Part shown: positions 1 through 12,573 of the stretch, piece after piece
How the letters are laid out: each line of letters begins with the position of its first letter
Numbering within the stretch: the first letter of the stretch is position 1
Source of the DNA: a virus
Taxonomy: Duplodnaviria > Heunggongvirae > Uroviricota > Caudoviricetes
Length of the DNA stretch: 12,573 nt
Direction: 5' to 3' (one strand)
IMG/VR virus record: IMGVR_UViG_2737471828_000010
Coordinates: 1-12,573 of that record
Position numbers and translations under genes: made by a program
Notes under the pieces: model-generated
Database searches by the model: none
Told to the model about the DNA's origin: nothing
What the model saw: only the letters and a program-made list of their open reading frames with translations

Positions 1-603
1 GCAGCCACGCAGACCTTTGATGGTATTGCACAGAATATGGCGGCGATGCTGACCGGCAGTGAGCAGAACTGGCGCAGCTTCACCCGTTCCGTGCTGTCCA
101 TGATGACAGAAATTCTGCTTAAGCAGGCAATGGTGGGGATTGTCGGGAGTATCGGCAGCGCCATTGGCGGGGCTGTTGGTGGCGGCGCATCCGCGTCAGG
201 CGGTACAGCCATTCAGGCCGCTGCGGCGAAATTCCATTTTGCGTCCGGGGGATTTACGGGAACCGGCGGCAAATATGAGCCAGCGGGGATTGTTCACCGT
301 GGTGAGTTTGTCTTCACGAAGGAGGCAACCAGCCGGATTGGCGTGGGAAATCTTTACCGGCTGATGCGCGGCTATGCCACCGGCGGTTATGTCGGTGGCA
401 CCGGAAGTCCGGCGCAAATGCGGCGTTCAGAGGGTATCAGATTTGAGCAGAACAACAACGTGGTGATTCAGAACGACGGTACGAATGGTCTGCCAGGTCC
501 ACAAATGCTGAAGGCGGTGTATGACATGGCCCGCAAGGGTGCCCGTGATGAAATTCAGGCACAGATGCGTGATGGTGGTCAGTTCTCCGGAGGTGGACGA
601 TGA
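1..603 (+). CDS. H: Tail tape measure protein, C-terminal fragment (5' end lies upstream of the window)
   Basis: The frame is open from base 1 with no stop before 601..603; the first in-frame ATG at 37 is not the true start. The Gly-rich C-terminal translation (...GGYVGGTGSPAQMRRSEG...KAVYDMARKGARDEIQAQMRDGGQFSGGGR) matches my recollection of the lambda gpH C-terminus. Its stop overlaps the M start (ATGA at 600..603). Confidence 0.9.
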   Translation, partial: AATQTFDGIAQNMAAMLTGSEQNWRSFTRSVLSMMTEILLKQAMVGIVGSIGSAIGGAVGGGASASGGTAIQAAAAKFHFASGGFTGTGGKYEPAGIVHRGEFVFTKEATSRIGVGNLYRLMRGYATGGYVGGTGSPAQMRRSEGIRFEQNNNVVIQNDGTNGLPGPQMLKAVYDMARKGARDEIQAQMRDGGQFSGGGR

Positions 604-929
604 AAACCTTTCGCTGGAAAGTGAAACCCGGCATGGATGTGGCTTCGGCCCCTTCCGTCAGGGAAGTGCGCTTTGGTGATGGCTATTCCCAGCGAGCGCC
701 TGCCGGACTGAATGCCGACCTGAAAACGTACAGCGTGACGCTTTCTGTTCCTCGTAAGGAGGCCACGGCGCTGGAGTCGTTTCTGGCAGAGCACGGAGGC
801 TGGAAAGCCTTTCTGTGGACGCCGCCTTATGGTTACAGGCAGATAAAGGTGACCTGCGCAAAATGGACGTCGCGGGTCAGTATGTTGCGTGTTGAGTTCA
901 GCGCAGAGTTTAAACAGGTGGTGAACTGA
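600..929 (+). CDS. M: Tail tip assembly protein M
   Basis: 109 aa, the same length as lambda gpM, and near-identical from the first residues (MKTFRWKVKPGMDVAS...VEFSAEFKQVVN). Start overlaps the H stop and the stop overlaps the L start (TGATG at 927..931), consistent with translational coupling. Confidence 0.93.
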   Translation: MKTFRWKVKPGMDVASAPSVREVRFGDGYSQRAPAGLNADLKTYSVTLSVPRKEATALESFLAEHGGWKAFLWTPPYGYRQIKVTCAKWTSRVSMLRVEFSAEFKQVVN

Positions 930-1627
930 TGCAGGATATCCGGCAGGAAACACTGAATGAATGCACCCGTGCGGAGCAGTCGGCCAGCGTGGTGCTCTGG
1001 GAAATCGACCTGACAGAGGTCGGTGGAGAACGTTATTTTTTCTGTAATGAGCAGAACGAAAAAGGTGAACCGGTCACCTGGCAGGGGCGGCAGTATCAGG
1101 CATACCCCATTCAGGGGAGCGGTTTTGAACTGAATGGCAAAGGGGCCAGCGCCAGACCAGTGCTGAGCGTGTCCAATCTGTATGGTCTGGTCACCGGGAT
1201 GGTGGAGGATTTGCAGAGTCTGGTTGGCGGAACGGTGGTCCGACGTAAGGTTTACGCCCGTTTTCTGGATGCGGTGAACTTCGTCAACGGAAACAGTGAC
1301 GCCGACCCGGAGCAGGAGGTGGTCAGCCGCTGGCGCATCGAGCAGTGTAGCGAACTGACGGCGGTTGGTGCCTCCTTTGTGCTGGCCACACCGACGGAAA
1401 CGGATGGCGCCGTTTTTCCGGGGCGCATCATGCTGGCCAACACCTGCACCTGGACCTATCGCGGCGATGAGTGCGGTTATCACGGTCCGGCGGTCGCGGA
1501 TGAATATGACCAGCCGACGTCCGATATCACGAAAGATAAATGCAGCAAATGCCTGAGCGGCTGTAAGTTTCGCAATAACATCGGTAACTTTGGCGGCTAC
1601 CTTTCCATTAACAAACTTTCGCAGTAA
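929..1627 (+). CDS. L: Tail tip assembly protein L
   Basis: 232 aa, the same length and closely similar sequence to lambda gpL as I recall it. Cysteine-rich C-terminus (CTWTYRGDECGYHG...CSKCLSGC), consistent with the Fe-S cluster described for gpL. Confidence 0.93.
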   Translation: MQDIRQETLNECTRAEQSASVVLWEIDLTEVGGERYFFCNEQNEKGEPVTWQGRQYQAYPIQGSGFELNGKGASARPVLSVSNLYGLVTGMVEDLQSLVGGTVVRRKVYARFLDAVNFVNGNSDADPEQEVVSRWRIEQCSELTAVGASFVLATPTETDGAVFPGRIMLANTCTWTYRGDECGYHGPAVADEYDQPTSDITKDKCSKCLSGCKFRNNIGNFGGYLSINKLSQ

Positions 1628-1632
1628 ATCCC

Positions 1633-2376
1633 ATGACACAGACAGAATCAGCGATTCTGGCGCACGCCCGGCGATGTGCGCCAGCGGAATCGTGCGGCTT
1701 CGTGGTGAGAACGCCGGAGGGGGACAGGTATTTACCCTGCGCGAATATTTCCGGTGAGCCGGAGGCGTATTTCCGGATGGCTCCGGAGGACTGGCTGCGG
1801 GCAGAAATGCAGGGTGAGATTGCGGCGCTGGTCCACAGTCACCCCGGTGCTCTGCCCTGGCTGAGTGAGGCCGACCGGCGGCTGCAGGTGCAGAGTGGTC
1901 TGCCGTGGTGGCTTGTCTGCCGGGGGGCGATTCACAAGTTCCGCTGTGTGCCGCATCTTACCGGGCGGCACTTTGAGCACGGGGTGACGGACTGTTATGC
2001 GCTGTTCCGGGATGCGTACCATCTGGCGGGGATTGCGCTGCCTGATTTTCATCGTGAGGATGACTGGTGGTGTCACGGTCAGAATCTCTATCTGGATAAC
2101 CTTGAAACACAGGGTTTTTACCGGGTCTCACCGCATGAGGCACAGGCAGGCGACGTGCTGCTGTGTTGTTTTGGCTCGCCTGTTGCCAATCATGCCGCCA
2201 TTTACTGTGGTGACGGCGAGCTGCTGCACCATATTCCTGAACAACTGAGCAAACGAGAGAGGTACACCGACAAATGGCAGCGACGCACACACTCCGTCTG
2301 GCGTCACCGGGCATGGCACGCATCTGCCTTTACGGGGATTTGCAACGATTTGGCCGCCGCATCGACCTGCGTGTGA
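1633..2376 (+). CDS. K: Tail assembly protein K (JAMM/MPN plus NlpC/P60 two-domain protein)
   Basis: 247 aa ORF with a JAMM-type motif H-x-H-x7-S-x2-D (HSHPGALPWLSEAD, residues 68-81) and a candidate upstream Glu in PAESCGF (residue 19), followed by an NlpC/P60-like Cys/His region (GVTDCY...NHAAIY). The classic 199-aa lambda K annotation would correspond to Met49 (nt 1777). No strong Shine-Dalgarno precedes 1633, so the exact start is uncertain. Confidence 0.85.
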   Translation: MTQTESAILAHARRCAPAESCGFVVRTPEGDRYLPCANISGEPEAYFRMAPEDWLRAEMQGEIAALVHSHPGALPWLSEADRRLQVQSGLPWWLVCRGAIHKFRCVPHLTGRHFEHGVTDCYALFRDAYHLAGIALPDFHREDDWWCHGQNLYLDNLETQGFYRVSPHEAQAGDVLLCCFGSPVANHAAIYCGDGELLHHIPEQLSKRERYTDKWQRRTHSVWRHRAWHASAFTGICNDLAAASTCV

Positions 2377-2951
2377 AAACGGGGGCAGAAGCCATCCGGG
2401 CGCTGGCCACACAGCTCCCTGCGTTTCGCCAGAAACTGAGCGACGGCTGGTATCAGGTGCGGATAGCAGGGAAAGATACAGGAGAGAGAGAGCTGTCTGC
2501 CCGTCTGCATGAGCCGCTTCCTGACGGCGCAGTGATACACCTGGTTCCTCGGACAGCCGGTGCTAAAAACGGCGGTGTTTTCCAGATTGTTCTGGGGGCT
2601 GTCGCCATTGCGGCTTCGTTTTTTACTGCAGGAGCCTCTCTGGCTATGTGGGGCGCCGCATTGAGTGCAACAACACTGAGCGCCACTACAGTCCTGTTTT
2701 CTCTCGGTGCCAGTATGATTCTGGGGGGTGTGGCGCAGATGCTGGCCCCGAAACCGAAAACGCCCCGCATGCAGACAACGGATAACGGTAAGCAGAATAC
2801 CTATTTTTCCTCACTGGATAACATGGTTGCCCAGGGCAATGTTCTGCCGGTTCTGTACGGTGAAATGCTCGTGGGATCGCGGGTGATTTCACAGGAAATC
2901 AGCACGGCTGATGAGGGGGGCGGCGGTCAGGTAGTGGTGATTGGTCGCTGA
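2274..2951 (+). CDS. I: Tail assembly protein I
   Basis: 225 aa, closely similar to lambda gpI (MAATHTL.LASPGMARICLYGDLQRFGRRIDLRVKTGAEAIRALATQLP...GGQVVVIGR). The start lies inside the 3' end of K (about 100 nt overlap, different frame), as in lambda. Confidence 0.9.
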   Translation: MAATHTLRLASPGMARICLYGDLQRFGRRIDLRVKTGAEAIRALATQLPAFRQKLSDGWYQVRIAGKDTGERELSARLHEPLPDGAVIHLVPRTAGAKNGGVFQIVLGAVAIAASFFTAGASLAMWGAALSATTLSATTVLFSLGASMILGGVAQMLAPKPKTPRMQTTDNGKQNTYFSSLDNMVAQGNVLPVLYGEMLVGSRVISQEISTADEGGGGQVVVIGR

Positions 2952-2968
2952 TGCAAATGTTTTATGTG

Positions 2969-2993
2969 AAACCGCCTCCGGGCGGTTTTTTTT
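2969..2993 (+). terminator. GC stem-loop followed by an 8-T run between I and J (intrinsic terminator or attenuator)
   Basis: aaaCCGCCtccgGGCGGtttttttt lies directly after the I stop (2949..2951) and before the J ribosome binding site (GGAGAG at 2996..3001). Confidence 0.5.
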
Positions 2994-3007
2994 ATGGAGA
3001 GTAAGTG

Positions 3008-6000
3008 ATGGGTAAAGGTGGCGGTAAGGCGCATACGCCCCGTGAAGCCAGAGATAACCTGAAATCCTCCCAGTTGCTGAGTGTGATTGACGCCATCAGT
3101 GAAGGACCGGTTTATGGTCCGGTTGACGGGCTGAAAAGTGTCCGCCTGAATGGTACGCCGGTACTGGACAGCGGGGGGAATACCAACTTTTCCGGTGTCA
3201 CGGTGGTGTTCCGTTCCGGTGAACAGGAGCAGACACCGCCGGAGGGGTTTGAATCCTCCGGCTCCGAGACGGTACTGGGTGCGGAAGTGAAATACGACAC
3301 GCCGATAACCCGGACCATCACGTCGGCAAACATCGACCGTCTGCGCCTGACCTTCGGGGTGCAGGCACTGGTGAAAACCACCTCAAAGGGGGACAGGGAG
3401 CCGTCGGAAGTCCGCCTGCTGGTTCAGATACAGCGTAATGGTGGCTGGGTGACGGAAAAAGACATCACCATTAAGGGCAAAACCACCTCGCAGTATCTGG
3501 CATCGGTGGTGGTGGATAACCTGCCGCCGCGCCCGTTTAATATCCGGATGCGCAGGATAACGCCGGACAGCACCACGGACCAGTTGCAGAACAAAACGGT
3601 CTGGTCGTCATACACCGAAATCATCGATGTGAAACAGTGCTACCCGAACACGGCACTGGTCGGTGTGCAGGTGGATTCTGAGCAGTTCGGCAGCCAGCAG
3701 GTGAACCGCACTTACCATTTTCGTGGTCGTATTCTGCAGGTTCCGTCGAACTATAACCCGCAGACGCGGCAATACAGCGGTATCTGGGACGGAACGTTAA
3801 AACCGGCATACAGCAACAACCCGGCCTGGTGTCTGTGGGATATGCTGACCCACCCGCGCTACGGCATGGGGAAACGTCTTGGTGCGGCAGATGTGGATAA
3901 ATGGGCGCTGTATGTCATCGGCCAGTACTGCGACCAGTCAGTGCCGGACGGTTTTGGCGGCACGGAGCCGCGCATCACCTGTAATGCCTGGCTGACCACA
4001 CAACGTAAGGCGTGGGATGTGCTCAGCGATTTCTGCTCGGCGATGCGCTGTATGCCGGTATGGAACGGGCAGACGCTGACGTTCGTGCAGGACCGGCCAT
4101 CGGATAAGGTGTGGACCTATAACCGCAGTAATGTGGCGATGCCGGGTGATGGCGCGCCGTTCCGCTACAGCTTCAGCGCCCTGAAGGACCGCCATAATGC
4201 CGTTGAGGTGAACTGGATTGACCCTGACAACGGCCAGGAGACGGCGACAGAGCTTGTGGAGGACACGCAGGCCATTGCCCGTTACGGTCGTAACGTCACG
4301 AAGATGGATGCCTTTGGCTGTACCAGTCGTGGGCAGGCGCACCGCGCCGGGCTGTGGCTGATTAAAACAGAACTGCTGGAAACGCAGACCGTGGACTTCA
4401 GCGTGGGTGCTGAAGGGCTTCGCCATGTACCGGGCGATGTCATTGAAATCTGCGATGATGACTATGCCGGTATCAGCACCGGCGGGCGCGTGCTGGCGGT
4501 AAACAGCCAGACCCGGACGCTGACGCTCGACCGTGAAATCACGCTGCCATCCTCCGGTACCACGCTGATAAGCCTGGTTGACGGAAGTGGCAATCCGGTC
4601 AGCGTGGAGGTCCAGTCCGTCACCGACGGCGTGAAGGTAAAAGTGAGCCGTGTTCCTGACGGCGTTGCAGAATACAGCGTGTGGGGGCTGAAGCTGCCGA
4701 CGCTGCGTCAGCGCCTGTTTCGCTGTGTGAGTATCCGTGAGAACGATGACGGCACGTATGCCATCACCGCCGTGCAGCATGTACCGGCAAAAGAGGCCAT
4801 CGTGGATAACGGGGCGCACTTTGACGGCGACCAGAGCGGCACGGTGAATGGTGTCACGCCGCCAGCGGTGCAGCACCTGACTGCCGAAGTCACCGCAGAC
4901 AGCGGGGAATATCAGGTGCTGGCGCGCTGGGACACGCCGAAGGTGGTGAAGGGGGTGAGCTTCCTGCTCCGTCTGACCGTAACAGCGGACGAAGGCAGTG
5001 AGCGGCTGGTCAGCACGGCCCGGACGACGGAAACCACATACCGCTTCACGCAACTGGCGCTGGGGAACTACAGGCTGACAGTCCGGGCGGTAAATGCGTG
5101 GGGACAGCAGGGCGATCCGGCATCGGTATCGTTCCGGATTGCCGTACCAGCAGCGCCGTCGCGGATTGAGCTGACACCGGGCTATTTTCAGATAACCGCC
5201 ACGCCGCATCTTGCGGTTTATGATCCGACGGTGCAGTTTGAGTTCTGGTTCTCGGAAAAGCGGATTGCGGATATCAGGCAGGTTGAAACCAGCGCGCGTT
5301 ATCTTGGTACGGCGCTGTACTGGATAGCCGCCAGTATCAATATCAAACCGGGCCATGATTATTACTTTTATATCCGCAGTGTGAACACCGTTGGCAAATC
5401 GGCATTCGTGGAGGCTGTTGGTCAGCCGAGTGATGATGCATCCGGTTATCTGGATTTTTTCAAAGGCGAGATAGGGAAAACCCATCTGGCTCAGGAGCTG
5501 TGGACGCAGATTGATAACGGTCAGCTTGCGCCTGACCTGGCTGAAATCAGGACGTCCATTACGGATGTCAGCAATGAAATCACACAGACCGTCAATAAGA
5601 AACTGGAAGACCAGAGTGCAGCGATCCAGCAGATACAGAAGGTTCAGGTTGATACAAATAATAATCTGAACAGCATGTGGGCTGTGAAGCTGCAACAGAT
5701 GAAGGACGGACGCCTTTATATTGCGGGTATCGGTGCCGGTATTGAGAATACGCCAGCAGGAATGCAGAGTCAGGTGCTGCTGGCGGCAGACAGGATTGCG
5801 ATGATTAATCCTGCGAATGGCAACACAAAGCCGATGTTTGTTGGTCAGGGTGATCAGATATTCATGAATGAAGTGTTCCTGAAATATCTGACGGCTCCCA
5901 CCATTACCAGTGGCGGTAATCCTCCGGCGTTTTCCCTGACTCCGGACGGGCGGCTGACGGCGAAAAATGCGGATATCAGCGGTAACGTGAACGCGAACTC

Positions 6001-6487
6001 CGGGACACTCAACAACGTCACGATAAATGAGAACTGCCGGATTCTGGGAAAACTGTCAGCCAACCAGATTGAAGGCGATATTGTTAAAACAGTGGGTAAG
6101 GCTTTTCCCCGGGACTCCCGGGCACCGGAGCGGTGGCCATCAGGGACCATTACCGTCAGGGTTTATGACGATCAGCCGTTTGACCGGCAAATTGTTATTC
6201 CGGCGGTGGCATTCAGTGGCGCTAAGCATGAGAGAGAGCATACTGATATTTACTCCTCATGCCGTCTGATAGTGCGGAAAAACGGTGCTGAAATTTATAA
6301 CCGTACCGCGCTGGATAATACGCTGATTTACAGTGGTGTTATTGATATGCCAGCAGGCAGAGGTGTAATGACACTGGAGTTTTCGGTATCAGCATGGCTG
6401 GTGAATAACTGGTATCCCACCGCAAGTATCAGCGATTTGCTGGTTGTGGTGATGAAAAAATCCACAGCCGGTATCACGATTAGCTGA
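3008..6487 (+). CDS. J: Tail tip / host specificity protein J (central tail fiber)
   Basis: About 1159 aa. The N-terminus [34 protein letters not shown]... and most of the length are closely similar to lambda gpJ as I recall it. The ORF track begins at GTG 3005, but ATG 3008 with GGAGAG 6 nt upstream is the more likely start. The last ~150 aa and a block near nt 5460-5700 diverge from lambda. Confidence 0.93.
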
Positions 6488-6505
6488 ATTTTATAATCCA
6501 TATAC

Positions 6506-6531
6506 TGGCGCCAGAAATGGCGCCTTTTTTA
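6506..6531 (+). terminator. Intrinsic terminator downstream of J
   Basis: Palindromic stem GGCGCC (6507..6512) / GGCGCC (6519..6524) with loop agaaat, followed by TTTTTT (6525..6530), 20 nt after the J stop. Confidence 0.65.
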
Positions 6532-6584
6532 TTGTTATTCCTGAATCCTCTCTTCCGGGGCTGACATTGACTTATGGAGTACAT

Positions 6585-8306
6585 ATGGCCGTACAGATAT
6601 CTGGTGTACTGAAAGACGGTGCGGGTAAACCGGTGCAGGCGTGTTCAATTGAATTGCGGTCCAGAAAAACGAGTCCGACGGTGATTGTGCACATTGTGGC
6701 GGAATGTATTACGGACAGTAACGGGCGGTATTTAATCGAAGCCGAGCCAGGATTTTATGATGTTTTTCTTCTCCGTGAAGGGTGGGCTCCGGTAAAAGCC
6801 GGTGAGATTTATGTCACACCGACGGATAAGCCGGATACGCTGAATGCATTTCTGGATGCTCCCAAAGATGGCGATTTGCGTCCTGAGGTGATGAAACGCT
6901 TTGAGATAATGGTGAATACCGTTATTACGCTGTCTGAGCAGGTTACCCGTGATAAGGAGGCAACAGGCGCAGACGCCGCGGCAGCGGCAGAATCGGCGTC
7001 CGCTGCCCGGGAAAGTGAAAGGAAATCGCAGAATTATGAGGTGCAGTCTCAGAAAAATGCAGAGTCTGCAGCCGGAAGTGCGCAGGAGGCCGGACAATAT
7101 GCTGTGGAGGCTGCACAGGCAAGAGATAATACGCAGACCCTTGCTGATGCGGTGCAGAAAAATGCAGAGGTTGTGGCAGAACAGCGTCAGCAGGTGAATA
7201 TACTGGCTGCAGAAATGGCAGAAAATGCCGGACAGGTTCAGCAGGATAAACAGGATACTGAGCGGCTGCTGGAGCAGGCACAACAGGCAGCCAGTGAGTC
7301 TTCAGCCAGTGCCGTGGAGTCGGGGACGCATGCCAGCGAAGCTGCACAGAGTGCACGGCAGGTAAGCAGTGATTTACAGAAGACGGTAACGGCACGTAAT
7401 GAGGCAGAGGGTTTTGCCACAGAGGCCGCCAGTCGTGCAGAAGAGAGTGCACAGATAAAAGCGCAGACGGAGTCCGTGGCTCTGAATGTTCAGCATGTGG
7501 CAGACAGTGTTGTGGCTGTAAGCCAGTCTGTGGAGCTACAGGCCGGGCAGGTGCAGCAACTGGTCAGCCAGGCGGAAGACAGTGCCACGACAGCAGGTGA
7601 ACATGAGCAGGGGGCACTGAAGGCACTGGAGGAGGCCAGGGAGATTGCAAAAACGCCAGGACCACAGGGAGAGCCAGGACCGCAGGGGGAGACCGGCCCA
7701 CAGGGCCCCAGTGGTGAAAAGGGAGAGAAAGGGGACCGGGGCGATACCGGGCCTCAGGGAGAAAAAGGTGAGAAAGGCGATAAAGGTGATACCGGTGCCC
7801 GGGGAGCTACCGGCCCACAGGGGCCTCAGGGACCCATGGGACCCAGCGGAGTTTACCCGGAAGACGGGATAAAGACTGCGAAAAAATTCACGGGTATTCT
7901 GGCTCATGGTTTTATGTATTCTGACCTTCAGTTTCCGTTGCTGAAATATAACCACTACCTTGCCTGTGAAGACCACCCCGTTCCGGGTGCCGCGGGAAAT
8001 TATTCGTATGGTCTGATGTGGCAGGTTCCGACGAATGAGAATGTTTCAGGTCAGATTTTCCTTAACTGTATGGGACAGGCATTCATCAGGGCTTACAGCG
8101 GACTGGGTACCACTTCATGGTGGCAGTTTGCCGGTCGTCCGGTAGCCGGTGGTGTGGGGAGTTACCTGTTCTGTGCTTCTCAGGATGCGGTCAGTTACGG
8201 AGATGAACTGGCCGGAGAGCGGCTTGACCCGGTACAGTCAGGAATATGGATGGCCTGCGGAAATGCAGAAGCTGAAGAGAAAATGCTTTTTCTGAGGGTG
8301 AAATAA
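6585..8306 (+). CDS. stf: Side tail fiber protein (Stf-like) with an Ala/Gln/Glu-rich shaft, a collagen-like tract and a distinct C-terminal domain
   Basis: N-terminus [24 protein letters not shown]... resembles the lambda Stf N-terminus ([17 protein letters not shown]...). ATG 6585 has GGAG 5 nt upstream; the track start TTG 6567 is less likely. Residues ~125-360 form a low-complexity A/Q/E/S-rich region, and the C-terminal ~150 aa is a globular-looking domain I cannot assign. Confidence 0.8.
7659..7850 (+). repeat. Collagen-like Gly-X-Y repeat tract (64 residues) inside the tail fiber gene
   Basis: Uninterrupted G-X-Y periodicity, [64 protein letters not shown], visible in the DNA as repeated ggN-ccN-cag and ggN-gaN-aaa units. 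Confidence 0.85.
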
Positions 8307-8917
8307 TGGATACCAGGAATTCAGAAGCGGACGTGCGCAATGCCCGTTTTAATGAAGACGGCAGCATTACCTGTGAGGTGTTCATGGCAGACCGTTCTGA
8401 TGACAGTCATCGGGTATATGTACCTTATACTGCCAGAGCTTCAGACCCGACAGAATTCGGGTTAAGGCTCTGGTCAGGACTGATATCAGGGGACCTTGGT
8501 GAAGTCACGCCGTTTGTGGTGACAGAGGAGATACTGGAAAAGGCCAGAAATCAGAAATACGGTGAAATCAGTCGCTGGCGTGACAGCCAGGAGAACAGCA
8601 GTTTTGTTTTTGAATTCAGTGGTCATCGCTGGGATGCCGGAAAGGCGTCACAGTCCAGACTGACACCTGTTGTTGCGGTGGCAGGAAACGGGCTGTTGCC
8701 GGAGCATTTTTTCTGGACGGATGCGGATAATCAGGATGTCACTCTGACGCCGGAAGAGCTGATACAACTGGATACTGCGATGAATGCGGCGATGGTGATG
8801 CAGGGGTTTAAAATCCACGAACGCCAGCGCCGGATGAAAGAAGAAGTGGCAGGGCTGACCGCACTGCCGGATATTCGTGCGTATCCTGTTGGCTGGCCGG
8901 AGGGTGATGATGAGTAA
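8306..8917 (+). CDS. Putative tail fiber assembly protein (Tfa-like chaperone)
   Basis: 203 aa ORF whose ATG overlaps the fiber stop (TAATG at 8304..8308), with a GAGGGTG ribosome binding site upstream. Position immediately after the fiber gene and a C-terminal segment (...TPEELIQLDTAMNAAMVMQGFKIHERQRRMKEEVAGLTALPDIRAYPVGWPE) reminiscent of Tfa C-termini. Assigned by context plus weak similarity. Confidence 0.6.
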   Translation: MDTRNSEADVRNARFNEDGSITCEVFMADRSDDSHRVYVPYTARASDPTEFGLRLWSGLISGDLGEVTPFVVTEEILEKARNQKYGEISRWRDSQENSSFVFEFSGHRWDAGKASQSRLTPVVAVAGNGLLPEHFFWTDADNQDVTLTPEELIQLDTAMNAAMVMQGFKIHERQRRMKEEVAGLTALPDIRAYPVGWPEGDDE

Positions 8918-9290
8918 GTTCACCACACCGGCCATTCTGGAGATGCTGGATGATTACCGCTGGCGGCTGGTTGAGCCGTTTGAATTCTGGCTGACGGATA
9001 ACCCGGATGATGTGATTTATGTTCCGGAGGGATATGTGACGGACCTTGCCAGTGTGCCACGGCTTCTGTGGGCTCTGTTCCCGCCGCATGGTCGTTATGC
9101 GAAAGCGGCGATTATTCATGACTGGCTGTATGACAATGCCCTGCGCACGAAGGCGGAAGCGGACAGGATATTTCTGGATGCGATGACGGTGCTGGGAGTT
9201 CCACGCTGGCGCAGACGGTTGATGTATCTTGCGGTAAGGTTGTTCGGGAAAGGGAAATACAGCGACACGCAACAGGGGACCTGTTGCTGA
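8907..9290 (+). CDS. DUF1353-like small protein (tail-fiber-associated, function unknown)
   Basis: About 127 aa from the ATG pair at 8907/8910, with GGAGGG at 8899..8904, overlapping the stop of the preceding gene. Translation MMSKFTTPAILEMLDDYRWRLVEPFEFWLTD...YVTDLASVPRLLWALFPPHGRYAKAAIIHDWLY resembles the DUF1353 signature as I remember it. The track start GTG 8877 is less likely. Confidence 0.55.
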   Translation: MMSKFTTPAILEMLDDYRWRLVEPFEFWLTDNPDDVIYVPEGYVTDLASVPRLLWALFPPHGRYAKAAIIHDWLYDNALRTKAEADRIFLDAMTVLGVPRWRRRLMYLAVRLFGKGKYSDTQQGTCC

Positions 9291-9320
9291 AAAAAGTCTG
9301 CCATACAGATGTATGGCAGA
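9290..9320 (-). terminator. Leftward intrinsic terminator candidate (H1)
   Basis: Perfect stem CTGCCATA (9298..9305) / TATGGCAG (9312..9319), flanked on the + strand 5' side by six A's, which gives a 3' U-run on the - strand transcript. Confidence 0.5.
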
Positions 9321-9493
9321 AAAGGTATCCAAGGGAGAAGACACTGCAGTGCAGTATCCCTTATGGTCGGCGGTGATTATATAACCACAGAACGGCGCAT
9401 CAAACAGTTTTACGTACCAGTTGTTAAATTTGTGTATTATATCAAACAAATTGGTAACATGCTGCTGTGTGTAAATGTGATGTTAACATGGTG

Positions 9494-9529
9494 ATATGTG
9501 TTACTGACTGGTATTGCCTGTTCACCTGG
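9494..9529. repeat. ~36 nt repeat, copy 1 of 2 (atatgtgttactgactggtattgcctgttcacctgg)
   Basis: Matches 10569..10609, which carries a short internal insertion (ccacg/accacgt). Both copies are in the ORF-poor AT-rich region. Confidence 0.6.
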
Positions 9530-9564
9530 TCTGTGAAGATATGCAACATGGCCCATGTTGTAGC

Positions 9565-9597
9565 AAAAAAAGCCTGCCATACAGATATATGGCAGGC
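9565..9597 (-). terminator. Leftward intrinsic terminator candidate (H2, paralog of H1)
   Basis: Stem GCCTGCCATA / TATGGCAGGC with loop cagata, preceded on + by seven A's. On the - strand this reads as a GC stem followed by TTTTTTT. Same stem as H1 with a 1-nt loop difference. Confidence 0.6.
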
Positions 9598-9805
9598 AAA
9601 CGTCTGTTACGGGAAAACAAATGAATGTCGGGTATAGTACCCCCTTACTTGACTCCTTCACAATTATGCATCAATAATGAAACATATAAAGCATTTGTAT
9701 TTTCTTATTGCTGGTTTTGTGTATTGCGTCTCAAAACTAAATTATTTTATTACTCTCATAATAAATGAGGTAAATTATATATATAGTTATTTATTCTGTT
9801 TTTAT

Positions 9806-9834
9806 AAAAAGAAGCCCACAGATTACTGTGGGCT
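9806..9834 (-). terminator. Leftward intrinsic terminator candidate (H3)
   Basis: Stem AGCCCACAG / CTGTGGGCT with loop atta, preceded on + by tataaaaagaa (a U-rich tail on the - strand). Confidence 0.55.
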
Positions 9835-10085
9835 AAGCATTAGCATTATTTATATTAGTATAGTTACGGTTGCTGTAAGCATATTAGCTTACGGAAATGT
9901 TGATAACTCTGATGGGAATCACAAAAAAATACCAGTGCTGAAAATGACAGTACTGGTAAAAATATGATGAGTATTTGCAAAAAATACAACCGAATTGCTC
10001 TGTAAGGTTCACTACCTCTTTTATTCTACTATAAATTATAGTACATAGTTCTGTGATACTTATCACGCTGTATATTCATTGGTAT

Positions 10086-10110
10086 AAAAAGGCCCGTATG
10101 GATACGGGCC
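10086..10110 (-). terminator. Leftward intrinsic terminator candidate (H4)
   Basis: Stem GGCCCGTA / TACGGGCC with loop tgga, preceded on + by tataaaaa. Confidence 0.55.
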
Positions 10111-10207
10111 TGGCTTACGGGATAGGCTAACTGAGTAAGTAGGGTTATGGCTTACTCGCCGGCAGTATACCATATAAAACAACGGACAATTCTTTGCGGT
10201 AAATCAT

Positions 10208-10236
10208 AAAAAAAGACCCGTACCGTACGTGCGGGT
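10208..10236 (-). terminator. Leftward intrinsic terminator candidate (H5)
   Basis: Stem ACCCGTAC / GTGCGGGT (one non-Watson-Crick position) with loop cgtac, preceded on + by seven A's. Confidence 0.45.
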
Positions 10237-10354
10237 GTTAATTGCTGGTGAAGCTGTCAGAGGTGCATATTATTATAATAACGCTTGTAGACGTTTGTTA
10301 TTATTTATGCCCTCTATTACTGGTACTGTGATTTCCATCACAAAAATACATTAT

Positions 10355-10382
10355 AAAAAGAAAGCCCGCAGATTATGCGGGC
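10355..10382 (-). terminator. Leftward intrinsic terminator candidate (H6, paralog of H3)
   Basis: Stem GCCCGCA / TGCGGGC with loop gatta, preceded on + by tataaaaagaaa. Differs from H3 by a compensatory base-pair change (A-T in H3, G-C in H6). Confidence 0.55.
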
Positions 10383-10401
10383 AATAGCTTATGCATGAGA
10401 T

Positions 10402-10426
10402 GAACGACTCCGGGTCGTTTATTTTT
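10402..10426 (+). terminator. Weak rightward hairpin with T-run (possible + strand terminator)
   Basis: Stem AACGAC / GTCGTT with loop tccgg, followed by tatttttc. Short, AT-rich stem. Confidence 0.3.
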
Positions 10427-10568
10427 CTTAATAAGAAGGACTACATTTATATTCTACTATGTAAGTATGGTATTGATGATGTGAAGTATATCTCAAATTA
10501 ACGCAATAAGAAAAAGCAACAACCCATTTCTGAATGTGAGAGAACTGCTAATATAGCAATATGTGTTC

Positions 10569-10609
10569 CTGACTGGTACCACGTATTGCCTGTTCCAGGA
10601 GCATATTTG
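10569..10609. repeat. ~36 nt repeat, copy 2 of 2 (atatgtgttcctgactggtaccacgtattgcctgttccagg)
   Basis: Direct repeat of 9494..9529. Confidence 0.6.
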
Positions 10610-10665
10610 CCTGGATTCAGATTGCTCGTAATTCACCACGGCTATAAATCGTAAAGAAAATTGCA

Positions 10666-10718
10666 GCACGCCCTATGCAAGAACGTGCCACGGCTGGCTG
10701 GCAAACTTTCGATAGTGC
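10666..10718. repeat. ~50 nt imperfect direct repeat, left copy (hairpin with loop tatgcaaga ... cgatagtgc), left flank of the peptidase cassette
   Basis: gcacg-ccctatgcaagaa-cgtgc-cacggctggctggcaaactttcgatagtgc aligns with 12269..12321 (first 15 nt tatgcaagaacgtgc identical; roughly 80 percent identity over the remainder). Confidence 0.65.
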
Positions 10719-10998
10719 GAGTATTGAATGATTTCCAGTCGTTATTGATTCTACGCATTAATTTATGAACAAACTACTTATCTGTGGTCTTTCGGTCTGT
10801 AATAGGGGCCCTGTCTGAAATGGAGTTTCAGGATTAAGCGATATCGTACTCACCCTTAGTCCCACCTGATAAATCTGGAGAACGGAAGCACTGCCAGATG
10901 ATGGTGGTGGCTACAATTACTCACACTCAATATTCGGAGCAATCACGTACATCATCACGATGCTAGGAATGCGGAGTTTGATGACTGTCCAGTGATGT

Positions 10999-11029
10999 AA
11001 AAAGAGACCCCGGCGTAGTAGCCGAGGTC
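10999..11029 (-). terminator. Leftward intrinsic terminator candidate for the peptidase gene
   Basis: Stem GACCCCGGC / GCCGAGGTC (one mismatch) with loop gtagta, 22 nt downstream of the - strand stop at 11051..11053. On the - strand it is followed by tctcTTTTT. Confidence 0.5.
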
Positions 11030-11050
11030 CTCAATCAGAAACTACAATAT

Positions 11051-12055
11051 TCACTGAGTGCCTTCATCTGGTTGCTCTGCTGGTAAGGTTCCAGCCTCTT
11101 CTTCAATTTCCGCATGTTTTCCATCGCTTCCCTGGACAGGTTCATCCCTTGGCGGTTCTGCTCTTCCTGAATTTTGGTCAGAGATTTCATCTCCTTCCTG
11201 AATTCTGCTGTTGTCATGGGAATCTTCCTCTGCGTTAGTTGTTTCATATTGTTTTTTAGGAGTTAAATCTTTAATCACCGGTTTGTCGAAGATAGAGATT
11301 TCGCCTGACGAAATCATCTCACCAAGAACTTCGTACAGGTTGGCTGCAAAGTCTGTAGGACTCTCAACATGGTTGAATAGTTCCCTCGCCTCTTTACGGT
11401 CTATCACAAAACCATGGGCTGGATATCCAGCGATCAACTTGCCTAAGGAGCTTTCCTTAAGATTTTTCGAGTGACTATTCAAACGCTCCCCATAGGAAAG
11501 CGCTATGTTCATTGCTCGTTGATGCTCCCCGAGTTTGATGGGGTCTATCTGTGAGGCCATCGGCGATATGATTGCTTCAGTAAGCTTAGCAGCAATATCT
11601 GCAGACATCTTCGTGCTAATTTGGTTTCTGTACTTTATATCAAGTACGTATGATCTAAAGGTCGAAATAGCGCACTCTTTTATTTCATCAATCGCCGTTG
11701 CGATAACAAGGCCCGAGCTCAATTCGCCGATCTCATCATTTTTCTTAAGTTGGATGTCTAGAGGACCAAGCTCACCCATATCACCAATCACGAGCTTATG
11801 AGCGGCGACAGCCATCAAGGTTCCAGCACTTTTGCAAGGGCCAACAACTAGAACGGTGATGTGTTCATAGTTGTGTTGCAAAGCGCGGCCAATTCTATAT
11901 CCTGCGCTGGGATCACCGCCATAGGTAGCGACGCAAAAAAGAACATTTTTTTGTAAACCATGGTTAGTTTTTCTTTCTTTAATCGCTTTGGTGATGTCGT
12001 GATGACCAGAGCGGTGAACATCGCCTATGTATACGTAAACGTCTGTATCTTGCAT
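11051..12055 (-). CDS. Stand-alone ClpP/SppA-fold serine peptidase-like protein (S49/SDH-like) with an acidic low-complexity C-terminal tail
   Basis: 334 aa ORF with ribosome binding site AGGGA 5 nt upstream of the ATG (- strand). N-terminal ~220 aa follows the ClpP-fold pattern: ATYGGDPSAGYRIGRAL echoes the ClpP NSPGGSVTAG segment, and VVGPCKSAGTLMAVAAHK echoes the ClpP/SppA nucleophile segment (GQAASMG type), giving a candidate catalytic Ser in CKSAG. The last ~70 aa are Asp/Glu-rich and low complexity. No His in the position of the ClpP catalytic His, so a Ser-Lys dyad (SppA-like) is possible. Confidence 0.6.
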   Translation of the reverse strand: MQDTDVYVYIGDVHRSGHHDITKAIKERKTNHGLQKNVLFCVATYGGDPSAGYRIGRALQHNYEHITVLVVGPCKSAGTLMAVAAHKLVIGDMGELGPLDIQLKKNDEIGELSSGLVIATAIDEIKECAISTFRSYVLDIKYRNQISTKMSADIAAKLTEAIISPMASQIDPIKLGEHQRAMNIALSYGERLNSHSKNLKESSLGKLIAGYPAHGFVIDRKEARELFNHVESPTDFAANLYEVLGEMISSGEISIFDKPVIKDLTPKKQYETTNAEEDSHDNSRIQEGDEISDQNSGRAEPPRDEPVQGSDGKHAEIEEEAGTLPAEQPDEGTQ

Positions 12056-12268
12056 TTTAATCCCTATGAATAAAATGGTTGAATTTAATGCTGTTCCTCA
12101 GCCAAAGCACTATATCGATAACCAAAATACCTCAGATTTGTCGAGAAAACTATCTGGAAAATTAGGCTAACTCTTTGAATCTTCGGAATGCAAAAGAGAT
12201 ACTTTCTCTGGATGTGCGCCAGGTTGATGTGTAAGTATGGCGGTCAGAATAGTCTCGAAAAACCGCAG

Positions 12269-12321
12269 GCACGTTGTATGCAAGAACGTGCTGTGGTTGG
12301 CAGGTGAACTTCCGATAGTGC
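12269..12321. repeat. ~50 nt imperfect direct repeat, right copy; also a terminator-like hairpin directly downstream of the DinI-like gene
   Basis: gcacgtt-gtatgcaag-aacgtgc then tgtggttggcaggtgaacttccgatagtgc. On the - strand the hairpin is followed by a T-run (complement of aaaaa at 12258..12262). Confidence 0.6.
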
Positions 12322-12324
12322 TCA

Positions 12325-12573
12325 TTAGTGAACAAACCACTCGTCAGCAGACTCCCAGGTATCTTTCAGAGTTTCCTGCACAAAAGTTTTAGCTGAATCT
12401 TTATCGGCTGTGCGCGTAACAGAAAGGCCATCGTTGCTGGTGGCTTTTACGATCACCTCTACATCGTCATAACGCTTACTGATGCGTCGGGTTAATTCTT
12501 CCTTTAACGCATCCACAGCACTGGTTGGCATTTTAGTCATTTTTTCTTTGGCTATGCAGATTTCAATACGCAT
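12325..12573 (-). CDS. dinI: DinI-family protein (DNA damage-inducible protein I-like, prophage-encoded)
   Basis: 82 aa: [37 protein letters not shown]...[15 protein letters not shown]. Start and C-terminal WESAD-WFV motif match E. coli DinI as I recall it (MRIEVTIAK...ETWESADDWFVSE). The start codon is the last three bases of the window, so the promoter is outside it. Confidence 0.85.

Follow-up and report, generated by a model that had tools for sequence, protein, structure and literature searches.

The J gene of this prophage encodes a mosaic tail fibre protein, in which most of the chain is lambda-like and the receptor-binding tip belongs to a different allele class. The tip is nearly identical to that of an experimentally tested chimera, the OmpC-dependent gpJ variant 1A2. 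The receptor of this phage is thus probably OmpC rather than LamB (probability roughly 0.7). The analysis covered a window of 12,573 nucleotides, the whole stretch of viral DNA under study.

Organization of J and its identity profile against lambda

J is a single uninterrupted open reading frame, with an ATG at 3008 and a stop codon ending at 6487. A GTG lies at 3005, just before the start codon. The gene follows H, M, L, K and I, and its Pfam domains occur in the same order as in lambda J (FNIII-A_GpJ, Phage-tail_3, Ig_J, Ig_J_second, Phage_Tail_Tip and Ig_GpJ_C), with Ig_GpJ_C at the C-terminus behind the upstream J domains. A phmmer comparison with the lambda J chain (8iyk_J) gave E=0. The J of VT1-Sakai is annotated as truncated by mutation, which suggested that J might also be broken here; the intact reading frame rules this out. 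A consensus scan placed a terminator-like hairpin behind J; the same element carries a terminator annotation at this place in phage 21, and the alignment shows it to be conserved. No RNA families were detected in the window by an Rfam scan, and PADLOC identified no defence families among the ORFs downstream of J. The main features are as follows.

3008..6487, + strand: gene J, central tail fibre/tip attachment protein, 1159 aa, intact (ORF list, translation, Pfam order, phmmer)
3008..5422, + strand: lambda-like hub and FNIII part, aa 1-805 (82-100% amino acid identity blocks; pS 0.12 for aa 632-805)
5423..5842, + strand: second non-lambda module, aa 806-945 (53% amino acid identity to lambda, 28 gap columns, pS 0.74)
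5843..6013, + strand: conserved lower fibre segment, aa 946-1002, including NADISG (~90% identity to lambda)
5966..6484, + strand: specificity region, aa 987-1159, equivalent to lambda J residues 960-1132 (by alignment; region defined in PMC6646904)
6507..6534, + strand: hairpin resembling a terminator, downstream of J (GGCGCC-AGAAAT-GGCGCC, then a T run)

The identity profile was obtained from a MAFFT alignment with lambda J (NC_001416, 1132 aa), counting identities per 50-residue block. Every block within aa 1-800 is 82-100% identical to lambda, and aa 1-805 are ~95% identical overall. The blocks covering aa 801-950 drop to 44%, 30% and 60%, the block at aa 951-1000 recovers to 92%, and those covering aa 1001-1159 fall again to 58%, 46%, 32% and 40%. 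The departure from lambda at the tip begins at about residue 1003 (nt 6014), and identity over aa 1006-1159 is 44%, compared with 88% over aa 946-1005. The contrast between the tip and the rest of J is far beyond chance. An earlier note on this DNA had proposed that the last ~150 residues diverge from lambda, and the pairwise alignment bears this out; a tip as conserved as the remaining protein is not what it shows (44% against ~95% for aa 1-805). The interval proposed there (5957-6487) starts slightly too early, since its first ~55 nt (5957-6013) are still conserved. Apart from these nucleotides, it corresponds to residues 960-1132 of lambda J. The peptide quoted in the note is present. Of the motifs shared with lambda, PFDRQIV matches exactly, and the second is common only as DMPAGRG (VIDMPAGRG in the window, IVDMPAGRG in lambda).

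The same note regarded the rest of J as lambda-like, which holds for aa 1-805 but fails for aa 806-945, a segment as divergent from lambda as the tip. This second module, which the note did not mention, is 28 residues longer than its lambda counterpart and corresponds to the alpha-helical shaft and the upper part of the central straight fibre (domain names from PMC11101478). Lambda is the outlier here: phage 21, VT1-Sakai, PhiR46_1 and the closest E. coli prophage all have the window's version (96-100% identity to the first three and to the GXU prophage).

Structure and variable loops of the receptor-binding domain

The specificity region aligns end to end with lambda residues 959-1131 and with the gpJ of A8. 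Its C-terminal portion matches PF12421 (Ig_GpJ_C) over the entire profile (positions 1-135 of 135) with a score of 130.8 bits, against a gathering cut-off of 26.2. A monomer model of this domain was generated with AF2 (pLDDT 82). In Foldseek searches, the model matched 9wcb/9wca (A8 gpJ; E about 1e-19) and 8xck/8xcj (lambda; E about 1e-17), with TM-scores of 0.71-0.74 (8xck: E 6.7e-17, TMq 0.74; 9wcb: E 2.3e-19, TMq 0.71). The tip is thus still an Ig_GpJ_C domain, and the structure prediction, suggested earlier as a check on the divergent tip, gives it the Ig-like beta-sandwich fold of the lambda receptor-binding domain (RBD).

Four putative receptor-facing loops were located from AF2 secondary structure, column entropy across homologues and the variability hot spots reported in PMC6646904. 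Their orientation was judged from strand alternation and variability rather than from coordinates.

6092..6484, + strand: Ig-like receptor-binding domain proper, aa 1029-1159 (Pfam PF12421, AF2, Foldseek)
6101..6142, + strand: putative receptor-facing loop 1, aa 1032-1045, 14 residues (AF2 loop; mean entropy 1.00)
6233..6244, + strand: putative receptor-facing loop 2, aa 1076-1079, REHT (most variable segment, mean entropy 2.06)
6311..6319, + strand: putative receptor-facing loop 3, aa 1102-1104 (AF2 secondary structure, entropy across homologues)
6401..6436, + strand: putative receptor-facing loop 4, aa 1132-1143, 12 residues (AF2 secondary structure, entropy across homologues)

The lambda variability peaks at residues 1012, 1048-49, 1077-78 and 1107 map to window residues 1039, 1075-76, 1104-05 and 1134, in or beside these four loops. 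Loop 1 aligns with the peak of variation and indels at lambda residue 1012, loop 2 with the peak at 1048-1049, loop 3 with that at 1077-1078 and loop 4 with that at 1107. Positions 1076-1079, 1118 and 1120 rank with the most variable columns in the family. The last two flank the conserved loop DMPAG, on the face that strand alternation suggests points away from the receptor.

Several characterised RBDs provide a framework for comparison. The lambda RBD, whose structures include 8xcj and 8xck (Nat Commun 2024, PMC11101478) and which binds LamB, belongs to the same Pfam family, with the same Ig-like fold and C-terminal location on a trimeric central fibre. The motifs DDxPFDRQ and DMPAGRG are conserved between lambda and the window, whereas all four variable loops differ. 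With only 42% identity over the Ig domain (tblastn), the window allele falls outside a high-identity grouping with the LamB-binding lambda class. The class of A8 gpJ and phage 21 (9wca; 9wcb, with OmpC from EDL933; both known from their PDB titles) has the same fold and aligns over its full length except for two short indels, a 4-residue deletion in loop 1 and a 5-residue insertion in loop 2. A8 is 65% identical to the window over the 173-residue segment, and identity to the A8/phage 21 class is 56-59% over the Ig domain. Phage 434 J, from a phage reported to use OmpC (PMC11101478), contains the same C-terminal domain family, but its identity over the Ig domain is only 38-41% (40.3% over 90% of the domain), which makes it a separate allele class. 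The specificity region of Maddamsetti et al. (Evolution 2018, PMC6646904) matches the window interval; that study does not assign receptors to classes.

Receptor of the window allele

The closest tested relative is the Eligo gpJ chimera '1A2' (Brodel et al., Nature 2024, PMC11338833). The window specificity segment is identical to that of VT1-Sakai (AP000400) and 1A2 at 167 of 173 positions, with six differences (window to 1A2: I1012V, I1025L, R1076K, R1118H, V1120H and S1152A). The upstream fusion region is also the same: NADISG, whose glycine is lambda residue 964, is the fusion point of the engineered gpJ chimeras (PMC11338833). The 1A2 and A8 DNA sequences were read from a machine-extracted PDF supplement containing indels, using frameshift-tolerant protein-to-DNA alignment. 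Five 1A2 codons were unreadable and five more were garbled; the swapped segment equals VT1-Sakai J at every readable codon, including all six distinguishing positions. Three of the four putative specificity loops (1, 3 and 4) are identical to 1A2/VT1-Sakai, while loop 2 differs by a conservative substitution (R1076, K in 1A2).

Exchange of the specificity-region segment is known to retarget lambda (PMC11338833). The 1A2 segment, selected on a lamB deletion strain and grafted onto lambda J at residue 964, converts delivery from LamB-dependent to OmpC-dependent, operating through OmpC in cells that lack LamB. It accepts the OmpC of EDL933 (delivery to 98% of cells carrying this allele) and not that of K-12 MG1655 (all PMC11338833; receptor evidence from the main text, Fig. 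1b data and Extended Data Fig. 8a data). In the text version consulted, the source-data sheet of Extended Data Fig. 2c appears identical to panel b. Because the window allele belongs to the VT1-Sakai/1A2 class, OmpC is its most likely receptor, and EDL933-like alleles of this porin are probably preferred over that of K-12. The complex of the 65%-identical A8 RBD with OmpC (9wcb) indicates that this fold can bind the porin. If the assignment is correct, at least three classes have evolved OmpC use. For the PhiR, Chlobot and 2G7b phages, which have the same RBD class, a search of the literature for receptor data returned nothing relevant.

Receptor specificity in this family is labile, and the six differences from 1A2 could redirect recognition towards a different porin (OmpF, for example) or a different set of OmpC alleles. 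Phage 21 natively uses LamB, gaining OmpC by one mutation and OmpF by further mutations, and lambda gains OmpF by four (PMC6646904), so that one to four substitutions are sufficient to alter receptor use. A8 and 1A2 accept different sets among 23 OmpC alleles (PMC11338833), and K-12 OmpC is accepted by A8 but not by 1A2. Other features also fit such a shift: R1076K falls on a known hot spot (lambda residue 1049), residues 1076-1079, 1118 and 1120 are the highly variable columns noted above, and the RGV patch came from another sublineage (see below). On the other hand, loops 1, 3 and 4 are unchanged, the exchange in loop 2 is conservative, and strand alternation would direct residues 1118 and 1120 away from the receptor. 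We consider such a shift unlikely.

Continued binding to LamB, possibly to another LamB allele, with the divergence merely tracking host LamB variation, appears less probable still. Lambda and phage 21, two characterised Ig_GpJ_C members, natively use LamB, and the fold is unchanged. However, identity over aa 1006-1159 is only 44% to lambda and 69% to the phage 21 RBD, and the near-identical 1A2, besides its selection on a lamB deletion and its dependence on OmpC, delivers to only 5% of LamB+ K-12 MG1655 cells at an MOI of 50 (Extended Data Fig. 2a, PMC11338833). The earlier note had envisaged either a different outer-membrane receptor or a LamB variant; the near-identity to 1A2 supports that expectation as a whole, and the poor delivery on MG1655 makes the LamB variant the less likely of the two.

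The J tip sets which outer-membrane protein is required and, with it, which strains the phage infects. Assignment to the OmpC-dependent 1A2 class would therefore provide a concrete prediction of host range.

Recombination and origin of the tip

The J tip was exchanged by recombination of old alleles, and not by fast local evolution, because synonymous differences from lambda jump from 0.12 per site (pS, aa 632-805) to 0.73 (aa 1006-1159) at the swapped modules. The GC content also drops at the swapped tip, from 0.56-0.62 to 0.48. In megablast, lambda-like phages and phage 21 match only as far as window position 6036 or 6108, while the matches to other phages run to 6534. A three-sequence test of informative sites further revealed breakpoints within the tip.

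6107..6165, no strand assigned: recombination junction relative to the closest genome, GXU-like upstream and VT1-Sakai-like downstream (informative sites)
6352..6367, no strand assigned: short GXU-like patch in the VT1-Sakai-like RBD, codons 1116-1120, AGRGV (nine consecutive GXU-type informative sites)

Over 5308-6106, 53 of 54 informative sites are GXU-like, and only 2 mismatches to GXU occur within 5300-6120; over 6166-6338, 26 of 28 are VT1-Sakai-like. The short patch accounts for R1118 and V1120, both of which are histidine in 1A2, and a runs permutation test on the informative sites of the RBD gave P<5e-5. The DNA of the RBD is thus itself a patchwork of two sublineages. Tail-tip mosaicism, as proposed from the sequence at the outset, is substantiated by saturation of pS in the swapped modules only, by the ends of the megablast matches and by these breakpoints.

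That the tip diverged where it stands, from a lambda-like ancestor under rapid positive selection and without recombination, is very improbable: J residues 960-1132 are known to undergo diversifying selection (PMC6646904), but synonymous divergence is unequal along J and saturated only where modules were swapped, dN/dS is ~0.2, the boundaries are sharp and common to other phages, and the same allele class occurs in phages of unrelated background, Stx phages and P-EibA among them.

The J gene combines a lambda-like hub and FNIII part with another allele class of the Ig_GpJ_C domain in its last ~155 residues, introduced through homologous recombination in the conserved segment immediately before it. 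Three RBD copies would be located at the fibre tip, as they are in lambda, where the four variable loops might insert into a trimeric outer-membrane porin, binding of which would trigger opening of the tail.

The window allele can also be viewed as a natural hybrid, a 1A2/VT1-Sakai-type RBD with an imported RGV patch and R1076. Exchange of short patches among co-resident J copies could conceivably create porin-allele specificities routinely, a rather speculative proposal under which the allele would recognise an OmpC set, or a porin, different from that of 1A2. E. coli genomes with any J copy carry it at a median of 2 places, and at up to 11.

Earlier work has already described mosaicism of the J specificity region, the 1A2 allele class and the receptor of that class, and existing knowledge is unchanged by this example. 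The swapped tip is an ordinary case of phage tail mosaicism, of a common and already studied version, and the window allele is new but of a known type. It adds a natural variant to the set used for retargeting lambda-based delivery particles. The RBD type is widespread: of the complete E. coli genomes, about 62% have it.

Divergence of J from lambda and fold of its tip

The J gene encodes the lambda-type central tail fibre protein, whose C-terminal tip is the receptor-binding domain (RBD). It contains a complete domain series as in lambda J (FNIII-A_GpJ, Phage-tail_3, Ig_J, Ig_J_second, Phage_Tail_Tip and Ig_GpJ_C in Pfam). The features discussed below are:

3008–6487: J, from an ATG to a stop ending at 6487, 1159 aa, intact ORF
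5423–5842: second non-lambda module of J, residues 806–945, 28 aa longer than the lambda counterpart

Pairwise protein alignment with the actual lambda J sequence, scored per 50-residue block, gave identities of 82–100% for residues 1–800, 44%, 30% and 60% for residues 801–950 (with 28 extra residues in the window), 92% for residues 951–1000, and 58%, 46%, 32% and 40% for residues 1001–1159. The alignment confirms the earlier note's observation that the C-terminal part is less conserved than most of J. The divergence starts at about residue 1003 (nt 6014), slightly inside the proposed interval of 5957–6487. The peptide quoted in the note is present in J, with PFDRQIV common to lambda exactly, and the second quoted motif is shared as DMPAGRG. 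The view that the rest of J is lambda-like holds for residues 1–800 but not for the module at 806–945.

This module is common to phage 21, VT1-Sakai, PhiR46_1 and the GXU prophage (in E. coli GXU-23-25-310, the closest complete genome) at 96–100% amino acid identity, and lambda is the outlier. In the lambda tail structure it corresponds to the alpha-helical shaft and the upper end of the central straight fibre, and the shaft flips upon receptor binding (PMC11101478). A shaft longer than that of lambda may alter fibre length or triggering.

The J tip is a known domain: residues 1029–1159 match PF12421 (Ig_GpJ_C) end to end (130.8 bits), and phmmer aligned residues 987–1159 end to end with both lambda J 959–1131 and the PDB chain "A8 gpJ 713". 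The AlphaFold2 (AF2) model of residues 987–1159 (pLDDT 82) shows an eight- or nine-stranded beta-sandwich. A Foldseek search with this model matched 9wca and 9wcb (E 2.3e-19 and 65% identity for 9wcb), the latter titled [quoted passage not shown], as well as the lambda RBD (8xck and 8xcj; E ~1e-17, 48–49% identity). In a phage collection search, the Ig domain forms discrete classes by identity to the window:

Window class: 80–98%, most 95–98% (57 records); Stx2a phages, VT1-Sakai, P-EibA, PPompW phages, PhiR5_1, PhiR46_1
Phage 21/A8 class: 56–59%; phage ev017, Stx phages
Lambda class: 42%; lambda, HK630, O276
Phage 434 class: 38–41%; 434, cdtI, mEp332

The window's allele class is very common: of 5426 complete E. 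coli genomes, 3342 contain matches covering at least 80% of its Ig-domain DNA, and genomes with any match have a median of two such places. In none of the 5426 does nucleotide identity to the window allele go above 95.4%; the closest protein cluster reaches 96–97%, and the closest phage record 97.7% across the Ig domain. The allele in the window is thus a new one within a class already known and functionally characterised. Hypervariability and recombination in this region of J have already been published, and the divergence of the tip is a correct but ordinary finding.

Receptor of the J tip

In the work of Brodel et al. (Nature 2024, PMC11338833), C-terminal segments from naturally occurring gpJ variants were joined to lambda gpJ after residue 964. 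Their screen in a lamB deletion strain yielded two OmpC users, A8 and 1A2; A8 is served by OmpC of both MG1655 and EDL933, and 1A2 by that of EDL933 but not of MG1655 (PMC11338833). Delivery by 1A2 at an MOI of 50 reached 5% of LamB+ MG1655 cells, and ~98% in MG1655 with EDL933 OmpC (source data, PMC11338833). The supplementary DNA of both chimeras, recoded and damaged by text extraction, was read with a protein-to-DNA alignment that tolerates frameshifts. At every readable codon, the C-terminal 173 residues of 1A2 are those of VT1-Sakai J. The window segment is 96.5% identical to 1A2, with six differences (window first: I1012V, I1025L, R1076K, R1118H, V1120H and S1152A). A8 falls in the class of phage 21, with 65% identity to the window. 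The diverged segment is therefore almost exactly that which experimentally suffices to shift lambda from LamB to OmpC. Judged by this similarity, the receptor is most likely OmpC (probability roughly 0.7), with EDL933-like alleles probably favoured over that of K-12.

Lambda J 960–1132 has been named the "specificity region" (Maddamsetti et al., Evolution 2018, PMC6646904), and substitutions and indels peak there at four places, lambda residues 1012, 1048–49, 1077–78 and 1107. With an offset of +27, these fall at window residues 1039, 1075–76, 1104–05 and 1134. In the AF2 secondary structure, a first loop set (1032–1045, 1076–1079, 1102–1104 and 1132–1143), variable among 28 homologues (mean entropy 1.00, 2.06, 1.06 and 0.82), alternates with a conserved second set (1055–1059, 1092–1093 and 1115–1118; 0.43, 0.00 and 0.52). 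From topology and variability, rather than coordinates, we infer that the first set is the counterpart of L1–L4, the four bottom loops that enter the porin in the lambda–LamB structure (PMC11101478). Candidate loops 1, 3 and 4 have the same residues as in 1A2, and R1076K is the sole difference in loop 2; a shift in porin or allele range through the six differences seems rather unlikely. Continued use of LamB is somewhat more doubtful still.

The main caveat to OmpC as the receptor is the documented lability of this RBD family. Phage 21 natively uses LamB, gained OmpC by one J mutation and OmpF later; four mutations bring lambda to OmpF (PMC6646904); and A8 and 1A2 differ in the OmpC alleles they accept (PMC11338833). 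By homology with lambda, the three RBDs at the fibre tip would push the variable loops into a porin trimer, most likely OmpC for the window allele. The RBD base would then open, the change would travel up the beta-prism, and the helical shaft would flip, opening the tail tip for DNA ejection.

Recombination within J

Nei-Gojobori counts against lambda over the last 528 codons gave synonymous differences per site (pS) of 0.12 (residues 632–805), 0.74 (806–945), 0.50 (946–1005) and 0.73 (1006–1159), with dN/dS ~0.1–0.2 throughout. Silent sites are saturated only in the two modules, 806–945 and the tip, which indicates that old alleles were swapped in; this bears out the mosaicism proposed earlier and contradicts divergence of the tip in place, a very improbable alternative. 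GC drops from 0.56–0.62 to ~0.48 in the tip. In megablast, similarity to lambda-like phages and to phage 21 stops at 6036 or 6108; matches to PhiR46_1, Chlobot, PhiR70_1 and 2G7b run on to 6534.

The window differs from GXU at 2 positions in 5300–6120 and at ~8% of positions beyond 6121. A three-way analysis of the window, GXU and VT1-Sakai found 53 of 54 informative sites GXU-like in 5308–6106, 26 of 28 VT1-Sakai-like in 6166–6338, nine consecutive GXU-like sites in 6352–6367 (codons 1116–1120, AGRGV), and mostly VT1-Sakai-like sites again in 6385–6409. This patchwork (runs permutation test, P<5e-5) indicates that the RBD itself is a mosaic of two sublineages. R1118 and V1120, which flank the conserved DMPAG loop, stem from the imported GXU-like patch.

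Gene layout of the window

The prophage is lambdoid, and the window covers its right-hand end, in the order H (end), M, L, K, I, J, a side-tail-fibre gene and two tail-fibre accessory genes. After an AT-rich stretch come the gene for a ClpP-like protease and dinI. The order is the same in GXU-23-25-310, where an integrase adjoining dusA follows; whole-window identity to that genome is only 96.3%.

Within 6567–9290: side-tail-fibre gene, 579 aa, N-terminal domain like that of lambda Stf, collagen repeats at residues 365–423
Within 6567–9290, 3' of the preceding: DUF4376 protein (phrog_1141), then DUF1353 tail assembly chaperone (phrog_1158)
9677–9967: sole ORF candidate in the AT-rich stretch, 96 aa, hydrophobic
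11051–12055, minus strand: SDH-family ClpP-like serine protease, 334 aa, weak Pfam PF01972
12325–12573, minus strand: DinI-like gene (phrog_189), at the window edge

The K (1633–2376) and I (2274–2951) ORFs overlap by ~100 nt (2274–2376) if I uses its first ATG, as annotated in phage 21 and VT1-Sakai; the GXU record has a later I start. The side-tail-fibre gene comes immediately after the J terminator hairpin (6507–6524). The lom gene, which lambda, PhiR46_1 and VT1-Sakai carry between J and stf, is absent 3' of J (6488–6566), and likeness to these phages stops at ~6534. The side-tail-fibre gene is a second host-range determinant with an uncharacterised distal part, its C-terminal ~140 aa giving no family match.

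The AT-rich stretch (9500–10500; GC 0.34–0.37 versus 0.5–0.6 in the tail genes) has the look of inserted foreign DNA or of a moron-type region. It yielded no convincing ORF and no Rfam match, and the 96-aa candidate had no Pfam, PHROG or PADLOC match. The protease matches phrog_21683 (function unknown) over its full length and gave no PADLOC match. It lies at the prophage end between the tail-fibre genes and dinI, a typical site of accessory or defence cargo. In the closest genome, the DinI-like gene is followed by a tyrosine integrase and dusA, an arrangement that suggests attachment at dusA.

Follow-up and report, generated by a model that had tools for sequence, protein, structure and literature searches.

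A side tail fibre gene in a lambdoid prophage (6585..8306) ends in a rare domain without annotation anywhere. We found that this tip, or head, and the first ~87 residues of the DUF4376 protein encoded downstream of it are exchanged as one cassette, with the joint at ~8568. What could be read directly from the sequences is the domain layout of the fibre, the rare and modular occurrence of the head, the constant pairing of the two genes and the recombination joint. The best explanation, which we consider probable, is a trimeric Stf-type side tail fibre with a coiled-coil and collagen shaft and a receptor-binding beta head. Folding of this fibre would be aided by the downstream partner, and the head would travel together with the N-terminal module of that partner (N-module).

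The fibre gene, its shaft and its occurrence

The 12.6-kb window (the whole stretch of DNA that was analysed, 12,573 nucleotides) is the distal end of a lambdoid prophage. Its tail gene series runs uninterrupted through the tape-measure C-terminus, M, L, K, I and J, with full-length Pfam matches for J. The fibre ORF follows on the plus strand from the ATG at 6585 to the TAA ending at 8306, with GGAG 8-11 nt 5' of the start codon. The beginning of the protein matches that of lambda Stf (MAV[K/Q]ISGVLKDG), and 8 E. coli genomes carry the same gene under the annotation 'prophage tail fiber N-terminal domain-containing protein'. The ATG of the downstream partner overlaps the stop codon of the fibre (TAATG, 8304-8308). 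Beyond the DUF1353 gene there is an AT-rich stretch, after which the minus strand encodes a ClpP-like serine protease and DinI; PADLOC and Rfam scans of the neighbourhood gave no matches. The features are as follows.

6585..8306, plus strand: side tail fibre gene, 573 aa and stop, from the ORF call; directly 3' of J in the tail operon of a lambdoid prophage
6585..6980, plus strand: PfN or Stf-type N-terminal virion-attachment domain, aa 1-132; match to PF08400
6981..7658, plus strand: Ala/Gln/Glu/Ser-rich coiled-coil shaft of the PCoil type, aa 133-358; predicted from its 3.50-residue periodicity
7659..7856, plus strand: collagen-like tract of 22 Gly-X-Y triplets, aa 359-424; Pfam Collagen match and triplet count
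7857..8123, plus strand: variable N-terminal half of the tip domain, aa 425-513; allelic divergence is concentrated here; candidate receptor-contacting part
8124..8303, plus strand: conserved C-terminal half of the tip domain, aa 514-573; no amino-acid change among alleles
8306-8917, plus strand: DUF4376 protein, 203 aa, 3' of the fibre ORF
8306..8567, plus strand: N-terminal, tip-specific module of the partner, aa 1-87; co-varies with the tip; ~35% identity to the E. coli protein P0026
8568..8917, plus strand: DUF4376 domain of the partner (PF14301), a putative exchangeable chaperone body; 100% DNA identity to a gene that follows an unrelated fibre
8910-9290: DUF1353 protein, 126 aa, 3' of the DUF4376 gene

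The attachment domain is well defined. Residues 1-132 match PF08400 (phage_tail_N) in Pfam with an E-value of 3e-40, and aa 1-113 are 50% identical to lambda orf-401 (E 7e-33), which confirms the reading of the ~100-aa N-terminus as lambda-Stf-like in an earlier note on this DNA. In addition, aa 1-92 match chain Ta of PDB entry 9E7M (E 4e-20), which is the Stf chain of the Ur-lambda tail-tip structure (file name 'Tail fiber protein'). [quoted passage not shown]

The 226 residues that follow (aa 133-358) are rich in Ala (22.6%), Gln (13.7%), Glu (12.8%) and Ser (10.6%) and contain a single Pro. The skewed composition agrees with the description of this middle part as low complexity, but that term misses its order: hydrophobic and Ala positions recur with a single sharp period of 3.50 residues (power 5.95, compared with a shuffle 95th percentile of 1.71), which points to a heptad coiled coil. 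In the E. coli prophage fibre EPclA, the PCoil region has been demonstrated to be an alpha-helical, trimerising coiled coil (PMC3368898).

Next in the protein is the collagen-like tract, which matches Pfam Collagen far beyond chance (E 3.7e-10) and whose DNA contains tandem repeats of 9, 18 and 45 nt. The earlier note had counted 21 uninterrupted triplets at 7659..7850. The tract is indeed uninterrupted, but it comprises 22 triplets (G359-Y424) and extends to 7856; 21 is the count without the final G-V-Y, and an end at 7850 corresponds to 21 triplets and one Gly codon. The suggestion that its length varies between isolates was borne out, with 20-22 triplets and indels in whole triplet units. 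The number differs among isolates (20 vs 22), one E. coli protein being two triplets shorter (567 aa), and offsetting one-triplet indels also occur, as in the KS-NP019-type allele, where one site is a triplet shorter and a second site a triplet longer.

Collagen-like repeats also occur in bacterial surface proteins, and NCBIfam gave weak matches to SclB, Lcl and SclA (E 1e-16 to 8e-10). It is nevertheless highly improbable that we are dealing with prophage cargo, a collagen-like adhesin or virulence factor of the Scl/Lcl kind for the bacterial surface, and not with a virion component. These matches fall far under the cut-offs and are confined to the Gly-X-Y tract and adjoining residues. The protein begins with the PF08400 virion-attachment domain and its gene lies directly after J in the tail operon. 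Since the alignment to lambda Stf starts from residue 1, there is no room for an N-terminal signal peptide, and the translated fibre sequence has no LPXTG motif. Furthermore, every tip relative examined lies in a phage tail or baseplate context.

The gene is present in 8 of 5,426 complete E. coli genomes, at 95.8-98.7% DNA identity. The nearest complete genome, that of E. coli GXU-23-25-310, is 96.3% identical across the full window and has a tyrosine integrase and dusA directly beyond the matching region, so the prophage adjoins dusA. The recorded hosts of the carrier E. coli genomes are cattle or buffalo, and one genome has two copies of the gene. The exact fibre protein was not found in a collection of 15 billion proteins, and its 90% cluster holds mostly fragments from draft E. 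coli assemblies, which is consistent with assemblies breaking at the repetitive collagen DNA.

Divergence among alleles differs by region. Synonymous divergence is low in the N-terminus and shaft (dS 0.01-0.04) and higher in the collagen tract (0.21-0.27) and over head residues 425-513 (0.10-0.35). This first part of the head also has almost all of the amino-acid replacements (dN 0.04-0.12), and there are none in aa 514-573. In the collagen tract and head, the regions with enough substitutions for an estimate, dN/dS was 0.07-0.42. As dN/dS does not exceed ~0.4, these regional differences look like older divergence that was imported and has been under purifying selection. Positive (diversifying) selection on the head, which we also considered, is not demonstrable (dN/dS 0.3-0.4).

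The small number of carriers could also mean that the fibre gene is a relic in a decaying prophage and that a functional fibre is no longer made. The closest full-length copy has an IS66 element among its prophage genes, 5' of the tail genes, so some copies may lie in defective prophages, and the predominance of fragments in the databases would fit as well. We regard this reading as quite unlikely, because the ORF is intact and length-preserved in 8 of 8 complete genomes, dN/dS stays in the above range wherever it can be estimated, the tail genes of the window form an uninterrupted series, and the fragments are explained by assembly breaks in the collagen DNA.

A small head family on unrelated fibres

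The earlier note described the last ~150 residues as unlike the lambda Stf tip and as unassigned, and our searches support both statements. For aa 425-573 (149 aa) there was no match at E <= 10 in Pfam, PHROGs or NCBIfam, which argues against a common, characterised tip. No tblastn match at E <= 0.01 was found among 50,697 phage records, and BLASTP against the tip of lambda orf-314 gave a best E-value of only 4.4, that is, no similarity. There was also no sequence relative among PDB chains, including a profile search with the tip alignment. Since the N-terminal module has homologues in 322 phage records and the tip in none, the gene is truly mosaic, as had been proposed.

Relatives of the tip were revealed by an exhaustive HMMER scan of 1.84 billion representative proteins, which gave 24 tip-domain matches, 19 of them with E <= 1e-10. 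These 19 are 37-44% identical to the tip, save P0001 at 96%, and the matching part lies at the extreme C-terminus. Word-index searches with the tip alone and with a 17-sequence profile missed the family and returned only the 96%-identical cluster and one distant protein; the broad family alignment is without any conserved stretch of 7-10 columns. A locus search with a tighter tip alignment matched one viral contig and none of 185,579 species genomes.

The head family alignment covers a C-terminal domain of ~135 aa with ten invariant columns, and the window protein scores 188.7 bits against it by a local HMM. Its conserved pattern is HP.PG...WG..W..P(R)...(Y)P.Q.F.N.....F.R....G...WWQ..G.PV...G(T)...G..L.P...G(T)W...G......(F).R(I/V). 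Several positions of the window allele deviate from this pattern, with WQVPT vs WV.PR, SGQ vs YP.Q, GSY vs GT and GIW vs GTW, and with the terminal MLFLRVK.

We found that the tip is carried by fibres with different N-terminal anchors: PF08400, P2-type (gpH; Phage_tail_fib/Phage_fiber_2), T7-type (gp17; Phage_T7_tail) or none. Carriers of the Stf type (PF08400) have or lack a coiled coil, and most have collagen tracts of varied length; one further type is repeat-rich and has no Pfam match. The genomic contexts include tail modules of the lambda-like, P2-like and SU10-adaptor types as well as one prophage whose terminase is T7-type, and they come from enterobacterial genomes (one of Edwardsiella tarda) and metagenomes. 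These results indicate that the tip is not an orphan but part of a small family whose members pass between fibres of the sipho-, myo- and podovirus types. The head family itself is new and has no solved or named relative. An apparent second, commoner E. coli branch of 68 genomes matching the P0007 cassette was rejected as part of it: these genomes share the N-terminus, collagen tract and DUF4376 gene only, and not the head.

An AlphaFold2 model of the head is all beta (pLDDT 88.3, pTM 0.78). Its structural neighbours are receptor-binding or fibre proteins with sequence identities of 8-16%, and a Foldseek search of BFVD gave weak matches only (best E 1e-5, TM 0.51).

The head and the N-module of the putative chaperone as one exchange unit

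The earlier note proposed checking the dependence of the fibre on Tfa. There is no Tfa here, and the downstream gene encodes a DUF4376 protein unrelated to lambda Tfa: it is not a Caudo_TAP protein, there is no similarity to lambda orf-194, and the proteins encoded downstream are DUF4376 and DUF1353 proteins. The partner contains PF14301 (DUF4376) at 69.8 bits, with a gathering cut-off of 25 (E 3e-19), and PHROGs labels its family 'tail fiber protein'. A DUF4376 alignment profile gave no matches in the PDB. In the predicted structure of the partner (pLDDT 92.6), three N-terminal beta strands are followed by a helical body and hairpins, the N-module being the three strands and a helix; the modelled V22 gp27 and A5 gp9 have the same elements.

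The latter two, from Alteromonas phages V22 and A5, are DUF4376 proteins that act as tail-fibre chaperones (PMC7289586, PMC10579305). Their AlphaFold models are trimeric caps whose N-terminal strands extend the sheet of the fibre head, like intramolecular chaperone domains (PMC7289586, PMC10579305), and such caps have been proposed to be transient (PMC10579305). V22 gp27 is essential for active fibres (PMC7289586, PMC10579305), whereas the A5 fibre is functional without gp9 (PMC10579305), so chaperone dependence cannot be assumed for the window fibre.

The pairing of head and partner is constant. In 10 of the 10 head-family contexts that could be read, a DUF4376-type partner is the next forward-strand gene. 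A minus-strand gene lies between fibre and partner in one of them, and in another the contig ends after 75 partner residues, the match being to the N-module only (hhalign 99.7%).

That the head and the N-module move together rests on three independent observations. The first is the joint with the locus of P0026, a DUF4376 protein common in E. coli. From residue ~88 on, P0026 does not differ from the window partner, but it is only ~35% identical before that point, and its gene comes after a 764-aa Stf with an unrelated tip. At the DNA level, identity between this locus and the window changes from 50-77% to 100% at ~8568 and is sustained into the DUF1353 gene. The second comes from the gh-1-like Pseudomonas phage phiPSA2. 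The last ~75 aa of its T7-type fibre gp41 are homologous to the conserved head half (hhalign 95.5%, E 1.4e-8), and gp42, the 118-aa protein encoded directly after it, shows homology only to the partner's N-module (hhalign 94%, E 1e-7) and has no DUF4376 domain.

The third observation is a shared terminal motif. Residues 514-573 of the window fibre end in ...SGIWMACG...MLFLRVK, and PGT[WYF]...[LM]FxR[IV] ends the fibres of P-EibA (ORF-401-like), GER2 and phiP27 (L56), as well as those of Actinobacillus pPE4 (gp69), Av-05 and E. coli 2017.17.03CC. All of these fibres precede enterobacterial-type DUF4376 genes, and their tips are otherwise unrelated. The motif is absent from Caudo_TAP-paired fibres and from Vibrio and Acinetobacter fibres, whose partners match the DUF4376 domain only. 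Matches outside the family are individually non-significant (E 1.9-3.4; hhalign probability 9-60%), and we regard this set, drawn from sequence comparison, as a pattern and not as proof.

We propose that aa 514-573 provide strands for trimerisation and chaperone docking. In the assembly that we favour, the Stf-type N-terminal domain would anchor the fibre to the tail in the manner of the Stf N-terminal regions of Ur-lambda. The shaft would consist of a trimeric coiled coil of 226 Ala-rich residues and a collagen triple helix of 66 residues, and the distal end of a 149-residue all-beta head, the probable receptor-binding part. The likeliest site of receptor contact is the first, variable half of the head. 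Folding and chain registration would begin at the C-terminus, where the invariant last strands of the head may nucleate trimerisation. The downstream partner would assist folding, with its first ~87 residues (three-stranded sheet and helix) recognising these strands and its DUF4376 helical domain serving as a generic oligomerising body, in trans, much as other fibres are served by their own intramolecular chaperone caps. In this picture the head and N-module pass jointly, on one recombination cassette, among fibres of the siphovirus, myovirus and podovirus types.

The roles could also be reversed, the C-terminal domain serving mainly in trimerisation and registration of the collagen helix, like the PfC of EPclA, and the DUF4376 protein being the actual receptor-binding element, retained at the distal end of the fibre as a cap or adhesin in the way of T4 gp38 or Mu Tfa. 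The invariance of the C-terminal head half among alleles would agree with this, as would the PHROGs label of the partner family, the role of PfC and PCoil as trimerisation modules in EPclA (PMC3368898) and the proposal that DUF4376 chaperones are fibre 'caps' (PMC10579305). We consider such an arrangement unlikely. Most allelic amino-acid change lies in the head (dN up to 0.12); it is low in the N-module of the partner (0.006-0.025) and absent or nearly so in the DUF4376 domain. A DUF4376 domain with no sequence difference also goes with an unrelated tip, which would not be expected of a specificity determinant; the caps have been proposed to be transient (PMC10579305), and the structural neighbours of the head are receptor-binding proteins.

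Beyond the assembly that we favour, we put forward a broader suggestion more tentatively, at somewhat less than an even chance of being right. The head and N-module may be an undescribed, co-transferred 'lock-and-key' cassette, in which the last two fibre strands (PGTW...LFxRI-COOH) are a general docking signal for widespread trans-acting cap chaperones, namely DUF4376 proteins and short gp42-like proteins. This signal would operate across lambda-, P2-, T7- and SU10-like phages of Enterobacterales and Pseudomonas, and the head, through its variable half, would bind a receptor of bovine-associated E. coli. Should this hold, chaperone residue ~87, where the joint lies, would be a rational splice point for engineered fibre swaps.

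New tips on mosaic fibres are expected, and nothing is overturned here; the window fibre is a useful, unsurprising variant of a known fibre type. What is new besides the head family is that the boundary of the cassette is resolved inside the partner gene, which defines the exchange unit, tip and N-terminal module of the DUF4376 partner, at nucleotide resolution. Side tail fibres set the adsorption speed and strain range of lambdoid phages, including Stx-converting and other cargo-carrying prophages. The result yields a rule, open to test, on the part of the chaperone that has to be moved along with a tip when phages, pyocins or packaged cosmids are given new targets, and it would carry the Alteromonas 'chaperone cap' system over to prophages common in E. 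coli and Salmonella.

Relation to known fibre systems

The closest layout is that of the EPcl fibres (EPclA-D) of E. coli prophages (Ghosh et al. 2012, PMC3368898), which have the same order of PfN (PF08400), Ala-rich PCoil, collagen tract and C-terminal globular domain; EPclA, with this layout, forms trimeric, dumbbell-shaped molecules (PMC3368898). Both kinds of fibre are encoded after J in lambdoid prophages, and in both the collagen length varies by multiples of three residues. However, the C-terminal domain of the window fibre is not the PfC of EPclA/B (PF06820 gave no match), its PCoil is 226 aa long compared with the usual 88-116, and its collagen tract is shorter (66 aa). With a different C-terminus and different lengths, the window fibre is nearer to the loosely defined EPclC/D ('other C-termini') than to EPclA/B.

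Lambda Stf has a homologous N-terminal attachment domain and the same gene position distal to J. Its gp37-like, Gly/His/Ser-rich tip (orf-314), in contrast, has no similarity to the window tip, and there is no collagen tract in lambda. Lambda Tfa is a Caudo_TAP protein whereas the downstream gene of the window encodes a DUF4376 protein, and a counterpart of lom is missing. Thus the window fibre is an Stf by anchor and position, and not by tip or chaperone. The R2 pyocin fibre, phage K gp144, the receptor-binding proteins of S. aureus phi11 and phi812, and T4 gp34 are 8-16% identical to the head, with no sequence-level relationship.

In P-EibA (ORF-401-like/ORF-191A), GER2 and phiP27 (L56/L57), an Stf-type fibre is also followed by a DUF4376 protein, with 37-43% identity over nearly the full length. 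As a further likeness, an Eib-like YadA gene follows in sister prophages of the window. The P-EibA and GER2 fibres end in ...PGTW...LFQRIV and that of phiP27 in ...PGTY...LFVRIA, but beyond the last ~23 residues their tips are unrelated to the window head (hhalign probability <= 9%). The phiPSA2 pair differs in another way: gp41 has a T7 gp17-type anchor and the variable half of the head is missing, and gp42 is without the DUF4376 domain.

In the Alteromonas phages V22 (gp26/gp27) and A5 (gp8/gp9), the fibre gene is directly followed by that of a DUF4376 protein whose helical body is preceded by beta strands at the N-terminus. This module, like that of the window, is common to morphologically unrelated phages. 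The Alteromonas fibres, compared here by their published description, differ in having a shoulder, stem, neck, knob and lectin head and no collagen tract. By analogy, the window pair may work like these fibre-chaperone pairs.

Modular exchange at the assembly genes

In other loci with relatives of the tip domain (the head family), three genes near the fibre genes stood out; each is given by coordinates of its own locus.

L024, a P2-like locus, 2270-3001: assembly protein of the first fibre, 243 aa, Caudo_TAP_N (PF28596) fused to DUF4376
L005, an SU10-adaptor-type context, 5866-6456, minus strand: 196-aa gene directly 3' of the fibre gene
L003, an SU10-adaptor-type context, 6501-7091, minus strand: 196-aa gene directly 3' of the fibre gene

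The fusion in L024, a locus that also holds a distant head-family member, ties classical Tfa N-domains to DUF4376 bodies as interchangeable modules. No Pfam match was found for the 196-aa opposite-strand gene of L003 and L005. In L005 this gene stands between the fibre gene and its DUF4376 gene; in L003 the contig stops ahead of any DUF4376 gene.

The DUF4376 gene of the window contains a sharp recombination joint, revealed by comparison with L026, a locus of E. coli whose fibre is a different one.

~8568, within the DUF4376 gene: recombination joint, with high DNA identity to L026 from here to ~9200

At ~8568 the identity rises from 50-77% to 100%, and it drops again at ~9200, close to the end of the DUF1353 gene, which overlaps the stop of the DUF4376 gene with its start by 8 nt.

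8910-9290, plus strand: DUF1353 protein, 126 aa (PF07087, E 2e-33)

The PHROGs label for the DUF1353 family is 'tail assembly chaperone'. TtaP of the typhoid toxin islet, whose domain is DUF1353, was recently demonstrated to be a phospholipase A2, and the same report remarked that prophage DUF1353 proteins resemble TtaP (PMC11525133). No consistent linkage between DUF1353 and the head family was found in other contexts.

Fibre-gene copies and assembly breaks

We found that the E. coli GXU-23-25-310 sequence NZ_CM171611.1 carries the fibre gene twice, in separate prophages. One copy shares 98.7% identity with the gene in the window; the second lies in a prophage adjoining dusA that is 96.3% identical over the entire window. 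In this prophage an IS66 element precedes the tail genes.

P0001, a protein 96% identical to the window tip, belongs to a cluster of 63 members; most of those listed come from E. coli drafts and are fragmentary, 67-240 aa long. The collagen repeat is evidently a place where short-read assemblies break, and counts of repeat variants based on drafts are therefore unreliable. One member, P0152, from a contig of 483 bp, bears the species name Staphylococcus arlettae, which most likely reflects contamination.

The distal end of the window

Three features follow the tail genes.

9500-10500: AT-rich stretch (GC 0.34-0.37, compared with 0.50-0.60 in the tail genes)
11051-12055, minus strand: protein of 334 aa; its annotation elsewhere is 'SDH family Clp fold serine proteinase'
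12325-12573, minus strand: DinI-like gene after that of the 334-aa protein, truncated by the window end

The 334-aa protein scored 27 bits against Pfam SDH_protease, under the 31.3-bit cut-off, and had no PADLOC match. In L001, the window-matching locus of E. coli GXU-23-25-310, an integrase and dusA come next beyond the DinI-like gene.

The ORFs of the AT-rich stretch are all short, and none matched a family. A gene for a 'YadA C-terminal domain-containing protein', absent from the window, occupies the corresponding place in sister prophages (L002, KS-NP019 and others). This YadA-type protein resembles the Eib proteins of P-Eib prophages, which bind immunoglobulin.

Follow-up and report, generated by a model that had tools for sequence, protein, structure and literature searches.

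The window, by which we mean the whole 12,573-nt stretch of prophage DNA that was analysed, carries at 8910..9290 (+ strand) a gene of the DUF1353 family whose product is very probably active as a phospholipase A2 (PLA2), as predicted from its kinship to TtaP, the typhoid-toxin-associated phospholipase A2 of Salmonella Typhi. The preliminary description of this DNA had left the function of the gene unknown. That statement is outdated, since the window protein is 62-63% identical to an enzyme with demonstrated PLA2 activity and conserves its catalytic residues. On a tentative reading, the product is a small soluble cytoplasmic PLA2 of the DUF1353/TtaP class, which is made late and would act when the phage leaves the cell.

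The DUF1353 gene and the tail genes upstream

The ORF extends from 8877 to 9290 on the + strand and contains in-frame ATG codons at 8907 and 8910. A Shine-Dalgarno sequence, GGAGGG (8899..8904, + strand), lies within the 3' end of the preceding gene, and its GGAGG (8899-8903) is spaced 3 nt from the first ATG and 6 nt from the second. The gene had been placed at 8907-9290. It is real, but that start is at most 3 nt off, and ATG 8910 is likelier because RefSeq starts the identical gene (WP_047624642.1, locus L001) at the equivalent of 8910 and because relatives begin with MS[KR]FTTP. The 126-aa product is thus preferred over the 127-aa form. The dN/dS ratio against three orthologues was 0.08-0.09 (dS 0.9-1.0); the ORF is coding far beyond chance and is under strong purifying selection. 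No transmembrane or signal segment was found in the protein (Kyte-Doolittle, 19-residue window, maximum 0.8).

The DUF1353 assignment in the preliminary description proved correct. A profile search matched PF07087 with an E value of 1.8e-33 and 114.4 bits (curated gathering cut-off, 22.5 bits), covering profile positions 1-91 of 91 and residues 19-110, and the ORF is kept in related prophages, so the grounds on which the proposal was to be refuted do not apply. The family is large, with 11,927 cluster representatives related to the window protein. In 50,697 phage genomes, megablast found no match to the region, whereas tblastn matched 288 phage records, all below 60% identity. A scan of genome contigs yielded 11 DUF1353 loci, none of them enterobacterial and none of them TtaP. 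Single-protein scans of viral contigs yielded 8 loci with the homologue of phage Sf11 and 12 with that of phage AH02, which are too few for a census. NCBIfam held no family for the DUF1353 protein or its upstream neighbor, the DUF4376 protein, and PADLOC gave no match for these two proteins, for the SDH protease or for ORF 9677-9967.

Two tail genes precede the DUF1353 gene on the + strand. The side tail-fibre gene (6567..8306; RefSeq start in L001 equivalent to about 6585) encodes a prophage tail fibre N-terminal domain followed by collagen-like repeats (Pfam phage_tail_N, 3.3e-40; Collagen, 3.8e-10) and matches PHROG tail-fibre families. The gene after it (8306..8917) encodes a 203-aa DUF4376 protein, a putative tail-fibre chaperone (Pfam DUF4376, E = 3.3e-19; phrog_1141, 1.4e-70). 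The preliminary description had called this gene Tfa-like. Its place after the fibre gene and its overlap with the DUF1353 gene were seen correctly, but it belongs to DUF4376, another tail-fibre chaperone family, and the Caudo_TAP profile of Pfam matched neither its product nor the DUF1353 protein at E ≤ 0.01. A chaperone role of DUF4376 proteins is supported by experiment, as gp27 of Alteromonas phage V22 is required for active fibres (PMC7289586). The 125-aa gp29 of the same phage, encoded two genes past the DUF4376 chaperone, was considered as a DUF1353 protein and rejected, as it does not belong to the family. In the window, the DUF1353 start overlaps the stop codon TAA (8915-8917) of the DUF4376 gene by 8 nt, as ATGAGTAA, and the two genes are translationally coupled, as had been proposed.

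Kinship to TtaP and predicted catalytic residues

TtaP (STY1887/t1110) showed PLA2 activity in a fluorogenic assay and by lipid HPLC; its catalytic residues are H70, D71 and D85, the D85A substitution abolishes the activity, and the protein is conserved at a level of at least 89.6% (Gartly 2024, J Biol Chem, PMC11525133). Ten Salmonella clusters of 124-126 aa were considered as TtaP, and none was TtaP by name or accession; the sequence was supplied by IMG/VR loci in which a DUF1353 ORF adjoins CdtB. In locus L078, the DUF1353 ORF (125 aa) is flanked by genes for a 269-aa CdtB and a 180-aa GH108 muramidase, and with the adjoining 242-aa Pertussis_S1 and 137-aa Pertussis_S2S3 genes they make up a complete typhoid-toxin islet. 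This ORF showed 63% identity and 79% similarity to the window protein over 123 aa, and the commonest islet allele, present on at least 1000 Salmonella contigs, showed 62% identity; the E values for the islet ORFs were 7e-57 and 2e-56. From the islet content, the gene lengths and the published conservation, we infer that the DUF1353 ORFs of complete islets are the orthologue of S. Typhi TtaP.

The window protein and TtaP each consist of a single DUF1353 domain of 125-126 aa, align with no internal gap up to residue 113, and carry H70, D71 and D85 at identical positions. Codons CAT GAC at 9117..9122 (+ strand) encode His70-Asp71, the predicted catalytic histidine with its adjacent aspartate, and codon GAC at 9162..9164 (+ strand) encodes Asp85, the predicted dyad partner. 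All three residues were invariant across 60 close relatives. Among about 150 diverse representatives (37-99% identical to the query, mostly 42-60%), H70 was kept in 149/150, D71 in 149/150 and D85 in 145/151. Because of its identity to a proven PLA2, the window protein most likely cuts host membrane lipids. Both proteins lack a signal peptide and structural disulfides; the Cys residues of the window protein are restricted to positions 125-126, so that the disulfides of group XIV PLA2 enzymes are absent, as they are in TtaP.

The two proteins differ in their C-terminal tails and in their surroundings, and the activity of the window protein is a prediction. The gene for TtaP belongs to a toxin islet of five genes, lies beside that of the muramidase TtsA and is cotranscribed with cdtB, whereas the window gene lies in the late tail operon of a lambdoid prophage, overlapping the DUF4376 gene. 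No Exo_endo_phos, GH108 or pertussis-like gene was found among the neighbors of the window gene by Pfam and annotation. With a fibre gene, a DUF4376 gene and AT-rich cargo as its neighbors, the window gene is a prophage paralogue of ttaP and not the islet orthologue.

We also compared the family with the group XIV secreted PLA2 enzymes of Streptomyces violaceoruber (1LWB/1FAZ), Tuber borchii (TbSP1, 4AUP) and Saccharothrix (8K1W). An hhalign comparison of 99 diverse DUF1353 sequences with the four solved group XIV sequences gave a probability of 88.2% and an E value of 3e-6 over 52 columns, as against 5.6% and 0.0068 when the profile was shallower. The alignment paired the HD motifs, the distal dyad aspartates and the AVRxFG motifs of the C-terminal helix, with H70-D71 on H64-D65 and D85 on D85 of the Streptomyces enzyme. 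The conserved T44-D45 may be the counterpart of Asp43/Leu44, which make up the Ca2+ loop of that enzyme. The proteins are of similar size (about 120 aa), but overall identity is below 20%, and the window protein lacks a secretion signal, a propeptide and all four conserved Cys residues. Its N-terminal beta-sheet (residues 10-45) has no counterpart in those enzymes. Whole-fold searches made no connection between the two. Foldseek against the PDB found nothing significant with models of pLDDT 79.6 and 90.0; the best PLA2 match of the former was 8k1w (E = 3.3, TM 0.36), and PLA2 was absent from the top 50 PDB matches of the latter. Against BFVD, only DUF1353 proteins were found. An HMM of 60 close relatives run against all PDB sequences gave only chance matches to methionine aminopeptidase 2, with PLA2 absent. 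Since confirmation at the fold level failed, the PLA2 link rests on sequence and profile evidence together with the published experiments.

The protein also matches phrog_1158, labelled "tail assembly chaperone" (E = 4.7e-50), a label carried by several phage records and many GenBank records of DUF1353. A noncatalytic chaperone for tail or fibre assembly would suit a gene directly behind the fibre and chaperone genes, and the place just downstream of a side tail-fibre gene, with late co-expression, is shared with lambda Tfa and the Caudo_TAP proteins. However, sequence or profile similarity to these proteins is absent, and a dedicated chaperone, the DUF4376 protein, is already encoded and is the more plausible holder of that role. 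The label is seemingly positional; the five full-text papers mentioning DUF1353 contained no experiment in its support. The near-invariance of H70, D71 and D85, the enzymatic nature of the closest studied homologue, and the many members with no tail gene nearby, including those in lysis cassettes, likewise fit poorly with a nonenzymatic form of the role in fibre assembly that had been suggested. We therefore regard this reading as very improbable.

The gene at the edge of the AT-rich cargo

The DUF1353 gene is the last gene of the late operon ahead of the AT-rich cargo and ends right at the switch in composition, both as first described, with G+C falling from about 0.55 to 0.30-0.40. In detail, G+C was 0.54-0.56 within the gene, between 9300 and about 10,500 it was 0.29-0.42, and homology with other E. 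coli prophages ended at about 9323. A small hairpin (9269..9287; 8 bp, 3-nt loop) lies in the last seven codons; it is real and appears in minimum-free-energy folds, although 1.2 ± 1.2 such hairpins are expected by chance per window. The preliminary description had noted this hairpin by itself; it is half of a repeated two-hairpin module of about 55 nt. The second half of the first copy is the terminator-like hairpin H1 (9297..9320, - strand; 10 bp followed by U6), which lies where the homology to other prophages gives out. This leftward terminator, noted before, was recovered by the terminator scan at 9320-9297 and is part of repeat D1. The second copy of the module (9543..9597, - strand) comprises a small stem (9544-9550/9554-9560) and a terminator-like hairpin (9572-9597), and the small stem shows a compensatory G-C to U-A change between the copies. 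Putative - strand RNAs of 75-90 nt would run from 9368 to 9290 and from about 9655 to 9566. Rfam on 8800-11200 gave nothing at gathering score.

The preliminary description had raised the idea that the gene is itself a small moron. As a lysogenic-conversion gene, it would serve the bacterial host by remodelling of its own membranes, vesiculation or secretion, as TtaP may do. It does lie at the prophage end beside the cargo, and its paralogue TtaP has been domesticated in a virulence islet. There, ttaP is transcribed from a PhoPQ-activated promoter (PMC11525133). Many Salmonella prophages have a gap of about 110 nt between the DUF4376 and DUF1353 genes, which leaves room for a promoter of the gene's own. 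In the window, however, the gene shares 8 nt with the late gene before it, a scan of 8200-8906 revealed no promoter-like site on the + strand, and the G+C content resembles that of the tail genes and not that of the cargo. In addition, DUF1353 genes are widely distributed among strictly lytic phages, for example Sf11, the jumbo phages and Arash. A self-expressed moron thus fits poorly, and a role in the service of the host is improbable.

DUF1353 genes in lysis cassettes and behind fibre genes

Across phages, DUF1353 genes occur in two settings, namely, behind fibre and DUF4376 genes or within lysis cassettes. Shigella phage Sf11 has the order endolysin, holin, Rz spanin and DUF1353, and Fusobacterium phage phiRTG5 has endolysin, a hypothetical gene, DUF1353 and holin. 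In Pseudomonas phage Cygsa01, the DUF1353 gene overlaps the endolysin start, and in Pseudomonas phage AH02, a holin-led cassette ends with a DUF1353 gene annotated as "phospholipase". DUF1353 as a replacement for the o-spanin in Sf11-like phages was considered and rejected, because an embedded Rz1 with the lipobox LLLSLAGC was found. An endolysin or cell-wall peptidase gene lay directly or closely upstream in 31 of 65 diverse IMG/VR loci, 13 of these 31 also having a holin gene downstream. Two large clusters, of 16 and 13 related loci, swell the count of 31. In the larger one, a gene for a baseplate spike comes next, and the M15 peptidase there could therefore be a tail lysin. The ttaP gene itself adjoins the gene of the phage-type muramidase TtsA.

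These relatives, together with the family membership, the conserved catalytic residues, the kinship to TtaP and the operon position, support the account of a PLA2 acting at exit, which we tentatively propose. The gene would share the transcript of the late tail genes, its translation would be coupled to that of the DUF4376 fibre chaperone, and its product, having no export signal, would stay latent in the cell. Opening of the envelope by holin and endolysin would give it access to the envelope lipids. The His70/Asp85 dyad, aided by Asp71, would then cleave the sn-2 acyl ester of phosphatidylethanolamine and phosphatidylglycerol, producing lysophospholipid and free fatty acid, and the protein would serve as an accessory that disrupts the membranes, chiefly the outer one, during lysis and the release of particles. 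A lipolytic accessory of lysis is known in the LysB esterase of mycobacteriophages. For the lytic cassette of phage WO, a patatin-like PLA2 has been proposed (PMC9203015). Both are phage lipid hydrolases encoded beside holin and endolysin genes and thought to breach an outer lipid layer, and by analogy the DUF1353 protein may do likewise. However, LysB (an alpha/beta hydrolase) and the patatin belong to unrelated folds and families, and the window gene lies outside any lysis cassette, the lysis genes of this prophage being located beyond the window.

Against the account of a PLA2 acting at exit, a ttaP deletion in S. Typhi gave no envelope or secretion phenotype (PMC11525133), and the window gene is coupled to the fibre chaperone. 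The 8-nt overlap recurs in at least 9 related loci, and the triad of fibre, DUF4376 and DUF1353 genes was found in 40 of 95 related loci and in the same order in a P1-like plasmid, in Francisella KIRK and in a Helicobacter podovirus, which are very distant. DUF4376-DUF1353 and Caudo_TAP-DUF1353 fusion proteins are reported in a CDART listing (Gartly Table S1, PMC11525133); no second Pfam domain was found in ten longer DUF1353 proteins (162-329 aa), so these fusions were not reproduced. Coupling, triad and fusions point to a fibre-linked role. The same PLA2 could accordingly act at entry. It could travel on the virion, either attached to the DUF4376 chaperone or "cap" on the far tip of the side tail fibre or in some other way, and could loosen outer-membrane lipids locally during adsorption or penetration; the PLA2 carried in the capsid of parvoviruses offers a parallel. 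Transient capping of fibres has been proposed for DUF4376 chaperones (PMC10579305). Furthermore, Gp082 of Salmonella phage Arash, a DUF1353 homologue 45% identical to the window protein, was detected in particle preparations by LC-MS/MS (87.5% coverage, 103 spectra). However, 116 of 272 proteins turned up in that preparation, RNA polymerase and ribonucleotide reductases among them, so the detection of Gp082 there is no proof that it resides in the virion. In enterobacteria, the outer membrane has LPS and not phospholipid in its outer leaflet, so a PLA2 would not obviously reach its substrate from outside. Many relatives also have holin, endolysin and spanin genes as neighbors and lack a nearby fibre gene. 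We therefore hold action at entry to be possible but rather unlikely, and slightly favor action at exit.

Gram-negative phage lysis is taught as the work of holin, endolysin and spanin (or disruptin), and fibre modules are taught as fibre plus chaperone. It is plausible, if short of probable, that DUF1353 represents a very large and hitherto unrecognized group of phospholipases made by phages (the clusters related to the window protein number about 12,000 at 50% identity), labelled as "tail assembly chaperone" in phage databases, that attack host membrane lipids as a separate envelope-breaching step, whether through the fibre-tip chaperone when the phage enters or as a fourth, lipid-directed component of Gram-negative lysis beside holin, endolysin and spanin, and that the typhoid-toxin islet took its muramidase and lipase from such a phage module. 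The practical interest of small disulfide-free PLA2 enzymes has been stated by the TtaP authors (PMC11525133). The question is directly testable, since the DUF1353 gene of this E. coli prophage is easily deleted and assayed. If the proposal is true, a widespread database label would be corrected, the origin of the orphan fifth gene of the typhoid-toxin islet would be explained and its role there suggested, and a conserved, catalytically intact PLA2 found in the lysis modules and the fibre modules of very distant phages would bring lipid degradation into the scheme of phage lysis and fibre function.

Gene model and chaperone partner

The open reading frame at 8877..9290 (+) contains candidate ATG starts at 8907 and 8910. 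A GGAGG motif (8899-8903) is located 6 nt before the ATG at 8910 compared with 3 nt before that at 8907, the RefSeq start of the equivalent gene is the counterpart of 8910, and the relatives begin with MS[KR]FTTP. The gene was therefore taken as 8910..9290, encoding 126 aa, so that the end given in the preliminary description was kept and its start at 8907 was not. The product showed a full-length match to Pfam DUF1353 (E 1.8e-33), in agreement with the family assignment in the preliminary description. The frame is clearly coding: measured on orthologues at a dS close to 1, dN/dS is 0.08-0.09. An exhaustive search recovered 11,927 related cluster representatives; 3,887 reached E ≤ 1e-10. Neither a hydrophobic N-terminus nor a transmembrane segment was found in the protein.

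As had been noted earlier, the start of the gene and the stop of its upstream neighbour, 8306..8917 (+), overlap, as ATGAGTAA. The upstream product matched DUF4376 (E 3.3e-19) and gave no Caudo_TAP match, which ruled out a lambda-type Tfa. A DUF4376 protein of Alteromonas phage V22, gp27, is needed for active fibres, and DUF4376 proteins are thus fibre chaperones by experiment (PMC7289586); for related chaperones, transient capping of the fibre tip has been suggested (PMC7289586, PMC10579305). The earlier label of "Tfa-like" fibre chaperone is therefore reasonable as to function and wrong as to family. Overall, the preliminary observation of this gene was confirmed and its interpretation partly supported.

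Prophage setting and the hairpin module

The right arm of a lambdoid prophage makes up the window; in it, a side tail fibre gene (6567-8306, +) comes after homologues of the tail genes M, L, K, I, and J. In the fibre, collagen-like Gly-X-Y repeats (residues ~365-423) follow a prophage tail-fibre N-terminal domain, and the C-terminal part could be placed in no family. In related prophages, this DUF4376/DUF1353 pair is combined with other fibres, such as SASA-esterase fibres (locus L029). A prophage of E. coli GXU-23-25-310 (L001) is 98.6% identical with the same gene order, and its tail genes are followed by an SDH-type Clp-fold protease, a DinI-like gene, a tyrosine integrase, and then chromosomal dusA. 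The prophage is lambdoid and integrated at dusA. In the window, the cargo protease, an SDH-type Clp-fold serine protease, is at 11051-12055 (-); it matched phrog_21683 (7.9e-198), gave weak Pfam and NCBIfam matches, and had no match in PADLOC. The stretch 12325-12573 (-) was considered together with it; the DinI-like gene, integrase, and dusA come after the protease in L001.

As described previously, the DUF1353 gene ends at a switch to AT-rich DNA: G+C falls from 0.54-0.56 over the gene to 0.29-0.42 past 9300, and sequence shared with other E. coli prophages stops at ~9323. The AT-rich stretch extends for 1.7 kb (9300-11050) and holds no ORF with a match to any family; its sole RefSeq annotation is a 108-nt "capsid protein" fragment (~10661-10768). 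One hydrophobic 96-aa ORF (9677-9967), with a promoter-like site at 9649-9678 (+), had no match in Pfam, PHROG, NCBIfam, or PADLOC. Four terminator-like hairpins are located on the - strand of this stretch (9320, 9597, 9834, and 10111), and a scan of both strands over 8200-10200 gave seven, against 1.2 expected from shuffles.

The short hairpin that had been noted inside the 3' end of the gene (9269..9287) is real, with the stem 9269-9276/9280-9287. Perfect 8-bp hairpins are expected by chance 1.2 ± 1.2 times in 12.5 kb, and one alone is at chance level. It is not a lone hairpin, however, and forms half of a repeated bipartite module of ~55 nt, in which the small hairpin and the large hairpin H1 (9297..9320) are joined by a run of A6-7; H1 reads as an intrinsic terminator on the - strand. 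Copies were found at 9269-9320 and 9543-9597, with one more in the related prophage remnant L013 (9523-9575). Between the two window copies, the small stem changes from G-C to U-A with pairing kept. The first copy supplies the final seven codons and stop of the ORF, which fits the hypervariable C-terminal tails of the DUF1353 family. On the - strand, U6-7 comes directly after the large hairpin; on the + strand there is no such U-tract.

In L013, module copies lie directly behind the DUF1353 gene, at 6774-6897, and ~350 nt past a YadA-like gene and the next hypothetical gene, at 9523-9575, so that they bracket cargo genes. The loop and centre of H1 read CAGATG in the window (9306-9311) and CATCTG in L001 (13306-13311), a hairpin-loop inversion. 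In 9290-9403 and 9566-9690 (-), promoter-like sites on the - strand at 9403-9376 (10/12 matches) and 9690-9663 (9/12) are each upstream of a - strand terminator; two small RNAs of ~75-90 nt could arise from them, close to where the DUF1353 gene ends. Promoter-like sites were no more numerous than in shuffled sequence, and Rfam gave only subthreshold hits.

Probable phospholipase identity

TtaP is a 125-aa DUF1353 protein of the typhoid-toxin islet of Salmonella Typhi (Gartly et al. 2024, PMC11525133). When this phospholipase A2 was expressed in E. coli, the lysates cut a fluorogenic sn-2 substrate on par with bee-venom PLA2, and in them PE/PG was depleted and free fatty acids were increased; its catalytic residues are H70, D71, and D85, and D85A abolished the activity (PMC11525133). 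HHpred linked TtaP to the group XIV PLA2 structures 1LWB and 4AUP, and Salmonella prophage DUF1353 proteins resemble TtaP, other DUF1353 proteins being likely PLA2 too (PMC11525133).

A CdtB-like ORF lies upstream in 15 of 80 IMG/VR loci with a relative of the window protein. Locus L078 is a complete typhoid-toxin islet: a 125-aa DUF1353 ORF lies between a 269-aa Exo_endo_phos protein and a 180-aa GH108 + PG_binding_3 muramidase, next to a 242-aa Pertussis_S1 and a 137-aa Pertussis_S2S3 protein, lengths that fit the paper's supplementary table. The window protein showed 63% identity and 79% similarity to this DUF1353 ORF (E 7e-57) and 62% identity to the commonest islet allele, present on at least 1000 Salmonella contigs; alignment with the islet ORFs is ungapped up to residue 113. 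H70, D71, and D85 have identical numbering in the window protein and TtaP and are invariant in 60 close relatives. Few positions are better conserved than these three in 150 diverse representatives, whose identity to the query is 37-99%, mostly 42-60% (H70 149/150, D71 149/150, D85 145/151). Thus, the gene, whose function had been called unknown, most likely encodes a phospholipase A2, and from homology it is highly probable that the protein has this biochemistry.

We also compared a profile of 99 diverse DUF1353 sequences with a profile built from four solved group XIV enzymes. They matched with 88% probability (E 3e-6), and the two HD motifs, the two D85 positions, and the C-terminal AVRxFG helix and its group XIV counterpart were aligned; a shallower DUF1353 profile reached only E 0.0068, and a plain HMM search of PDB sequences gave no match. 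In AlphaFold models, four helices come after an N-terminal sheet of four strands (pLDDT 79.6 from close relatives, 90.0 from the diverse alignment). Neither model had a significant Foldseek match among 350,542 PDB chains, the lone PLA2 in the output being 8k1w (E 3.3, TM 0.36, poorer model). This agrees with the remark that only the three-helix catalytic core resembles group XIV enzymes (PMC11525133). The DUF1353 family appears to have no solved structure. Group XIV PLA2s have disulfides, whereas cysteines in the window protein occur only at 125-126, so these bonds are absent, as in TtaP. On sequence grounds, we filed the protein as a putative TtaP-class DUF1353 PLA2, neither a group XIV enzyme nor an islet-gene orthologue.

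Genomic contexts and role of the enzyme

The gene is rare in E. coli, where DNA comparison placed it in 50 of 5,426 complete genomes, and common in Salmonella. Among 95 close-relative loci, a homologue of the window's DUF4376 gene is directly upstream in 40, overlapping by a few nt or ~110 nt apart; 15 are toxin islets, and 5 have a SASA-esterase fibre protein upstream. The order fibre, DUF4376, DUF1353 recurs in a P1-like E. coli plasmid, Francisella phage KIRK, and a Helicobacter pylori podovirus, and a CDART table lists DUF4376-DUF1353 and Caudo_TAP-DUF1353 fusions (PMC11525133). DUF1353 therefore follows the DUF4376 chaperone and does not always accompany one fibre type, the question raised earlier. 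A fibre- or virion-borne enzyme acting at entry is the second most likely role, after one in lysis, at a fairly low probability. The sole virion evidence is a homologue of Salmonella phage Arash detected by mass spectrometry, in a preparation where 116 of the 272 phage proteins were present as well.

More distant relatives also occur in another setting, the lysis cassette. Shigella phage Sf11 has endolysin, holin, Rz, and DUF1353 genes with Rz1 embedded, so the lipase there is an extra component. The order is endolysin, hypothetical gene, DUF1353, holin in Fusobacterium phage phiRTG5. In Pseudomonas phages, the DUF1353 gene and the start of the endolysin gene overlap close to a GDSL lipase (Cygsa01), or DUF1353 closes a cassette opened by holin and is annotated "phospholipase" (AH02). 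An endolysin or M15 peptidase is upstream in 31 of 65 diverse IMG/VR loci, with a holin also downstream in 13 of the 31; two groups of related loci inflate the count of 31. In one of these clusters (L143-L193, 16 related metagenomic phage loci), DUF1353 follows a Peptidase_M15 gene and a Phage_base_V baseplate-spike gene comes next in 13 of the 16, those with a downstream ORF in the fetched sequence; this order could mark where a P2-like lysis cassette ends, or it could be a tail-associated pair of envelope-degrading enzymes.

PHROG 1158 is labelled "tail assembly chaperone", and phage records widely carry this name or "tail assembly protein". Since TtaP has PLA2 activity and many members of the family sit in lysis cassettes, the label looks positional and is probably wrong; a chaperone without catalysis is a very improbable role. 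The DUF1353 activity was published in 2024, with prophage homologues mentioned (PMC11525133). In the papers searched for DUF1353, we found no study of the enzyme's use to a phage and no mention of the fibre/lysis-module split or the PHROG 1158 label.

The late tail operon of the window ends with the DUF1353 gene, which is coupled translationally to the chaperone gene; a moron benefiting the host is an unlikely description of the DUF1353 gene. Asp71 would aid metal binding and transition-state stabilisation, the metal-binding role being one that we presume from the Streptomyces enzyme. His70, oriented by Asp85, would activate water, and the sn-2 ester of PE or PG would be cleaved, following the dyad roles in the group XIV mechanism as summed up by Gartly et al. 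(PMC11525133). The product would be cytoplasmic and presumably harmless, like TtaP, until its substrate is reached. We tentatively favour a role in lysis, in which the lipase may break the membranes after the action of holin and endolysin.

Follow-up and report, generated by a model that had tools for sequence, protein, structure and literature searches.

What, if anything, is encoded in the AT-rich DNA that follows the last tail gene of this prophage? The window (12,573 nucleotides of the Caudoviricetes record IMGVR_UViG_2737471828_000010) comes from an E. coli prophage, a dusA-integrated lambdoid element rare in that species. The region in question, 9290-10500, lies in its cargo, with the last tail gene on one side and the protease-dinI-int end on the other:

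8877-9290, plus strand: last tail gene, DUF1353 (tail-fibre assembly/chaperone-like; PF07087, E 2e-33; phrog_1158), the left boundary.
11005-12055, minus strand: right neighbor, a cargo gene for an SDH/ClpP-like serine protease (11051-12055), followed by a terminator of its own (11005-11030).

The stop codon of the tail gene is found 7 nt ahead of the first hairpin (H1), and the protease gene is co-oriented with the array. As the original prediction had it, the region is AT-rich and poor in ORFs: at 29-44% its GC content falls below the ~54% of the tail genes, and coding capacity is not credible, as no regional ORF of at least 50 aa matches Pfam above threshold, PGAP calls no gene across 9291-10500 in any homologous genome, and a frameshift disrupts the longest plus-strand ORF in strain R1. 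A tRNA/tmRNA scan detected neither, and PADLOC returned nothing for the genes neighboring the array.

The most conspicuous content of the region is a series of hairpins. Six had been predicted (H1-H6). All are located where they had been placed, and on the minus strand the GC-rich stem-loop of each runs straight into a series of U's. Of the six, five are strong in a consensus scan (9320-9297, 9597-9572, 9834-9813, 10111-10090 and 10382-10364), H5 (10236-10216) is weaker in this window, with an internal C.A mismatch and 5+2 pairs before its U7, and a seventh, more AT-rich hairpin with U7 had been overlooked on the minus strand at 9931-9957. The terminator scan finds no plus-strand terminator among H1-H6. 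In a diverged homologue the hairpin at the position of H5 has a mismatch-free 9-bp stem; in strain R1 the 9931-9957 hairpin is a perfect 10-bp stem, and H4 acquires a mismatch. The departure from chance is clear, both in the consensus scan of the region only (5 observed versus 0.9 +/- 1.2 expected) and in a stricter perfect-stem test of the minus strand over 1.3 kb (5 versus 0.08 expected in shuffles).

A sigma-70 -10 element precedes every terminator by 45-100 nt, and upstream of the -10 in six of the seven units (all but U4) there is a palindrome of the CRP type, TGTGA-N6-TCACA. The units are the following:

9291-9446, minus strand: U1, with a CRP-like box at 9431-9446 (TTTGATATAATACACA, 2 mismatches), -10 TATAAT at 9376-9381 and a predicted ~79-nt RNA (9291-9369) with terminator H1 (9297-9320) and U6; fold -30.3 kcal/mol, z -5.9.
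9565-9733, minus strand: U2, with a CRP-like box at 9718-9733 (TGAGACGCAATACACA, 2 mismatches), -10 CATAAT at 9663-9668 and a predicted ~92-nt RNA (9565-9656) with terminator H2 (9572-9597) and U7; fold z -3.9.
9806-9923, minus strand: U3, with a CRP-type site at 9908-9923 (TGTGATTCCCATCAGA, 1 mismatch), -10 TATACT at 9857-9862 and a predicted ~45-nt RNA (9806-9850) with terminator H3 (9813-9834); fold z -4.5.
9923-10067, minus strand: U3b, with a CRP-type site at 10052-10067 (CGTGATAAGTATCACA, 1 mismatch), -10 TAGAAT at 10023-10028 and a predicted ~94-nt RNA (9923-10016) with the AT-richer hairpin 9931-9957 and U7; weakest fold of the set, z -1.75.
10085-10172, minus strand: U4, with an extended -10 (TGGTATACT, 10164-10172), no CRP site and a predicted ~73-nt RNA (10085-10157) with a 7-bp 5' hairpin and terminator H4 (10090-10111); fold z -4.2.
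10209-10342, minus strand: U5, with a perfect CRP-type site at 10327-10342 (TGTGATGGAAATCACA), -10 TATAAT at 10272-10277 (a promoter-scan match) and a predicted ~57-nt RNA (10209-10265) with terminator H5 (10216-10236, one C.A mismatch) and U7; -10.4 kcal/mol for the whole predicted RNA, H5 included.
10355-10495, minus strand: U6, with a CRP-type site at 10480-10495 (TGAGATATACTTCACA, 1 mismatch; perfect in R1 and QA), -10 TAGAAT at 10451-10456 and a predicted ~90-nt RNA (10355-10444) with an A-rich (ARN-like) stretch, a 5' hairpin and terminator H6 (10364-10382); z -2.8.

This is the anatomy of the array. We propose that 9291-10495 probably contains seven independent, head-to-tail, leftward putative sRNA genes under presumed cAMP-CRP control. 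A tandem set of short leftward sRNA units had been suggested originally, and it appears to be the best-supported explanation. Its support is comparative sequence (-10 elements, CRP-type palindromes and selective conservation) and differs from the arguments first offered; the hairpins are not its strongest part. The units would most likely produce small regulatory RNAs listed in no database. The predicted RNAs, with bodies of ~45-95 nt, share a layout of 5' hairpin, single-stranded stretch and terminator, with z between -2.8 and -5.9 in five of the seven. At the motif level there are hints of an Hfq type, namely a U-rich stretch ahead of the U1 terminator and the ARN-like A-rich run in U6. Judged by their sequences, the units are diverged paralogues: U1 resembles U2, U3 and U6 are related at their 3' ends, and U3b and U6 in their promoters, the U3b promoter block ATAGTAGAATA being a repeat (D4). 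The paralogy of H1 and H2, first noticed in their stems, extends over whole units of ~175 nt.

How far do the upstream elements support this reading? Promoter-like hexamer pairs are not enriched in the AT-rich region (7 found, 5.8 expected), so that the argument for promoters depends on their conservation and their spacing. Four CRP-type sites with at most one mismatch (one perfect, three with a single mismatch) fall within 9908-10495, that is, in ~600 bp, when 0.49 are expected per whole 12.6-kb window, an enrichment of ~10-fold, and 0 of 200 shuffles reached 5; the boxes with two mismatches upstream of U1 and U2 add two. Four terminators have a CRP-like site at unit distance, compared with 0.007 in shuffles. 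The distance from the center of the box to the end of the -10 is 62.5 nt in U1, U2 and U5, 36.5 nt in U3b and U6, and 58.5 nt in U3. With a start assumed 7 nt past the -10, the centers fall at about -69.5 (U1, U2, U5), -43.5 (U3b, U6) and -65.5 (U3). The sites of U1, U2 and U5, at about -70, would be class I-like and those of U3b and U6, at about -42, class II-like, assignments that hinge on where transcription is assumed to start and that miss the canonical -41.5/-71.5 by 1-2 nt. Transcription of the plus strand from the same sites was considered and rejected, no -10 being present at a compatible distance.

The units might nevertheless be transcribed with palindromes that are not CRP sites, but operators of another regulator, possibly encoded by a prophage or island, or inverted repeats inherited through duplication. 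The boxes of U1 and U2 agree with the consensus in only 8 of the 10 half-site bases; their right half is the non-canonical ACACA and the left G varies, and given this deviation they could bind another protein or none. Moreover, a single ancestral unit may underlie all seven, so that the shared spacing could be inherited and not selected. Against this, the four best sites agree with the consensus at 9-10 of 10 half-site positions and have T-rich flanks. Half-sites are also fixed where spacers are free to vary: relative to R1 (91% identical), 2 of 40 half-site positions are changed and 6 of 24 spacer positions, and the U3 site has a different spacer in R1 and GXU with its half-sites retained. 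Finally, the variants of R1 and QA shift toward the consensus, the half-sites of the QA-1986 lineage being identical or nearer to it. We consider it somewhat unlikely that the palindromes of the transcribed units are something other than CRP sites.

Conservation is selective beyond the palindromes. Copies in other E. coli islands, 68-74% identical, conserve half-sites, -10 boxes and terminators at 80-100%. In the comparison with the QA-1986 lineage (71% overall), terminators are conserved at ~80%, -10 boxes at 5-6 of 6 positions, bodies at ~60% and inter-unit DNA at 33%; U5 has an unchanged -10 (6/6) and unchanged CRP half-sites on both sides, against 62% for its body. The H1/H2 unit family, which includes U1, is represented by five lineages in different islands and in both orientations, and the alignment columns that never vary are concentrated in three elements retained by all five, namely the upstream box, the -10 and the terminator. 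U3, U3b and U4 draw their support from close relatives only (at least 91% identical), and the U4 promoter is less well preserved in R1.

Could the array instead be decaying cargo, either moron cassettes (promoter-gene-terminator) from which the gene has been deleted, or former sRNA genes that have become neutral AT-rich DNA silenced by H-NS? A decayed gene does adjoin it, a ykgJ remnant with a mutated start codon and a truncation. Furthermore, pieces of the array are present in 41 of 5426 complete E. coli genomes, and several homologous loci are broken by IS200C or IS2; this rarity and these interruptions fit dispensable or decaying DNA. The bodies are conserved at only ~60%, H5 and H4 are mismatched in some lineages, and the covariation on which the original prediction had counted is not significant: the terminators are conserved in related copies, with mostly invariant stems (the 5' hairpins show no such conservation between lineages), but 11 H1/H2-family sequences from few lineages score 0.167, inside the shuffled range (0.156 +/- 0.016). 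Likewise, the compensatory A-T to G-C change between H3 and H6 is real as read, but as a single event it is a weak argument for selection on RNA structure. A search with nhmmer and the H1/H2 family profile found no additional diverged members in the homologous loci examined; a metagenome scan gave true matches, all to the same few E. coli variants, and therefore no new diversity for covariation. However, neutral decay would not hold half-sites, -10 boxes and stems at 80-100% next to neighbors at 33-60%, nor would it preserve identical spacing between box and promoter, and the stretches from promoter to terminator show no trace of a protein-coding gene. Decay is thus an unlikely account of the array.

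An alternative already raised with the original prediction is a stack of terminators acting as an insulator, in which the hairpins only block leftward transcription from the int-dinI-protease end or the cargo from running antisense into the tail operon, the promoter and CRP-like matches being incidental to AT-rich DNA. All hairpins do point in the same direction, convergent on the late operon, and the absence of hexamer-pair enrichment over shuffles is in line with this scenario. In addition, a related prophage (L077) carries at the same position a sequence-unrelated stack of 7-8 convergent terminators, an analogous array. Yet the strong terminator of the protease gene itself (11030-11005) would make seven more redundant, and array units also occur in non-prophage islands, in both orientations, where there is no tail operon to protect. 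A stack of this kind would account neither for the enrichment of CRP palindromes, whose distance from conserved -10 boxes takes two recurring values, nor for the conservation of regulatory elements where the flanking DNA is not conserved. Such selective conservation is better explained by independent genes than by a bare terminator stack, which we regard as quite improbable.

It is highly improbable that the units are type I toxin-antitoxin or small-protein genes, each coding for a short peptide, possibly hydrophobic, that may or may not be accompanied by an antisense RNA. The tandem layout and spacing recall the ldr/rdl, ibs/sib and zor/orz repeats, and there is one hydrophobic 96-aa ORF (9677-9967). 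But that ORF is on the opposite (plus) strand, has no Shine-Dalgarno sequence (SD) and no Pfam match, and extends across both terminator H3 and a CRP box; in R1 a 4-nt deletion shifts its frame. In the predicted RNAs, conserved small ORFs preceded by a ribosome-binding site are absent (no AUG in U1, U2 and U5; only a 7-codon ORF without SD in U6), and the convergent promoter pairs typical of such loci are not seen. Two further classes of repeat were rejected, REP/BIME or MITE elements (no terminal inverted repeats, no apparent similarity to the REP consensus) and retron or ToxI-like repeat arrays (heterogeneous units, no RT or toxin gene).

An imperfect direct repeat of ~65-70 nt (D2), with the core ACCAGTCAGTAACACATAT, is found on either side of the block U2-U6:

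9481-9545, no strand assigned: left D2 copy, bounding the U2-U6 block.
10546-10610, no strand assigned: right D2 copy, abutting the ykgJ remnant.

The 91% homology with R1 stops inside the left copy, at ~9495. BLAST of INPHARED (phages) and PLSDB (plasmids) with 9290-10600 gave no match, and five unit-specific DNA patterns retrieved from IMG/VR nothing, or one chance match (L040). A pattern for the H1/H2 hairpin had 31 matches in GTDB representative genomes, all discarded as chance matches in unrelated phyla. The units probably travel as a modular block among prophages and adhesin islands of E. coli that come mostly from livestock. More tentatively, we envisage a repeat-flanked, exchangeable cassette of heterologous sRNA "morons", each wired to cAMP-CRP, that such prophages and islands would swap. 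The site just past the last tail gene might then be a general hot spot, an idea suggested by L077, since it carries a different set of 7-8 sRNA-like units there. Were this conceivable scenario true, sRNA genes would form a cargo class of their own, linking the carbon status of the host to post-transcriptional control of genes of the host or the phage.

Transcription of the units, their dependence on CRP, binding by Hfq and any target are what we infer from this organization. When glucose is absent, cAMP-CRP would turn on most of the array. The RNAs would combine the terminator hairpin with a motif of the Hfq type, rich in U or A, and with a single-stranded region at the 5' end or in the middle. 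They would pair in trans with RNAs of the host or the prophage, be they mRNAs or other sRNAs. If real, the array would bring together seven sRNA genes with unrelated bodies under one global regulator in 1.2 kb, and would be, to our knowledge, the densest sRNA locus described in E. coli. The prophage sRNAs known to us that rewire pathogenic E. coli are single genes or convergent pairs near Q, stx or lysis genes. Several new sRNA families would be added, and sRNA genes would be mobile as a modular cassette across prophages and islands. A search rule for unannotated sRNA genes also follows: a transcription-factor site, a -10 and a terminator, repeated in AT-rich, ORF-free cargo DNA.

Do any of these units belong to a known family? 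The Rfam search proposed for them was run and gave no match: with Rfam 15 at gathering thresholds there are zero matches in the whole window, and the sensitive mode returns for the region only sub-threshold, terminator-driven matches (AgvB, STnc430, ncS54, Trp leader). The AgvB model (RF02702) scores 20.4 bits at U4 (10085-10158), mostly via the terminator, against a cut-off of 56, and the GcvB-target mimic CACAACA is missing from U4; the LhrC model reaches 19 bits against 110, which is chance level. In the literature searched, the hairpin sequences were found in no paper, and work on CRP-controlled, prophage, tandem and tail-fibre sRNAs yielded only AgvB/AsxR, Pas and Isr, at other loci.

The cargo regions of pathogenic E. 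coli prophages are rich in Hfq-bound sRNAs, some of 51-60 nt (PMC4104026; bioRxiv 10.64898/2026.05.13.724894). Among them, AgvB and AsxR (EcOnc01-03; RF02702/RF02703) are "moron" anti-sRNAs of 51-60 nt from lambdoid prophages of EHEC O157 (Tree et al. 2014, PMC4104026). Like the predicted RNAs described here they are prophage cargo sRNAs, short as U5 and U3 are, with a variable 5' part and a conserved 3' terminator; they occur as paralogues, several of them to a genome, and converge on a phage operon. They differ in location, downstream of PR'/Q near stx and the lysis genes (PMC4104026), whereas the array is at the tail/int end; neither a seven-gene tandem array nor CRP sites have been described for them. 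The Pas sRNAs (PasA-D) of EPEC prophages are common, with hundreds to thousands of matches, and their genes lie beside Q, holin, lysozyme or esterase genes or within structural operons (bioRxiv 10.64898/2026.05.13.724894), while IsrA-T are island sRNAs of Salmonella (PMC2330248). Similarly to these, the array consists of putative intergenic sRNAs in lambdoid prophages and islands, restricted to Escherichia/Shigella, variable in copy number and mosaic, with IS elements near. It is set apart from the Pas descriptions by the rarity of its units (41/5426) and by its site downstream of a tail-fibre chaperone gene.

A regulatory parallel exists with core sRNAs of E. coli. CyaR and McaS, activated by CRP, and Spot 42, repressed by it, are stand-alone genes, each ending in an intrinsic terminator and having a CRP site upstream of its sigma-70 promoter; they are single-copy and conserved across Enterobacteriaceae. 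Anti-Shine-Dalgarno-like, C/U-rich stretches such as CACCUCU in U5 and UUCUCCCUU in U1 recall the seed type of CyaR. In contrast with these core sRNAs, the array units share no homology with them (no Rfam match) and are rare, horizontally moved and clustered. Clusters in which each tandem sRNA gene has an individual promoter and terminator and all answer to one common regulator are represented by LhrC1-5 of Listeria, OmrA/OmrB of E. coli and PrrF1/PrrF2 of Pseudomonas. Their members are near-identical paralogues with the same seed; the bodies of the array, unlike these, are largely unrelated, and different targets are therefore to be expected.

The window represents the right arm of a lambdoid prophage, with its tail genes on the plus strand. 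In E. coli GXU-23-25-310, the one near-identical complete genome (97.5% identity), the integrase gene and dusA come next. Given the tail genes to its left and dinI, integrase and dusA to its right, the array occupies a cargo region that separates the convergent late operon from the int end, with a GC content of 29-44% compared with about 54% before it.

Features of the window
3005-6487, plus strand, gpJ (tail gene)
6567-8306, plus strand, tail fibre with collagen repeat
8306-8917, plus strand, DUF4376 protein
8877-9290, plus strand, DUF1353 tail-assembly-like protein
9291-10495, minus strand, array of seven units
12055-11051, minus strand, SDH/ClpP-like serine protease
12573-12325, minus strand, dinI

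The six hairpins of the original prediction are confirmed at their given positions; each forms a stem-loop with a U-run on the minus strand only, and they are joined by a previously missed seventh (9931-9957), followed by seven U, whose stem is a perfect 10 bp in E. coli R1 (91% identity). Five strong terminators were called in a region-only scan, against 0.9 +/- 1.2 in dinucleotide shuffles; under a stricter test requiring perfect stems, five were observed and 0.08 expected. In the window the stem of the U5 terminator (10236-10216) is interrupted by a C.A mismatch, but in a 71%-identical homologue it is a perfect 9 bp.

Upstream of every terminator (minus strand reading) a -10 element lies at 45-100 nt. 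Generic promoter hexamer pairs are not enriched in the AT-rich array DNA. A CRP-type palindrome was found further upstream in six of the seven units. Four matches to TGTGA-N6-TCACA with at most one mismatch fall within 9908-10495, whereas all 12.6 kb of the window should contain only 0.49, and none of 200 shuffles gave as many as the five observed in total; the boxes upstream of U1 and U2, each with two mismatches, are imperfect CRP sites. A CRP-like site accompanies four terminators at unit distance, compared with 0.007 in shuffles. If transcription starts 7 nt after the -10 element, the palindromes would be centred near -70, a class I-like position, and near -43, a class II-like one. The units are tightly packed, the U-run of one entering the T-rich flank of the next CRP-type site.

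Units of the array (all minus strand): terminator; -10 element; palindrome centre to 3' end of -10; predicted RNA length
U1: 9298-9319; TATAAT; 62.5 nt; about 79 nt
U2: 9572-9597; CATAAT; 62.5 nt; about 92 nt
U3: 9813-9834; TATACT; 58.5 nt; about 45 nt
U3b: 9931-9957; TAGAAT; 36.5 nt; about 94 nt
U4: 10091-10110; TATACT with extended TG; no palindrome; about 73 nt
U5: 10216-10236; TATAAT; 62.5 nt; about 57 nt
U6: 10364-10382; TAGAAT; 36.5 nt; about 90 nt

The predicted RNAs fold with a single-stranded stretch ahead of the terminator and, in most, a hairpin at the 5' end; z-scores are -2.8 to -5.9 for five of the seven. A U-rich stretch precedes the terminator in U1, an A-rich, (ARN)4-like run occurs in U6, and C/U-rich anti-Shine-Dalgarno-like stretches are present in U1 and U5; at motif level, these would hint at Hfq-type sRNAs. 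The predicted U6 5' hairpin (10406-10430, AAACGACCCGGAGUCGUU) is preceded by an A-rich ARN-like run on the minus strand, and reads on the plus strand as a terminator-like hairpin and T-rich run; its flanking sequence has an inverted copy at 10507-10525 (repeat I3).

Against the QA-1986 lineage (71% identity overall), conservation is concentrated in the elements that look functional: CRP half-sites are the same or nearer consensus, the U5 -10 element is kept at 6/6 positions and terminators at about 80%, while RNA bodies fall to about 60% and inter-unit DNA to 33%. In R1, 6 of 24 positions in the CRP spacers differ, against only 2 of 40 in the half-sites. The paralogy noted between the U1 and U2 terminators extends to a family of units in five lineages and both orientations, whose unvarying columns are concentrated in the upstream box (T.T..GA....A.ACA.AAA), the -10 element and the terminator. 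The A-U to G-C difference between the U3 and U6 terminators is real, but it is a single event. The 11-sequence U1/U2 alignment gives no significant covariation: its terminator stem is mostly invariant, apart from a compensatory change at one outer pair and several wobble substitutions, and its 5' hairpin is not conserved. Support for U3, U3b and U4 comes from close relatives only, and U4 looks degraded in R1.

A transcription factor site, promoter and terminator kept around a drifting body are expected of sRNA genes with evolving seeds. Tandem leftward sRNA units, as originally read, are the most likely explanation: judged from sequence, the array is probably a tandem set of seven small-RNA genes, and the chances are about even that most units are under cAMP-CRP control. 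Decaying cargo is an unlikely alternative, since neutral junk should not selectively retain these three elements. Slightly less likely still is a stack of terminators acting as an insulator, as a bare stack is not expected to keep site and promoter around a drifting body; this explanation is nevertheless kept alive by a second array, in the related prophage L077 (IMG/VR UViG_2684622582_000011). There, downstream of a DUF1353 gene whose product is 82% identical to that of the window, a 38%-GC stretch of unrelated sequence (5385-6900) contains 7-8 convergent terminators, two or more paralogous units of about 85 nt (CUGUGCUGCAG..CAGCACAAAUC...CCCGUAUCAC hairpin and six U) and a second copy of a 3' fragment of DUF1353. 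Searches of it found no Rfam match and no strong CRP sites, and it is also rare in E. coli (one near-identical genome, E7-1N7). Since an unrelated array follows the same gene, the site downstream of DUF1353 is a suggested hot spot for arrays of this type.

Type I toxin or small-protein modules are highly improbable: the region lacks convincing coding capacity, as first proposed, with no ORF above the Pfam threshold, the longest (96 aa, plus strand) frameshifted in R1, no PGAP gene across 9291-10500 in any homologous genome, no AUG in the predicted U1, U2 and U5 RNAs, and a sole seven-codon ORF without a Shine-Dalgarno sequence in that of U6.

Of 5426 complete E. coli genomes, only 41 contain array pieces, and most of these come from cattle, pigs and calves; a further 16 metagenome contigs carry only the already known few variants. 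In R1 the array lies in another prophage, with a YadA-like adhesin gene inserted between U1 and the remaining units; other contexts are islands with YadA-like, OmpA-like and fimbrial genes, and an island near cobU. The array or its parts repeatedly adjoin YadA-like trimeric autotransporter adhesin genes (L002 5920-7693; L005 8481-13146; L008 1-1127), partnered by OmpA-family or small hypothetical proteins; these are possibly Eib-like prophage adhesins. In three lineages (L005 6172-6859; L007 about 6180-6860; L006 3920-5255) IS200C lies between U2-type and U5-type units, replacing U3, U3b and U4, and IS2 splits a U2-type unit in L006; IS elements seem either to hit the array often or to be tolerated within it. 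An imperfect direct repeat of about 65-70 nt (9481-9545 and 10546-10610; core ACCAGTCAG[T/G]AACACATAT) flanks the U2-U6 block, and high-identity homology with R1 stops inside its left copy. This repeat could delimit a cassette that moves or recombines.

Beyond the array, 10608-10778 (minus strand) is what remains of a ykgJ 5' region. It shares 81% identity with the sequence preceding ykgJ in E. coli K-12 and 76% with the dinI-ykgJ' spacer of Stx phages; a second partial copy (12259-12321) follows dinI. The remnant keeps the first six codons; the start ATG has become ACG, and the gene breaks off after AATCC. A conserved hairpin (10663-10691) lies some 35 nt upstream of the old start codon, differs from K-12 by one compensatory C-G to U-A change (alignment read by eye) and may represent an uncharacterised ykgJ leader or attenuator. 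In the homologous genome and on an F' plasmid, the opposite strand bears a PGAP-annotated 35-aa 'capsid protein' (WP_072033272.1; 10661-10768, plus); no Pfam family matches it, and it looks like a spurious call within a conserved non-coding element. The protease gene is inserted between dinI and the remnant, with the leader hairpin duplicated on either side; its product matches phrog_21683 (unknown function) over the full length and PF01972 only below the Pfam threshold, and has no PADLOC match.

No Rfam family matched the array at gathering thresholds; the AgvB model scored 20.4 bits against a cut-off of 56, mostly from the terminator. The units were absent from phage, plasmid and IMG/VR collections, and the hairpin sequences from the literature searched. 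AgvB and AsxR are located at the PR' moron site (PMC4104026), whereas the present array lies elsewhere. The Pas sRNAs of EPEC are common and sit beside Q/lysis genes or within structural operons (bioRxiv 10.64898/2026.05.13.724894). Elements of this kind, namely prophage cargo sRNAs, CRP-controlled sRNAs and tandem sRNA clusters, are already known; the families are new, set against Pas by its published description, and an array of seven putative genes with one candidate regulator is a new arrangement.

Follow-up and report, generated by a model that had tools for sequence, protein, structure and literature searches.

Positions 9291–12573 of the window (the whole 12,573-nt stretch of viral DNA that was analysed) are best explained, with fairly good confidence, as the distal arm, read leftward, of a lambdoid prophage of E. 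coli located in the 5' end of dusA, a counterpart of the lambda b region. We hold the explanation as a whole, an accessory arm in three parts that includes candidate small-RNA units, with similar confidence. Rather than one module, the region is a mosaic in which three pieces have separate histories, and most of its AT-rich part is without any protein gene. Taken together, it is an ordinary accessory arm with a modestly interesting non-coding part.

Composition and Orientation

GC content falls from 0.559 (positions 1–9290) to 0.410 (9291–12573), the second part being divisible into 0.365 (9291–10660) and 0.442 (10661–12573). The maximum-likelihood single GC change point is base 9289, one base ahead of the stop codon of the DUF1353 gene (8910–9290, + strand; Pfam PF07087, 114.5 bits; PHROG 1158, tail assembly chaperone), which is tail-fibre-associated and ends the rightward tail operon; there is a second change point at 10567. 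The DUF1353 stop codon is the boundary of both composition and strand: all nine supported genes in 1–9290 (M/L/K/I/J tail-tip, tail-fibre N-terminal protein, DUF4376, and DUF1353) are encoded on the + strand, and the only two supported genes thereafter, for an SDH-type ClpP-fold serine protease (11051–12055) and a DinI-like protein (12325–12573), are on the − strand. GC3 is 0.50–0.67 in the nine tail genes, compared with 0.41 in the protease gene and 0.43 in the DinI-like gene, and synonymous codon usage differs between tail genes and later genes (pooled G-test, G = 167.6, 41 df, p = 3e-17). A preliminary description of this DNA had proposed an AT-rich shift with a strand switch at about 9290, few ORFs beyond it, and convergence of the leftward region with the late (tail) operon in a lambdoid layout. 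Each of these is confirmed: GC and codon usage both change across 9290, the two later genes and nine intergenic hairpins are all on the − strand, PGAP annotates nothing in 9291–10660 in two independent genomes, and the layout resembles the lambda b region.

Prophage Context and Mosaic Structure

The arm lies between the last gene of the tail-fibre module and the integrase, which is just beyond the window end. In the 98% identical locus of GXU-23-25-310, a tyrosine integrase comes next and then dusA, and a dusA fragment 49 kb away is the other prophage end; prophages and islands integrated at the 5' end of dusA form a class described in PMC4482086. The basal layout is found in phiSTEC1575-Stx2k (tail genes, then leftward dinI and int), where the slot holds a hypothetical gene, dinI and int only. 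The slot is empty in QA-1986 630, and in the prophage of strain R1 it contains a YadA-like gene, a hypothetical gene, and sitABCD. Slot contents thus differ among otherwise closely related prophages, and the pieces of the arm recur elsewhere in other company, which supports the preliminary view of a horizontally exchanged accessory region between tail-fibre genes and integrase. The claim that this region forms one accessory module did not hold, since its three pieces have different distributions.

Positions 9496–10600 are 88.8% identical to unannotated DNA of the R1-type prophage, located there between cargo genes and sitABCD. The block common to R1 is edged by a direct repeat, D2 (left copy 9481–9535, right copy 10546–10607), for which the local alignment of units U1 and U6 (described below) provides evidence (z = 9.1). 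The adjoining segment, 10608–10778 (− strand), consists of the last 18 nt of a dinI gene, the conserved non-coding X element with its hairpin/terminator T7 (10663–10691), and a match to the first ~22 nt of ykgJ; it matches the dinI ends of Stx phages as well as the DNA that precedes ykgJ in K-12 and in other strains. By these matches, the segment is the scar of recombination with another, older dinI-X-ykgJ operon. A 35-aa "capsid protein" annotated by PGAP within it has no family support in Pfam or PHROG.

The integrase-proximal module (10663–12573), which contains the DinI-like gene, the conserved non-coding element X, and the protease gene, is present at ~96% identity in >3000 of 5426 E. coli genomes. 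It also adjoins a prophage with a Mu-like tail at prfC and another at dusA. The DinI-like and protease genes, previously regarded as cargo behind the tail operon, are part of an int-dinI-protease end module beside dusA, one that is also found joined to the prophage with a Mu-like tail.

Terminators and Candidate Transcription Units

Between 8800 and 12573 there are 11 terminator-like sites, against 2.5 ± 1.4 in shuffled sequences. Seven are intergenic and on the − strand: T1 (9297–9320), T2 (9572–9597), T3 (9813–9834), T4 (10090–10111), T6 (10364–10382), T7 (10663–10691), and T8 (11005–11030), the last with 10 pairs (7 G-C) and a CTTTTT tail, 20 nt downstream of the protease stop codon. Two more − strand hairpins were read by eye (T5, 10215–10237, followed by seven U; and 12263–12296, after dinI), making all nine intergenic hairpins after 9290 leftward; the six terminators reported previously were real, and too low a count. 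The other four matches are intragenic (two on the − strand in the protease gene; two on the + strand, in the DUF1353 and protease genes) and look like chance. The AT-rich region has no excess of promoter-like sites relative to shuffled sequences (8 vs. 8.8).

The AT-rich stretch 9291–10607 (36.5% GC) contains six small promoter-like/terminator units. The longest ORFs in 9291–10660 have no Pfam or PHROG support, no tRNA was found in the AT-rich stretch, and no Rfam family reaches even E = 0.01. Judged from their sequences, the units are most likely independent small transcription units, namely small-RNA genes of ~65–200 nt. Each unit, from U6 to U1, would be transcribed leftward from its own promoter-like site to an intrinsic terminator; as a by-product of their orientation, the terminators would also halt leftward transcription before antisense entry into the tail operon.

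U1 (9289–9376, − strand) is a candidate small RNA with a 5' stem-loop (9331–9362) and T1 followed by six U, folding at −30.3 kcal/mol (z = −5.9); its promoter-like site (TTGATG, 16 nt, TATAAT; 9376–9403, − strand) is a consensus match only, at 10/12 positions. The T1 hairpin is common to the R1 prophage, where it directly follows the DUF1353 gene. U2 (9565–9659, − strand) is the founding member of what we term the B family, to which U1 also belongs; its inner hairpin is enclosed by a GGG...CCC outer helix, and T2 is followed by seven U. The promoter-like site of U2, from the consensus scan (TTTATA, 16 nt, CATAAT; 9663–9690, − strand), recurs with identical hexamers and spacing in the U2 copy of R1 and the two copies of an unrelated genomic island (four copies, found independently), and its −10 is invariant across all aligned B-family copies (alignment A5, U1 excluded). 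Candidate U3 (9808–10057, − strand) extends for ~200 nt from a promoter-like site at 10028–10057 to T3; the 3' ends of U3 and U6 are paralogous, T3 and T6 differing by a compensatory change from A-T to G-C, and the frame of the U3 ORF 9884–10066 is broken in R1 by 1- and 2-nt indels. Candidate U4 (10085–10206, − strand), ending in T4, is the least conserved unit and has stem mismatches in R1. Candidate U5 (10200–10305, − strand) comprises a promoter-like site (10272–10301), a short body, and the weaker hairpin T5, with a fold z-score of only −0.85; its −10 (TATAAT) is retained in the island copies. Candidate U6 (10358–10497, − strand) has a promoter-like site (TTCACA, 18 nt, CATAGT; 10456–10485), a hairpin (10404–10420), T6, and a conserved UCCUUCUUA motif in its body; the hairpin covaries, being AACGAC/GTCGTT in the window and AATGAC/GTCATT in the island copies. 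Folding energies of the units are equally good on the opposite strand, and no complementarity longer than 13 nt was found between the units and the rest of the prophage.

The B family is present in another prophage as well as in the genomic island. Its occurrence is rare, in 37 of 5426 E. coli genomes, and the species-representative genomes and viral contigs searched lack it. A covariance model built from six copies, with U1 left out, finds U1 at full length (51 bits, E about 1e-8). Across the family, promoter and terminator have been preserved well and the body has varied. Eight of nine distinct sequences retain the GGG/CCC outer helix; most lineages have the inner hairpin, built from differing sequence, and it is weak in the R1 copy that follows DUF1353. 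Column-wise covariation is thin among these few, related sequences, with two pairs changing on both sides and 10 of 500 shuffles reaching the observed score. U1 and U2 can plausibly be read as small-RNA genes, and the units of the stretch may encode undescribed small RNAs.

Conservation of the Units and Alternative Functions

A somewhat unlikely alternative is that 9291–10607 is functionless debris, composed of 3' ends, terminators, and intergenic bits of lost cargo genes, and that the units are not genes. Debris would suit the way the region is pieced together at recombination joints (repeat D2, the dinI scar, and the chimeric U1, whose body is new and whose terminator is B-type), the real cargo genes that adjoin the R1 block and are missing from the window, the IS200 remnant that occupies the place of U3–U4 in the island, the decay of U4 and T5, and the rarity of the AT-rich block sequences. 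However, most promoter-like and terminator segments are kept much better than their surroundings over 68–74% diverged copies. Identity to the island copies is 0.89–0.91 for terminators T2 and T6 and 0.79–0.80 for the promoter-like segments of U2 and U5, compared with 0.41–0.67 for unit bodies (for U2, terminator 0.91, promoter-like site 0.79, and body 0.41; for U5, promoter 0.80 and body 0.62), although T5 (0.59) and the U6 promoter-like segment (0.62) are no better kept than the bodies. A point against the small-RNA reading is that conservation is lowest in the bodies, in which any RNA function would lie. The identical promoter hexamers and spacing in four copies, and hairpins upheld by differing sequences and compensatory changes, also argue against debris, as does the lower divergence between window and R1 at stem positions (4.8%, vs. 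11.1% at other positions; p = 0.044).

We regard it as unlikely that the units serve mainly as a one-way stack of terminators, insulating the rightward late operon from antisense transcription. Such leftward transcription would come from an SOS-induced dinI promoter, from the genes for integrase and protease, or from the early-left operon reading across attP when the phage is circular; the GXU prophage does have its early-left genes oriented like int-dinI-protease across the att junction. The uniform direction of the nine intergenic hairpins is consistent with this role, as is the position of the block between convergent genes, with leftward genes upstream, in the window, R1, and the island, where the two B copies are inverted such that each faces its flanking gene. 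Yet three terminators (after dinI, T8, and T7) already precede the block, so that six more seem excessive; conserved promoter-like sites and upstream segments would be left unexplained; and one R1 B copy would be reached by no nearby leftward transcription, the genes immediately to its right being on the + strand. Small-RNA genes, with insulation as a by-product, remain our preferred reading of the units.

The DinI-Protease Module and Its Probable SOS Control

The DinI-like gene (12325–12573, − strand; 82 aa; Pfam PF06183, 70.1 bits, cut-off 24.2; PHROG 189) has its start codon at the window end. It is followed by X' (12160–12324, − strand), a copy of the conserved dinI-downstream element that has a 40-nt deletion, repeats D3 and D7, and the hairpin 12263–12296 followed by UUUUU. 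The protease gene (11051–12055, − strand) encodes 334 aa and belongs to PHROG 21683 (E 2e-198, function unknown). Its product scores 27 bits against Pfam PF01972, under the 31.3 cut-off, and likewise scores under the curated NCBIfam cut-off; it has an acidic, low-complexity C-terminal tail. A PADLOC search gave no match for the protease, and no solved structural relative was found by sequence.

Binding to RecA filaments and modulation of the SOS response are properties of DinI proteins, and have been established for the E. coli member. In two homologous loci, one 98% identical to the window and one from a second genome, the interval from the int stop to the dinI start contains two LexA boxes; this position falls just outside the window, and the boxes were read in these homologues only. 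The downstream box (TACTGTATACAAACACAGTA) is the same in both loci; the upstream box reads TACTGTTTATCCATACAGT in one and CACTGTTTATCCATACAGC in the other, a difference of a single flanking base. The DinI-like gene is thus probably SOS-controlled rather than constitutive, and is predicted to be repressed in the undamaged lysogen and induced by SOS. The integrase-proximal module would then read from a LexA-box promoter through the DinI-like gene, X', and the protease gene to T8, with DNA damage turning on at least dinI if the window copy is controlled as in its homologues.

The preliminary description envisaged an acquired cargo region that can be expressed from the lysogen independently of the late genes; in its full form, this reading is a single cargo module, acquired whole and expressed constitutively in the lysogen (lysogenic conversion). 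Low GC, distinct codon usage, and a slot that varies among related prophages would fit such a module, as would the protease homologues of other genera, which are directly downstream of a repressor gene, a slot typical of lysogen-expressed genes. We nonetheless consider it improbable: the three pieces differ in distribution, and the dinI-protease pair is an integrase end module common to unrelated prophages. Expression from the lysogen is unlikely for DinI, given the LexA boxes directly upstream in homologues, and no promoter was assignable to the protease gene in the promoter-like site scan.

The LexA-regulated operon of Gifsy prophages begins with dinI, after which come a small antirepressor gene and irsA (PMC3121763). 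An equivalent induction module here, in which the antirepressor would inactivate a non-cleavable repressor, could draw on the LexA boxes in homologues and a 52–57-aa ORF after dinI, but it is largely refuted and very improbable: the 57-aa ORF overlapping X' has no homologue among 5.8 billion proteins and no similarity to GftA, the Gifsy-2 protein between dinI and the next gene; the element is broken by the 40-nt deletion and its substitutions are without synonymous bias (alignment A7, own reading); and the homologous prophage has a LexA-family repressor of cleavable S24-type architecture. There is equally little prospect that the AT-rich units encode small proteins (type I toxins or small-protein morons), several hydrophobic-looking ORFs of 20–96 aa notwithstanding, as most ORFs are disrupted in the 89% identical R1 copy by 1-, 2-, 4-, 5-, or 14-nt indels or stops, window–R1 substitutions have no third-position excess, start codons read from the sequences are unconserved among B-family lineages, and neither protein families nor Rfam antitoxin families are matched.

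Comparison With Known Systems

Prophages and islands of enterobacteria encode trans-acting small RNAs, such as those of the IsrK, DicF, and AgvB type. The units resemble these as short stand-alone units in AT-rich acquired DNA, each combining a sigma-70-like promoter, a U-tailed intrinsic terminator, and one or two stem-loops, but differ in matching no Rfam family and in their poorly conserved bodies. Gifsy dinI operons (Lemire, Figueroa-Bossi and Bossi 2011, PMC3121763) likewise have a prophage dinI homologue with LexA boxes ahead of it and further genes behind it; unlike them, the window has no antirepressor homologue, its operon is at the integrase end rather than in the nin region, and the repressor of the homologous prophage is cleavable. 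Positions 37–106 of the protease are homologous to the core of PF01972 (SDH_protease)/NCBIfam NF047768, ClpP-fold serine proteinases that are listed here together with the S49 SppA-like peptidases as comparable proteins, and PF01972 is precomputed for most of the 2848 homologues of the protease; the protease differs from the family in scoring below curated cut-offs, in its long acidic C-terminal tail, and in being prophage-borne.

A classical moron of a lambdoid phage is a protein gene equipped with a promoter and a terminator of its own, whereas most window units are without an ORF. Comparable to the arm, besides such morons, is the lambda b region (ea47-ea31-ea59), which is likewise located after the tail-fibre genes and beside the att/int end, reads leftward and convergent with the late operon, is lower in GC, non-essential, and variable among relatives, and contains the X element of the window in the same orientation, between ea31 and ea47. 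The window arm differs in lying on the same att side as the integrase, so that it remains beside int in the prophage, and in its content of dinI, an SDH-type protease gene, and non-coding units.

Composition, orientation and prophage context of the accessory arm

The preliminary description placed a shift in base composition, together with a switch of coding strand, at about position 9290, and computation bears out both. GC content is 0.559 before the boundary vs. 0.410 after it (sliding GC profile of the window), and a likelihood scan detects a sharp change point at base 9289, one base before the final + strand gene reaches its stop codon; the GC minimum (0.365) extends over 9291–10660, and a second change point falls at 10567. 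GC3 is 0.50–0.67 in nine + strand genes vs. 0.41 and 0.43 in two - strand genes, and synonymous codon usage differs strongly between the genes of the two strands (G = 167.6, 41 df, p = 3e-17). Supported genes are on the + strand before the boundary, where Pfam assigns lambda-type tail-tip proteins M to J, a tail-fibre N-terminal protein (stf-N), DUF4376 and DUF1353, and on the - strand after it (a DinI-like protein and a ClpP-like "SDH" protease). Terminator-like sites are also concentrated here: a consensus scan of 8800–12573 recovers 11, vs. 2.5 ± 1.4 in shuffled sequences. Matches on the + strand are confined to coding sequence, and the predicted intergenic terminators of the - strand (a GC-rich hairpin followed by a U tract) number seven by scan and two more by eye, so that the six originally reported are an undercount.

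Within the tail operon itself, GC content dips to 0.47–0.53 at 5250–7000 and 8000–8750 (the C-terminal part of J and the tail-fibre genes), and similarity to most lambdoid phages ends at 6036–6534; these features would fit an exchange of host-range modules. The spacer between J and the tail-fibre gene (6443–6530, +) contains a hairpin with a U6 tail and a sub-threshold isrK-like Rfam match (20.5 bits, E = 0.78).

The tail genes are ~91% identical to those of lambdoid coliphages, and the whole of 9000–12573 is 98% identical to one Escherichia coli chromosome, that of strain GXU-23-25-310. In this strain a tyrosine integrase gene and then dusA come after the DinI-like gene, and on the opposite side, 49 kb away, there is a fragment of dusA; the window therefore belongs to a lambdoid prophage whose integration site is the 5' end of dusA. 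Integrases that use this site are a described class (PMC4482086). The early-left genes of the GXU-23-25-310 prophage are co-oriented with int, dinI and the protease gene across the att junction, and leftward early transcription could therefore enter the arm in the circular phage. In lambda, leftward early transcription does run into the b region. The GXU-23-25-310 prophage has a major capsid gene split by IS621 and carries an IS66-type element among its tail genes (29098–31402 and 33217–35832 of record L080); to judge from these insertions, this copy is probably defective.

Mosaic structure of the arm

Description of this DNA as an accessory arm of mosaic build is well supported. Comparison with the prophages of E. 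coli R1 and QA-1986 630 and with phiSTEC1575 upholds the proposal of a variable, horizontally exchanged slot: its contents differ among relatives, and thus the slot is variable. Simplest of all is the arrangement in the Stx2k phage phiSTEC1575, in which the tail genes are followed by a single hypothetical gene and then by dinI and int, both leftward, and the QA-1986 630 prophage has no cargo at all after DUF1353. The proposal of one single accessory module does not hold, as the arm comprises three separate pieces.

Of 5426 complete E. coli genomes, 3123 carry the integrase-proximal module (10663–12573) at ~96% identity. One copy forms the end of a Mu-like-baseplate prophage beside prfC, and another lies in a second such prophage at dusA, where it is preceded by the same integrase. 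Junction of the int-dinI-protease module to a Mu-like-baseplate prophage at dusA indicates that it has been exchanged between unrelated phage types. The combination of int, a LexA-boxed dinI and a ClpP-like protease is common to prophages with unrelated tails, and over half of the complete E. coli genomes have it. In GCA_012249745.1 (6912–10589 of record L069), integrase, DinI and protease genes at dusA are joined to a Mu-like-baseplate prophage with an invertase.

A non-coding block (9496–10600) is shared, at 88.8% identity, with unannotated DNA of R1-type prophages. These encode the same DUF4376 and DUF1353 proteins, but the block there follows a YadA-like and a hypothetical gene and precedes sitABCD. 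More distant copies of parts of the block (68–74% identity) occur in a genomic island that also carries fimbrial, OmpA-like and YadA-like genes; there, the third and fourth of the small units described below (U3–U4) are replaced by a remnant of IS200, which is a separate insertion. The block is flanked by a direct repeat of ~50 nt; an insertion sequence or MITE is rejected, the bounding repeats being direct, not inverted, and transposase being absent. The third piece is a scar (10608–10778), composed of the last 18 nt of a dinI gene, a conserved non-coding element (X) and a match to the first ~22 nt of ykgJ.

Candidate transcription units in the gene-free stretch

The AT-rich stretch 9291–10607 has no PGAP annotation in two genomes, its longest ORFs have no protein-family support, and it contains no tRNA genes. 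In the R1 copy, stop codons or indels (of 1, 2, 4, 5 or 14 nt) disrupt most of these ORFs, and no codon-position bias is seen among the substitutions that separate R1 from the window. An array of type I toxins or small proteins is rejected, given ORFs that are broken and lack family support. A tandem or periodic array is likewise rejected: Tandem Repeats Finder reported nothing, and paralogy is partial only (terminators T1/T2 and T3/T6, the sequences upstream of units U2 and U5, and the direct repeat D2).

The - strand of this stretch comprises six units, U6 to U1, each closed by a hairpin and U tract (terminators T6 to T1) and most with a promoter-like site upstream. In the scan, a predicted promoter-like site and a terminator enclose a short body in U1, U2, U3, U5 and U6; such promoter-like sites are not enriched over shuffles in this AT-rich DNA. 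Relative to the island copies, terminators T2 and T6 are conserved at 0.89–0.91 identity and the promoter-like segments of U2 and U5 at 0.79–0.80, vs. 0.41–0.67 for the bodies; T5 (0.59) and the promoter-like segment of U6 (0.62) are exceptions, being no better conserved than bodies. U1 and U2 belong to a unit type (the B family) in which the scan independently found TTTATA, 16 nt and CATAAT in four copies.

Seven B-family copies were aligned, and a covariance model built from the transcribed parts of six retrieves U1, which was outside the training set, at 51 bits. An outer GGG/CCC helix is retained in eight of nine distinct sequences, and the terminator is also common to the aligned members. 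The inner hairpin differs in sequence in most lineages and is weak in one copy, which makes column-by-column scoring impossible. Over the family structure, 96.8% of cells are paired, but only two pairs change on both sides and 10 of 500 shuffles attain the observed score, so that formal covariation is thin. Compensatory changes occur once in the U6 hairpin and once between the paralogous terminators T3 and T6, and window and R1 diverge by 4.8% in stems vs. 11.1% at other positions (p = 0.044). Folding energy is uninformative as a test of strand, because both strands fold equally well.

The B family is present in only 37 of 5426 E. coli genomes and in none of the other collections scanned; its hairpin was not found in species-representative genomes. 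Two viral-contig matches to terminator-hairpin patterns proved to be GC-rich coding DNA, and another pattern gave none; the 52 matches to the T6 pattern are generic terminators of unrelated phyla. Full-text literature searches with the hairpin sequences returned nothing relevant. A search of the whole window against Rfam 15 yielded sub-threshold, chance-level matches only (ncS54, E = 0.058; CssrB, 0.12; isrK, 0.78), and the units therefore match no RNA family described there. Complementarity to potential targets in 64 kb of prophage sequence is limited to matches of chance length, up to 13 nt.

In the T1 hairpin (9297–9320), the 4-nt loop is ATCT (- strand) in the window and AGAT in GXU-23-25-310 (12298–12321 of record L001), with identical stems; this loop inversion is a palindrome "flip" of the template-switching kind. 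The island has two inverted B-family units face to face, 1.3 kb apart (3538–3681 and 5001–5138 of record L005), and between them an unannotated 72-aa ORF (3861–4079, -) with the appearance of a real protein.

The simplest reading of U6 to U1 is as separate small transcription units and candidate small RNAs, although we regard the small-RNA reading as possible rather than probable. There are two main rivals. The stretch could be a pure terminator stack, which would not account for the conserved promoter-like segments. Alternatively, it could be functionless debris; lower divergence in stems and the conservation of T2 and T6 point away from debris. Annotation pipelines leave this 1.3 kb blank, yet it is organised as small units with a promoter-like site and a terminator, and its transcription signals bear marks of selection; such units, if transcribed, would constitute a new small-RNA family in mobile DNA. 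Their one-way terminators would also keep leftward transcripts, antisense to the tail genes, out of the tail operon. The wider proposal is that 9291–10607 is an array of independently transcribed small-RNA genes, among them the previously undescribed B family, which would move among E. coli prophages and genomic islands as promoter-body-terminator cassettes with diversifying bodies; this, too, we consider less likely than not.

Element X

Element X (~110 nt) is non-coding, forms a covarying hairpin, and occurs twice on the - strand of the window (10630–10760 and 12160–12324). It is found after dinI in Stx phages and before ykgJ in E. coli K-12. Phage lambda also has a copy, likewise pointing leftward, in the interval from ea31 to ea47 (2501–2563 of record L067; lambda 24156–24218), where the annotation of NC_001416 has no feature. 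An element located downstream of dinI is thereby conserved even in lambda, at a spot left blank on that map.

At 10637–10692 (+), Rfam reports a CssrB match (24.9 bits, E = 0.12), far under the gathering score and covering the 3' hairpin of the model only; the match is the antisense of the X hairpin. CssrB, a Shigella chromosomal sRNA, may run antisense to the ykgJ 5' region and terminate at this two-way hairpin. The same strand has a 35-aa ORF (10661–10768, +), labelled "capsid protein" by PGAP and annotated in other genomes as fragments of an "S24 family peptidase" or "LexA family regulator." This ORF is antisense to X and lacks family support, and so the PGAP labels appear spurious.

DinI-like gene and SOS control

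The DinI-like protein scores above threshold for PF06183 (70.1 bits vs. a cut-off of 24.2) and under the equivalog cut-off for NCBIfam PRK10597 (69.5 vs. 111 bits), and is therefore a DinI-like paralogue rather than E. coli dinI itself. In each of two homologous loci, the interval from the int stop to the dinI start holds two predicted LexA boxes, both with a perfect CTGT-N8-ACAG core; their position is immediately outside the window and was read in the homologues. The boxes predict that dinI is SOS-induced rather than constitutive in the lysogen, and for this gene the suggestion of expression from the lysogen is not supported. Inside the window, LexA box matches are at chance level and away from both cargo genes, with none near the protease gene. 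DNA damage would thus activate a LexA-box promoter driving dinI, and the transcript would either stop at the hairpin of X', the copy of X after dinI, or continue through the protease gene to the - strand terminator T8. For E. coli DinI, binding to RecA filaments and modulation of the SOS response are established, as cited in PMC3121763.

In Gifsy prophages, dinI is followed in a LexA-controlled operon by irsA and a small gene for an antirepressor (PMC3121763), and the ORF after dinI was therefore examined as an antirepressor. This candidate is rejected: the ORF has no homologues among 5.8 billion proteins and no similarity to the Gifsy-2 protein at the corresponding position (the expected GftA/GfoA homology), the window copy has a 40-nt deletion relative to all other copies, and substitutions show no synonymous bias (read by eye from the alignment). 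A non-cleavable repressor of Gifsy type is also rejected, the repressor of the homologous prophage being annotated as a 224-aa LexA-family protein (ymfK-like).

Predicted SDH-type ClpP-fold protease

The protease scores under threshold for both PF01972 (27 bits vs. a cut-off of 31.3) and NF047768 (35.9 vs. 250 bits). It has 2848 relatives, most with PF01972, and those at 59–85% identity carry precomputed PF01972 assignments; it is therefore a divergent relative rather than a threshold-passing member. A G-x-x-K-S-A-G stretch, read by eye only, occupies the place expected for a predicted catalytic serine. The protein falls in PHROG 21683, a family of unknown function; sequence search found no solved structure of a relative, and full-text searches with the family name gave nothing relevant. 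The promoter scan assigned no promoter to the gene, which may be expressed by read-through from dinI or from a weak promoter of its own.

Homologues (~47–77% identical) in Klebsiella, Serratia and Bartonella prophages lie ~80–300 nt downstream of a cI-like repressor gene and co-oriented with it (records L070–L079), and in some Serratia copies a small YoaK-like ORF separates the two genes. A repressor-adjacent slot is typical of exclusion genes. By analogy with its relatives in this slot, the protease could serve the prophage in superinfection exclusion or defence, a role so far unrecognised. No known anti-phage defence system of PADLOC-DB 2.0 is indicated, as none of its models matched DinI, DUF1353 or the protease at E up to 0.01.

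Comparison with known systems

It is a textbook feature of lambdoid prophages that swappable, AT-rich, leftward accessory DNA separates their tail genes from the attachment site. The arm has the tail-fibre genes on one side and the att/int end on the other, is distinct in composition and codon usage from the structural genes, and has content that varies among related phages, with pieces recurring elsewhere. It adds one more example to a known kind, which comprises the lambda b region or, more broadly, morons, and it shares both position and leftward orientation with the lambda b region. We regard the arm as an ordinary prophage accessory region with a modestly interesting non-coding component: a well-dissected example that introduces no new principle. 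The parts that known kinds leave unexplained are the B-family units, element X and the protease. The Gifsy dinI operon differs in that the arm has no GftA/GfoA homologue and the homologous prophage has a LexA-family repressor. In lambda, the repressor-adjacent slot is occupied by rexAB, expressed in the lysogen; homologues of the protease occupy this slot in other genera, whereas the E. coli gene instead follows a LexA-boxed dinI.

Follow-up and report, generated by a model that had tools for sequence, protein, structure and literature searches.

The window, by which we mean the whole stretch of DNA analysed, comprises 12,573 nt of a virus of the Caudoviricetes (positions 1 to 12,573 of IMG/VR record IMGVR_UViG_2737471828_000010). 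Its AT-rich region contains the features listed in Table 1. On the left, the end of a DUF1353 tail-fibre accessory gene is followed by a hairpin predicted to be an intrinsic terminator for the minus strand. On the right lies a segment that shares homology with the region upstream of K-12 ykgJ and with the ends of many Stx phages; in mEp460 it carries the annotation of a DinI-like protein. The stretch between the two copies of the repeat has predicted minus-strand intrinsic terminators at 9834-9813, 9958-9930, 10111-10090, 10237-10209 and 10382-10364, which are kept in Escherichia coli R1, and promoter-like sites at 9690-9663, 10057-10028, 10301-10272 and 10485-10456. From this layout, 9598..10545 looks like small transcription units. 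No conserved reading frame was found in the units neighbouring the repeat, and no Rfam family in 9598..10545.

Table 1. Features of the repeat-bearing region, in coordinates of the window
Feature	Position	Strand	Basis and remarks
A-hp: last ~20 nt of the DUF1353 tail-fibre accessory gene, with hairpin	9269..9320	+	Stop codon 9288-9290; hairpin 9297-9320
Degenerate partial third copy of the repeat	9452..9484	.	Repeat family D2 at 67%; window haplotype only
X1: copy 1 (9481-9523; core 9494-9523) with adjoining 19 nt	9481..9542	-	Putative relic of ykgJ about nt 93/118-195; 7-nt deletion relative to copy 2 and ykgJ
A'-hp': second, non-coding copy of tail-gene end and hairpin	9543..9597	+	Hairpin 9572-9597; junction with X1 at 9542/9543
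AT-rich non-coding stretch between the copies	9598..10545	-	Predicted terminators and promoter-like sites
X2: copy 2 (10546-10595; core 10559-10595) in ykgJ-like pseudogene	10546..10625	-	ykgJ alignment, RGTSQE
Upstream of the ykgJ relic: remnant 3' end of a DinI-like gene, terminator at 10691-10663	10626..10778	-	Homology

The two copies of the repeat are in direct orientation. The core of copy 1 is ATATGTGTTACTGACTGGTATTGCCTGTTC and that of copy 2 is ATATGTGTTCCTGACTGGTA + CCACGTA + TTGCCTGTTC, the form common to both being ATATGTGTT(A/C)CTGACTGGTA...TTGCCTGTTC. The cores of copies 1 and 2 are 30 and 37 nt long. Both are built of a 20-nt block, in which one position differs (A/C), and an identical block of 10-13 nt, with a 7-nt indel between them. 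The likeness extends 13 nt further to the left, giving copies of 43 and 50 nt with 37 identities and one 7-nt indel (self-BLAST, E = 2.5e-4). The preliminary description had placed a 36-nt repeat pair at 9494..9529 and 10569..10609, the second copy with a short insertion. The place of copy 1 and the insertion, which is the indel CCACGTA between the conserved blocks, were right; the length was approximate, and the coordinates of copy 2 were 10 nt too high, its core being 10559-10595.

The repeat pair is real and beyond chance. The core 20-mer with at most 3 mismatches was found twice in the window, against 0.01 matches expected, and two matches occurred in 0/200 shuffles. When 9290-11050 was shuffled 300 times with dinucleotides preserved, the highest-scoring direct repeat reached 32.8 bits, as compared with 34.6 bits for the observed pair, so that none of the shuffles produced a direct repeat as good. 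Three direct repeats exceeded every shuffle: 9290-9319/9566-9595, 9802-9833/10351-10382 and the repeat pair itself. There is in addition a weak partial third copy, consisting of the left half of the repeat and lying in tandem with copy 1 (22/33 matches; 3/1000 shuffles equal).

The tail-gene end and its hairpin are also present twice, with 81% identity over 53 nt between 9269-9319 and 9543-9595 (self-BLAST, E = 1e-8). The order of the modules is A-hp, X1, A'-hp', X2, so that the hairpin pair and the repeat pair interleave, which is the pattern expected from tandem or unequal-crossover duplication. The earlier suggestion that the AT-rich region holds duplicated short modules was thereby borne out. 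A third, more diverged haplotype (L046) has a single A-hp module, joined directly to the homologue of 9598-9739. It is without any copy of the repeat and keeps neighbouring promoter-like and terminator elements, namely the promoter-like sites 9690-9663 and 10485-10456 and three terminators, at 70-74% identity.

The motif was rare, being present in 10 of 5,426 complete E. coli genomes and in three metagenome contigs. These represent two haplotypes only, that of the window and a sister haplotype (E. coli R1, L002), each with both copies at one locus; no second locus was found elsewhere in any of these genomes. Carriers of the motif include E. coli GXU-23-25-310 and R1. No occurrence was found in GTDB species representatives, phages or plasmids, a pattern scan of IMG/VR viral contigs gave chance matches only, and the loci beside DUF1353 homologues in viral contigs all end at the region or lack it. 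Homology between the window and R1 begins at 9492, within copy 1, and amounts to 100% identity over 9495-9632 and about 91% elsewhere. In this comparison the 91% block 9492-10519 is bordered by copy 2, at 87.5% identity; such a pattern may mark the 'shoulder' of a lambdoid mosaic boundary or, in a comparison of two haplotypes, may equally come from differential decay of one pseudogene. On either side of copy 2 the haplotypes align poorly, while its core is identical, including an 18-nt run, GCAATATGTGTTCCTGAC, within the poorly alignable stretch. Indels of 7, 8, 14 and 1 nt separate the copies and haplotypes.

On the opposite strand, the motif seems to derive from coding sequence of a gene of the ykgJ family. 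Segment 10608-10778 is homologous to the start (nt 1-22) and upstream region of K-12 ykgJ (81% over 174 nt, E = 8e-44), and copy 2 lies 12 nt from this segment in the same, minus-strand orientation. Within X2, nt 1-22 of the gene are at 10625-10604 with the start codon ATG changed to ACG, followed after a ~95-nt deletion by nt ~118-195. The copy-2 stretch of R1 is collinear with K-12 ykgJ nt 47-180 (81/139 identities; 0/500 shuffles). The part of that stretch which flanks the motif on its upstream side (ykgJ nt 47-124) could be aligned with allele P0005 as well (0/1000 shuffles), and R1 keeps ykgJ nt 47-69 at 7144-7166 (1/1000 shuffles). In the window, comparison of copy 2 with ykgJ nt 116-200 gave 15/18 identities at the expected collinear place (5/2000 shuffles), with GGTACCAGTCAGGAACAC paired to GGTACCAATCAGAAAAAC; the spacing between the anchors AATAT and ACCAGTCAG is 25 nt in copy 2 and 26 nt in intact genes. 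Translated in the ykgJ frame, copy 2 reads AIRGTSQEHIL, as compared with CMRGTSQKNPRC in E. coli alleles P0005/P0009 and SGTNQK in K-12, with RGTSQE in place of the RGTSQK of the intact P0005/P0009 alleles.

Because the match between the motif and ykgJ is short (15/18 to 17/21 identities) and for copy 2 moderately significant (p about 0.0025 in the restricted test, 0.02-0.04 over the whole gene), the case depends on collinearity, with the R1 sequence as the bridge; the R1 copy could also be read in another register (MSGT). Copy 1 shows collinearity with the relic at R1 copy 2 and, weakly, with ykgJ. It contains ACCAGTCAG (TSQ) exactly, identical to nt 151-159 of allele P0005, and GGTCTGTGAAGA of X1 is common to the flank of R1 copy 2. 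On its own, copy 1 was not significant against ykgJ (103/2000 shuffles), and its status as a relic therefore comes through its similarity to copy 2. No recognisable ykgJ 3' half (beyond about nt 195) was found beside either copy.

Intact ykgJ-like genes occupy this position elsewhere, convergent with DUF4376 and a tail fibre gene in two loci (L049/L050) and after YadA-like cargo in another (L045). The YkgJ-family cysteine cluster genes (PF03692, CxxCxxCC) carried as cargo behind the tail-fibre genes of E. coli lambdoid prophages have the same place and orientation as the relic, convergent with the last tail-fibre accessory gene. They share with it collinear similarity at nt 1-22 and ~47/118-195 and the allele-specific RGTSQ(K/E). 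Unlike the intact genes, the relic is cut near nt 195, is present twice and has no open frame. A functional YkgJ-family gene was rejected on account of the ATG>ACG change, stops and frameshifts, and the loss in the window of the CxxCxxCC region (nt 19-42). As a separate observation, the K-12 ykgJ locus and its upstream region are homologous to cargo behind the tail genes of lambdoid prophages. A plus-strand protein relic or DUF1353 gene end was also considered and rejected: there was no Pfam signal and no DNA similarity to the body of the DUF1353 gene, and in the DUF1353 comparison only the known 'QHGPCC' gene-end paralogy scored.

We consider that the two copies are probably decayed, non-functional relics of one internal piece of a ykgJ-family gene, duplicated by recombination of two related prophages. 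The most economical origin would be one unequal or illegitimate crossover between such prophages, placing two alleles of the same locus ('tail-gene end + hairpin ... ykgJ') head to tail with the junction at 9542/9543. The short allele would span 9269-9542 (A-hp, 160 nt, X1). The long one would follow at 9543-10625, with about 950 nt of small units bounded by terminators between A'-hp' and X2. In a single crossover, the hairpin module and the ykgJ piece would both become duplicated, which would explain the interleaved order. The ykgJ copies would later have decayed by the start-codon mutation, the ~95-nt internal deletion, the 7-nt deletion and truncation near nt 195. An unduplicated short allele was present in none of the collections searched, and we therefore infer the crossover history rather than observe it. 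When the left flank of R1 was used as the query for an 'empty site' or alternative joints, homology elsewhere stopped short of the junction.

The repeat pair looks like ordinary phage mosaic debris. Mosaic joints and duplicated flanks in the genomes of lambdoid phages, which evolve in modules through illegitimate and homeologous recombination (Martinsohn et al. 2008, PMC2327257), resemble it in their short common patches at block edges, patchy divergence and partial gene ends. Unlike those joints, the common patch here occurs twice in a single genome, owing to the proposed tandem joining of two alleles of a locus. We would assign the pair no regulatory role; at most, its 20 + 13 identical nt may allow the 1.07-kb segment to be lost on rare occasions. 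The perfect conservation of GCAATATGTGTTCCTGAC between the haplotypes could alternatively reflect constraint.

Among the other explanations, the one that survives best, which we nevertheless regard as unlikely, is that the repeat, irrespective of where it came from, is kept as a short conserved boundary for the swap, gain or loss of the ~1-kb non-coding segment between prophages through recombination, homologous or homeologous. The breaks in homology between the haplotypes fall at or inside the copies (that between the window and R1 at 9492), the core of copy 2 is identical while both its sides align poorly, and lambdoid phages are known to recombine through Red/RecET on short or diverged homology with short conserved flanks (PMC2327257). 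The breaks around copy 2 are, however, explained by different deletions in one pseudogene, and cassette exchange needs no identical sequence at both ends. The motif was moreover always seen as both copies at one locus in its two haplotypes, and an 'empty' or exchanged site was not found.

The preliminary description had proposed that the repeat is a conserved 5' segment of paralogous small RNAs. In its specific form this would mean two minus-strand RNAs of about 233 and 240 nt, each starting at a copy and ending at the next terminator, which appears very unlikely. Each copy does lie between two minus-strand terminators, these are dense (7 versus 1.5 expected), and the distances from copy to next T-run differ by exactly the 7-nt indel. 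Small RNAs encoded by prophages are also common in E. coli (PMC4104026; bioRxiv 10.64898/2026.05.13.724894). Several findings nevertheless speak against the proposal. No promoter-like site lies upstream of either copy, and the better promoter candidates are downstream of them (9403-9376 and 10485-10456), the latter conserved in the motif-free haplotype. The bodies of the two supposed RNAs are unrelated (global alignment; 37/500 shuffles do as well). Alignment folds of the four copies on both strands gave a negligible shared structure (consensus -4.1 and -2.3 kcal/mol); in single-sequence folds, copy 2 formed a plus-strand hairpin of -22.1 kcal/mol (z = -3.7) and copy 1 had a z of about 0. A search of the window against Rfam 15, including AgvB, AsxR, Esr41, STnc100, Sok and IsrK, gave three sub-threshold matches only, none of them on the repeat, and none of the prophage small RNAs in the literature (Pas, HnrS, svsR) maps to the position of the repeat. 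Pairs of the OmrA/OmrB type and the prophage small RNAs AgvB, AsxR, Esr41, Pas and HnrS are alike in having a short segment twice or a terminator-rich prophage context. Unlike them, the repeat has no promoter, shared terminator, fold or Rfam match, and the motif is missing where the neighbouring units are conserved.

Lower still in probability is a co-opted scrap of ykgJ, the copies either being boundaries that move a ~1-kb orphan small-RNA array or each serving as the 5' seed of a ~235-nt minus-strand RNA. Were this true, the perfect 18-nt core in a scrambled stretch would reflect selection and not accident.

A shared promoter or operator had likewise been put forward. A common sigma-70 promoter was rejected, as in consensus scans of the window and of R1 no -35/-10 pair with 16-18 nt spacing overlapped 9481-9523, 10546-10595 or the R1 copies. 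The 7-8-nt indel shifts the spacing of the conserved blocks and rules out a common promoter spanning them. Sigma-E-like and sigma-54-like elements, looked for by eye, had spacing that was wrong or inconsistent among the four copies. An upstream operator or activator site shared by the minus-strand promoters 9403-9376 and 10496-10456 seems highly improbable. In its favour, each copy precedes a promoter-like site on the minus strand, at 50-78 nt from the -35 hexamer, and the core is conserved between the two haplotypes. The centres of the copies, however, would be some 120-140 nt upstream of the predicted starts and not equally far from them, and the copies differ by 7-8 nt in internal spacing. 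In addition, L046, which has no motif, still carries promoter 10485-10456 with its terminator, and promoter-like sites are not enriched (7 versus 6.0 in shuffles).

The least probable reading, hardly to be credited, is that the copies are the ends of a small non-autonomous mobile element (MITE-, IS200/IS605-style or att-like) that brought in the 1-kb segment; direct repeats do flank a discrete segment, the plus-strand hairpin of copy 2 is strong and other strains have an IS200C insertion in the homologous region, but the motif is at one locus per genome (10/5,426; none in species representatives, phages, plasmids or viral contigs), is unlike the IS200C ends, which sit elsewhere in the segment, and is unlike the int-dusA att region, and copy 1 has no significant hairpin. 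An att-like site was rejected for lack of similarity to the int-dusA junction. Template and variable repeats of a diversity-generating retroelement were also rejected, there being no reverse transcriptase among the annotated genes of a near-identical prophage or the ORFs, and the repeat measuring 43-50 nt with a single A/C core difference and an indel.

If the copies are relics of ykgJ, a conspicuous direct repeat is gene debris from mosaic recombination and not regulatory, which removes a false lead and makes for tidier annotation, and little more. Morons are independently transcribed cargo with their own promoter and terminator in the late regions of lambdoid prophages. Like them, the region is AT-rich and is situated between the tail genes and the end that carries the integrase, with terminator-bounded units directed against the late operon. 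Unlike a moron, the repeat is not a unit but would be the debris of one (ykgJ). The putative promoter-plus-terminator units between the copies, which fall outside Rfam, are more interesting than the repeat itself.

The repeat in the AT-rich region has the core ATATGTGTT(A/C)CTGACTGGTA...TTGCCTGTTC, located at 9494-9523 (copy 1) and 10559-10595 (copy 2), with 7 additional nt (CCACGTA) in copy 2. The 36-nt direct pair of the preliminary description exists and its first copy was confirmed, but its second interval (10569-10609) had been placed 10 nt too high. Likeness extends 13 nt leftward (9481-9523 versus 10546-10595; 37 identities, one 7-nt gap, E 2.5e-4). With up to 3 mismatches allowed, the 20-mer matched twice in none of 200 window shuffles, and chance matching was rejected, since none of 300 dinucleotide shuffles of 9290-11050 gave a direct repeat as good (maximum 32.8 bits, observed 34.6 bits). 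The terminator hairpin pair 9290-9319/9566-9595 (extended, 9269-9319/9543-9595) and the terminator pair 9802-9833/10351-10382 also beat all shuffles. With three direct repeats exceeding every shuffle, the proposal that the region was built from duplicated short modules was upheld. A degenerate partial third copy at 9452-9484 abuts copy 1.

The window covers the right arm of a dusA-integrated lambdoid prophage, and its gene map was taken from the annotation of the E. coli GXU-23-25-310 prophage, which is 97.7% identical to it. At 9400-10800, GC falls from ~0.55 to 0.31-0.39. Of the 8 terminator-like sites that a consensus scan detected in this stretch, versus 1.5 expected from shuffles, 7 are minus-strand; two more hairpin and T-run sites (9958-9930, 10237-10209) were recognized by eye, and the scan detected their homologues in E. 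coli R1, the sister haplotype. The intrinsic terminators packed in 9290-11030 are all on the minus strand.

Features of the window, with modules of the repeat region numbered by order on the + strand
Feature	Position	Strand	Source or order
Tail genes L, K-like peptidase, I, J			GXU-23-25-310 annotation
Tail fibre gene	after tail genes L, K-like, I, J		GXU-23-25-310 annotation
DUF4376 gene	8306-8917		GXU-23-25-310 annotation
DUF1353 gene	8910-9290		GXU-23-25-310 annotation
Gene-free stretch	~1.7 kb after DUF1353 gene		GXU-23-25-310 annotation
A-hp: DUF1353 gene end and hairpin	9269-9320		first
X1: putative ykgJ relic with copy 1	9481-9542		second
A'-hp': non-coding second gene end and hairpin	9543-9597		third
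X2: putative ykgJ relic with copy 2	10546-10625		fourth
SDH Clp-fold protease	11051-12055	minus	GXU-23-25-310 annotation
DinI-like gene, then integrase, dusA	beyond SDH Clp-fold protease		GXU-23-25-310 annotation
Intrinsic terminators of the 9290-11030 array	11030-11005, 10691-10663, 10382-10364, 10237-10209, 10111-10090, 9958-9930, 9834-9813, 9597-9572, 9320-9297	minus	

The right flank of copy 2 gave the lead to the identity of the repeat. On the minus strand, 10608-10778 matches, at 81% identity, the start (first 22 nt) and upstream region of E. coli K-12 ykgJ, a 'cysteine cluster protein' gene (L013 1501-1674, K-12 lineage); the relic start codon is ACG. The R1 counterpart lacks the start and keeps ykgJ nt 47-69. 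The R1 segment with copy 2 is collinear with ykgJ nt 47-180 (81/139 identities, 0/500 shuffles), and its flank upstream of the motif (ykgJ nt 47-124) also aligns with the YkgJ-family allele P0005 (0/1000 shuffles). Copy 2 of the window lies at the expected ykgJ place (GGTACCAGTCAGGAACAC versus GGTACCAATCAGAAAAAC, 5/2000 shuffles), where the anchors AATAT and ACCAGTCAG are spaced by 25 nt, against 26 nt in intact genes. The window pseudogene would thus comprise nt 1-22, a ~95-nt deletion and nt ~118-195, and because of this deletion the K-12 BLAST homology ends at 10608. Translated in the ykgJ frame, copy 2 gives ...AIRGTSQEHIL...; two E. coli alleles among 120 YkgJ-family proteins (P0005, P0009) read CMRGTSQKNPRC, and K-12 has CMSGTNQKNPRC. 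Copy 1 keeps ACCAGTCAG (TSQ) and has lost 7 nt relative to both copy 2 and ykgJ. Beyond about nt 195, nothing recognisable of ykgJ adjoins either copy. Intact ykgJ-like genes in other prophages (L049/L050, L045) immediately follow tail-fibre accessory genes and converge with them; the one in L045 comes after the same YadA-like cargo as in R1. We consider both copies probable relics of a ykgJ-family gene, on a short motif likeness that leans in part on collinearity and on R1 as a bridge; copy 1 appears tied to ykgJ mainly via its likeness to copy 2. Decaying gene debris with no regulatory function is the best-supported reading of the pair. Deletions around copy 2 differ between the two haplotypes and account for the 'island' of identity GCAATATGTGTTCCTGAC in poorly alignable sequence, although some selection on this core might also act. 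The copies are identical over 20 + 13 nt and lie in direct orientation, which makes an infrequent loss of the 1.07 kb between them conceivable; none was observed.

The start of chromosomal ykgJ, with its upstream region, is found in almost every E. coli: 4,964 of 5,426 genomes match 10608-10660. Many Stx-converting phages carry the segment 10663-10778 close to their ends, and in phage mEp460 it overlaps a DinI-like gene. Given the homology of its start and upstream region to a prophage segment, the K-12 ykgJ locus looks like fixed prophage cargo.

The motif was found in 10 of 5,426 complete E. coli genomes and three metagenome contigs, and in none of the GTDB species representatives, deposited phages or plasmids; the matches from an IMG/VR scan, all in giant-virus capsid genes, were down to chance. 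Every occurrence belonged to one of two haplotypes, the window type (GXU-23-25-310, L044) or the R1 type (nine mostly bovine strains, L002, L042, L043), which is ~91% identical to the window over 9492-10519. Both retain both copies and the copy-specific A/C difference. In R1, a 2.4-kb YadA-like cargo between the first hairpin and copy 1 removes the left 13-15 nt of copy 1. In a third, more diverged haplotype (L046-L048 and about 27 genomes; 70-78% identity), a single 'DUF1353 end and hairpin' runs straight into a homologue of 9598-9739; a truncated IS200C comes next, then a homologue of 10210-10497. This haplotype has no motif copy, even with 5 substitutions allowed; two promoter-like sites (9690-9663, 10485-10456) and three terminators (9597-9572, 10237-10209, 10382-10364) are kept. 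On the point of absence from homologous regions, the outcome was divided: the motif is present in close homologues but missing in a distant one that keeps neighbouring units.

In the R1-type prophage L002, the two hairpin copies are separated by a gene for a YadA-like adhesin and a hypothetical gene of 175 residues (3549-5998), and sitABCD iron/manganese transporter genes (7349-10798) follow the AT-rich region inside an interrupted ydfJ. Window 9495-9632 is 100% identical to L002 6001-6138 over 138 nt, the rest of the shared segment being ~90-95% identical, which suggests a recent recombination patch starting at the edge of shared homology. The truncated IS200C (tnpA without its C-terminus; L046 4186-4772, L047 3414-3857, L048 3186-3628) lies between homologues of window 9739 and 10210, where the window has three terminator units; the same copy occurs in about 27 genomes with differing surroundings.

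The order A, X, A', X' is the expected product of a tandem junction between two alleles of a 'tail-gene end ... ykgJ' locus. The short allele would have had 160 nt from hairpin to ykgJ, and the long allele about 950 nt of small terminator-bounded units. Their junction would lie at 9542/9543, where ykgJ-relic sequence meets the final ~23 nt of a gene end of DUF1353 type. Both direct-repeat pairs of the preliminary description could stem from one crossover, unequal or illegitimate, between two related prophages, and the third haplotype, with a single A-hp joined directly to long-allele units, would represent an unduplicated state. We infer this history from two motif-bearing haplotypes only, a base of low comparative power. 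Recombination on short or diverged homology is established in lambdoid phages (PMC2327257). The repeat would then be an ordinary by-product of prophage mosaicism.

What the relic reading leaves is shared by a recombination anchor, small-RNA 5' segments, an upstream operator and mobile-element ends. For paralogous small RNAs with the repeat as 5' segment, putative minus-strand RNAs starting at the copies would be 233 and 240 nt long, a difference of exactly the indel, but their bodies proved unrelated, no Rfam family lay on the repeat, and alignment folds of the four copies were negligible on both strands. Copy 2 can fold into a strong + strand hairpin (-22.1 kcal/mol, z = -3.7), with nothing comparable in copy 1 (z about 0). 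A conserved reading frame is excluded by indels of 7, 8, 14 and 1 nt among copies and haplotypes, and plus-strand frames gave no Pfam signal. As for a shared promoter, no sigma-70-like site overlapped any of the four copies in the window and R1, the 7-8-nt indel is incompatible with one promoter spanning both conserved blocks, and the nearest promoter-like sites (9403-9376; 10496-10467, 10485-10456; minus strand) lie downstream of the copies in the minus sense. The promoter, operator and small-RNA functions proposed for the repeat are not supported.

The orphan promoter-terminator units between the copies are a better follow-up subject than the repeat. Several terminators of the 9290-11030 array have a promoter-like site 50-100 nt upstream, and at least two units (9690-9663 to 9597-9572; 10485-10456 to 10382-10364) are kept at 70-74% identity in the third haplotype (L046). 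Rfam has no entry for any of the array's minus-strand units, which resemble orphan prophage small-RNA genes or an insulator shielding the tail operon from antisense transcription. Terminators 9802-9833 and 10351-10382 are paralogous including their A-rich leaders (88% identical), and a paired stem change (CCCACAG/CTGTGGG versus CCCGCAG/..TGCGGG) is consistent with selection to keep the hairpin.

A 96-codon hydrophobic + strand ORF (9677-9967) adjoins the sole + strand promoter-like site (9649-9678); since it crosses two minus-strand terminators and is broken in R1 by a 4-nt deletion, it is unlikely to be a gene. The RefSeq 35-residue 'capsid protein' at ~10661-10768 on the + strand (L001 11462-11569, a near-identical genome) overlaps the DinI-like remnant as well as the remnant's terminator, and the call is probably spurious. 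A sub-threshold Rfam match to CssrB (Shigella chromosomal sRNA B) at 10637-10692, + strand (24.9 bits, gathering score 76), covers the model ends only, with 127 model positions missing, and coincides with the ykgJ relic's upstream terminator. A weak isrK-like match at 6443-6530, + strand (20.5 bits, gathering score 50, E 0.78), extends over the end of gene J plus a terminator on the + strand (GGCGCCAGAAATGGCGCC and T-run).

Follow-up and report, generated by a model that had tools for sequence, protein, structure and literature searches.

Organization of the locus

The right-hand part of the window (the whole 12,573-nt stretch of viral DNA that was analysed) carries an intact protease gene, an intact DinI-like gene, two copies of a short direct repeat, and the remains of ykgJ, dinI, DNA invertase and S24/LexA-family peptidase genes (Table 1). 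In a near-identical genome (locus L001) the DinI-like gene is followed by a dusA-type integrase gene and then by dusA.

Table 1. Features of the repeat-bearing part of the window, from left to right, with the evidence for each assignment.
Feature	Coordinates	Strand	Evidence
ykgJ 5' end relic and A/T-rich upstream region	10608..10662	-	blastn to K-12; K-12 ykgJ translation
Left boundary-element copy, long (canonical) form	10663..10760		repeat search; alignments; homology to canonical copy from -10 to +105
Decayed dinI-like 3' end, last ~6-11 codons and stop (TTA-TGAACAAACTACTT...)	10761..10796	-	in-register alignment
Pin/Hin-type DNA invertase gene relic	10798..10825	+	alignment to locus L004
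S24/LexA-family peptidase pseudogene fragment, frameshifted, lacking the N-terminus	10827..11000 (about)	+	RefSeq-annotated relatives
Predicted intrinsic terminator of the protease gene	11005..11030	-	10-bp stem and CTTTTT
Intact gene for a 334-aa Clp-fold 'SDH family' serine proteinase	11051..12055	-	Pfam; NCBIfam; PHROG; RefSeq name
Upstream region of the protease gene	12056..12262	-	alignments; consensus scan
Right boundary-element copy, short form	12263..12321		repeat search; alignments; folding
Intact DinI-like gene, 82 aa	12325..12573	-	Pfam DinI 2e-19; PHROG 189

Among 5426 complete E. coli genomes, 21 carry the protease gene, an accessory gene that occupies an otherwise variable slot and is followed by a predicted terminator of its own (fold energy -19.5 kcal/mol; z-score -5.5). 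The 'SDH family' name follows RefSeq and both curated family cut-offs are missed, the protein scoring 27 bits against Pfam SDH_protease (PF01972; cut-off 31.3) and 35.9 bits against NCBIfam Clp_like_SDH (NF047768; cut-off 250). ClpP-like models match residues ~20-106 only, and PHROG 21683, a family of unknown function, is matched at 2e-198. Searches with the protease found no match in PADLOC and no relative among PDB sequences. A crude consensus scan of the - strand of 12056-12268 found no sigma-70-like site; in the UTME-7 genome, IS903B is inserted in the region upstream of the gene.

Two relics lie between the protease terminator and the left repeat copy with its own flanking sequence. The invertase relic reads VIGALSEME where strain L3Cip3 has VMGALAEIE, and in locus L004 a truncated 'recombinase family protein' annotated by PGAP ends at the equivalent position. 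The S24/LexA-like fragment is 97-99% identical to L004 6030-6203 and L005 6048-6221, which are annotated as such in RefSeq. The interval between the repeats, which a preliminary description made from the letters alone took to be exactly the peptidase gene with its promoter region and terminator, thus also contains a spacer and relics of dinI, invertase and S24/LexA genes. The invertase and S24/LexA relics, the protease gene and its terminator probably represent the end of a second prophage's cargo region.

The left copy itself has gene remains on either side. In the ykgJ relic the start codon has changed from ATG to ACG and ~6 codons are kept (SNLNP); window positions 10608-10778 align with K-12 304161-304334 at 81% identity (blastn), and the A/T-rich region upstream of the relic is the source of the T-run that follows the left hairpin on the - strand. 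On the other side, positions 10719-10796 consist of a 40-nt spacer and the dinI 3'-end relic, which matches, in register, the 3' termini of dinI in RM13514, in O157 and in phage 2H10 and also falls inside repeat-search family D3; a tblastn search of 10720-11050 found nothing of dinI beyond this 3' relic. Because the 3' end of dinI and the 5' end of ykgJ flank it in this way, the left copy is a fossil left over from another region's end and not an insertion scar.

Two diverged copies of one hairpin-bearing element

A repeat search of the window paired 10666-10718 with 12269-12321 at 79% identity and a spacing of 1603. Local blastn aligned the two copies with 49/63 identities (E 5e-10), and both contain the exact 15-mer TATGCAAGAACGTGC (10674-10688 and 12277-12291). 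With 42/53 matches they form the top direct 53-mer pair across the entire window, whereas the maximum in 12 dinucleotide shuffles of the window was 31-34/53. The imperfect direct repeat of ~50 nt that had been noticed at the outset is thereby confirmed, and the objection that would have undone it, a similarity no better than in shuffled controls, does not apply, the copies exceeding all 12 shuffles.

Both repeats are diverged copies of a single ~96-bp block, composed of the predicted dinI terminator hairpin and ~65 nt of further conserved sequence. They are 21% diverged, of different lengths and of different allele types, that of the left copy being like the ykgJ-flanked copy of K-12 and the Qin-end copy; the two were therefore brought together rather than produced by an insertion. 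In the left copy, hairpin P1 (10663-10691/10694) is followed by GGCTGGCTGG...CCAGTCG, in which helix P2 encloses helix P3, and the block ends in ...GATTCTAC. The right copy keeps P1 (12263-12296) and 25 nt, and is without the 40-nt segment in which P3 and the 3' arm of P2 lie. Its end lies 3 nt from the dinI stop codon, in agreement with the original placement of this copy directly 3' of the DinI-like gene.

The first ~32 nt of the element are a GC-rich hairpin. Three stem pairs of P1 show compensatory changes (e.g. C:G 30 vs U:A 12), and 96% of cells in the P1 stem are paired compared with 21-52% in slid controls; the hairpin is under selection. In keeping with the terminator-like hairpins of the preliminary description, each copy is predicted to fold on the - strand as a stem-loop followed by a T-run, the left with a stem of 12 pairs (10691-10663) and the tail AATTTTCTTT, the right with a stem at 12263-12296 and the tail UUUUU (A-run 12258-12262). 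The right copy, lying beyond the dinI stop codon, has its GC-rich stem and U-run on the strand from which dinI is transcribed. The consensus terminator scan picked out the left copy on the - strand as resembling a terminator and missed the right copy. Folded within 81 nt of context, both copies give ordinary z-scores (-0.8 to -1.1), and many copies of the element elsewhere are without a good T-run. We infer that the hairpin serves as an intrinsic terminator of the dinI-like gene on the - strand, the right copy being the one predicted to have this activity in the window.

The element marks the cargo boundary of many E. coli prophages

Approximately 3100 (about 3120) of the 5426 complete E. coli genomes match a dinI/element query. 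The canonical order of hairpin, 40 nt and dinI stop codon is found in RM13514, in the ssrA prophage of O157, in phages mEp460, 2H10 and Lys8385Vzw and in strain BH100N, so that the repeat is indeed typical of the region 3' of dinI-like genes. The element also occurs at the Qin-like end at ydfJ and at the ends of Stx phage records, and its carriers include some prophages with myovirus-type tails. In very many E. coli lambdoid prophages it sits where the variable accessory region meets the dinI/integrase/att end.

Among ~85 copies from IMG/VR, homology to the canonical copy begins at -6 to -12 from the 15-mer and ends at +81 to +86 or continues into dinI; these copies were fetched by exact match to the 15-mer, and the conservation of the loop is therefore partly by construction. 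The neighbours to the right are of at least five kinds, counting the chromosomal ykgJ locus, and include dinI, lambda Int, IntS, and SIR2-like and other cargo genes. On the left the element borders NleG7 and EspS in RM13514, EspM2 and EspW in the O157 ssrA prophage, and elsewhere an ATP-dependent nuclease, a diguanylate cyclase or an invertase with ydfK, while in phage mEp460 the slot holds nothing; the proposal that the repeat marks a modular cargo slot is borne out by this variety. An invertase gene often lies near the element in other loci.

Two other readings of the element were discarded. The integrase encoded ~180 nt to its right in locus L097, considered as a possible user of the element as attP, is the IntS of KplE1, whose target is argW. 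Given that IntS targets argW and that K-12 KplE1 is without the element, the element adjoins the integration module and is not the att site itself. The 35-aa 'capsid protein' annotated across the element by RefSeq/PGAP is probably spurious, the hairpin containing a 1-nt indel and the stem changes being compensatory.

The ykgJ-ecpE spacer of K-12 (304161-304436) matches the element at 81-85% identity, with homology running into both flanks. This spacer also holds a decayed dinI. A 96-bp att sequence described in lambda-like prophages, attB-in-PP_2, adjoins exchangeable effector loci, shares ~81% identity with the region between ykgJ and ecpE of E. coli, homology extending to the flanks, and is accompanied by yecE-like (100 bp) and ompW-like (121 bp) sequences (Nakamura et al. 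2021, PMC8112680). [quoted passage not shown] When K-12 ompW and yecE were compared by blastn with all fetched loci, the only genuine junction was yecE in L062, and a chimeric element and yecE query found no place in the 5426 genomes where the two are joined.

Distribution of the protease gene and position of breakpoints

Nineteen of the 21 genomes with the protease gene have the right copy alone, with protease gene, element and dinI contiguous and colinear and a truncated invertase gene as the left edge; the double-copy structure of the window is shared only by GXU-23-25-310 and UTME-7. For this reason the repeats do not delimit a mobile cassette. An integron-like cassette would recur elsewhere bounded precisely by its sites, and in these 19 genomes it is bounded by a single copy.

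Between the copies, the three genomes with the double-copy structure are ~99.7% identical. Comparison of the window with UTME-7 revealed 9 differences in 10660-10703 (44 nt) as opposed to 4 in 10704-12080 (~1400 nt) and zero in 10989-12195; further groups of differences, at 12196-12323 and 12406-12427, lie around the right copy and within dinI. The switch point on the left falls within 10703-10739, in the left copy, and crossovers thus map inside the element copies. The suggestion that the cassette was exchanged by recombination at the repeats therefore stands as far as the breakpoint inside the left copy is concerned, and falls with the 19 single-copy genomes and the divergence of the two copies.

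Two copies also enclose other cargo, as the preliminary description had anticipated for related genomes: an HTH protein and an M78 peptidase in L030, Bro-N, HTH and M78 proteins in L041, L106 and L084, and a 517-aa protein in L109. In L030 and in L041/L106/L084 the left copy is again followed by a dinI relic, and such relics vary in length among loci. L062 has two elements with dinI after each. Single-copy genomes without the cassette, likewise anticipated, are plentiful, about 3100 genomes matching the query and only 21 carrying the cassette. The precise empty site of the window's own lineage, with a DinI-like gene, a single repeat and an uninterrupted junction, was found in no genome.

Origin of the tandem arrangement

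We consider it probable (roughly 0.7) that the window holds two diverged accessory-region ends joined in tandem, the repeat being a by-product of this joining and a later site of crossover. A fossil left end, its copy of the block still flanked by six ykgJ codons and the last codons of a dinI, would have been fused to the end-piece of another prophage's accessory region, comprising the invertase relic, the S24/LexA-like relic and the Clp-fold protease gene, intact and followed by a terminator of its own. Along with this end-piece would have come a second copy of the block, which now lacks 40 bp, an intact dinI and the dusA-type integrase. The junction at ~10796/10798 would then be an illegitimate joint between the 3' end of dinI and the middle of an invertase gene, its simplest origin being a single unequal, non-homologous exchange between two phages whose genomes are similarly ordered. 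The direct repeat would be a by-product rather than the agent of the arrival of the cassette, and its ~100 bp of multi-copy homology would from then on have offered a preferred point of crossover or gene conversion, at which phage arms and cargo could be swapped. This order of events is reconstructed from the observed anatomy, distribution, homologies and breakpoint positions, with which a single unequal crossover and integration followed by deletion are both compatible.

In the latter scenario, a second phage integrated site-specifically into the element of a resident prophage, in its capacity as attB-in-PP_2, so that the two copies represent attL and attR, and nearly all of the inner prophage was subsequently deleted. 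The properties of the element agree with those of an att site that is used in this manner, and the window has the succession of features that is predicted, from left copy and dinI relic through invertase relic and cargo to right copy, dinI and int. L062, where tail-fibre genes and IS1 lie between two elements each with its dinI, points the same way, as do the dinI relics of different lengths among loci, which random deletions would give. Yet two events are needed where one unequal crossover suffices, and with the block colinear in the 19 single-copy genomes there is no need to see a hybrid att site in the right copy. The dusA-type, lambda Int and IntS integrases found beside the element have other known targets, and no intact inner prophage between two elements was retrieved. 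We therefore regard this course of events as unlikely, and the same holds for the particular loss it would entail, running from inside the inner dinI to inside the tail-fibre invertase gene and leaving the cargo end.

A different possibility, and likewise an unlikely one, is that the ~96-bp element is a functional unit beyond dinI termination, whether as a structured RNA or as a DNA site recognised in trans that promotes cargo exchange, in which case it may be selected to stay between cargo and integration module. The features in keeping with such a role are its sharp edges, its at least five right-hand neighbours, the three helices and the strand pattern of the G:U pairs. As a corollary, the K-12 ykgJ-ecpE spacer with its decayed dinI might itself be what is left of a prophage, and not the place from which phages took up the site.

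The narrower proposal that the element is chiefly a structured RNA, whether an sRNA or a 3' element for retroregulation like sib, the repeat being two copies of an RNA gene, has slim prospects. Three helices (P1, P2 and P3) are predicted in an element whose edges are sharp on each side; P1 has its compensatory changes, and P2 has one compensatory pair together with G:U pairs that fit the + strand only, i.e. the strand opposite dinI. Covariation beyond P1 is thin, however, no promoter is conserved alongside the element, the K-12 spacer has no annotated sRNA, and the right copy is without P2 and P3 and yet stands at a functional dinI. Rfam searches of the window gave no match at gathering thresholds. 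At permissive thresholds they returned CssrB (RF02799), an sRNA of Shigella flexneri (Peng et al. 2011, PMC3071730), at 24.9 and 16.3 bits, where the gathering score is 76. That model aligns by its 3'-terminal ~50 nt (AAAUCGUAAAG...hairpin) with the left, right and K-12 copies on the + strand; the alignment covers the terminal hairpin only, with 127 model positions missing, and the ~130-nt CssrB body is absent from the window. Membership of the CssrB family was rejected on these grounds.

It is highly improbable that the protease gene forms a self-contained mobile cassette with the repeats as recombinase sites, hopping among dinI-proximal slots in integron- or shufflon-like fashion. Direct repeats with a conserved hairpin do recur around other cargo, often with an invertase gene nearby, but the left boundary in the single-copy genomes is a truncated gene and not a repeat, the copies of the window are only 79% identical, unequal in length and accompanied by gene relics, the invertase of the window is a 28-nt relic only, and the switch between the window and UTME-7 is of homologous type without a defined core. 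Equally improbable, and rejected, is a local tandem duplication of dinI and its terminator with decay of one dinI and insertion of the protease gene, which would yield direct repeats with dinI sequence at each but is at odds with copies 21% diverged around sequence ~99.7% identical among three genomes, with a left copy of long form and K-12/Qin-end-like allele against a right copy of short form, and with the linkage of the protease gene to the right copy in single-copy genomes.

Significance and relation to known systems

Read as two joined region ends, the window illustrates clearly how the cargo regions of prophages gain material and are rearranged. Each cargo region closes with a short boundary sequence that exists in many copies; when two regions are joined the sequence is doubled, and subsequent crossovers and conversion tracts are then located within it. 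The analysis also links three things formerly treated apart, namely the dinI terminator, attB-in-PP_2 and the K-12 ykgJ-ecpE spacer with its dinI relic, and the element provides a practical landmark for delimiting the cargo slot in E. coli prophages. The view of the locus as a cargo slot with recombining boundary sequences is partly right and belongs to known biology; the arrangement is instructive but ordinary phage mosaicism and leaves present understanding unchanged.

Work on modular phage evolution by Susskind and Botstein in 1978, Juhala and colleagues in 2000 and Clark and colleagues in 2001 is said to have placed boundary or 'linker' sequences at the joints of lambdoid mosaics. The element is likewise a short conserved stretch between exchangeable modules, with a homologous switch between the window and UTME-7 in its left copy; it differs in being unusually widespread and sharp-edged and in having a compensatory hairpin and a chromosomal homologue. 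The tI/sib region of lambda, located just beyond attP, is similar in that a hairpin downstream of a leftward transcript (int there, dinI here) borders the b or cargo region. The element has no sequence similarity to sib, and since L014 carries both, the element directly abutting what we take to be the lambda sib/tI hairpin with lambda int after it, the two are not equivalents.

In being independently terminated and lying in a slot between tail fibres and int/att, the protease gene resembles the morons of Hendrix and co-workers as well as exchangeable effector loci, and the same slot elsewhere holds T3SS effectors, nucleases, diguanylate cyclase and defence-like genes. The cargo of the window differs in being a Clp-fold protease rather than an effector, and in that the scan found no promoter. 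Exchangeable effector loci have been described downstream of tail-fibre genes (concept as cited in PMC8112680). With attB-in-PP_2, finally, the element has in common its ~96 bp, its ykgJ-ecpE homology, its polymorphism between copies and its presence in prophages that occupy mlrA, ydfJ, ssrA and further sites. The published description of attB-in-PP_2 makes no mention of dinI, a hairpin or a terminator role (PMC8112680), and the copies in the window differ in flanking not a prophage but 1.5 kb of relics and one gene.

Two diverged copies of a terminator-like repeat

The preliminary description had proposed an imperfect direct repeat, each copy a terminator-like hairpin, the right one directly 3' of the DinI-like gene. 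These points hold. A repeat search of the window returned the pair 10666-10718/12269-12321 at 79% identity, and blastn aligned the two copies with 49/63 identities (E 5e-10). In an exhaustive scan of every direct 53-mer in the window, the pair was the top match at 42/53, as compared with 31-34 in 12 dinucleotide-preserving shuffles. On the - strand each copy forms a hairpin with a T-run behind it, and 3 nt separate the right copy from the dinI stop codon. The interval was inaccurately described as exactly the protease gene, since remnants of dinI, of an invertase gene and of an S24/LexA-family gene also lie between the copies.

The window corresponds to the right end of a lambdoid prophage of E. 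coli (Table). Strain GXU-23-25-310 (GXU) is 98.2% identical across the last 2.3 kb; in GXU, past the equivalent of the window end, dinI is followed by a tyrosine integrase gene and by dusA, the attachment site.

Table. Features of the window and of loci compared with it (window positions unless a locus is named)
Feature	Position	Strand	Remark
Tail-tip J gene	3005-6487		
Side tail fibre gene	6567-8306		phage_tail_N domain, collagen repeats
DUF4376 gene, then run of small cargo			between side tail fibre and protease genes
ORFs	9677-9967; 10229-10387	+	no family matches
Strong intrinsic terminators	9834-9813; 10111-10090; 10382-10364	-	spacing ~275 nt
28-nt direct-repeat family	9905; 9960; 10190; 10324		one copy at each
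Weak AgvB-like Rfam match	10085-10158		20.4 bits
Left copy	10663-10760		long, canonical form
dinI relic	10761-~10796		last ORF codons, 1-nt deletion
Clp-fold protease gene	11051-12055	-	334 aa
Right copy	12263-12321		short form
DinI-like gene	12325-12573	-	
"Capsid protein" annotation	10661-10768	+	also L001 (GXU) 6362-6469; L002 4017-4103
IS903B of strain UTME-7	L005 7364-8332		equivalent to window ~12102-12110
Partial hairpin copies	L050 373-390; L053 13590-13607; L058 9408-9425; L085 3546-3563; L097 10980-10997; L131 563-586		others too
K-12 ykgJ-ecpE spacer	K-12 304183-304494 (L133 4184-4495)		

A discrete element of ~96 bp

Alignment with other prophages gave the canonical order as hairpin and ~25 nt (the 53-nt repeat), a 40-nt segment GAGTATTGAATGATTTCCAGCCGTTACCGATTTTACGTGT and the dinI stop codon. 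A query holding this sequence and dinI matched in ~3100 of 5426 complete E. coli genomes, as well as in many Stx-converting and other lambdoid phages. Some 100 further copies were taken from IMG/VR via the 15-mer TATGCAAGAACGTGC and the extent of their homology was mapped against the canonical copy. Counted from the 15-mer, the left edge lay nearly always at -6 to -12, the hairpin base, and the right edge at +81 to +86 unless homology continued through dinI. Given these edges, the repeat unit is a discrete element of ~96 bp and more than "the dinI terminator". The 65 nt past the hairpin are also conserved, with abrupt limits, beside many different neighbours. To the right these include dinI, the KplE1 integrase gene intS, genes for a SIR2-like protein and other cargo, and the lambda integrase gene, preceded by what is apparently the lambda sib/tI hairpin. 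Left-side neighbours are more variable and comprise genes for the T3SS effectors NleG7/EspS, EspM2/EspW, an ATP-dependent nuclease, a diguanylate cyclase, an invertase with ydfK, a P22-type tailspike and, in phage mEp460, a tail fibre alone.

We note that part of the left half of the hairpin (GCACGTCGTATGCAAGAA), 18-24 nt long, recurs ~1.02 kb left of the full element in at least 8 IMG/VR loci. This partial copy adjoins an invertase gene in both loci checked (L030, L041) and may be another recombination scar.

Origin of the double copy

The left copy is preceded by ~55 nt homologous to the start region of ykgJ, with the start codon mutated to ACG and six codons kept, and is followed by a dinI relic that can be aligned in register to intact dinI genes before it breaks off. 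With these remnants on its two sides, the left copy is the fossil of a former region end, both neighbouring genes having been lost. From 10798 on, the window matches a block found in 21 of the 5426 genomes. It starts with the end of a truncated invertase gene of Pin/Hin type (VIGALSEME in the window, VMGALAEIE in strain L3Cip3), followed by a frameshifted fragment of the S24/LexA family, the protease gene and its strong terminator (z -5.5), and ~210 nt of upstream region. All but two of these genomes (19/21) are of the L3Cip3 type, a prophage at prfC whose baseplate genes are of myovirus type; in these, the left edge of the block is the 5' two-thirds of the invertase gene and its right end runs, with no left copy present, into a single long-form element and dinI. 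On this ground the right copy is the block's native partner. In the window, GXU and UTME-7 it has lost the 40-nt segment, leaving the hairpin and 25 nt before dinI. Among the block genomes, the window shares its double copy with GXU and UTME-7 only; in UTME-7 the tail module ahead of it is of myovirus type and has an intact invertase gene. The proposal of a cassette bounded by two repeats is thus not borne out, the left copy being a leftover region end and the cassette usually having one copy; the predicted single-copy genomes lacking the cassette are the rule, with ~3100 of the 5426 genomes matching the query and only 21 having the cassette.

The sole novel joint, at ~10796/10798, connects a dinI 3' end to the interior of an invertase gene and is not bridged by homology. 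It is explained by a single unequal, illegitimate crossover between two phages alike in gene order (tail fibres, invertase in some cases, cargo, element, dinI, int), an event that duplicates the element automatically. Alternatively, one phage may have integrated into the element of another, with subsequent deletion of nearly the whole inner prophage; this predicts the same gene order and is rendered plausible by the literature on attB-in-PP_2, yet it requires two events and no intact example was found; we regard it as doubtful. Local tandem duplication is unlikely because the copies are 21% diverged and of differing allele types, whereas the DNA between them is ~99.7% identical among the window, GXU and UTME-7.

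Other double-copy loci carry an HTH gene and an M78 (ImmA/IrrE-like) peptidase gene (L030), a Bro-N gene with HTH and M78 genes (L041, L106, L084), or a gene for a 517-aa protein of unknown function, the left copy being a partial match (L109). A dinI relic again follows the left copy in the first two types and differs in length between them.

Recombination at the copies

The window and UTME-7 are unrelated leftward of the left copy. Since 9 differences fall within 10660-10703 and only 4 in the next ~1380 nt, a crossover took place inside the left copy, between 10703 and 10739, by which the entire right arm passed between prophages of siphovirus type and myovirus type. Compared with GXU and UTME-7, the window shows zero differences in 10989-12195 and clusters of differences across the right copy (12196-12323) and within dinI (12406-12427), a pattern that conversion with other copies in the same cell would be expected to give. 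A chimeric query (element plus part of yecE) gave a median of 4 and a maximum of 13 matches per genome; as the native loci of yecE and ykgJ-ecpE are counted too, the prophage copies in a typical genome number about two. What survives of the cargo-slot reading is that the element marks a modular slot and recombines; the repeat pair does not delimit a mobile cassette.

Within the cargo region, 21 differences from the otherwise 98-99% identical GXU sequence fall within ~160 nt (10215-10376), around the terminator at 10364-10382, in what looks like another small conversion patch. The surrounding stretch (9800-10530, - strand), with its three strong terminators, 28-nt repeat copies and weak AgvB-like match, may contain two or three sRNA-like units of the prophage in place of the + strand ORFs; alignment of the three units gave only partial similarity.

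Structure of the element and the protease gene

RNAalifold applied to 49 distinct aligned copies predicted three helices: P1, which is the hairpin; P2, which is long-range (GGCTGG/CCAGCC); and P3, a small helix inside P2. Paired cells amounted to 96%, as compared with 21-52% with slid partners. P1 is clearly kept as a hairpin, with compensatory changes at three pairs (e.g., C:G in 30 sequences, U:A in 12), and its CAC/GTG is TAC/GTA in the K-12 copy. The case for P2 and P3 as real helices is thin: in P2 a single pair is compensatory, and several G:U pairs would be mismatches if the - strand were read. The invariance of the loop across the aligned copies is partly by construction, because most were fetched by an exact 15-mer containing it; copies found otherwise vary (K-12, TATGTAAGAACGTAC; O157 ssrA prophage, TATGC-AGGACGTGC). 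The element has no family of its own in Rfam. Of the model for CssrB, a Shigella sRNA (PMC3071730), just the 3'-terminal ~50 nt align to the hairpin, with scores of 16-25 bits against a threshold of 76.

On the - strand, a hairpin and U-run follow dinI directly (right copy) and recur 300 nt past the protease gene's own terminator (left copy). We infer that both are intrinsic terminators that would stop leftward dinI/int transcription before its antisense entry into cargo and tail genes. A 35-aa "capsid protein" (WP_072033272.1), or its pseudogene, is annotated across the element by RefSeq/PGAP; a 1-nt indel polymorphism in the hairpin and the compensatory stem changes argue that the sequence is non-coding.

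In a family profile search, the likeness of the protease to ClpP/SDH models was limited to residues ~20-106, under curated cut-offs, and its C-terminal two-thirds had no family match. It matched nothing in PADLOC, has no relative in the PDB by sequence and was assigned to PHROG 21683, whose function is annotated as unknown. The degraded S24/LexA-like gene and dinI that it adjoins in its commoner context hint at an SOS-linked role. In UTME-7, IS903B lies between the protease start and the right copy, within the presumed protease promoter region.

Relation to attB-in-PP_2 and the ykgJ-ecpE locus

Taken with short flanks, the element and the ykgJ-ecpE spacer of K-12 share 81-85% identity. Nakamura et al. 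2021 (PMC8112680) described attB-in-PP_2, an att sequence of 96 bp at the very end of lambda-like prophages, beside exchangeable effector loci; it is polymorphic, has ~81% identity to the same spacer and serves other lambda-like phages for integration into prophages, and its capture by phages from the chromosomal locus was proposed. By its published description it agrees with our element in size, homology and position, and their identity is probable, if not proven. In K-12, the element is followed in the spacer by a decayed dinI-like pseudogene, to which DinI aligns in broken frames over residues 34-55 and 65-82 (55-59% identity). The K-12 chromosome thus carries the same ykgJ-element-dinI block as some phage contigs (L062), and the locus could be a prophage fossil rather than the source of the phage attB-in-PP_2.

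Cargo slots and EELs, boundary sequences as crossover points and attB-in-PP_2 itself were already known. To these we add the connection of the dinI terminator, attB-in-PP_2 and the ykgJ-ecpE spacer, the dinI relic within that spacer, and a well-resolved case of region-end stacking.

Follow-up and report, generated by a model that had tools for sequence, protein, structure and literature searches.

The closest described systems are ClpP-fold peptidases, a prophage-borne protease, and genes or gene pairs placed beside the prophage repressor. Lit, encoded by prophage e14, is a zinc metallopeptidase of abortive infection that is triggered by the T4 Gol peptide and targets EF-Tu, while in ImmA/ImmR a protease is encoded beside the repressor that it cleaves; the host ClpXP, for its part, clears LexA fragments. 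ClpP has a Ser-His-Asp triad in which the His follows about 25 residues after the Ser, and SppA and NfeD 1510-N share the ClpP fold, act through a Ser/Lys dyad, need no ATP and are self-compartmentalising. Prohead proteases, too, commonly have a ClpP or S49 fold. The SDH_protease family (PF01972) is the former DUF114, and its name refers to the triad order Ser, Asp, His given in the Pfam description; we know of no SDH-family member with a known biological role. With respect to gene position, a defence hotspot with rexAB and bstA has been documented in the cI-N region (10.1101/2020.07.13.199331), which also houses GiPD474 and remAIN (PMC12724215). CapH/CapP pairs regulate immune operons upon DNA damage (PMC13228613; 10.1101/2022.04.27.489752).

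The peptidase gene and its cassette

The window, by which we mean the whole 12,573-nucleotide stretch of phage DNA that was analysed, encodes on its minus strand a stand-alone, SDH-like ClpP-fold serine peptidase of 334 aa with an ATG start (11051..12055), which RefSeq names 'SDH family Clp fold serine proteinase' or 'Clp protease' and which several databases label 'SppA protein'. The assigned start is supported because it is shared by the close homologues (MxxxDVYVY), and the ORF is not a product of chance, since 2850 homologues were found by a word-indexed search and 5601 representative clusters by an exhaustive HMM search. An intrinsic-terminator-like hairpin of 10 pairs (7 of them G-C) followed by CTTTTT lies 20 nt past the stop codon (11005..11030, minus strand); terminator-like sites in the region number 9, compared to 2.5 +/- 1.5 in shuffles. 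We confirmed several statements of an earlier note made from the letters of this DNA alone, namely an intact ORF of exactly this position and length, its own terminator, an orientation antisense to the tail operon and an AT-rich setting (G+C of 0.41-0.475 over the gene versus 0.54-0.64 in the tail genes). The ribosome binding site that the note had also credited to the gene was found as an SD-like AGGGA 5 nt before the ATG (12061..12065, minus strand; read directly), which matches AGGAGG only partly.

The 5' spacer that separates the peptidase start from the dinI terminator (12056..12268, minus strand) has a sequence confined to E. coli loci. No sigma-70 consensus-like promoter was found in these 213 nt, and LexA boxes are present upstream of dinI only, none of them directly preceding the peptidase gene. 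In strain UTME-7, an IS903B element is located approximately 50 nt upstream of the peptidase ATG. An Rfam scan of positions 9000-12573 returned only two sub-threshold, chance-level matches. The peptidase is predicted to be soluble and cytoplasmic because neither a transmembrane segment nor a signal-like N-terminus was predicted (the maximum 19-residue hydropathy, 1.59, falls in a buried strand).

The same-strand upstream neighbour is an 82-aa DinI-like protein (12325..12573, minus strand; PF06183, 70.1 bits), separated from the peptidase gene by a terminator-like element, and the opposite flank holds genes for tail fibre, DUF4376 and DUF1353 proteins, which matches the placement between tail-fiber genes and a DinI-like gene given in the earlier note. 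In the full prophage, dinI has two perfect CTGT-N8-ACAG LexA-box motifs upstream, and the integrase gene and dusA come after dinI. The prophage is a lambdoid one at dusA, and the peptidase gene sits in its int/dinI-proximal accessory slot. The dinI downstream/terminator region forms copy A of a 53-59-nt direct repeat (12263..12321, minus strand). A diverged second copy of the dinI 3' end and terminator (10663..10778, minus strand) delimits the inserted cassette on its left side and is 88% identical to phage Lys8385Vzw, in which dinI and the terminator are contiguous and the cassette is missing. The shared cassette also includes the C-terminus remnant of an S24/LexA-family repressor (10828..11001, plus strand), which is convergent with the peptidase gene and annotated as a pseudogene in RefSeq relatives. 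Overall, 21 of 5426 complete E. coli genomes carry the peptidase gene, with an intact ORF and at least 98.3% identity; 133 related dinI-bearing phage records match in the dinI flank only and lack the peptidase, and the same module is present in unrelated lambdoid and myovirus prophages. This variable presence, together with the bracketing by a duplicated dinI terminator, bears out the description of the gene as stand-alone cargo (a moron) and not a conserved structural or assembly gene of the phage family. Likewise, the gene is not at the position of a prohead protease, lying at the int end of the prophage outside the head module, and no gene for a partner ATPase is found within the window.

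Fold, family and candidate catalytic residues

The conserved core comprises residues 1-235 (11351..12055, minus strand). Its residues 1-105 are predicted to form an alpha/beta ClpP-like domain (pLDDT >90), residues 106-116 a conserved loop of low confidence in the structure prediction, and its C-terminal part a helical region with a Y211-P-x-H214-x-F-x-I-D219-x-x-E222 motif. The predicted structure thus has the ClpP/crotonase fold, and its best BFVD fold matches carry the SDH family name, both of which are consistent with the ClpP fold that had been proposed from motifs. The best sequence-profile match is to PF01972 (27.0 bits, E 2.9e-6), which covers residues 37-106 only and falls below the gathering threshold of 31.3 bits; the NCBIfam match, to NF047768, spans residues 20-106 (35.9 bits, below the equivalog cutoff of 250 bits). 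Pfam CLP_protease (16.1 bits, E 0.01; cutoff 20.2) and NfeD1b_N (17.8 bits; cutoff 40) were also matched below threshold, and Pfam Peptidase_S49 gave no match at E <= 1, so that the peptidase lies under the curated cutoff of every peptidase family matched. From the families that the earlier note had put forward, kinship with SDH and Clp proteases is therefore seen at a sub-threshold level and kinship with S49 is not. Most homologues carry a precomputed PF01972 match, including many at 40-85% identity, where some are marked weak. A PDB profile search returned ClpP 1y7o alone (E 0.18), and the PDB sequence search gave no close solved relative. The peptidase forms a PHROG of its own, 21683 (unknown function; match at E 2e-198), and the family comprises about 1400 clusters at 50% identity (E <= 1e-30). 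These results show a ClpP/crotonase-fold serine peptidase of a large distinct subfamily, distantly related to SDH (PF01972). No defence family of PADLOC-DB 2.0.0 was matched at E <= 1, literature searches on the peptidase family found nothing, and a Klebsiella prophage paper does not discuss the peptidase gene.

The relationship to the SDH family is visible in the best profile match, the RefSeq name and the BFVD fold names, and the candidate catalytic residues would fit its Ser...Asp...His order. However, the peptidase stays below both cutoffs, matches over only about 70-87 residues around the nucleophile, and differs by a longer helical C-terminal region, a disordered tail, a distinctive prophage synteny and its own PHROG (21683).

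Since ClpP and S49 folds are frequent among prohead proteases, and since weak head-maturation matches were obtained in PHROG and NCBIfam (E 2.6e-6 and 1.1e-6, respectively), we also considered a head-maturation protease or another virion-assembly component. This reading is effectively refuted: the match to the peptidase's own PHROG is far stronger, and the gene lies on the opposite strand at the int end, outside the head module, is missing from closely related phages, occurs in prophages with unrelated virion modules, and has relatives that adjoin a repressor and not portal or capsid genes. It was rejected on context, that is, on location, absence from relatives and the unrelated virion modules.

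Conservation was counted over 146 diverse relatives with identities down to 35%. The two motifs pointed out earlier were read off the translation as GGDPSAG (residues 46-52) and GPCKSAG (residues 72-78). Ser76 (codon AGT, 11828..11830, minus strand), the candidate nucleophile in C74-K75-S76-A-G-T-L, is invariant (146/146) and aligns with the nucleophile of ClpP (MEROPS S14), being equally placed after a G-G-x-x-x-A-G oxyanion segment, which strengthens the previous proposal of the Ser in CKSAG. Asp100 (codon GAC, 11756..11758, minus strand), in G97-P-L-D100-I-Q102 and 24 residues after the candidate nucleophile, and His214 (codon CAT, 11414..11416, minus strand) are likewise invariant in all 146 relatives. 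These three, in the order Ser...Asp...His, are among the invariant polar residues of the relatives, which points to a Ser-Asp-His triad like that of SDH proteases, with D100 as the candidate triad Asp, near the place where ClpP has its His, and H214 as the candidate triad His. The peptidase differs from ClpP in having no His about 25 residues after the Ser, residues 99-102 being an invariant L-D-I-Q, and H214 would fall near the position of the ClpP Asp. This correspondence (D100 to His122 and H214 to Asp171 of E. coli ClpP) was drawn manually, because the hhalign profile alignment to E. coli ClpP covered just residues 4-81, with low probability. ClpP also works with an AAA+ unfoldase (ClpX/A/C), whereas for the peptidase neither the window nor the conserved surroundings of the homologues contain an AAA+ partner; it might conceivably use ClpX or ClpA of the host.

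A dyad with Lys or a triad with His had both been raised in the earlier note, and conservation favours the latter. A Ser/Lys dyad of the SppA/NfeD type is unlikely because K105 is Lys in only 123 of the 146 relatives (R in 12, N in 8, another residue in 3), and it was rejected as the leading model given the invariant D100 and H214; K75 directly adjoins S76. In contrast to SppA and NfeD, the peptidase has no invariant Lys, no Peptidase_S49 match and no membrane anchor or signal peptide.

The retention of the candidate catalytic residues, invariant down to 35% identity, indicates purifying selection on what is probably the active site. It also argues against a non-enzymatic or decaying passenger, such as a pseudo-peptidase, a scaffold or a selfish hitch-hiker that would be functionless in this prophage, as does the ORF that is intact and at least 98.3% identical across the 21 E. 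coli genomes. We consider such a passenger highly improbable, although it would be in line with the negative promoter search upstream, with the separation of the gene from its upstream region by IS903B in one strain and with the pseudogene debris in the cassette (the S24 remnant and a dinI remnant).

The low-complexity tail (residues 270-334; 11054..11248, minus strand) has a net charge of -16 (20 D/E versus 4 K/R) and is predicted to be disordered (pLDDT ~33), as the earlier note had described it. In Enterobacterales relatives, the tail ends in a semi-conserved G-T-L/I-P-x-x-Q-P-D. Across the family it is always disordered but hypervariable in sequence, with a net charge from -18 to +11. The suggestion of a DNA-mimic-like extension is weakened because acidity is not conserved, and a conserved acidic DNA mimic is disfavoured. 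The C-terminal extension of B. subtilis SppA, located in the enzyme's own active sites, is a precedent for a regulatory tail; the title of PDB entry 4kwb describes SppA 'with C-termini bound in the active sites... self-processing, and regulation'.

Gene context across the family

Of 70 phage contigs, 63 have the upstream neighbour in the same orientation as the peptidase gene and 35 have a Peptidase_S24 protein in that place, and the commonest downstream neighbour is the N antiterminator (PF25694, 70.5 bits). Half of the phage-contig homologues thus lie directly 3' of a CI/LexA-type S24 repressor, many of them followed by the N antiterminator, and the order repressor then peptidase is found in Klebsiella, Morganella, Bartonella and Kluyvera-like loci. 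This repressor-to-N location of the relatives is the slot of lambda rexAB and BTP1 bstA, and a large uncharacterised ClpP-fold peptidase family therefore repeatedly occupies the post-repressor slot. In the window, the peptidase gene lies outside the repressor slot.

Repressor and peptidase assort independently: identical peptidases stand behind unrelated repressors, and repressors that are 98% identical precede peptidases with only 46% identity. With no co-variation found, co-evolution of the peptidase with its neighbouring repressor was rejected. No conserved partner gene (ATPase, sensor or immunity protein) was found up- or downstream in 150 loci, and the idea of a partner gene was likewise rejected.

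Genes flanking the homologues include BstA-like, CapP/CapH-like, MADS, REase and BilA genes, and in Gilliamella a full-length bstA lies 0.9 kb downstream of a homologue (E 7e-117). Defence neighbours make up about 10% of 134 flanking proteins, a raw frequency without a matched background. Pairs of HTH and ImmA/IrrE (M78) genes adjoin some homologues, and in Klebsiella phage ST13-OXA48phi12.4 a homologue adjoins DinI.

In many relatives the peptidase occupies the slot past the repressor and ahead of N, as do lambda RexAB, BTP1 BstA and Gifsy GiPD474; like them, it varies in presence and assorts independently of the repressor, and bstA is directly adjacent to a homologue in one genome (Gilliamella). 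The proteins themselves are unrelated to the peptidase, however, and the cargo slot here is a different one (int/dinI-proximal). GiPD474 was rejected as a relative, being an unrelated ATPase (PMC12724215). Similar to Lit, the peptidase is a single prophage-encoded enzyme proposed to act by target cleavage during infection, but the fold and catalytic type of Lit differ. As in ImmA/ImmR and CapP/CapH, the protease gene lies beside a lysogeny or damage-responsive repressor, and such pairs flank some homologues; those systems, however, are M78 metallopeptidases in a fixed HTH pair, whereas the peptidase does not co-vary with the repressor and often has none beside it.

An alternative explanation of this context is an accessory protease of the lysogeny switch or SOS response that tunes prophage induction and does not exclude other phages; its substrates could be auto-cleaved S24 repressor fragments, DinI, UmuD-type proteins or an antirepressor. 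Consistent with it are the repeated adjacency to damage-responsive repressors (S24 in 35/70 phage loci, and the HTH and ImmA/IrrE pairs), the DinI neighbour both here and in ST13-OXA48phi12.4, the two perfect LexA boxes upstream of dinI, the S24 remnant within the E. coli cassette and the precedent of ImmA/ImmR and CapP/CapH for a protease gene beside its repressor substrate. A cargo hotspot in the immunity region, however, accounts for this adjacency just as well, many homologues lack a repressor next to them (here there is only a dead convergent fragment), and the lack of co-variation with the repressor also weighs against an induction-tuning protease, which we regard as unlikely.

In species-level genomes, an S24 repressor lies upstream in only 6 of 73 loci and most neighbours are ordinary housekeeping genes; because these dominate, the family is not exclusively phage- or defence-linked. 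Its distribution is broad and sporadic over many phyla. This pattern would suit a host-directed lysogenic-conversion or fitness factor apart from phage competition, in which a cytoplasmic peptidase remodels proteostasis or degrades a host regulator or toxin (for instance in stress tolerance or addiction/anti-toxin functions), as would the stand-alone nature of the peptidase, with no sensor or partner gene, and its moron features, which fit any lysogen-benefit gene. We found no specific contextual link to a metabolic or stress pathway, though, and what recurs most strongly around the homologues is the immunity region of phages together with known defence genes, which makes a host-directed role unlikely.

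Proposed function and its implications

Our best guess, by analogy with the systems above and with a probability of about 0.4, is that the gene encodes a lysogen-expressed, single-gene phage-exclusion or abortive-infection peptidase. It is a good candidate for a new single-gene phage-exclusion factor because most of its relatives share the repressor-adjacent slot with known anti-phage genes (rexAB, bstA), and the defence or exclusion hypothesis is strengthened by the family-wide repressor-to-N synteny and by the bstA and CapH/CapP-like neighbours. Such a peptidase would be expressed in the lysogen, in relatives probably with the repressor transcript and in this prophage from its own weak promoter or by read-through from the SOS-controlled dinI. 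It may form a ring-shaped, ATP-independent assembly by analogy with ClpP, SppA and NfeD, with an S76-H214-D100 triad, and its disordered tail could regulate the enzyme, by autoinhibition or through self-processing, much like that of B. subtilis SppA. When another phage infects or DNA is damaged, the enzyme would then cleave a phage or host protein required for phage growth. More tentatively, the peptidase may be the founding member of a so far unrecognised family of single-gene anti-phage factors, in which ATP-independent ClpP-fold peptidases with a Ser-Asp-His triad and a hypervariable, possibly autoinhibitory or specificity-determining tail would be expressed by hundreds of Proteobacteria prophages from repressor-N or int-proximal slots and would abort or exclude infection by target proteolysis.

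Single-gene defences (RexAB, BstA, GiPD474, remAIN) have been shown to come from the region 3' of the prophage repressor. If the peptidase is a defence gene as well, it would bring a new catalytic type to prophage immunity, a self-contained Ser-Asp-His ClpP-like peptidase, and would provide the first biological role for the SDH/DUF114 superfamily as well as a simple system of one gene in which to study the sensing of infection by a protease. Should it tune induction instead, it would represent a new layer in lysogeny control.

The peptidase gene and its candidate catalytic residues

The peptidase is encoded by an ATG-initiated reading frame at 11051..12055 (-), present in the ORF list with the start and the 334-aa length proposed in an earlier note on this DNA, and its start residue is common to close homologues in the alignment. 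We confirmed the GGDPSAG and GPCKSAG motifs of that note at residues 46-52 and 72-78, as well as the AT-rich setting claimed between tail-fibre genes and a DinI-like gene: G+C is 41-47% around the peptidase gene compared to 54-64% in the tail genes, the same-strand upstream neighbour is DinI (PF06183, 70 bits), and a 1.7-kb AT-rich spacer on the opposite flank is followed by DUF1353, DUF4376 and the tail-fibre genes. The gene also has the ribosome binding site and terminator of its own that had been described, an SD-like AGGGA 5 nt upstream of the ATG and a terminator-like hairpin of 10 pairs with a T-run 20 nt past the stop, both on the (-) strand. An alternative-frame 70-aa ORF at 11035-11247 (-), overlapping the tail-coding part and the stop, is probably spurious.

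Profile searches gave the kind of matches anticipated for a ClpP-like fold, to SDH_protease (PF01972; 27.0 bits, cutoff 31.3), CLP_protease (16.1 bits, cutoff 20.2), NfeD1b_N (E 0.0026) and NCBIfam Clp_like_SDH (35.9 bits, cutoff 250), but all were sub-threshold and confined to residues ~20-106. PHROG 21683 (unknown function) matches the query over its full length, while PADLOC returned zero matches to it. An exhaustive HMM search recovered 5601 representative clusters at E <= 1e-3, of which 1371 reached E <= 1e-30. The query gene is intact, encodes a ClpP-fold peptidase and is under purifying selection; it belongs to a large uncharacterised subfamily, and that it is a decaying passenger is improbable. 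The protein already has a RefSeq name and the family exists as a PHROG; no analysis of its function, synteny or catalysis was found in the literature searched.

An alignment of 146 diverse representatives, which share 35-51% identity with the query core, leaves S76, D100, Q102, S114, Y188, H214 and E222 as the only invariant polar residues. The serine of CKSAG, suggested previously as the nucleophile, is S76, to which both HMMER and hhalign aligned the ClpP nucleophile. This alignment and the invariance of S76, D100 and H214 favour a Ser-Asp-His catalytic set, in that sequence order, to which the Pfam name ‘SDH’ presumably refers. On the question of dyad or triad, an SppA/NfeD-type Ser/Lys dyad appears less likely from residue conservation, position 105 being Lys in only 123 relatives (Arg in 12, Asn in 8). 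Position 178, His in the query, is hydrophobic in most relatives. The ClpP His would fall near query D100, 24 residues past the Ser, and the ClpP segment D171-R-F-x-x-x-x-E-A would correspond to query H214-G-F-x-x-x-x-x-E-A; both correspondences were drawn manually because hhalign ended at residue 81.

The acidic disordered tail was borne out, with 20 D/E versus 4 K/R in the last 65 residues and predicted disorder; no TM segment was predicted in the protein. A disordered polar tail is near-universal across the family (146 tails; median 60 aa, range 2-117 aa; 87% D, E, K, R, S, T, P, Q, G, N or A), but its sequence, length and net charge (-18 to +11) are unconserved. Clearly acidic tails number 72 and clearly basic ones 11, and strong acidity is a feature of the query's own clade, so the DNA-mimic-like role raised earlier is unlikely as a conserved function. 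This clade has a common short C-terminal motif, G-T-L/I-P-x-x-Q-P-D (query 11054-11100 (-)), which Enterobacterales homologues keep down to ~59% identity amid an otherwise hypervariable tail and which may serve for docking or recognition. SppA (PDB 4kwb, entry title) provides a precedent for a regulatory or self-processed C-terminal extension.

An optional cassette in E. coli prophages

The peptidase gene is present in 21 of 5426 complete E. coli genomes (at least 98.3% identity), and 133 records in the phage collection match solely dinI and a ~60-116-nt stretch, in agreement with the variable cargo proposed before; in Lys8385Vzw these two adjoin directly, with another gene after dinI. The peptidase is optional prophage cargo without a partner gene, and a virion protease is a barely credible reading. 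The lambdoid arrangement of the window was found in one genome only, GXU-23-25-310 (tail fibre, DUF4376, DUF1353, AT-rich spacer, peptidase(-), DinI(-), integrase(-), dusA). In the remaining E. coli carriers this module (window 10663 or 10798 to 12573) forms the end of myovirus prophages with a Mu-like baseplate, located at dusA in UTME-7 and beside prfC in APEC O78. The dusA attachment site is used by two unrelated prophages, a lambdoid one of siphovirus type (L178, a full prophage running past the window end) and a Mu-like-baseplate myovirus (L001, the UTME-7 locus), which have the int-dinI-peptidase end module in common and so exemplify modular exchange at the integration end.

The dinI 3' end and terminator occur a second time, in diverged form, at 10663-10778, the intact dinI with terminator being at 12263-12573. 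The copies at 10663-10778 and 12263-12341 are 79-88% identical and bracket ~1.5 kb holding an S24-repressor remnant, the peptidase gene and its 5' spacer; because of this duplication, the cassette looks like a gain by recombination between two dinI-bearing prophages. The remnant is a 174-nt S24/LexA-family repressor C-terminus at 10828-11001 (+), convergent with the peptidase; its counterparts in RefSeq relatives are annotated as a frameshifted or partial pseudogene, and a Pfam search of its 39-aa fragment gave no match.

No consensus-like promoter was found in the 213-nt spacer upstream of the peptidase, nor a LexA box ahead of the gene, whose expression in the window may come from a weak promoter or from read-through of the probably SOS-regulated dinI. 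Two perfect LexA-box motifs (CTGT-N8-ACAG; L178 13290-13305 and 13318-13333) lie ahead of dinI in the 61-bp integrase-dinI gap beyond the window end, so the prophage dinI is probably SOS-regulated, likewise any read-through into the peptidase gene. In UTME-7, IS903B (L001 13093-14061) is located ~50 nt upstream of the peptidase ATG, between it and dinI, and may silence or re-promote the gene.

The AT-rich spacer at 9300-10700 (31-39% G+C, no convincing ORF) contains five strong terminator-like hairpins on the (-) strand (9597, 9834, 10111, 10382, 10691; ~240-310-nt spacing) and two short repeat families (D1, 4 x 28 nt; D2, 3 x 33 nt). Rfam found nothing beyond chance in it; possible contents are small RNAs, morons encoding small proteins, or decayed cargo. 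A very hydrophobic, AT-rich 96-aa ORF within it (9677-9967 (+)) had no significant Pfam match (best Tweety, E 0.018) and may be either noise or the gene of a small membrane protein. The tail-fibre protein at 6567-8306 (+) has a long alanine/glutamine/glutamate-rich low-complexity region, probably helical, and after it a collagen-like block of G-X-Y repeats (64 residues).

The repressor-proximal slot and possible roles

Homologues often follow a repressor. The closest non-E. coli relative (84% identity) lies between an HTH+S24 repressor and RecE; a Klebsiella homologue (77%) follows a CI-type HTH repressor divergent from YdaS/YdaT, with RecE/RecT and int beyond; and the Morganella (50%; Cro beside the repressor) and Bartonella (42%) homologues each follow an HTH+S24 repressor. 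Of 70 IMG/VR contigs, 63 have a co-directional upstream neighbour; Peptidase_S24 was found in the upstream neighbour of 35 contigs and HTH_3 in that of 22. The most frequent downstream neighbour is an N antiterminator (PF25694, 70.5 bits; 14 loci), with a related, weaker-scoring ORF in that position at 4 further loci. In these repressor-to-N loci the peptidase occupies the cI-N slot, a recognised hotspot that holds rexAB in lambda and bstA in BTP1 (10.1101/2020.07.13.199331; PMC12724215).

An alternative explanation is that the peptidase works in the SOS or repressor pathway itself, for which the recurrent S24, ImmA and DinI neighbourhood speaks. Of the deposited phage genomes, just two encode a homologue. 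The one in Klebsiella phage ST13-OXA48phi12.4 is oriented divergently to an XRE + ImmA/IrrE pair and lies close to DinI; the one in the P2-like Burkholderia phage vB_HM387 adjoins the integrase. However, peptidase and repressor do not co-vary: pairwise comparisons (L127 vs L151; L126 vs L129, all peptidase loci) revealed 98%-identical repressors ahead of peptidases sharing only 46% identity, and 100%-identical peptidases behind unrelated repressors. Many loci also lack a repressor; among 73 species-level genome loci no neighbour recurs throughout, and an S24 repressor lies upstream in 6, the others having varied housekeeping genes. Both points weaken a role in that pathway, which is unlikely. 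The independent assortment of peptidase and repressor points to the peptidase being slot cargo, not half of a cognate protease-repressor pair. Allelic replacement in one slot may reflect diversifying pressure on the peptidase.

PADLOC on 134 flanking proteins of the 73 loci identified four CapP-like M78 peptidases (with a CapH-like HTH at one of two loci individually checked), two BstA, and MADS components, a type II REase, BilA and a PD-DExK protein; these counts, made without a background control, are suggestive only. CapH/CapP pairs provide DNA-damage-responsive regulation of immune operons (PMC13228613; 10.1101/2022.04.27.489752). One of the two BstA, in Gilliamella, is encoded by a full-length, co-directional bstA (E 7e-117) 0.9 kb downstream of the peptidase. 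Two small ORFs, one YidD-like by eye, lie between repressor and peptidase there (L021 4468-4903), so that with bstA several cargo genes are stacked in one repressor-proximal slot.

Given the usual slot and the occasional defence neighbours, phage exclusion or abortive infection is the most likely of the readings (roughly 40%); the peptidase would be made in lysogens and would act autonomously. A host-directed fitness function is a little less probable than a part in the SOS or repressor pathway. As a kind of system, this joins prophage immunity-region or int-proximal cargo with ClpP-fold peptidases, and it is directly testable.

Follow-up and report, generated by a model that had tools for sequence, protein, structure and literature searches.

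The window analyzed here, a 12,573-nt stretch of DNA from a virus of the Caudoviricetes, ends in a small DinI-like gene that lies beside a protease gene. An earlier note on this DNA raised the possibility that the two are expressed together in the SOS response. The question is therefore whether this locus is one damage-responsive module or a LexA-controlled gene with independent cargo behind it.

By Pfam, what remains of the window forms the right arm of a lambdoid prophage, with gpJ at 3005–6487, a tail fiber (Stf) at 6567–8306, and a DUF4376 tail-fiber assembly protein (Tfa) at 8306–8917. The final 4001 nt of the window recur with one mismatch (99.975% identity) in an E. coli contig (GCA_025384725.2, locus L190). 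Both L190 and five other loci with an identical protease have the gene order protease, dinI, tyrosine integrase, dusA. This order is also annotated in E. coli GXU-23-25-310 (98.8% identity), whose prophage measures about 49 kb and is bounded at its far end by a dusA fragment; the repressor of this prophage is a YmfK-like LexA-family S24 protein. The prophage is lambdoid and integrated into dusA, and dinI lies at its int-proximal end, between int and variable cargo. The two neighbors differ widely in frequency: a DinI-like sequence of the window type was detected in 3120 of 5426 complete E. coli genomes, at up to 8 places per genome, and also in mEp460 and many Stx-converting phages, and the protease in only 21 of the 5426. 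Insertion sequences were seen in two related loci. In E. coli UTME-7 (L103, 7365–8333), IS903B has entered the dinI–protease leader without disrupting the protease ORF, and a related prophage (L104) carries IS621 within its major capsid gene and, in the tail region, an element of the IS66 family. These insertions indicate that some carriers are defective.

The DinI-like ORF (12325–12573, - strand) is complete and encodes 82 aa. Its ATG (12573–12571) is formed by the final three bases of the window, and its TAA stop lies at 12327–12325. The ORF matched the Pfam DinI profile (PF06183) over profile positions 1–63 of 63 with 70.1 bits (cut-off 24.2, E 2e-19), PHROG 189 "RecA filament binding protein DinI" (1.6e-30), and the E. 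coli DinI structures 1GHH/7YWA (2.9e-12, 45% identity over the full length). The product is a single small DinI domain with an acidic C-terminal helix. The earlier note had described a prophage-borne DinI-family gene next to a cargo protease, both on the - strand, and these matches and the ORF positions agree with that description. Against the NCBIfam equivalog for the E. coli dinI orthologue (NF007893), the ORF scored 69.5 bits. Because this falls under the equivalog cut-off of 111 bits, the gene is classed as a DinI-like paralogue and not as the orthologue.

RecA–DinI cryo-EM and mutagenesis have defined a hydrophobic pocket in DinI (L13, L21, W71, W77, and F78) that receives RecA F203, and an acidic patch (E24, E69, and D76) that faces RecA K232/R243/K245 (PMC9926225). 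In our alignment, all eight of these residues are identical or conservatively replaced in the window protein. L21, E24, W71, W77, and F78 correspond to L23, E26, W73, W79, and F80, and the replacements are L13 to M15, E69 to D71, and D76 to E78. Conservation of these contacts predicts that the protein binds RecA nucleoprotein filaments. It resembles chromosomal E. coli DinI in length, fold family, sequence (45% identity), RecA contacts, and a LexA-controlled promoter, and it keeps the acidic C-terminal helix TWESAD(D/E)WF. Unlike chromosomal dinI, the window gene is a paralogue (69.5 vs 111 bits) and lies on a prophage next to int. As a gene, it is of a well-known and very common prophage kind, and this copy adds nothing new to the picture.

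The promoter of dinI and any LexA box were expected by the earlier note to lie outside the window, and they were found just past base 12573 in L190. On the dinI strand, L190 reads ...CC TTGACA CTGTTTATCCATACAG C TAAAAA TAATA CTGTATACAAACACAG TATAGAGGGACTTTT ATG, with int and then dusA beyond, where TATAGAGGGACTTTT stands for the 15 nt between the second box, CTGTATACAAACACAG, and the ATG. Inspecting the region upstream of 12573, as the note had proposed, gave two perfect CTGT-N8-ACAG boxes over the promoter, starting at -59 and -31 from the dinI ATG. The first fills the 17-nt spacer of the TTGACA/TAAAAA promoter, and the second covers the expected start region and is followed by a GAGGGA ribosome-binding site. 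Promoter and boxes are all contained in an int–dinI spacer of 61 nt. Among related loci, all 62 for which 70 nt or more of upstream sequence is available have the two boxes, and the GenBank record of mEp460 carries a promoter annotation at the matching position. Within the 12.5-kb window itself, a perfect CTGT-N8-ACAG occurs only once, at 94–109. The arrangement by which SOS regulon genes are recognized, a LexA box over the promoter, is thus seen outside the window, in L190 and its relatives. A scan for a terminator between int and dinI found none, so transcripts of int may continue into dinI as well.

Salmonella prophages provide the closest precedent for such control. In Gifsy-1, -2, and -3, a LexA box lies 19 nt from the ATG of the dinI homologues, and nalidixic acid raised expression of these genes 4.6- to 23-fold in Salmonella (PMC8072944). 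The Gifsy homologues head LexA-controlled operons (Lemire et al. 2011, PMC3121763). The window gene is likewise prophage-borne, outside the immunity region, and preceded by LexA boxes just upstream of the ATG. LexA control of the window dinI is predicted: induction by DNA damage has been reported for the Gifsy genes (PMC3121763; PMC8072944), whereas for the window gene it is predicted by sequence only. The two arrangements also differ. Gifsy dinI has one box and forms an operon with a small antirepressor and irsA, while the window dinI has two boxes, a terminator directly after it, and no antirepressor ORF, and a related prophage has an S24-type repressor. What the present analysis adds is that LexA control of this prophage dinI is documented at the sequence level, with two invariant operators. 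A separate arrangement was seen in E. coli Nissle 1917 (L102, 4473–5183), where an intact humD-like S24 gene diverges from a DinI-like gene of a different kind, with about 20–80 nt separating the two. The spacer between them holds imperfect LexA-like boxes (CTGGATGGATATACAG and CTGTGTTTTTATCCGG), and the two genes would form a compact pair of SOS accessory genes at the end of a prophage.

Downstream of dinI, the - strand carries a stem-loop at 12263–12298 (CCACAGCACGUU...AACGUGCCUGCGG) that, with the U5 after it (12258–12298 in all), is canonical in form for an intrinsic terminator. Its predicted folding energy is -14.2 kcal/mol for the hairpin segment and -16.9 kcal/mol for a 76-nt stretch. 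Fifteen sequence variants of the hairpin, including both copies in the window, were folded one by one, and all of them form the hairpin (-12.6 to -23.2 kcal/mol) with compensatory changes such as CAGC/GCUG, CGGU/ACCG, and UGGC/GCUA. A covariation count from a MAFFT alignment was dropped since the bulge was ungapped. The U-tract is absent from the hairpin in many relatives, and the APEC O78 version has only U3. The many relatives without a U-tract suggest that the conserved role of the hairpin may be other than termination.

This hairpin belongs to a 3′ element that is conserved across 85 loci, and homology between phages ends just past it. The copy next to dinI (12269–12341) comprises the last dinI codons and the conserved 3′ element, in a "short" allele without 42 nt that most phages have. 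Beyond the hairpin, 27 different arrangements were found among the 85 loci. Convergent neighbors are tail-fiber, tail-fiber assembly, or invertase genes, and co-oriented cargo includes acyltransferases, a possible reverse-transcriptase pair, and others (loci L005–L084, surveyed 0–2.5 kb downstream of dinI). Coliphage mEp460 and Stx-converting phages illustrate this variety. mEp460 gp21, "RecA filament binding protein DinI", is encoded by a nearly identical gene that the Stx-converting phages have too, and these phages share with the window the int–dinI order, the two-box promoter, and the 3′ element. They differ in that their dinI lies directly before a convergent tail-fiber gene or other cargo. 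Mosaic junctions recur at the dinI 3′ hairpin, with one cargo gene exchanged for another beyond it, which is a further point that this locus contributes.

Several cargo genes seen in the survey may be recorded here. The L036 group encodes a 183-aa membrane protein and a 456-aa putative protein that resembles a reverse transcriptase. L016 and L052 carry putative acyltransferases, and L023 encodes a putative 583-aa effector-like protein. A small ORF or antirepressor within the 3′ element was considered and rejected, as the reading frame differs between phages. In L105 (3110–3173), a leader that is shared with the window abuts what appears to be the 3′ ~64 nt of tRNA-Ser(CGA), in which ARAGORN recognized no complete tRNA. 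The junction motif GGTTTT(T)CGAGAC (window ~12253–12284) resembles the tRNA-Ser(CGA) anticodon stem-loop. From this resemblance, the dinI terminator may be the site of a junction of the att-like or microhomology type.

The neighboring gene (11051–12055, - strand) encodes a ClpP-fold ("SDH/SppA-like") serine protease of 334 aa, as judged from profiles and motifs. It has the invariant motifs CKSAGT (the nucleophile motif), GELGPLDIQ, and GEHQR and a variable acidic tail, and its family comprises 2848 homologues. Profile scores fell under the thresholds for both Pfam PF01972 (27.0 vs 31.3 bits) and NCBIfam NF047768 (35.9 vs 250 bits). These scores leave the protein outside the SDH family of Clp-fold serine proteinases, a name that RefSeq uses anyway, and a divergent ClpP-fold relative is the most fitting description. 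Its PHROGs match is an entry of unknown function. An assignment as a known defense protein was rejected, with no PADLOC match and no PDB relative by sequence profile, and a literature search for such a role returned nothing. Past the protease stop codon, a terminator-like hairpin (11005–11030, - strand) has a stem of 10 base pairs, including 7 G-C pairs, and then CTTTTT.

Close relatives of the protease normally occupy a different position. Proteins with 59–85% identity are encoded directly behind cI-type repressors, co-oriented with them and in the position of lambda rexAB, in Klebsiella, Kluyvera, E. coli, and metagenomic prophages (loci L085–L101, with the protease at 4001–5011 in most). 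A Bartonella relative with ~44% identity is also found behind a cI-type gene. Nucleotide homology between the window and the cI-adjacent loci is confined to the protease ORF. The order in these relatives (cI, protease, then N or kil) is like the lambda rexAB-type "moron" slot, and unlike it, the window protease has moved behind dinI. A general functional tie between the protease family and S24 repressors was rejected, as an HTH-S24 gene was found upstream in only 5 of 71 distant species, a count based on crude picking of upstream ORFs. The cI link is therefore restricted to the clade of enterobacterial and Bartonella prophages.

Does SOS control extend from dinI to the protease? If it did, dinI and the protease would form one SOS-induced unit in which the hairpin terminates leakily or serves as a processing site, and read-through from the LexA-controlled promoter accounts for most expression of the cargo. 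We consider this unlikely. The two genes are co-oriented with a spacer of 269 nt, most of which is the leader between the dinI terminator and the protease start (12056–12257, - strand), and a crude consensus scan of the - strand found no sigma-70 promoter in this spacer. Read-through of the terminator into the protease is therefore possible, although a scan this crude could also have missed a weak moron promoter. The window hairpin is among the weakest of the variants (-14.2 kcal/mol), and its APEC O78 counterpart has only U3, which would favor leakage; against this, the stem-loop with U5 is a canonical intrinsic terminator. Gifsy dinI is the first gene of a LexA-controlled operon (PMC3121763), which gives the single-unit reading a precedent. 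Near the protease, no LexA box was found within 2.7 kb on either strand, and one-mismatch matches occurred at chance level. The position of the 59–85% relatives behind cI, with DNA homology that stops at the ORF, also speaks against a shared unit and implies expression in the lysogenic state. In UTME-7, IS903B parts dinI from a protease ORF that is still intact.

The possibility raised by the earlier note thus divides. For dinI, SOS control holds at the level of its two LexA boxes. For the protease, the terminator that intervenes, the lack of a LexA box, and the normal location of close relatives behind prophage cI genes all count against it. The protease is independent, swapped-in cargo, and its control by the SOS response is not supported.

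One further observation bears on read-through. About 140 nt of the spacer (about 12120–12262) is 76–82% identical to the leader of a cargo gene in e14-like prophages that encodes a LEM-3-like GIY-YIG nuclease (L105, 2933–3110; L106, 2933–3290). In L106, and so in at least one such strain, this leader follows a truncated dinI and the hairpin. Recurrence of the same leader after the dinI 3′ end and hairpin, ahead of a different cargo gene, suggests a fixed "slot" and is a point in favor of the single-unit reading. Extended to other cargo, the hairpin and the shared ~140-nt leader would be an SOS-gated slot whose swappable genes are read through upon DNA damage or induction, an idea that we rate as even less probable. 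Were it true, the protease would act during induction and not in the quiescent lysogen, for example, on cleaved fragments of the S24 repressor or as an abortive or exclusion factor.

How the protease came to lie behind dinI can be read from a repeat that flanks it. The hairpin downstream of dinI was described in the earlier note as the right-hand copy of this repeat, and the alignment bears this out: 10666–10718 matches 12269–12321 (79% over 53 nt), and 10761–10778 matches 12324–12341 (83%). The note had the repeat flanking a peptidase cassette, and a reading of the two copies as cassette ends did not hold up. Both copies align with the conserved dinI 3′ region of other phages. The left copy (10663–10800, - strand; hairpin at 10663–10691) is the decayed 3′ end of a second dinI with a 3′ element of the long allele. 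This allele is preceded by ...AGTAGTTTGTTCATAAAT, a dinI end in which TGG has become TAG and the stop codon is lost. As read from these remnants, the left copy is the relic of a second, destroyed dinI, and recognizing the "cassette repeat" as such a relic is another addition of this work. Insertion of a cassette behind dinI was accordingly rejected, as the left repeat is the remnant of another dinI. The incoming DNA therefore brought dinI and the protease in together.

Other remnants lie between the left copy and the protease. A 33-nt fragment of a serine invertase (...GALSEMEFQD*; 10805–10837, + strand) is fused to the C-terminal remnant of a humD/umuD′-like S24 peptidase (10827–11004, + strand). 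The latter is a pseudogene whose nucleotide sequence is 70–78% identical to those of intact "HumD family / S24 family peptidase" genes, and PGAP labels the homologous stretch as a frameshifted S24 fragment. The same invertase–humD junction occurs in APEC O78 next to prfC, where 115 invertase codons survive. From 10661/10663 to 12573, the sequence is common to phages with quite different bodies (99.5% identity), and divergence begins to the left, with lambdoid tails, Mu-like baseplates, or invertase modules beyond ~10661–10663. The simplest reading is that a block of invertase fragment, humD remnant, protease, and dinI recombined into the dusA phage and replaced most of the resident dinI, leaving the "flanking repeat" as a by-product.

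A search for an Rfam family that describes the repeated hairpin gave a single match, of the left copy to the Shigella sRNA CssrB, and this was below threshold. The match is to the 3′ terminal hairpin of CssrB (window 10637–10692, + strand; 24.9 bits vs a gathering score of 76). Shigella CssrB may end at a dinI-type hairpin on the opposite strand.

Taken as a whole, the locus is best explained as a functional, LexA-controlled prophage dinI paralogue that would tune RecA, with the protease as independent cargo, and we hold this explanation with good confidence. Transcription of dinI would start from its own sigma-70 promoter in the 61-nt int–dinI spacer, with tandem LexA operators, one between the -35 and -10 elements and the other across the start region. 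The gene would be silent in undamaged lysogens and strongly induced once RecA* triggers LexA cleavage, and most transcripts would end at the hairpin and U5 (12258–12298). We infer that the product lodges in the groove of the RecA filament as E. coli DinI does, namely, the groove used by LexA, UmuD, and lambda-CI-type repressors. There it may stabilize RecA* while competing with S24 substrates, the prophage's own repressor among them. Tuning of filament stability and co-protease activity during SOS could in this way set the timing or threshold at which its own S24-type repressor is cleaved. The protease would have arrived with this copy of dinI through the recombination that destroyed the resident dinI, and it would stand outside the LexA-controlled unit, save for whatever read-through of the terminator occurs.

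Non-polar deletion of the Gifsy dinI homologues had no measurable effect on induction (PMC3121763), and the physiological role ascribed to phage DinI is therefore putative. It is highly improbable that the gene instead belongs to an antirepressor-type switch that inactivates the repressor without modulating RecA, as in Gifsy dinI-gftA-irsA or 186 Tum: its LexA-controlled promoter and its place outside the immunity region do match those systems, but no antirepressor ORF is fused or adjacent to it, dinI is not followed by any conserved ORF, the frame of the 3′ element varies from phage to phage, 57-codon ORFs that overlap the window hairpin are interrupted in APEC O78, the 82-aa protein consists of one DinI domain and lacks an additional Tum-like half, and the related prophage has a YmfK-like S24 repressor of the self-cleaving type. 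Prophage DinI copies, which most complete E. coli genomes (over half) contain, could shift the speed at which RecA* promotes cleavage of LexA, UmuD, and phage repressors. They may in turn influence prophage induction and SOS mutagenesis under antibiotics.

To the left of the recombined block, the window contains an AT-rich stretch of ~1 kb (9570–10400) with no convincing ORF or annotation and no Rfam match. Its hairpin units (9560–10662) were considered as a repeated sRNA array, which was rejected, as the units align unconvincingly. The stretch holds four copies of a ~28-nt ...ATCACAAAAAAATAC motif and four terminator-like hairpins, all on the - strand (9572–9597, 9813–9834, 10090–10111, and 10364–10382). 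A scan of the AT-rich region found 9 terminator-like hairpins, compared with 2.1 expected.
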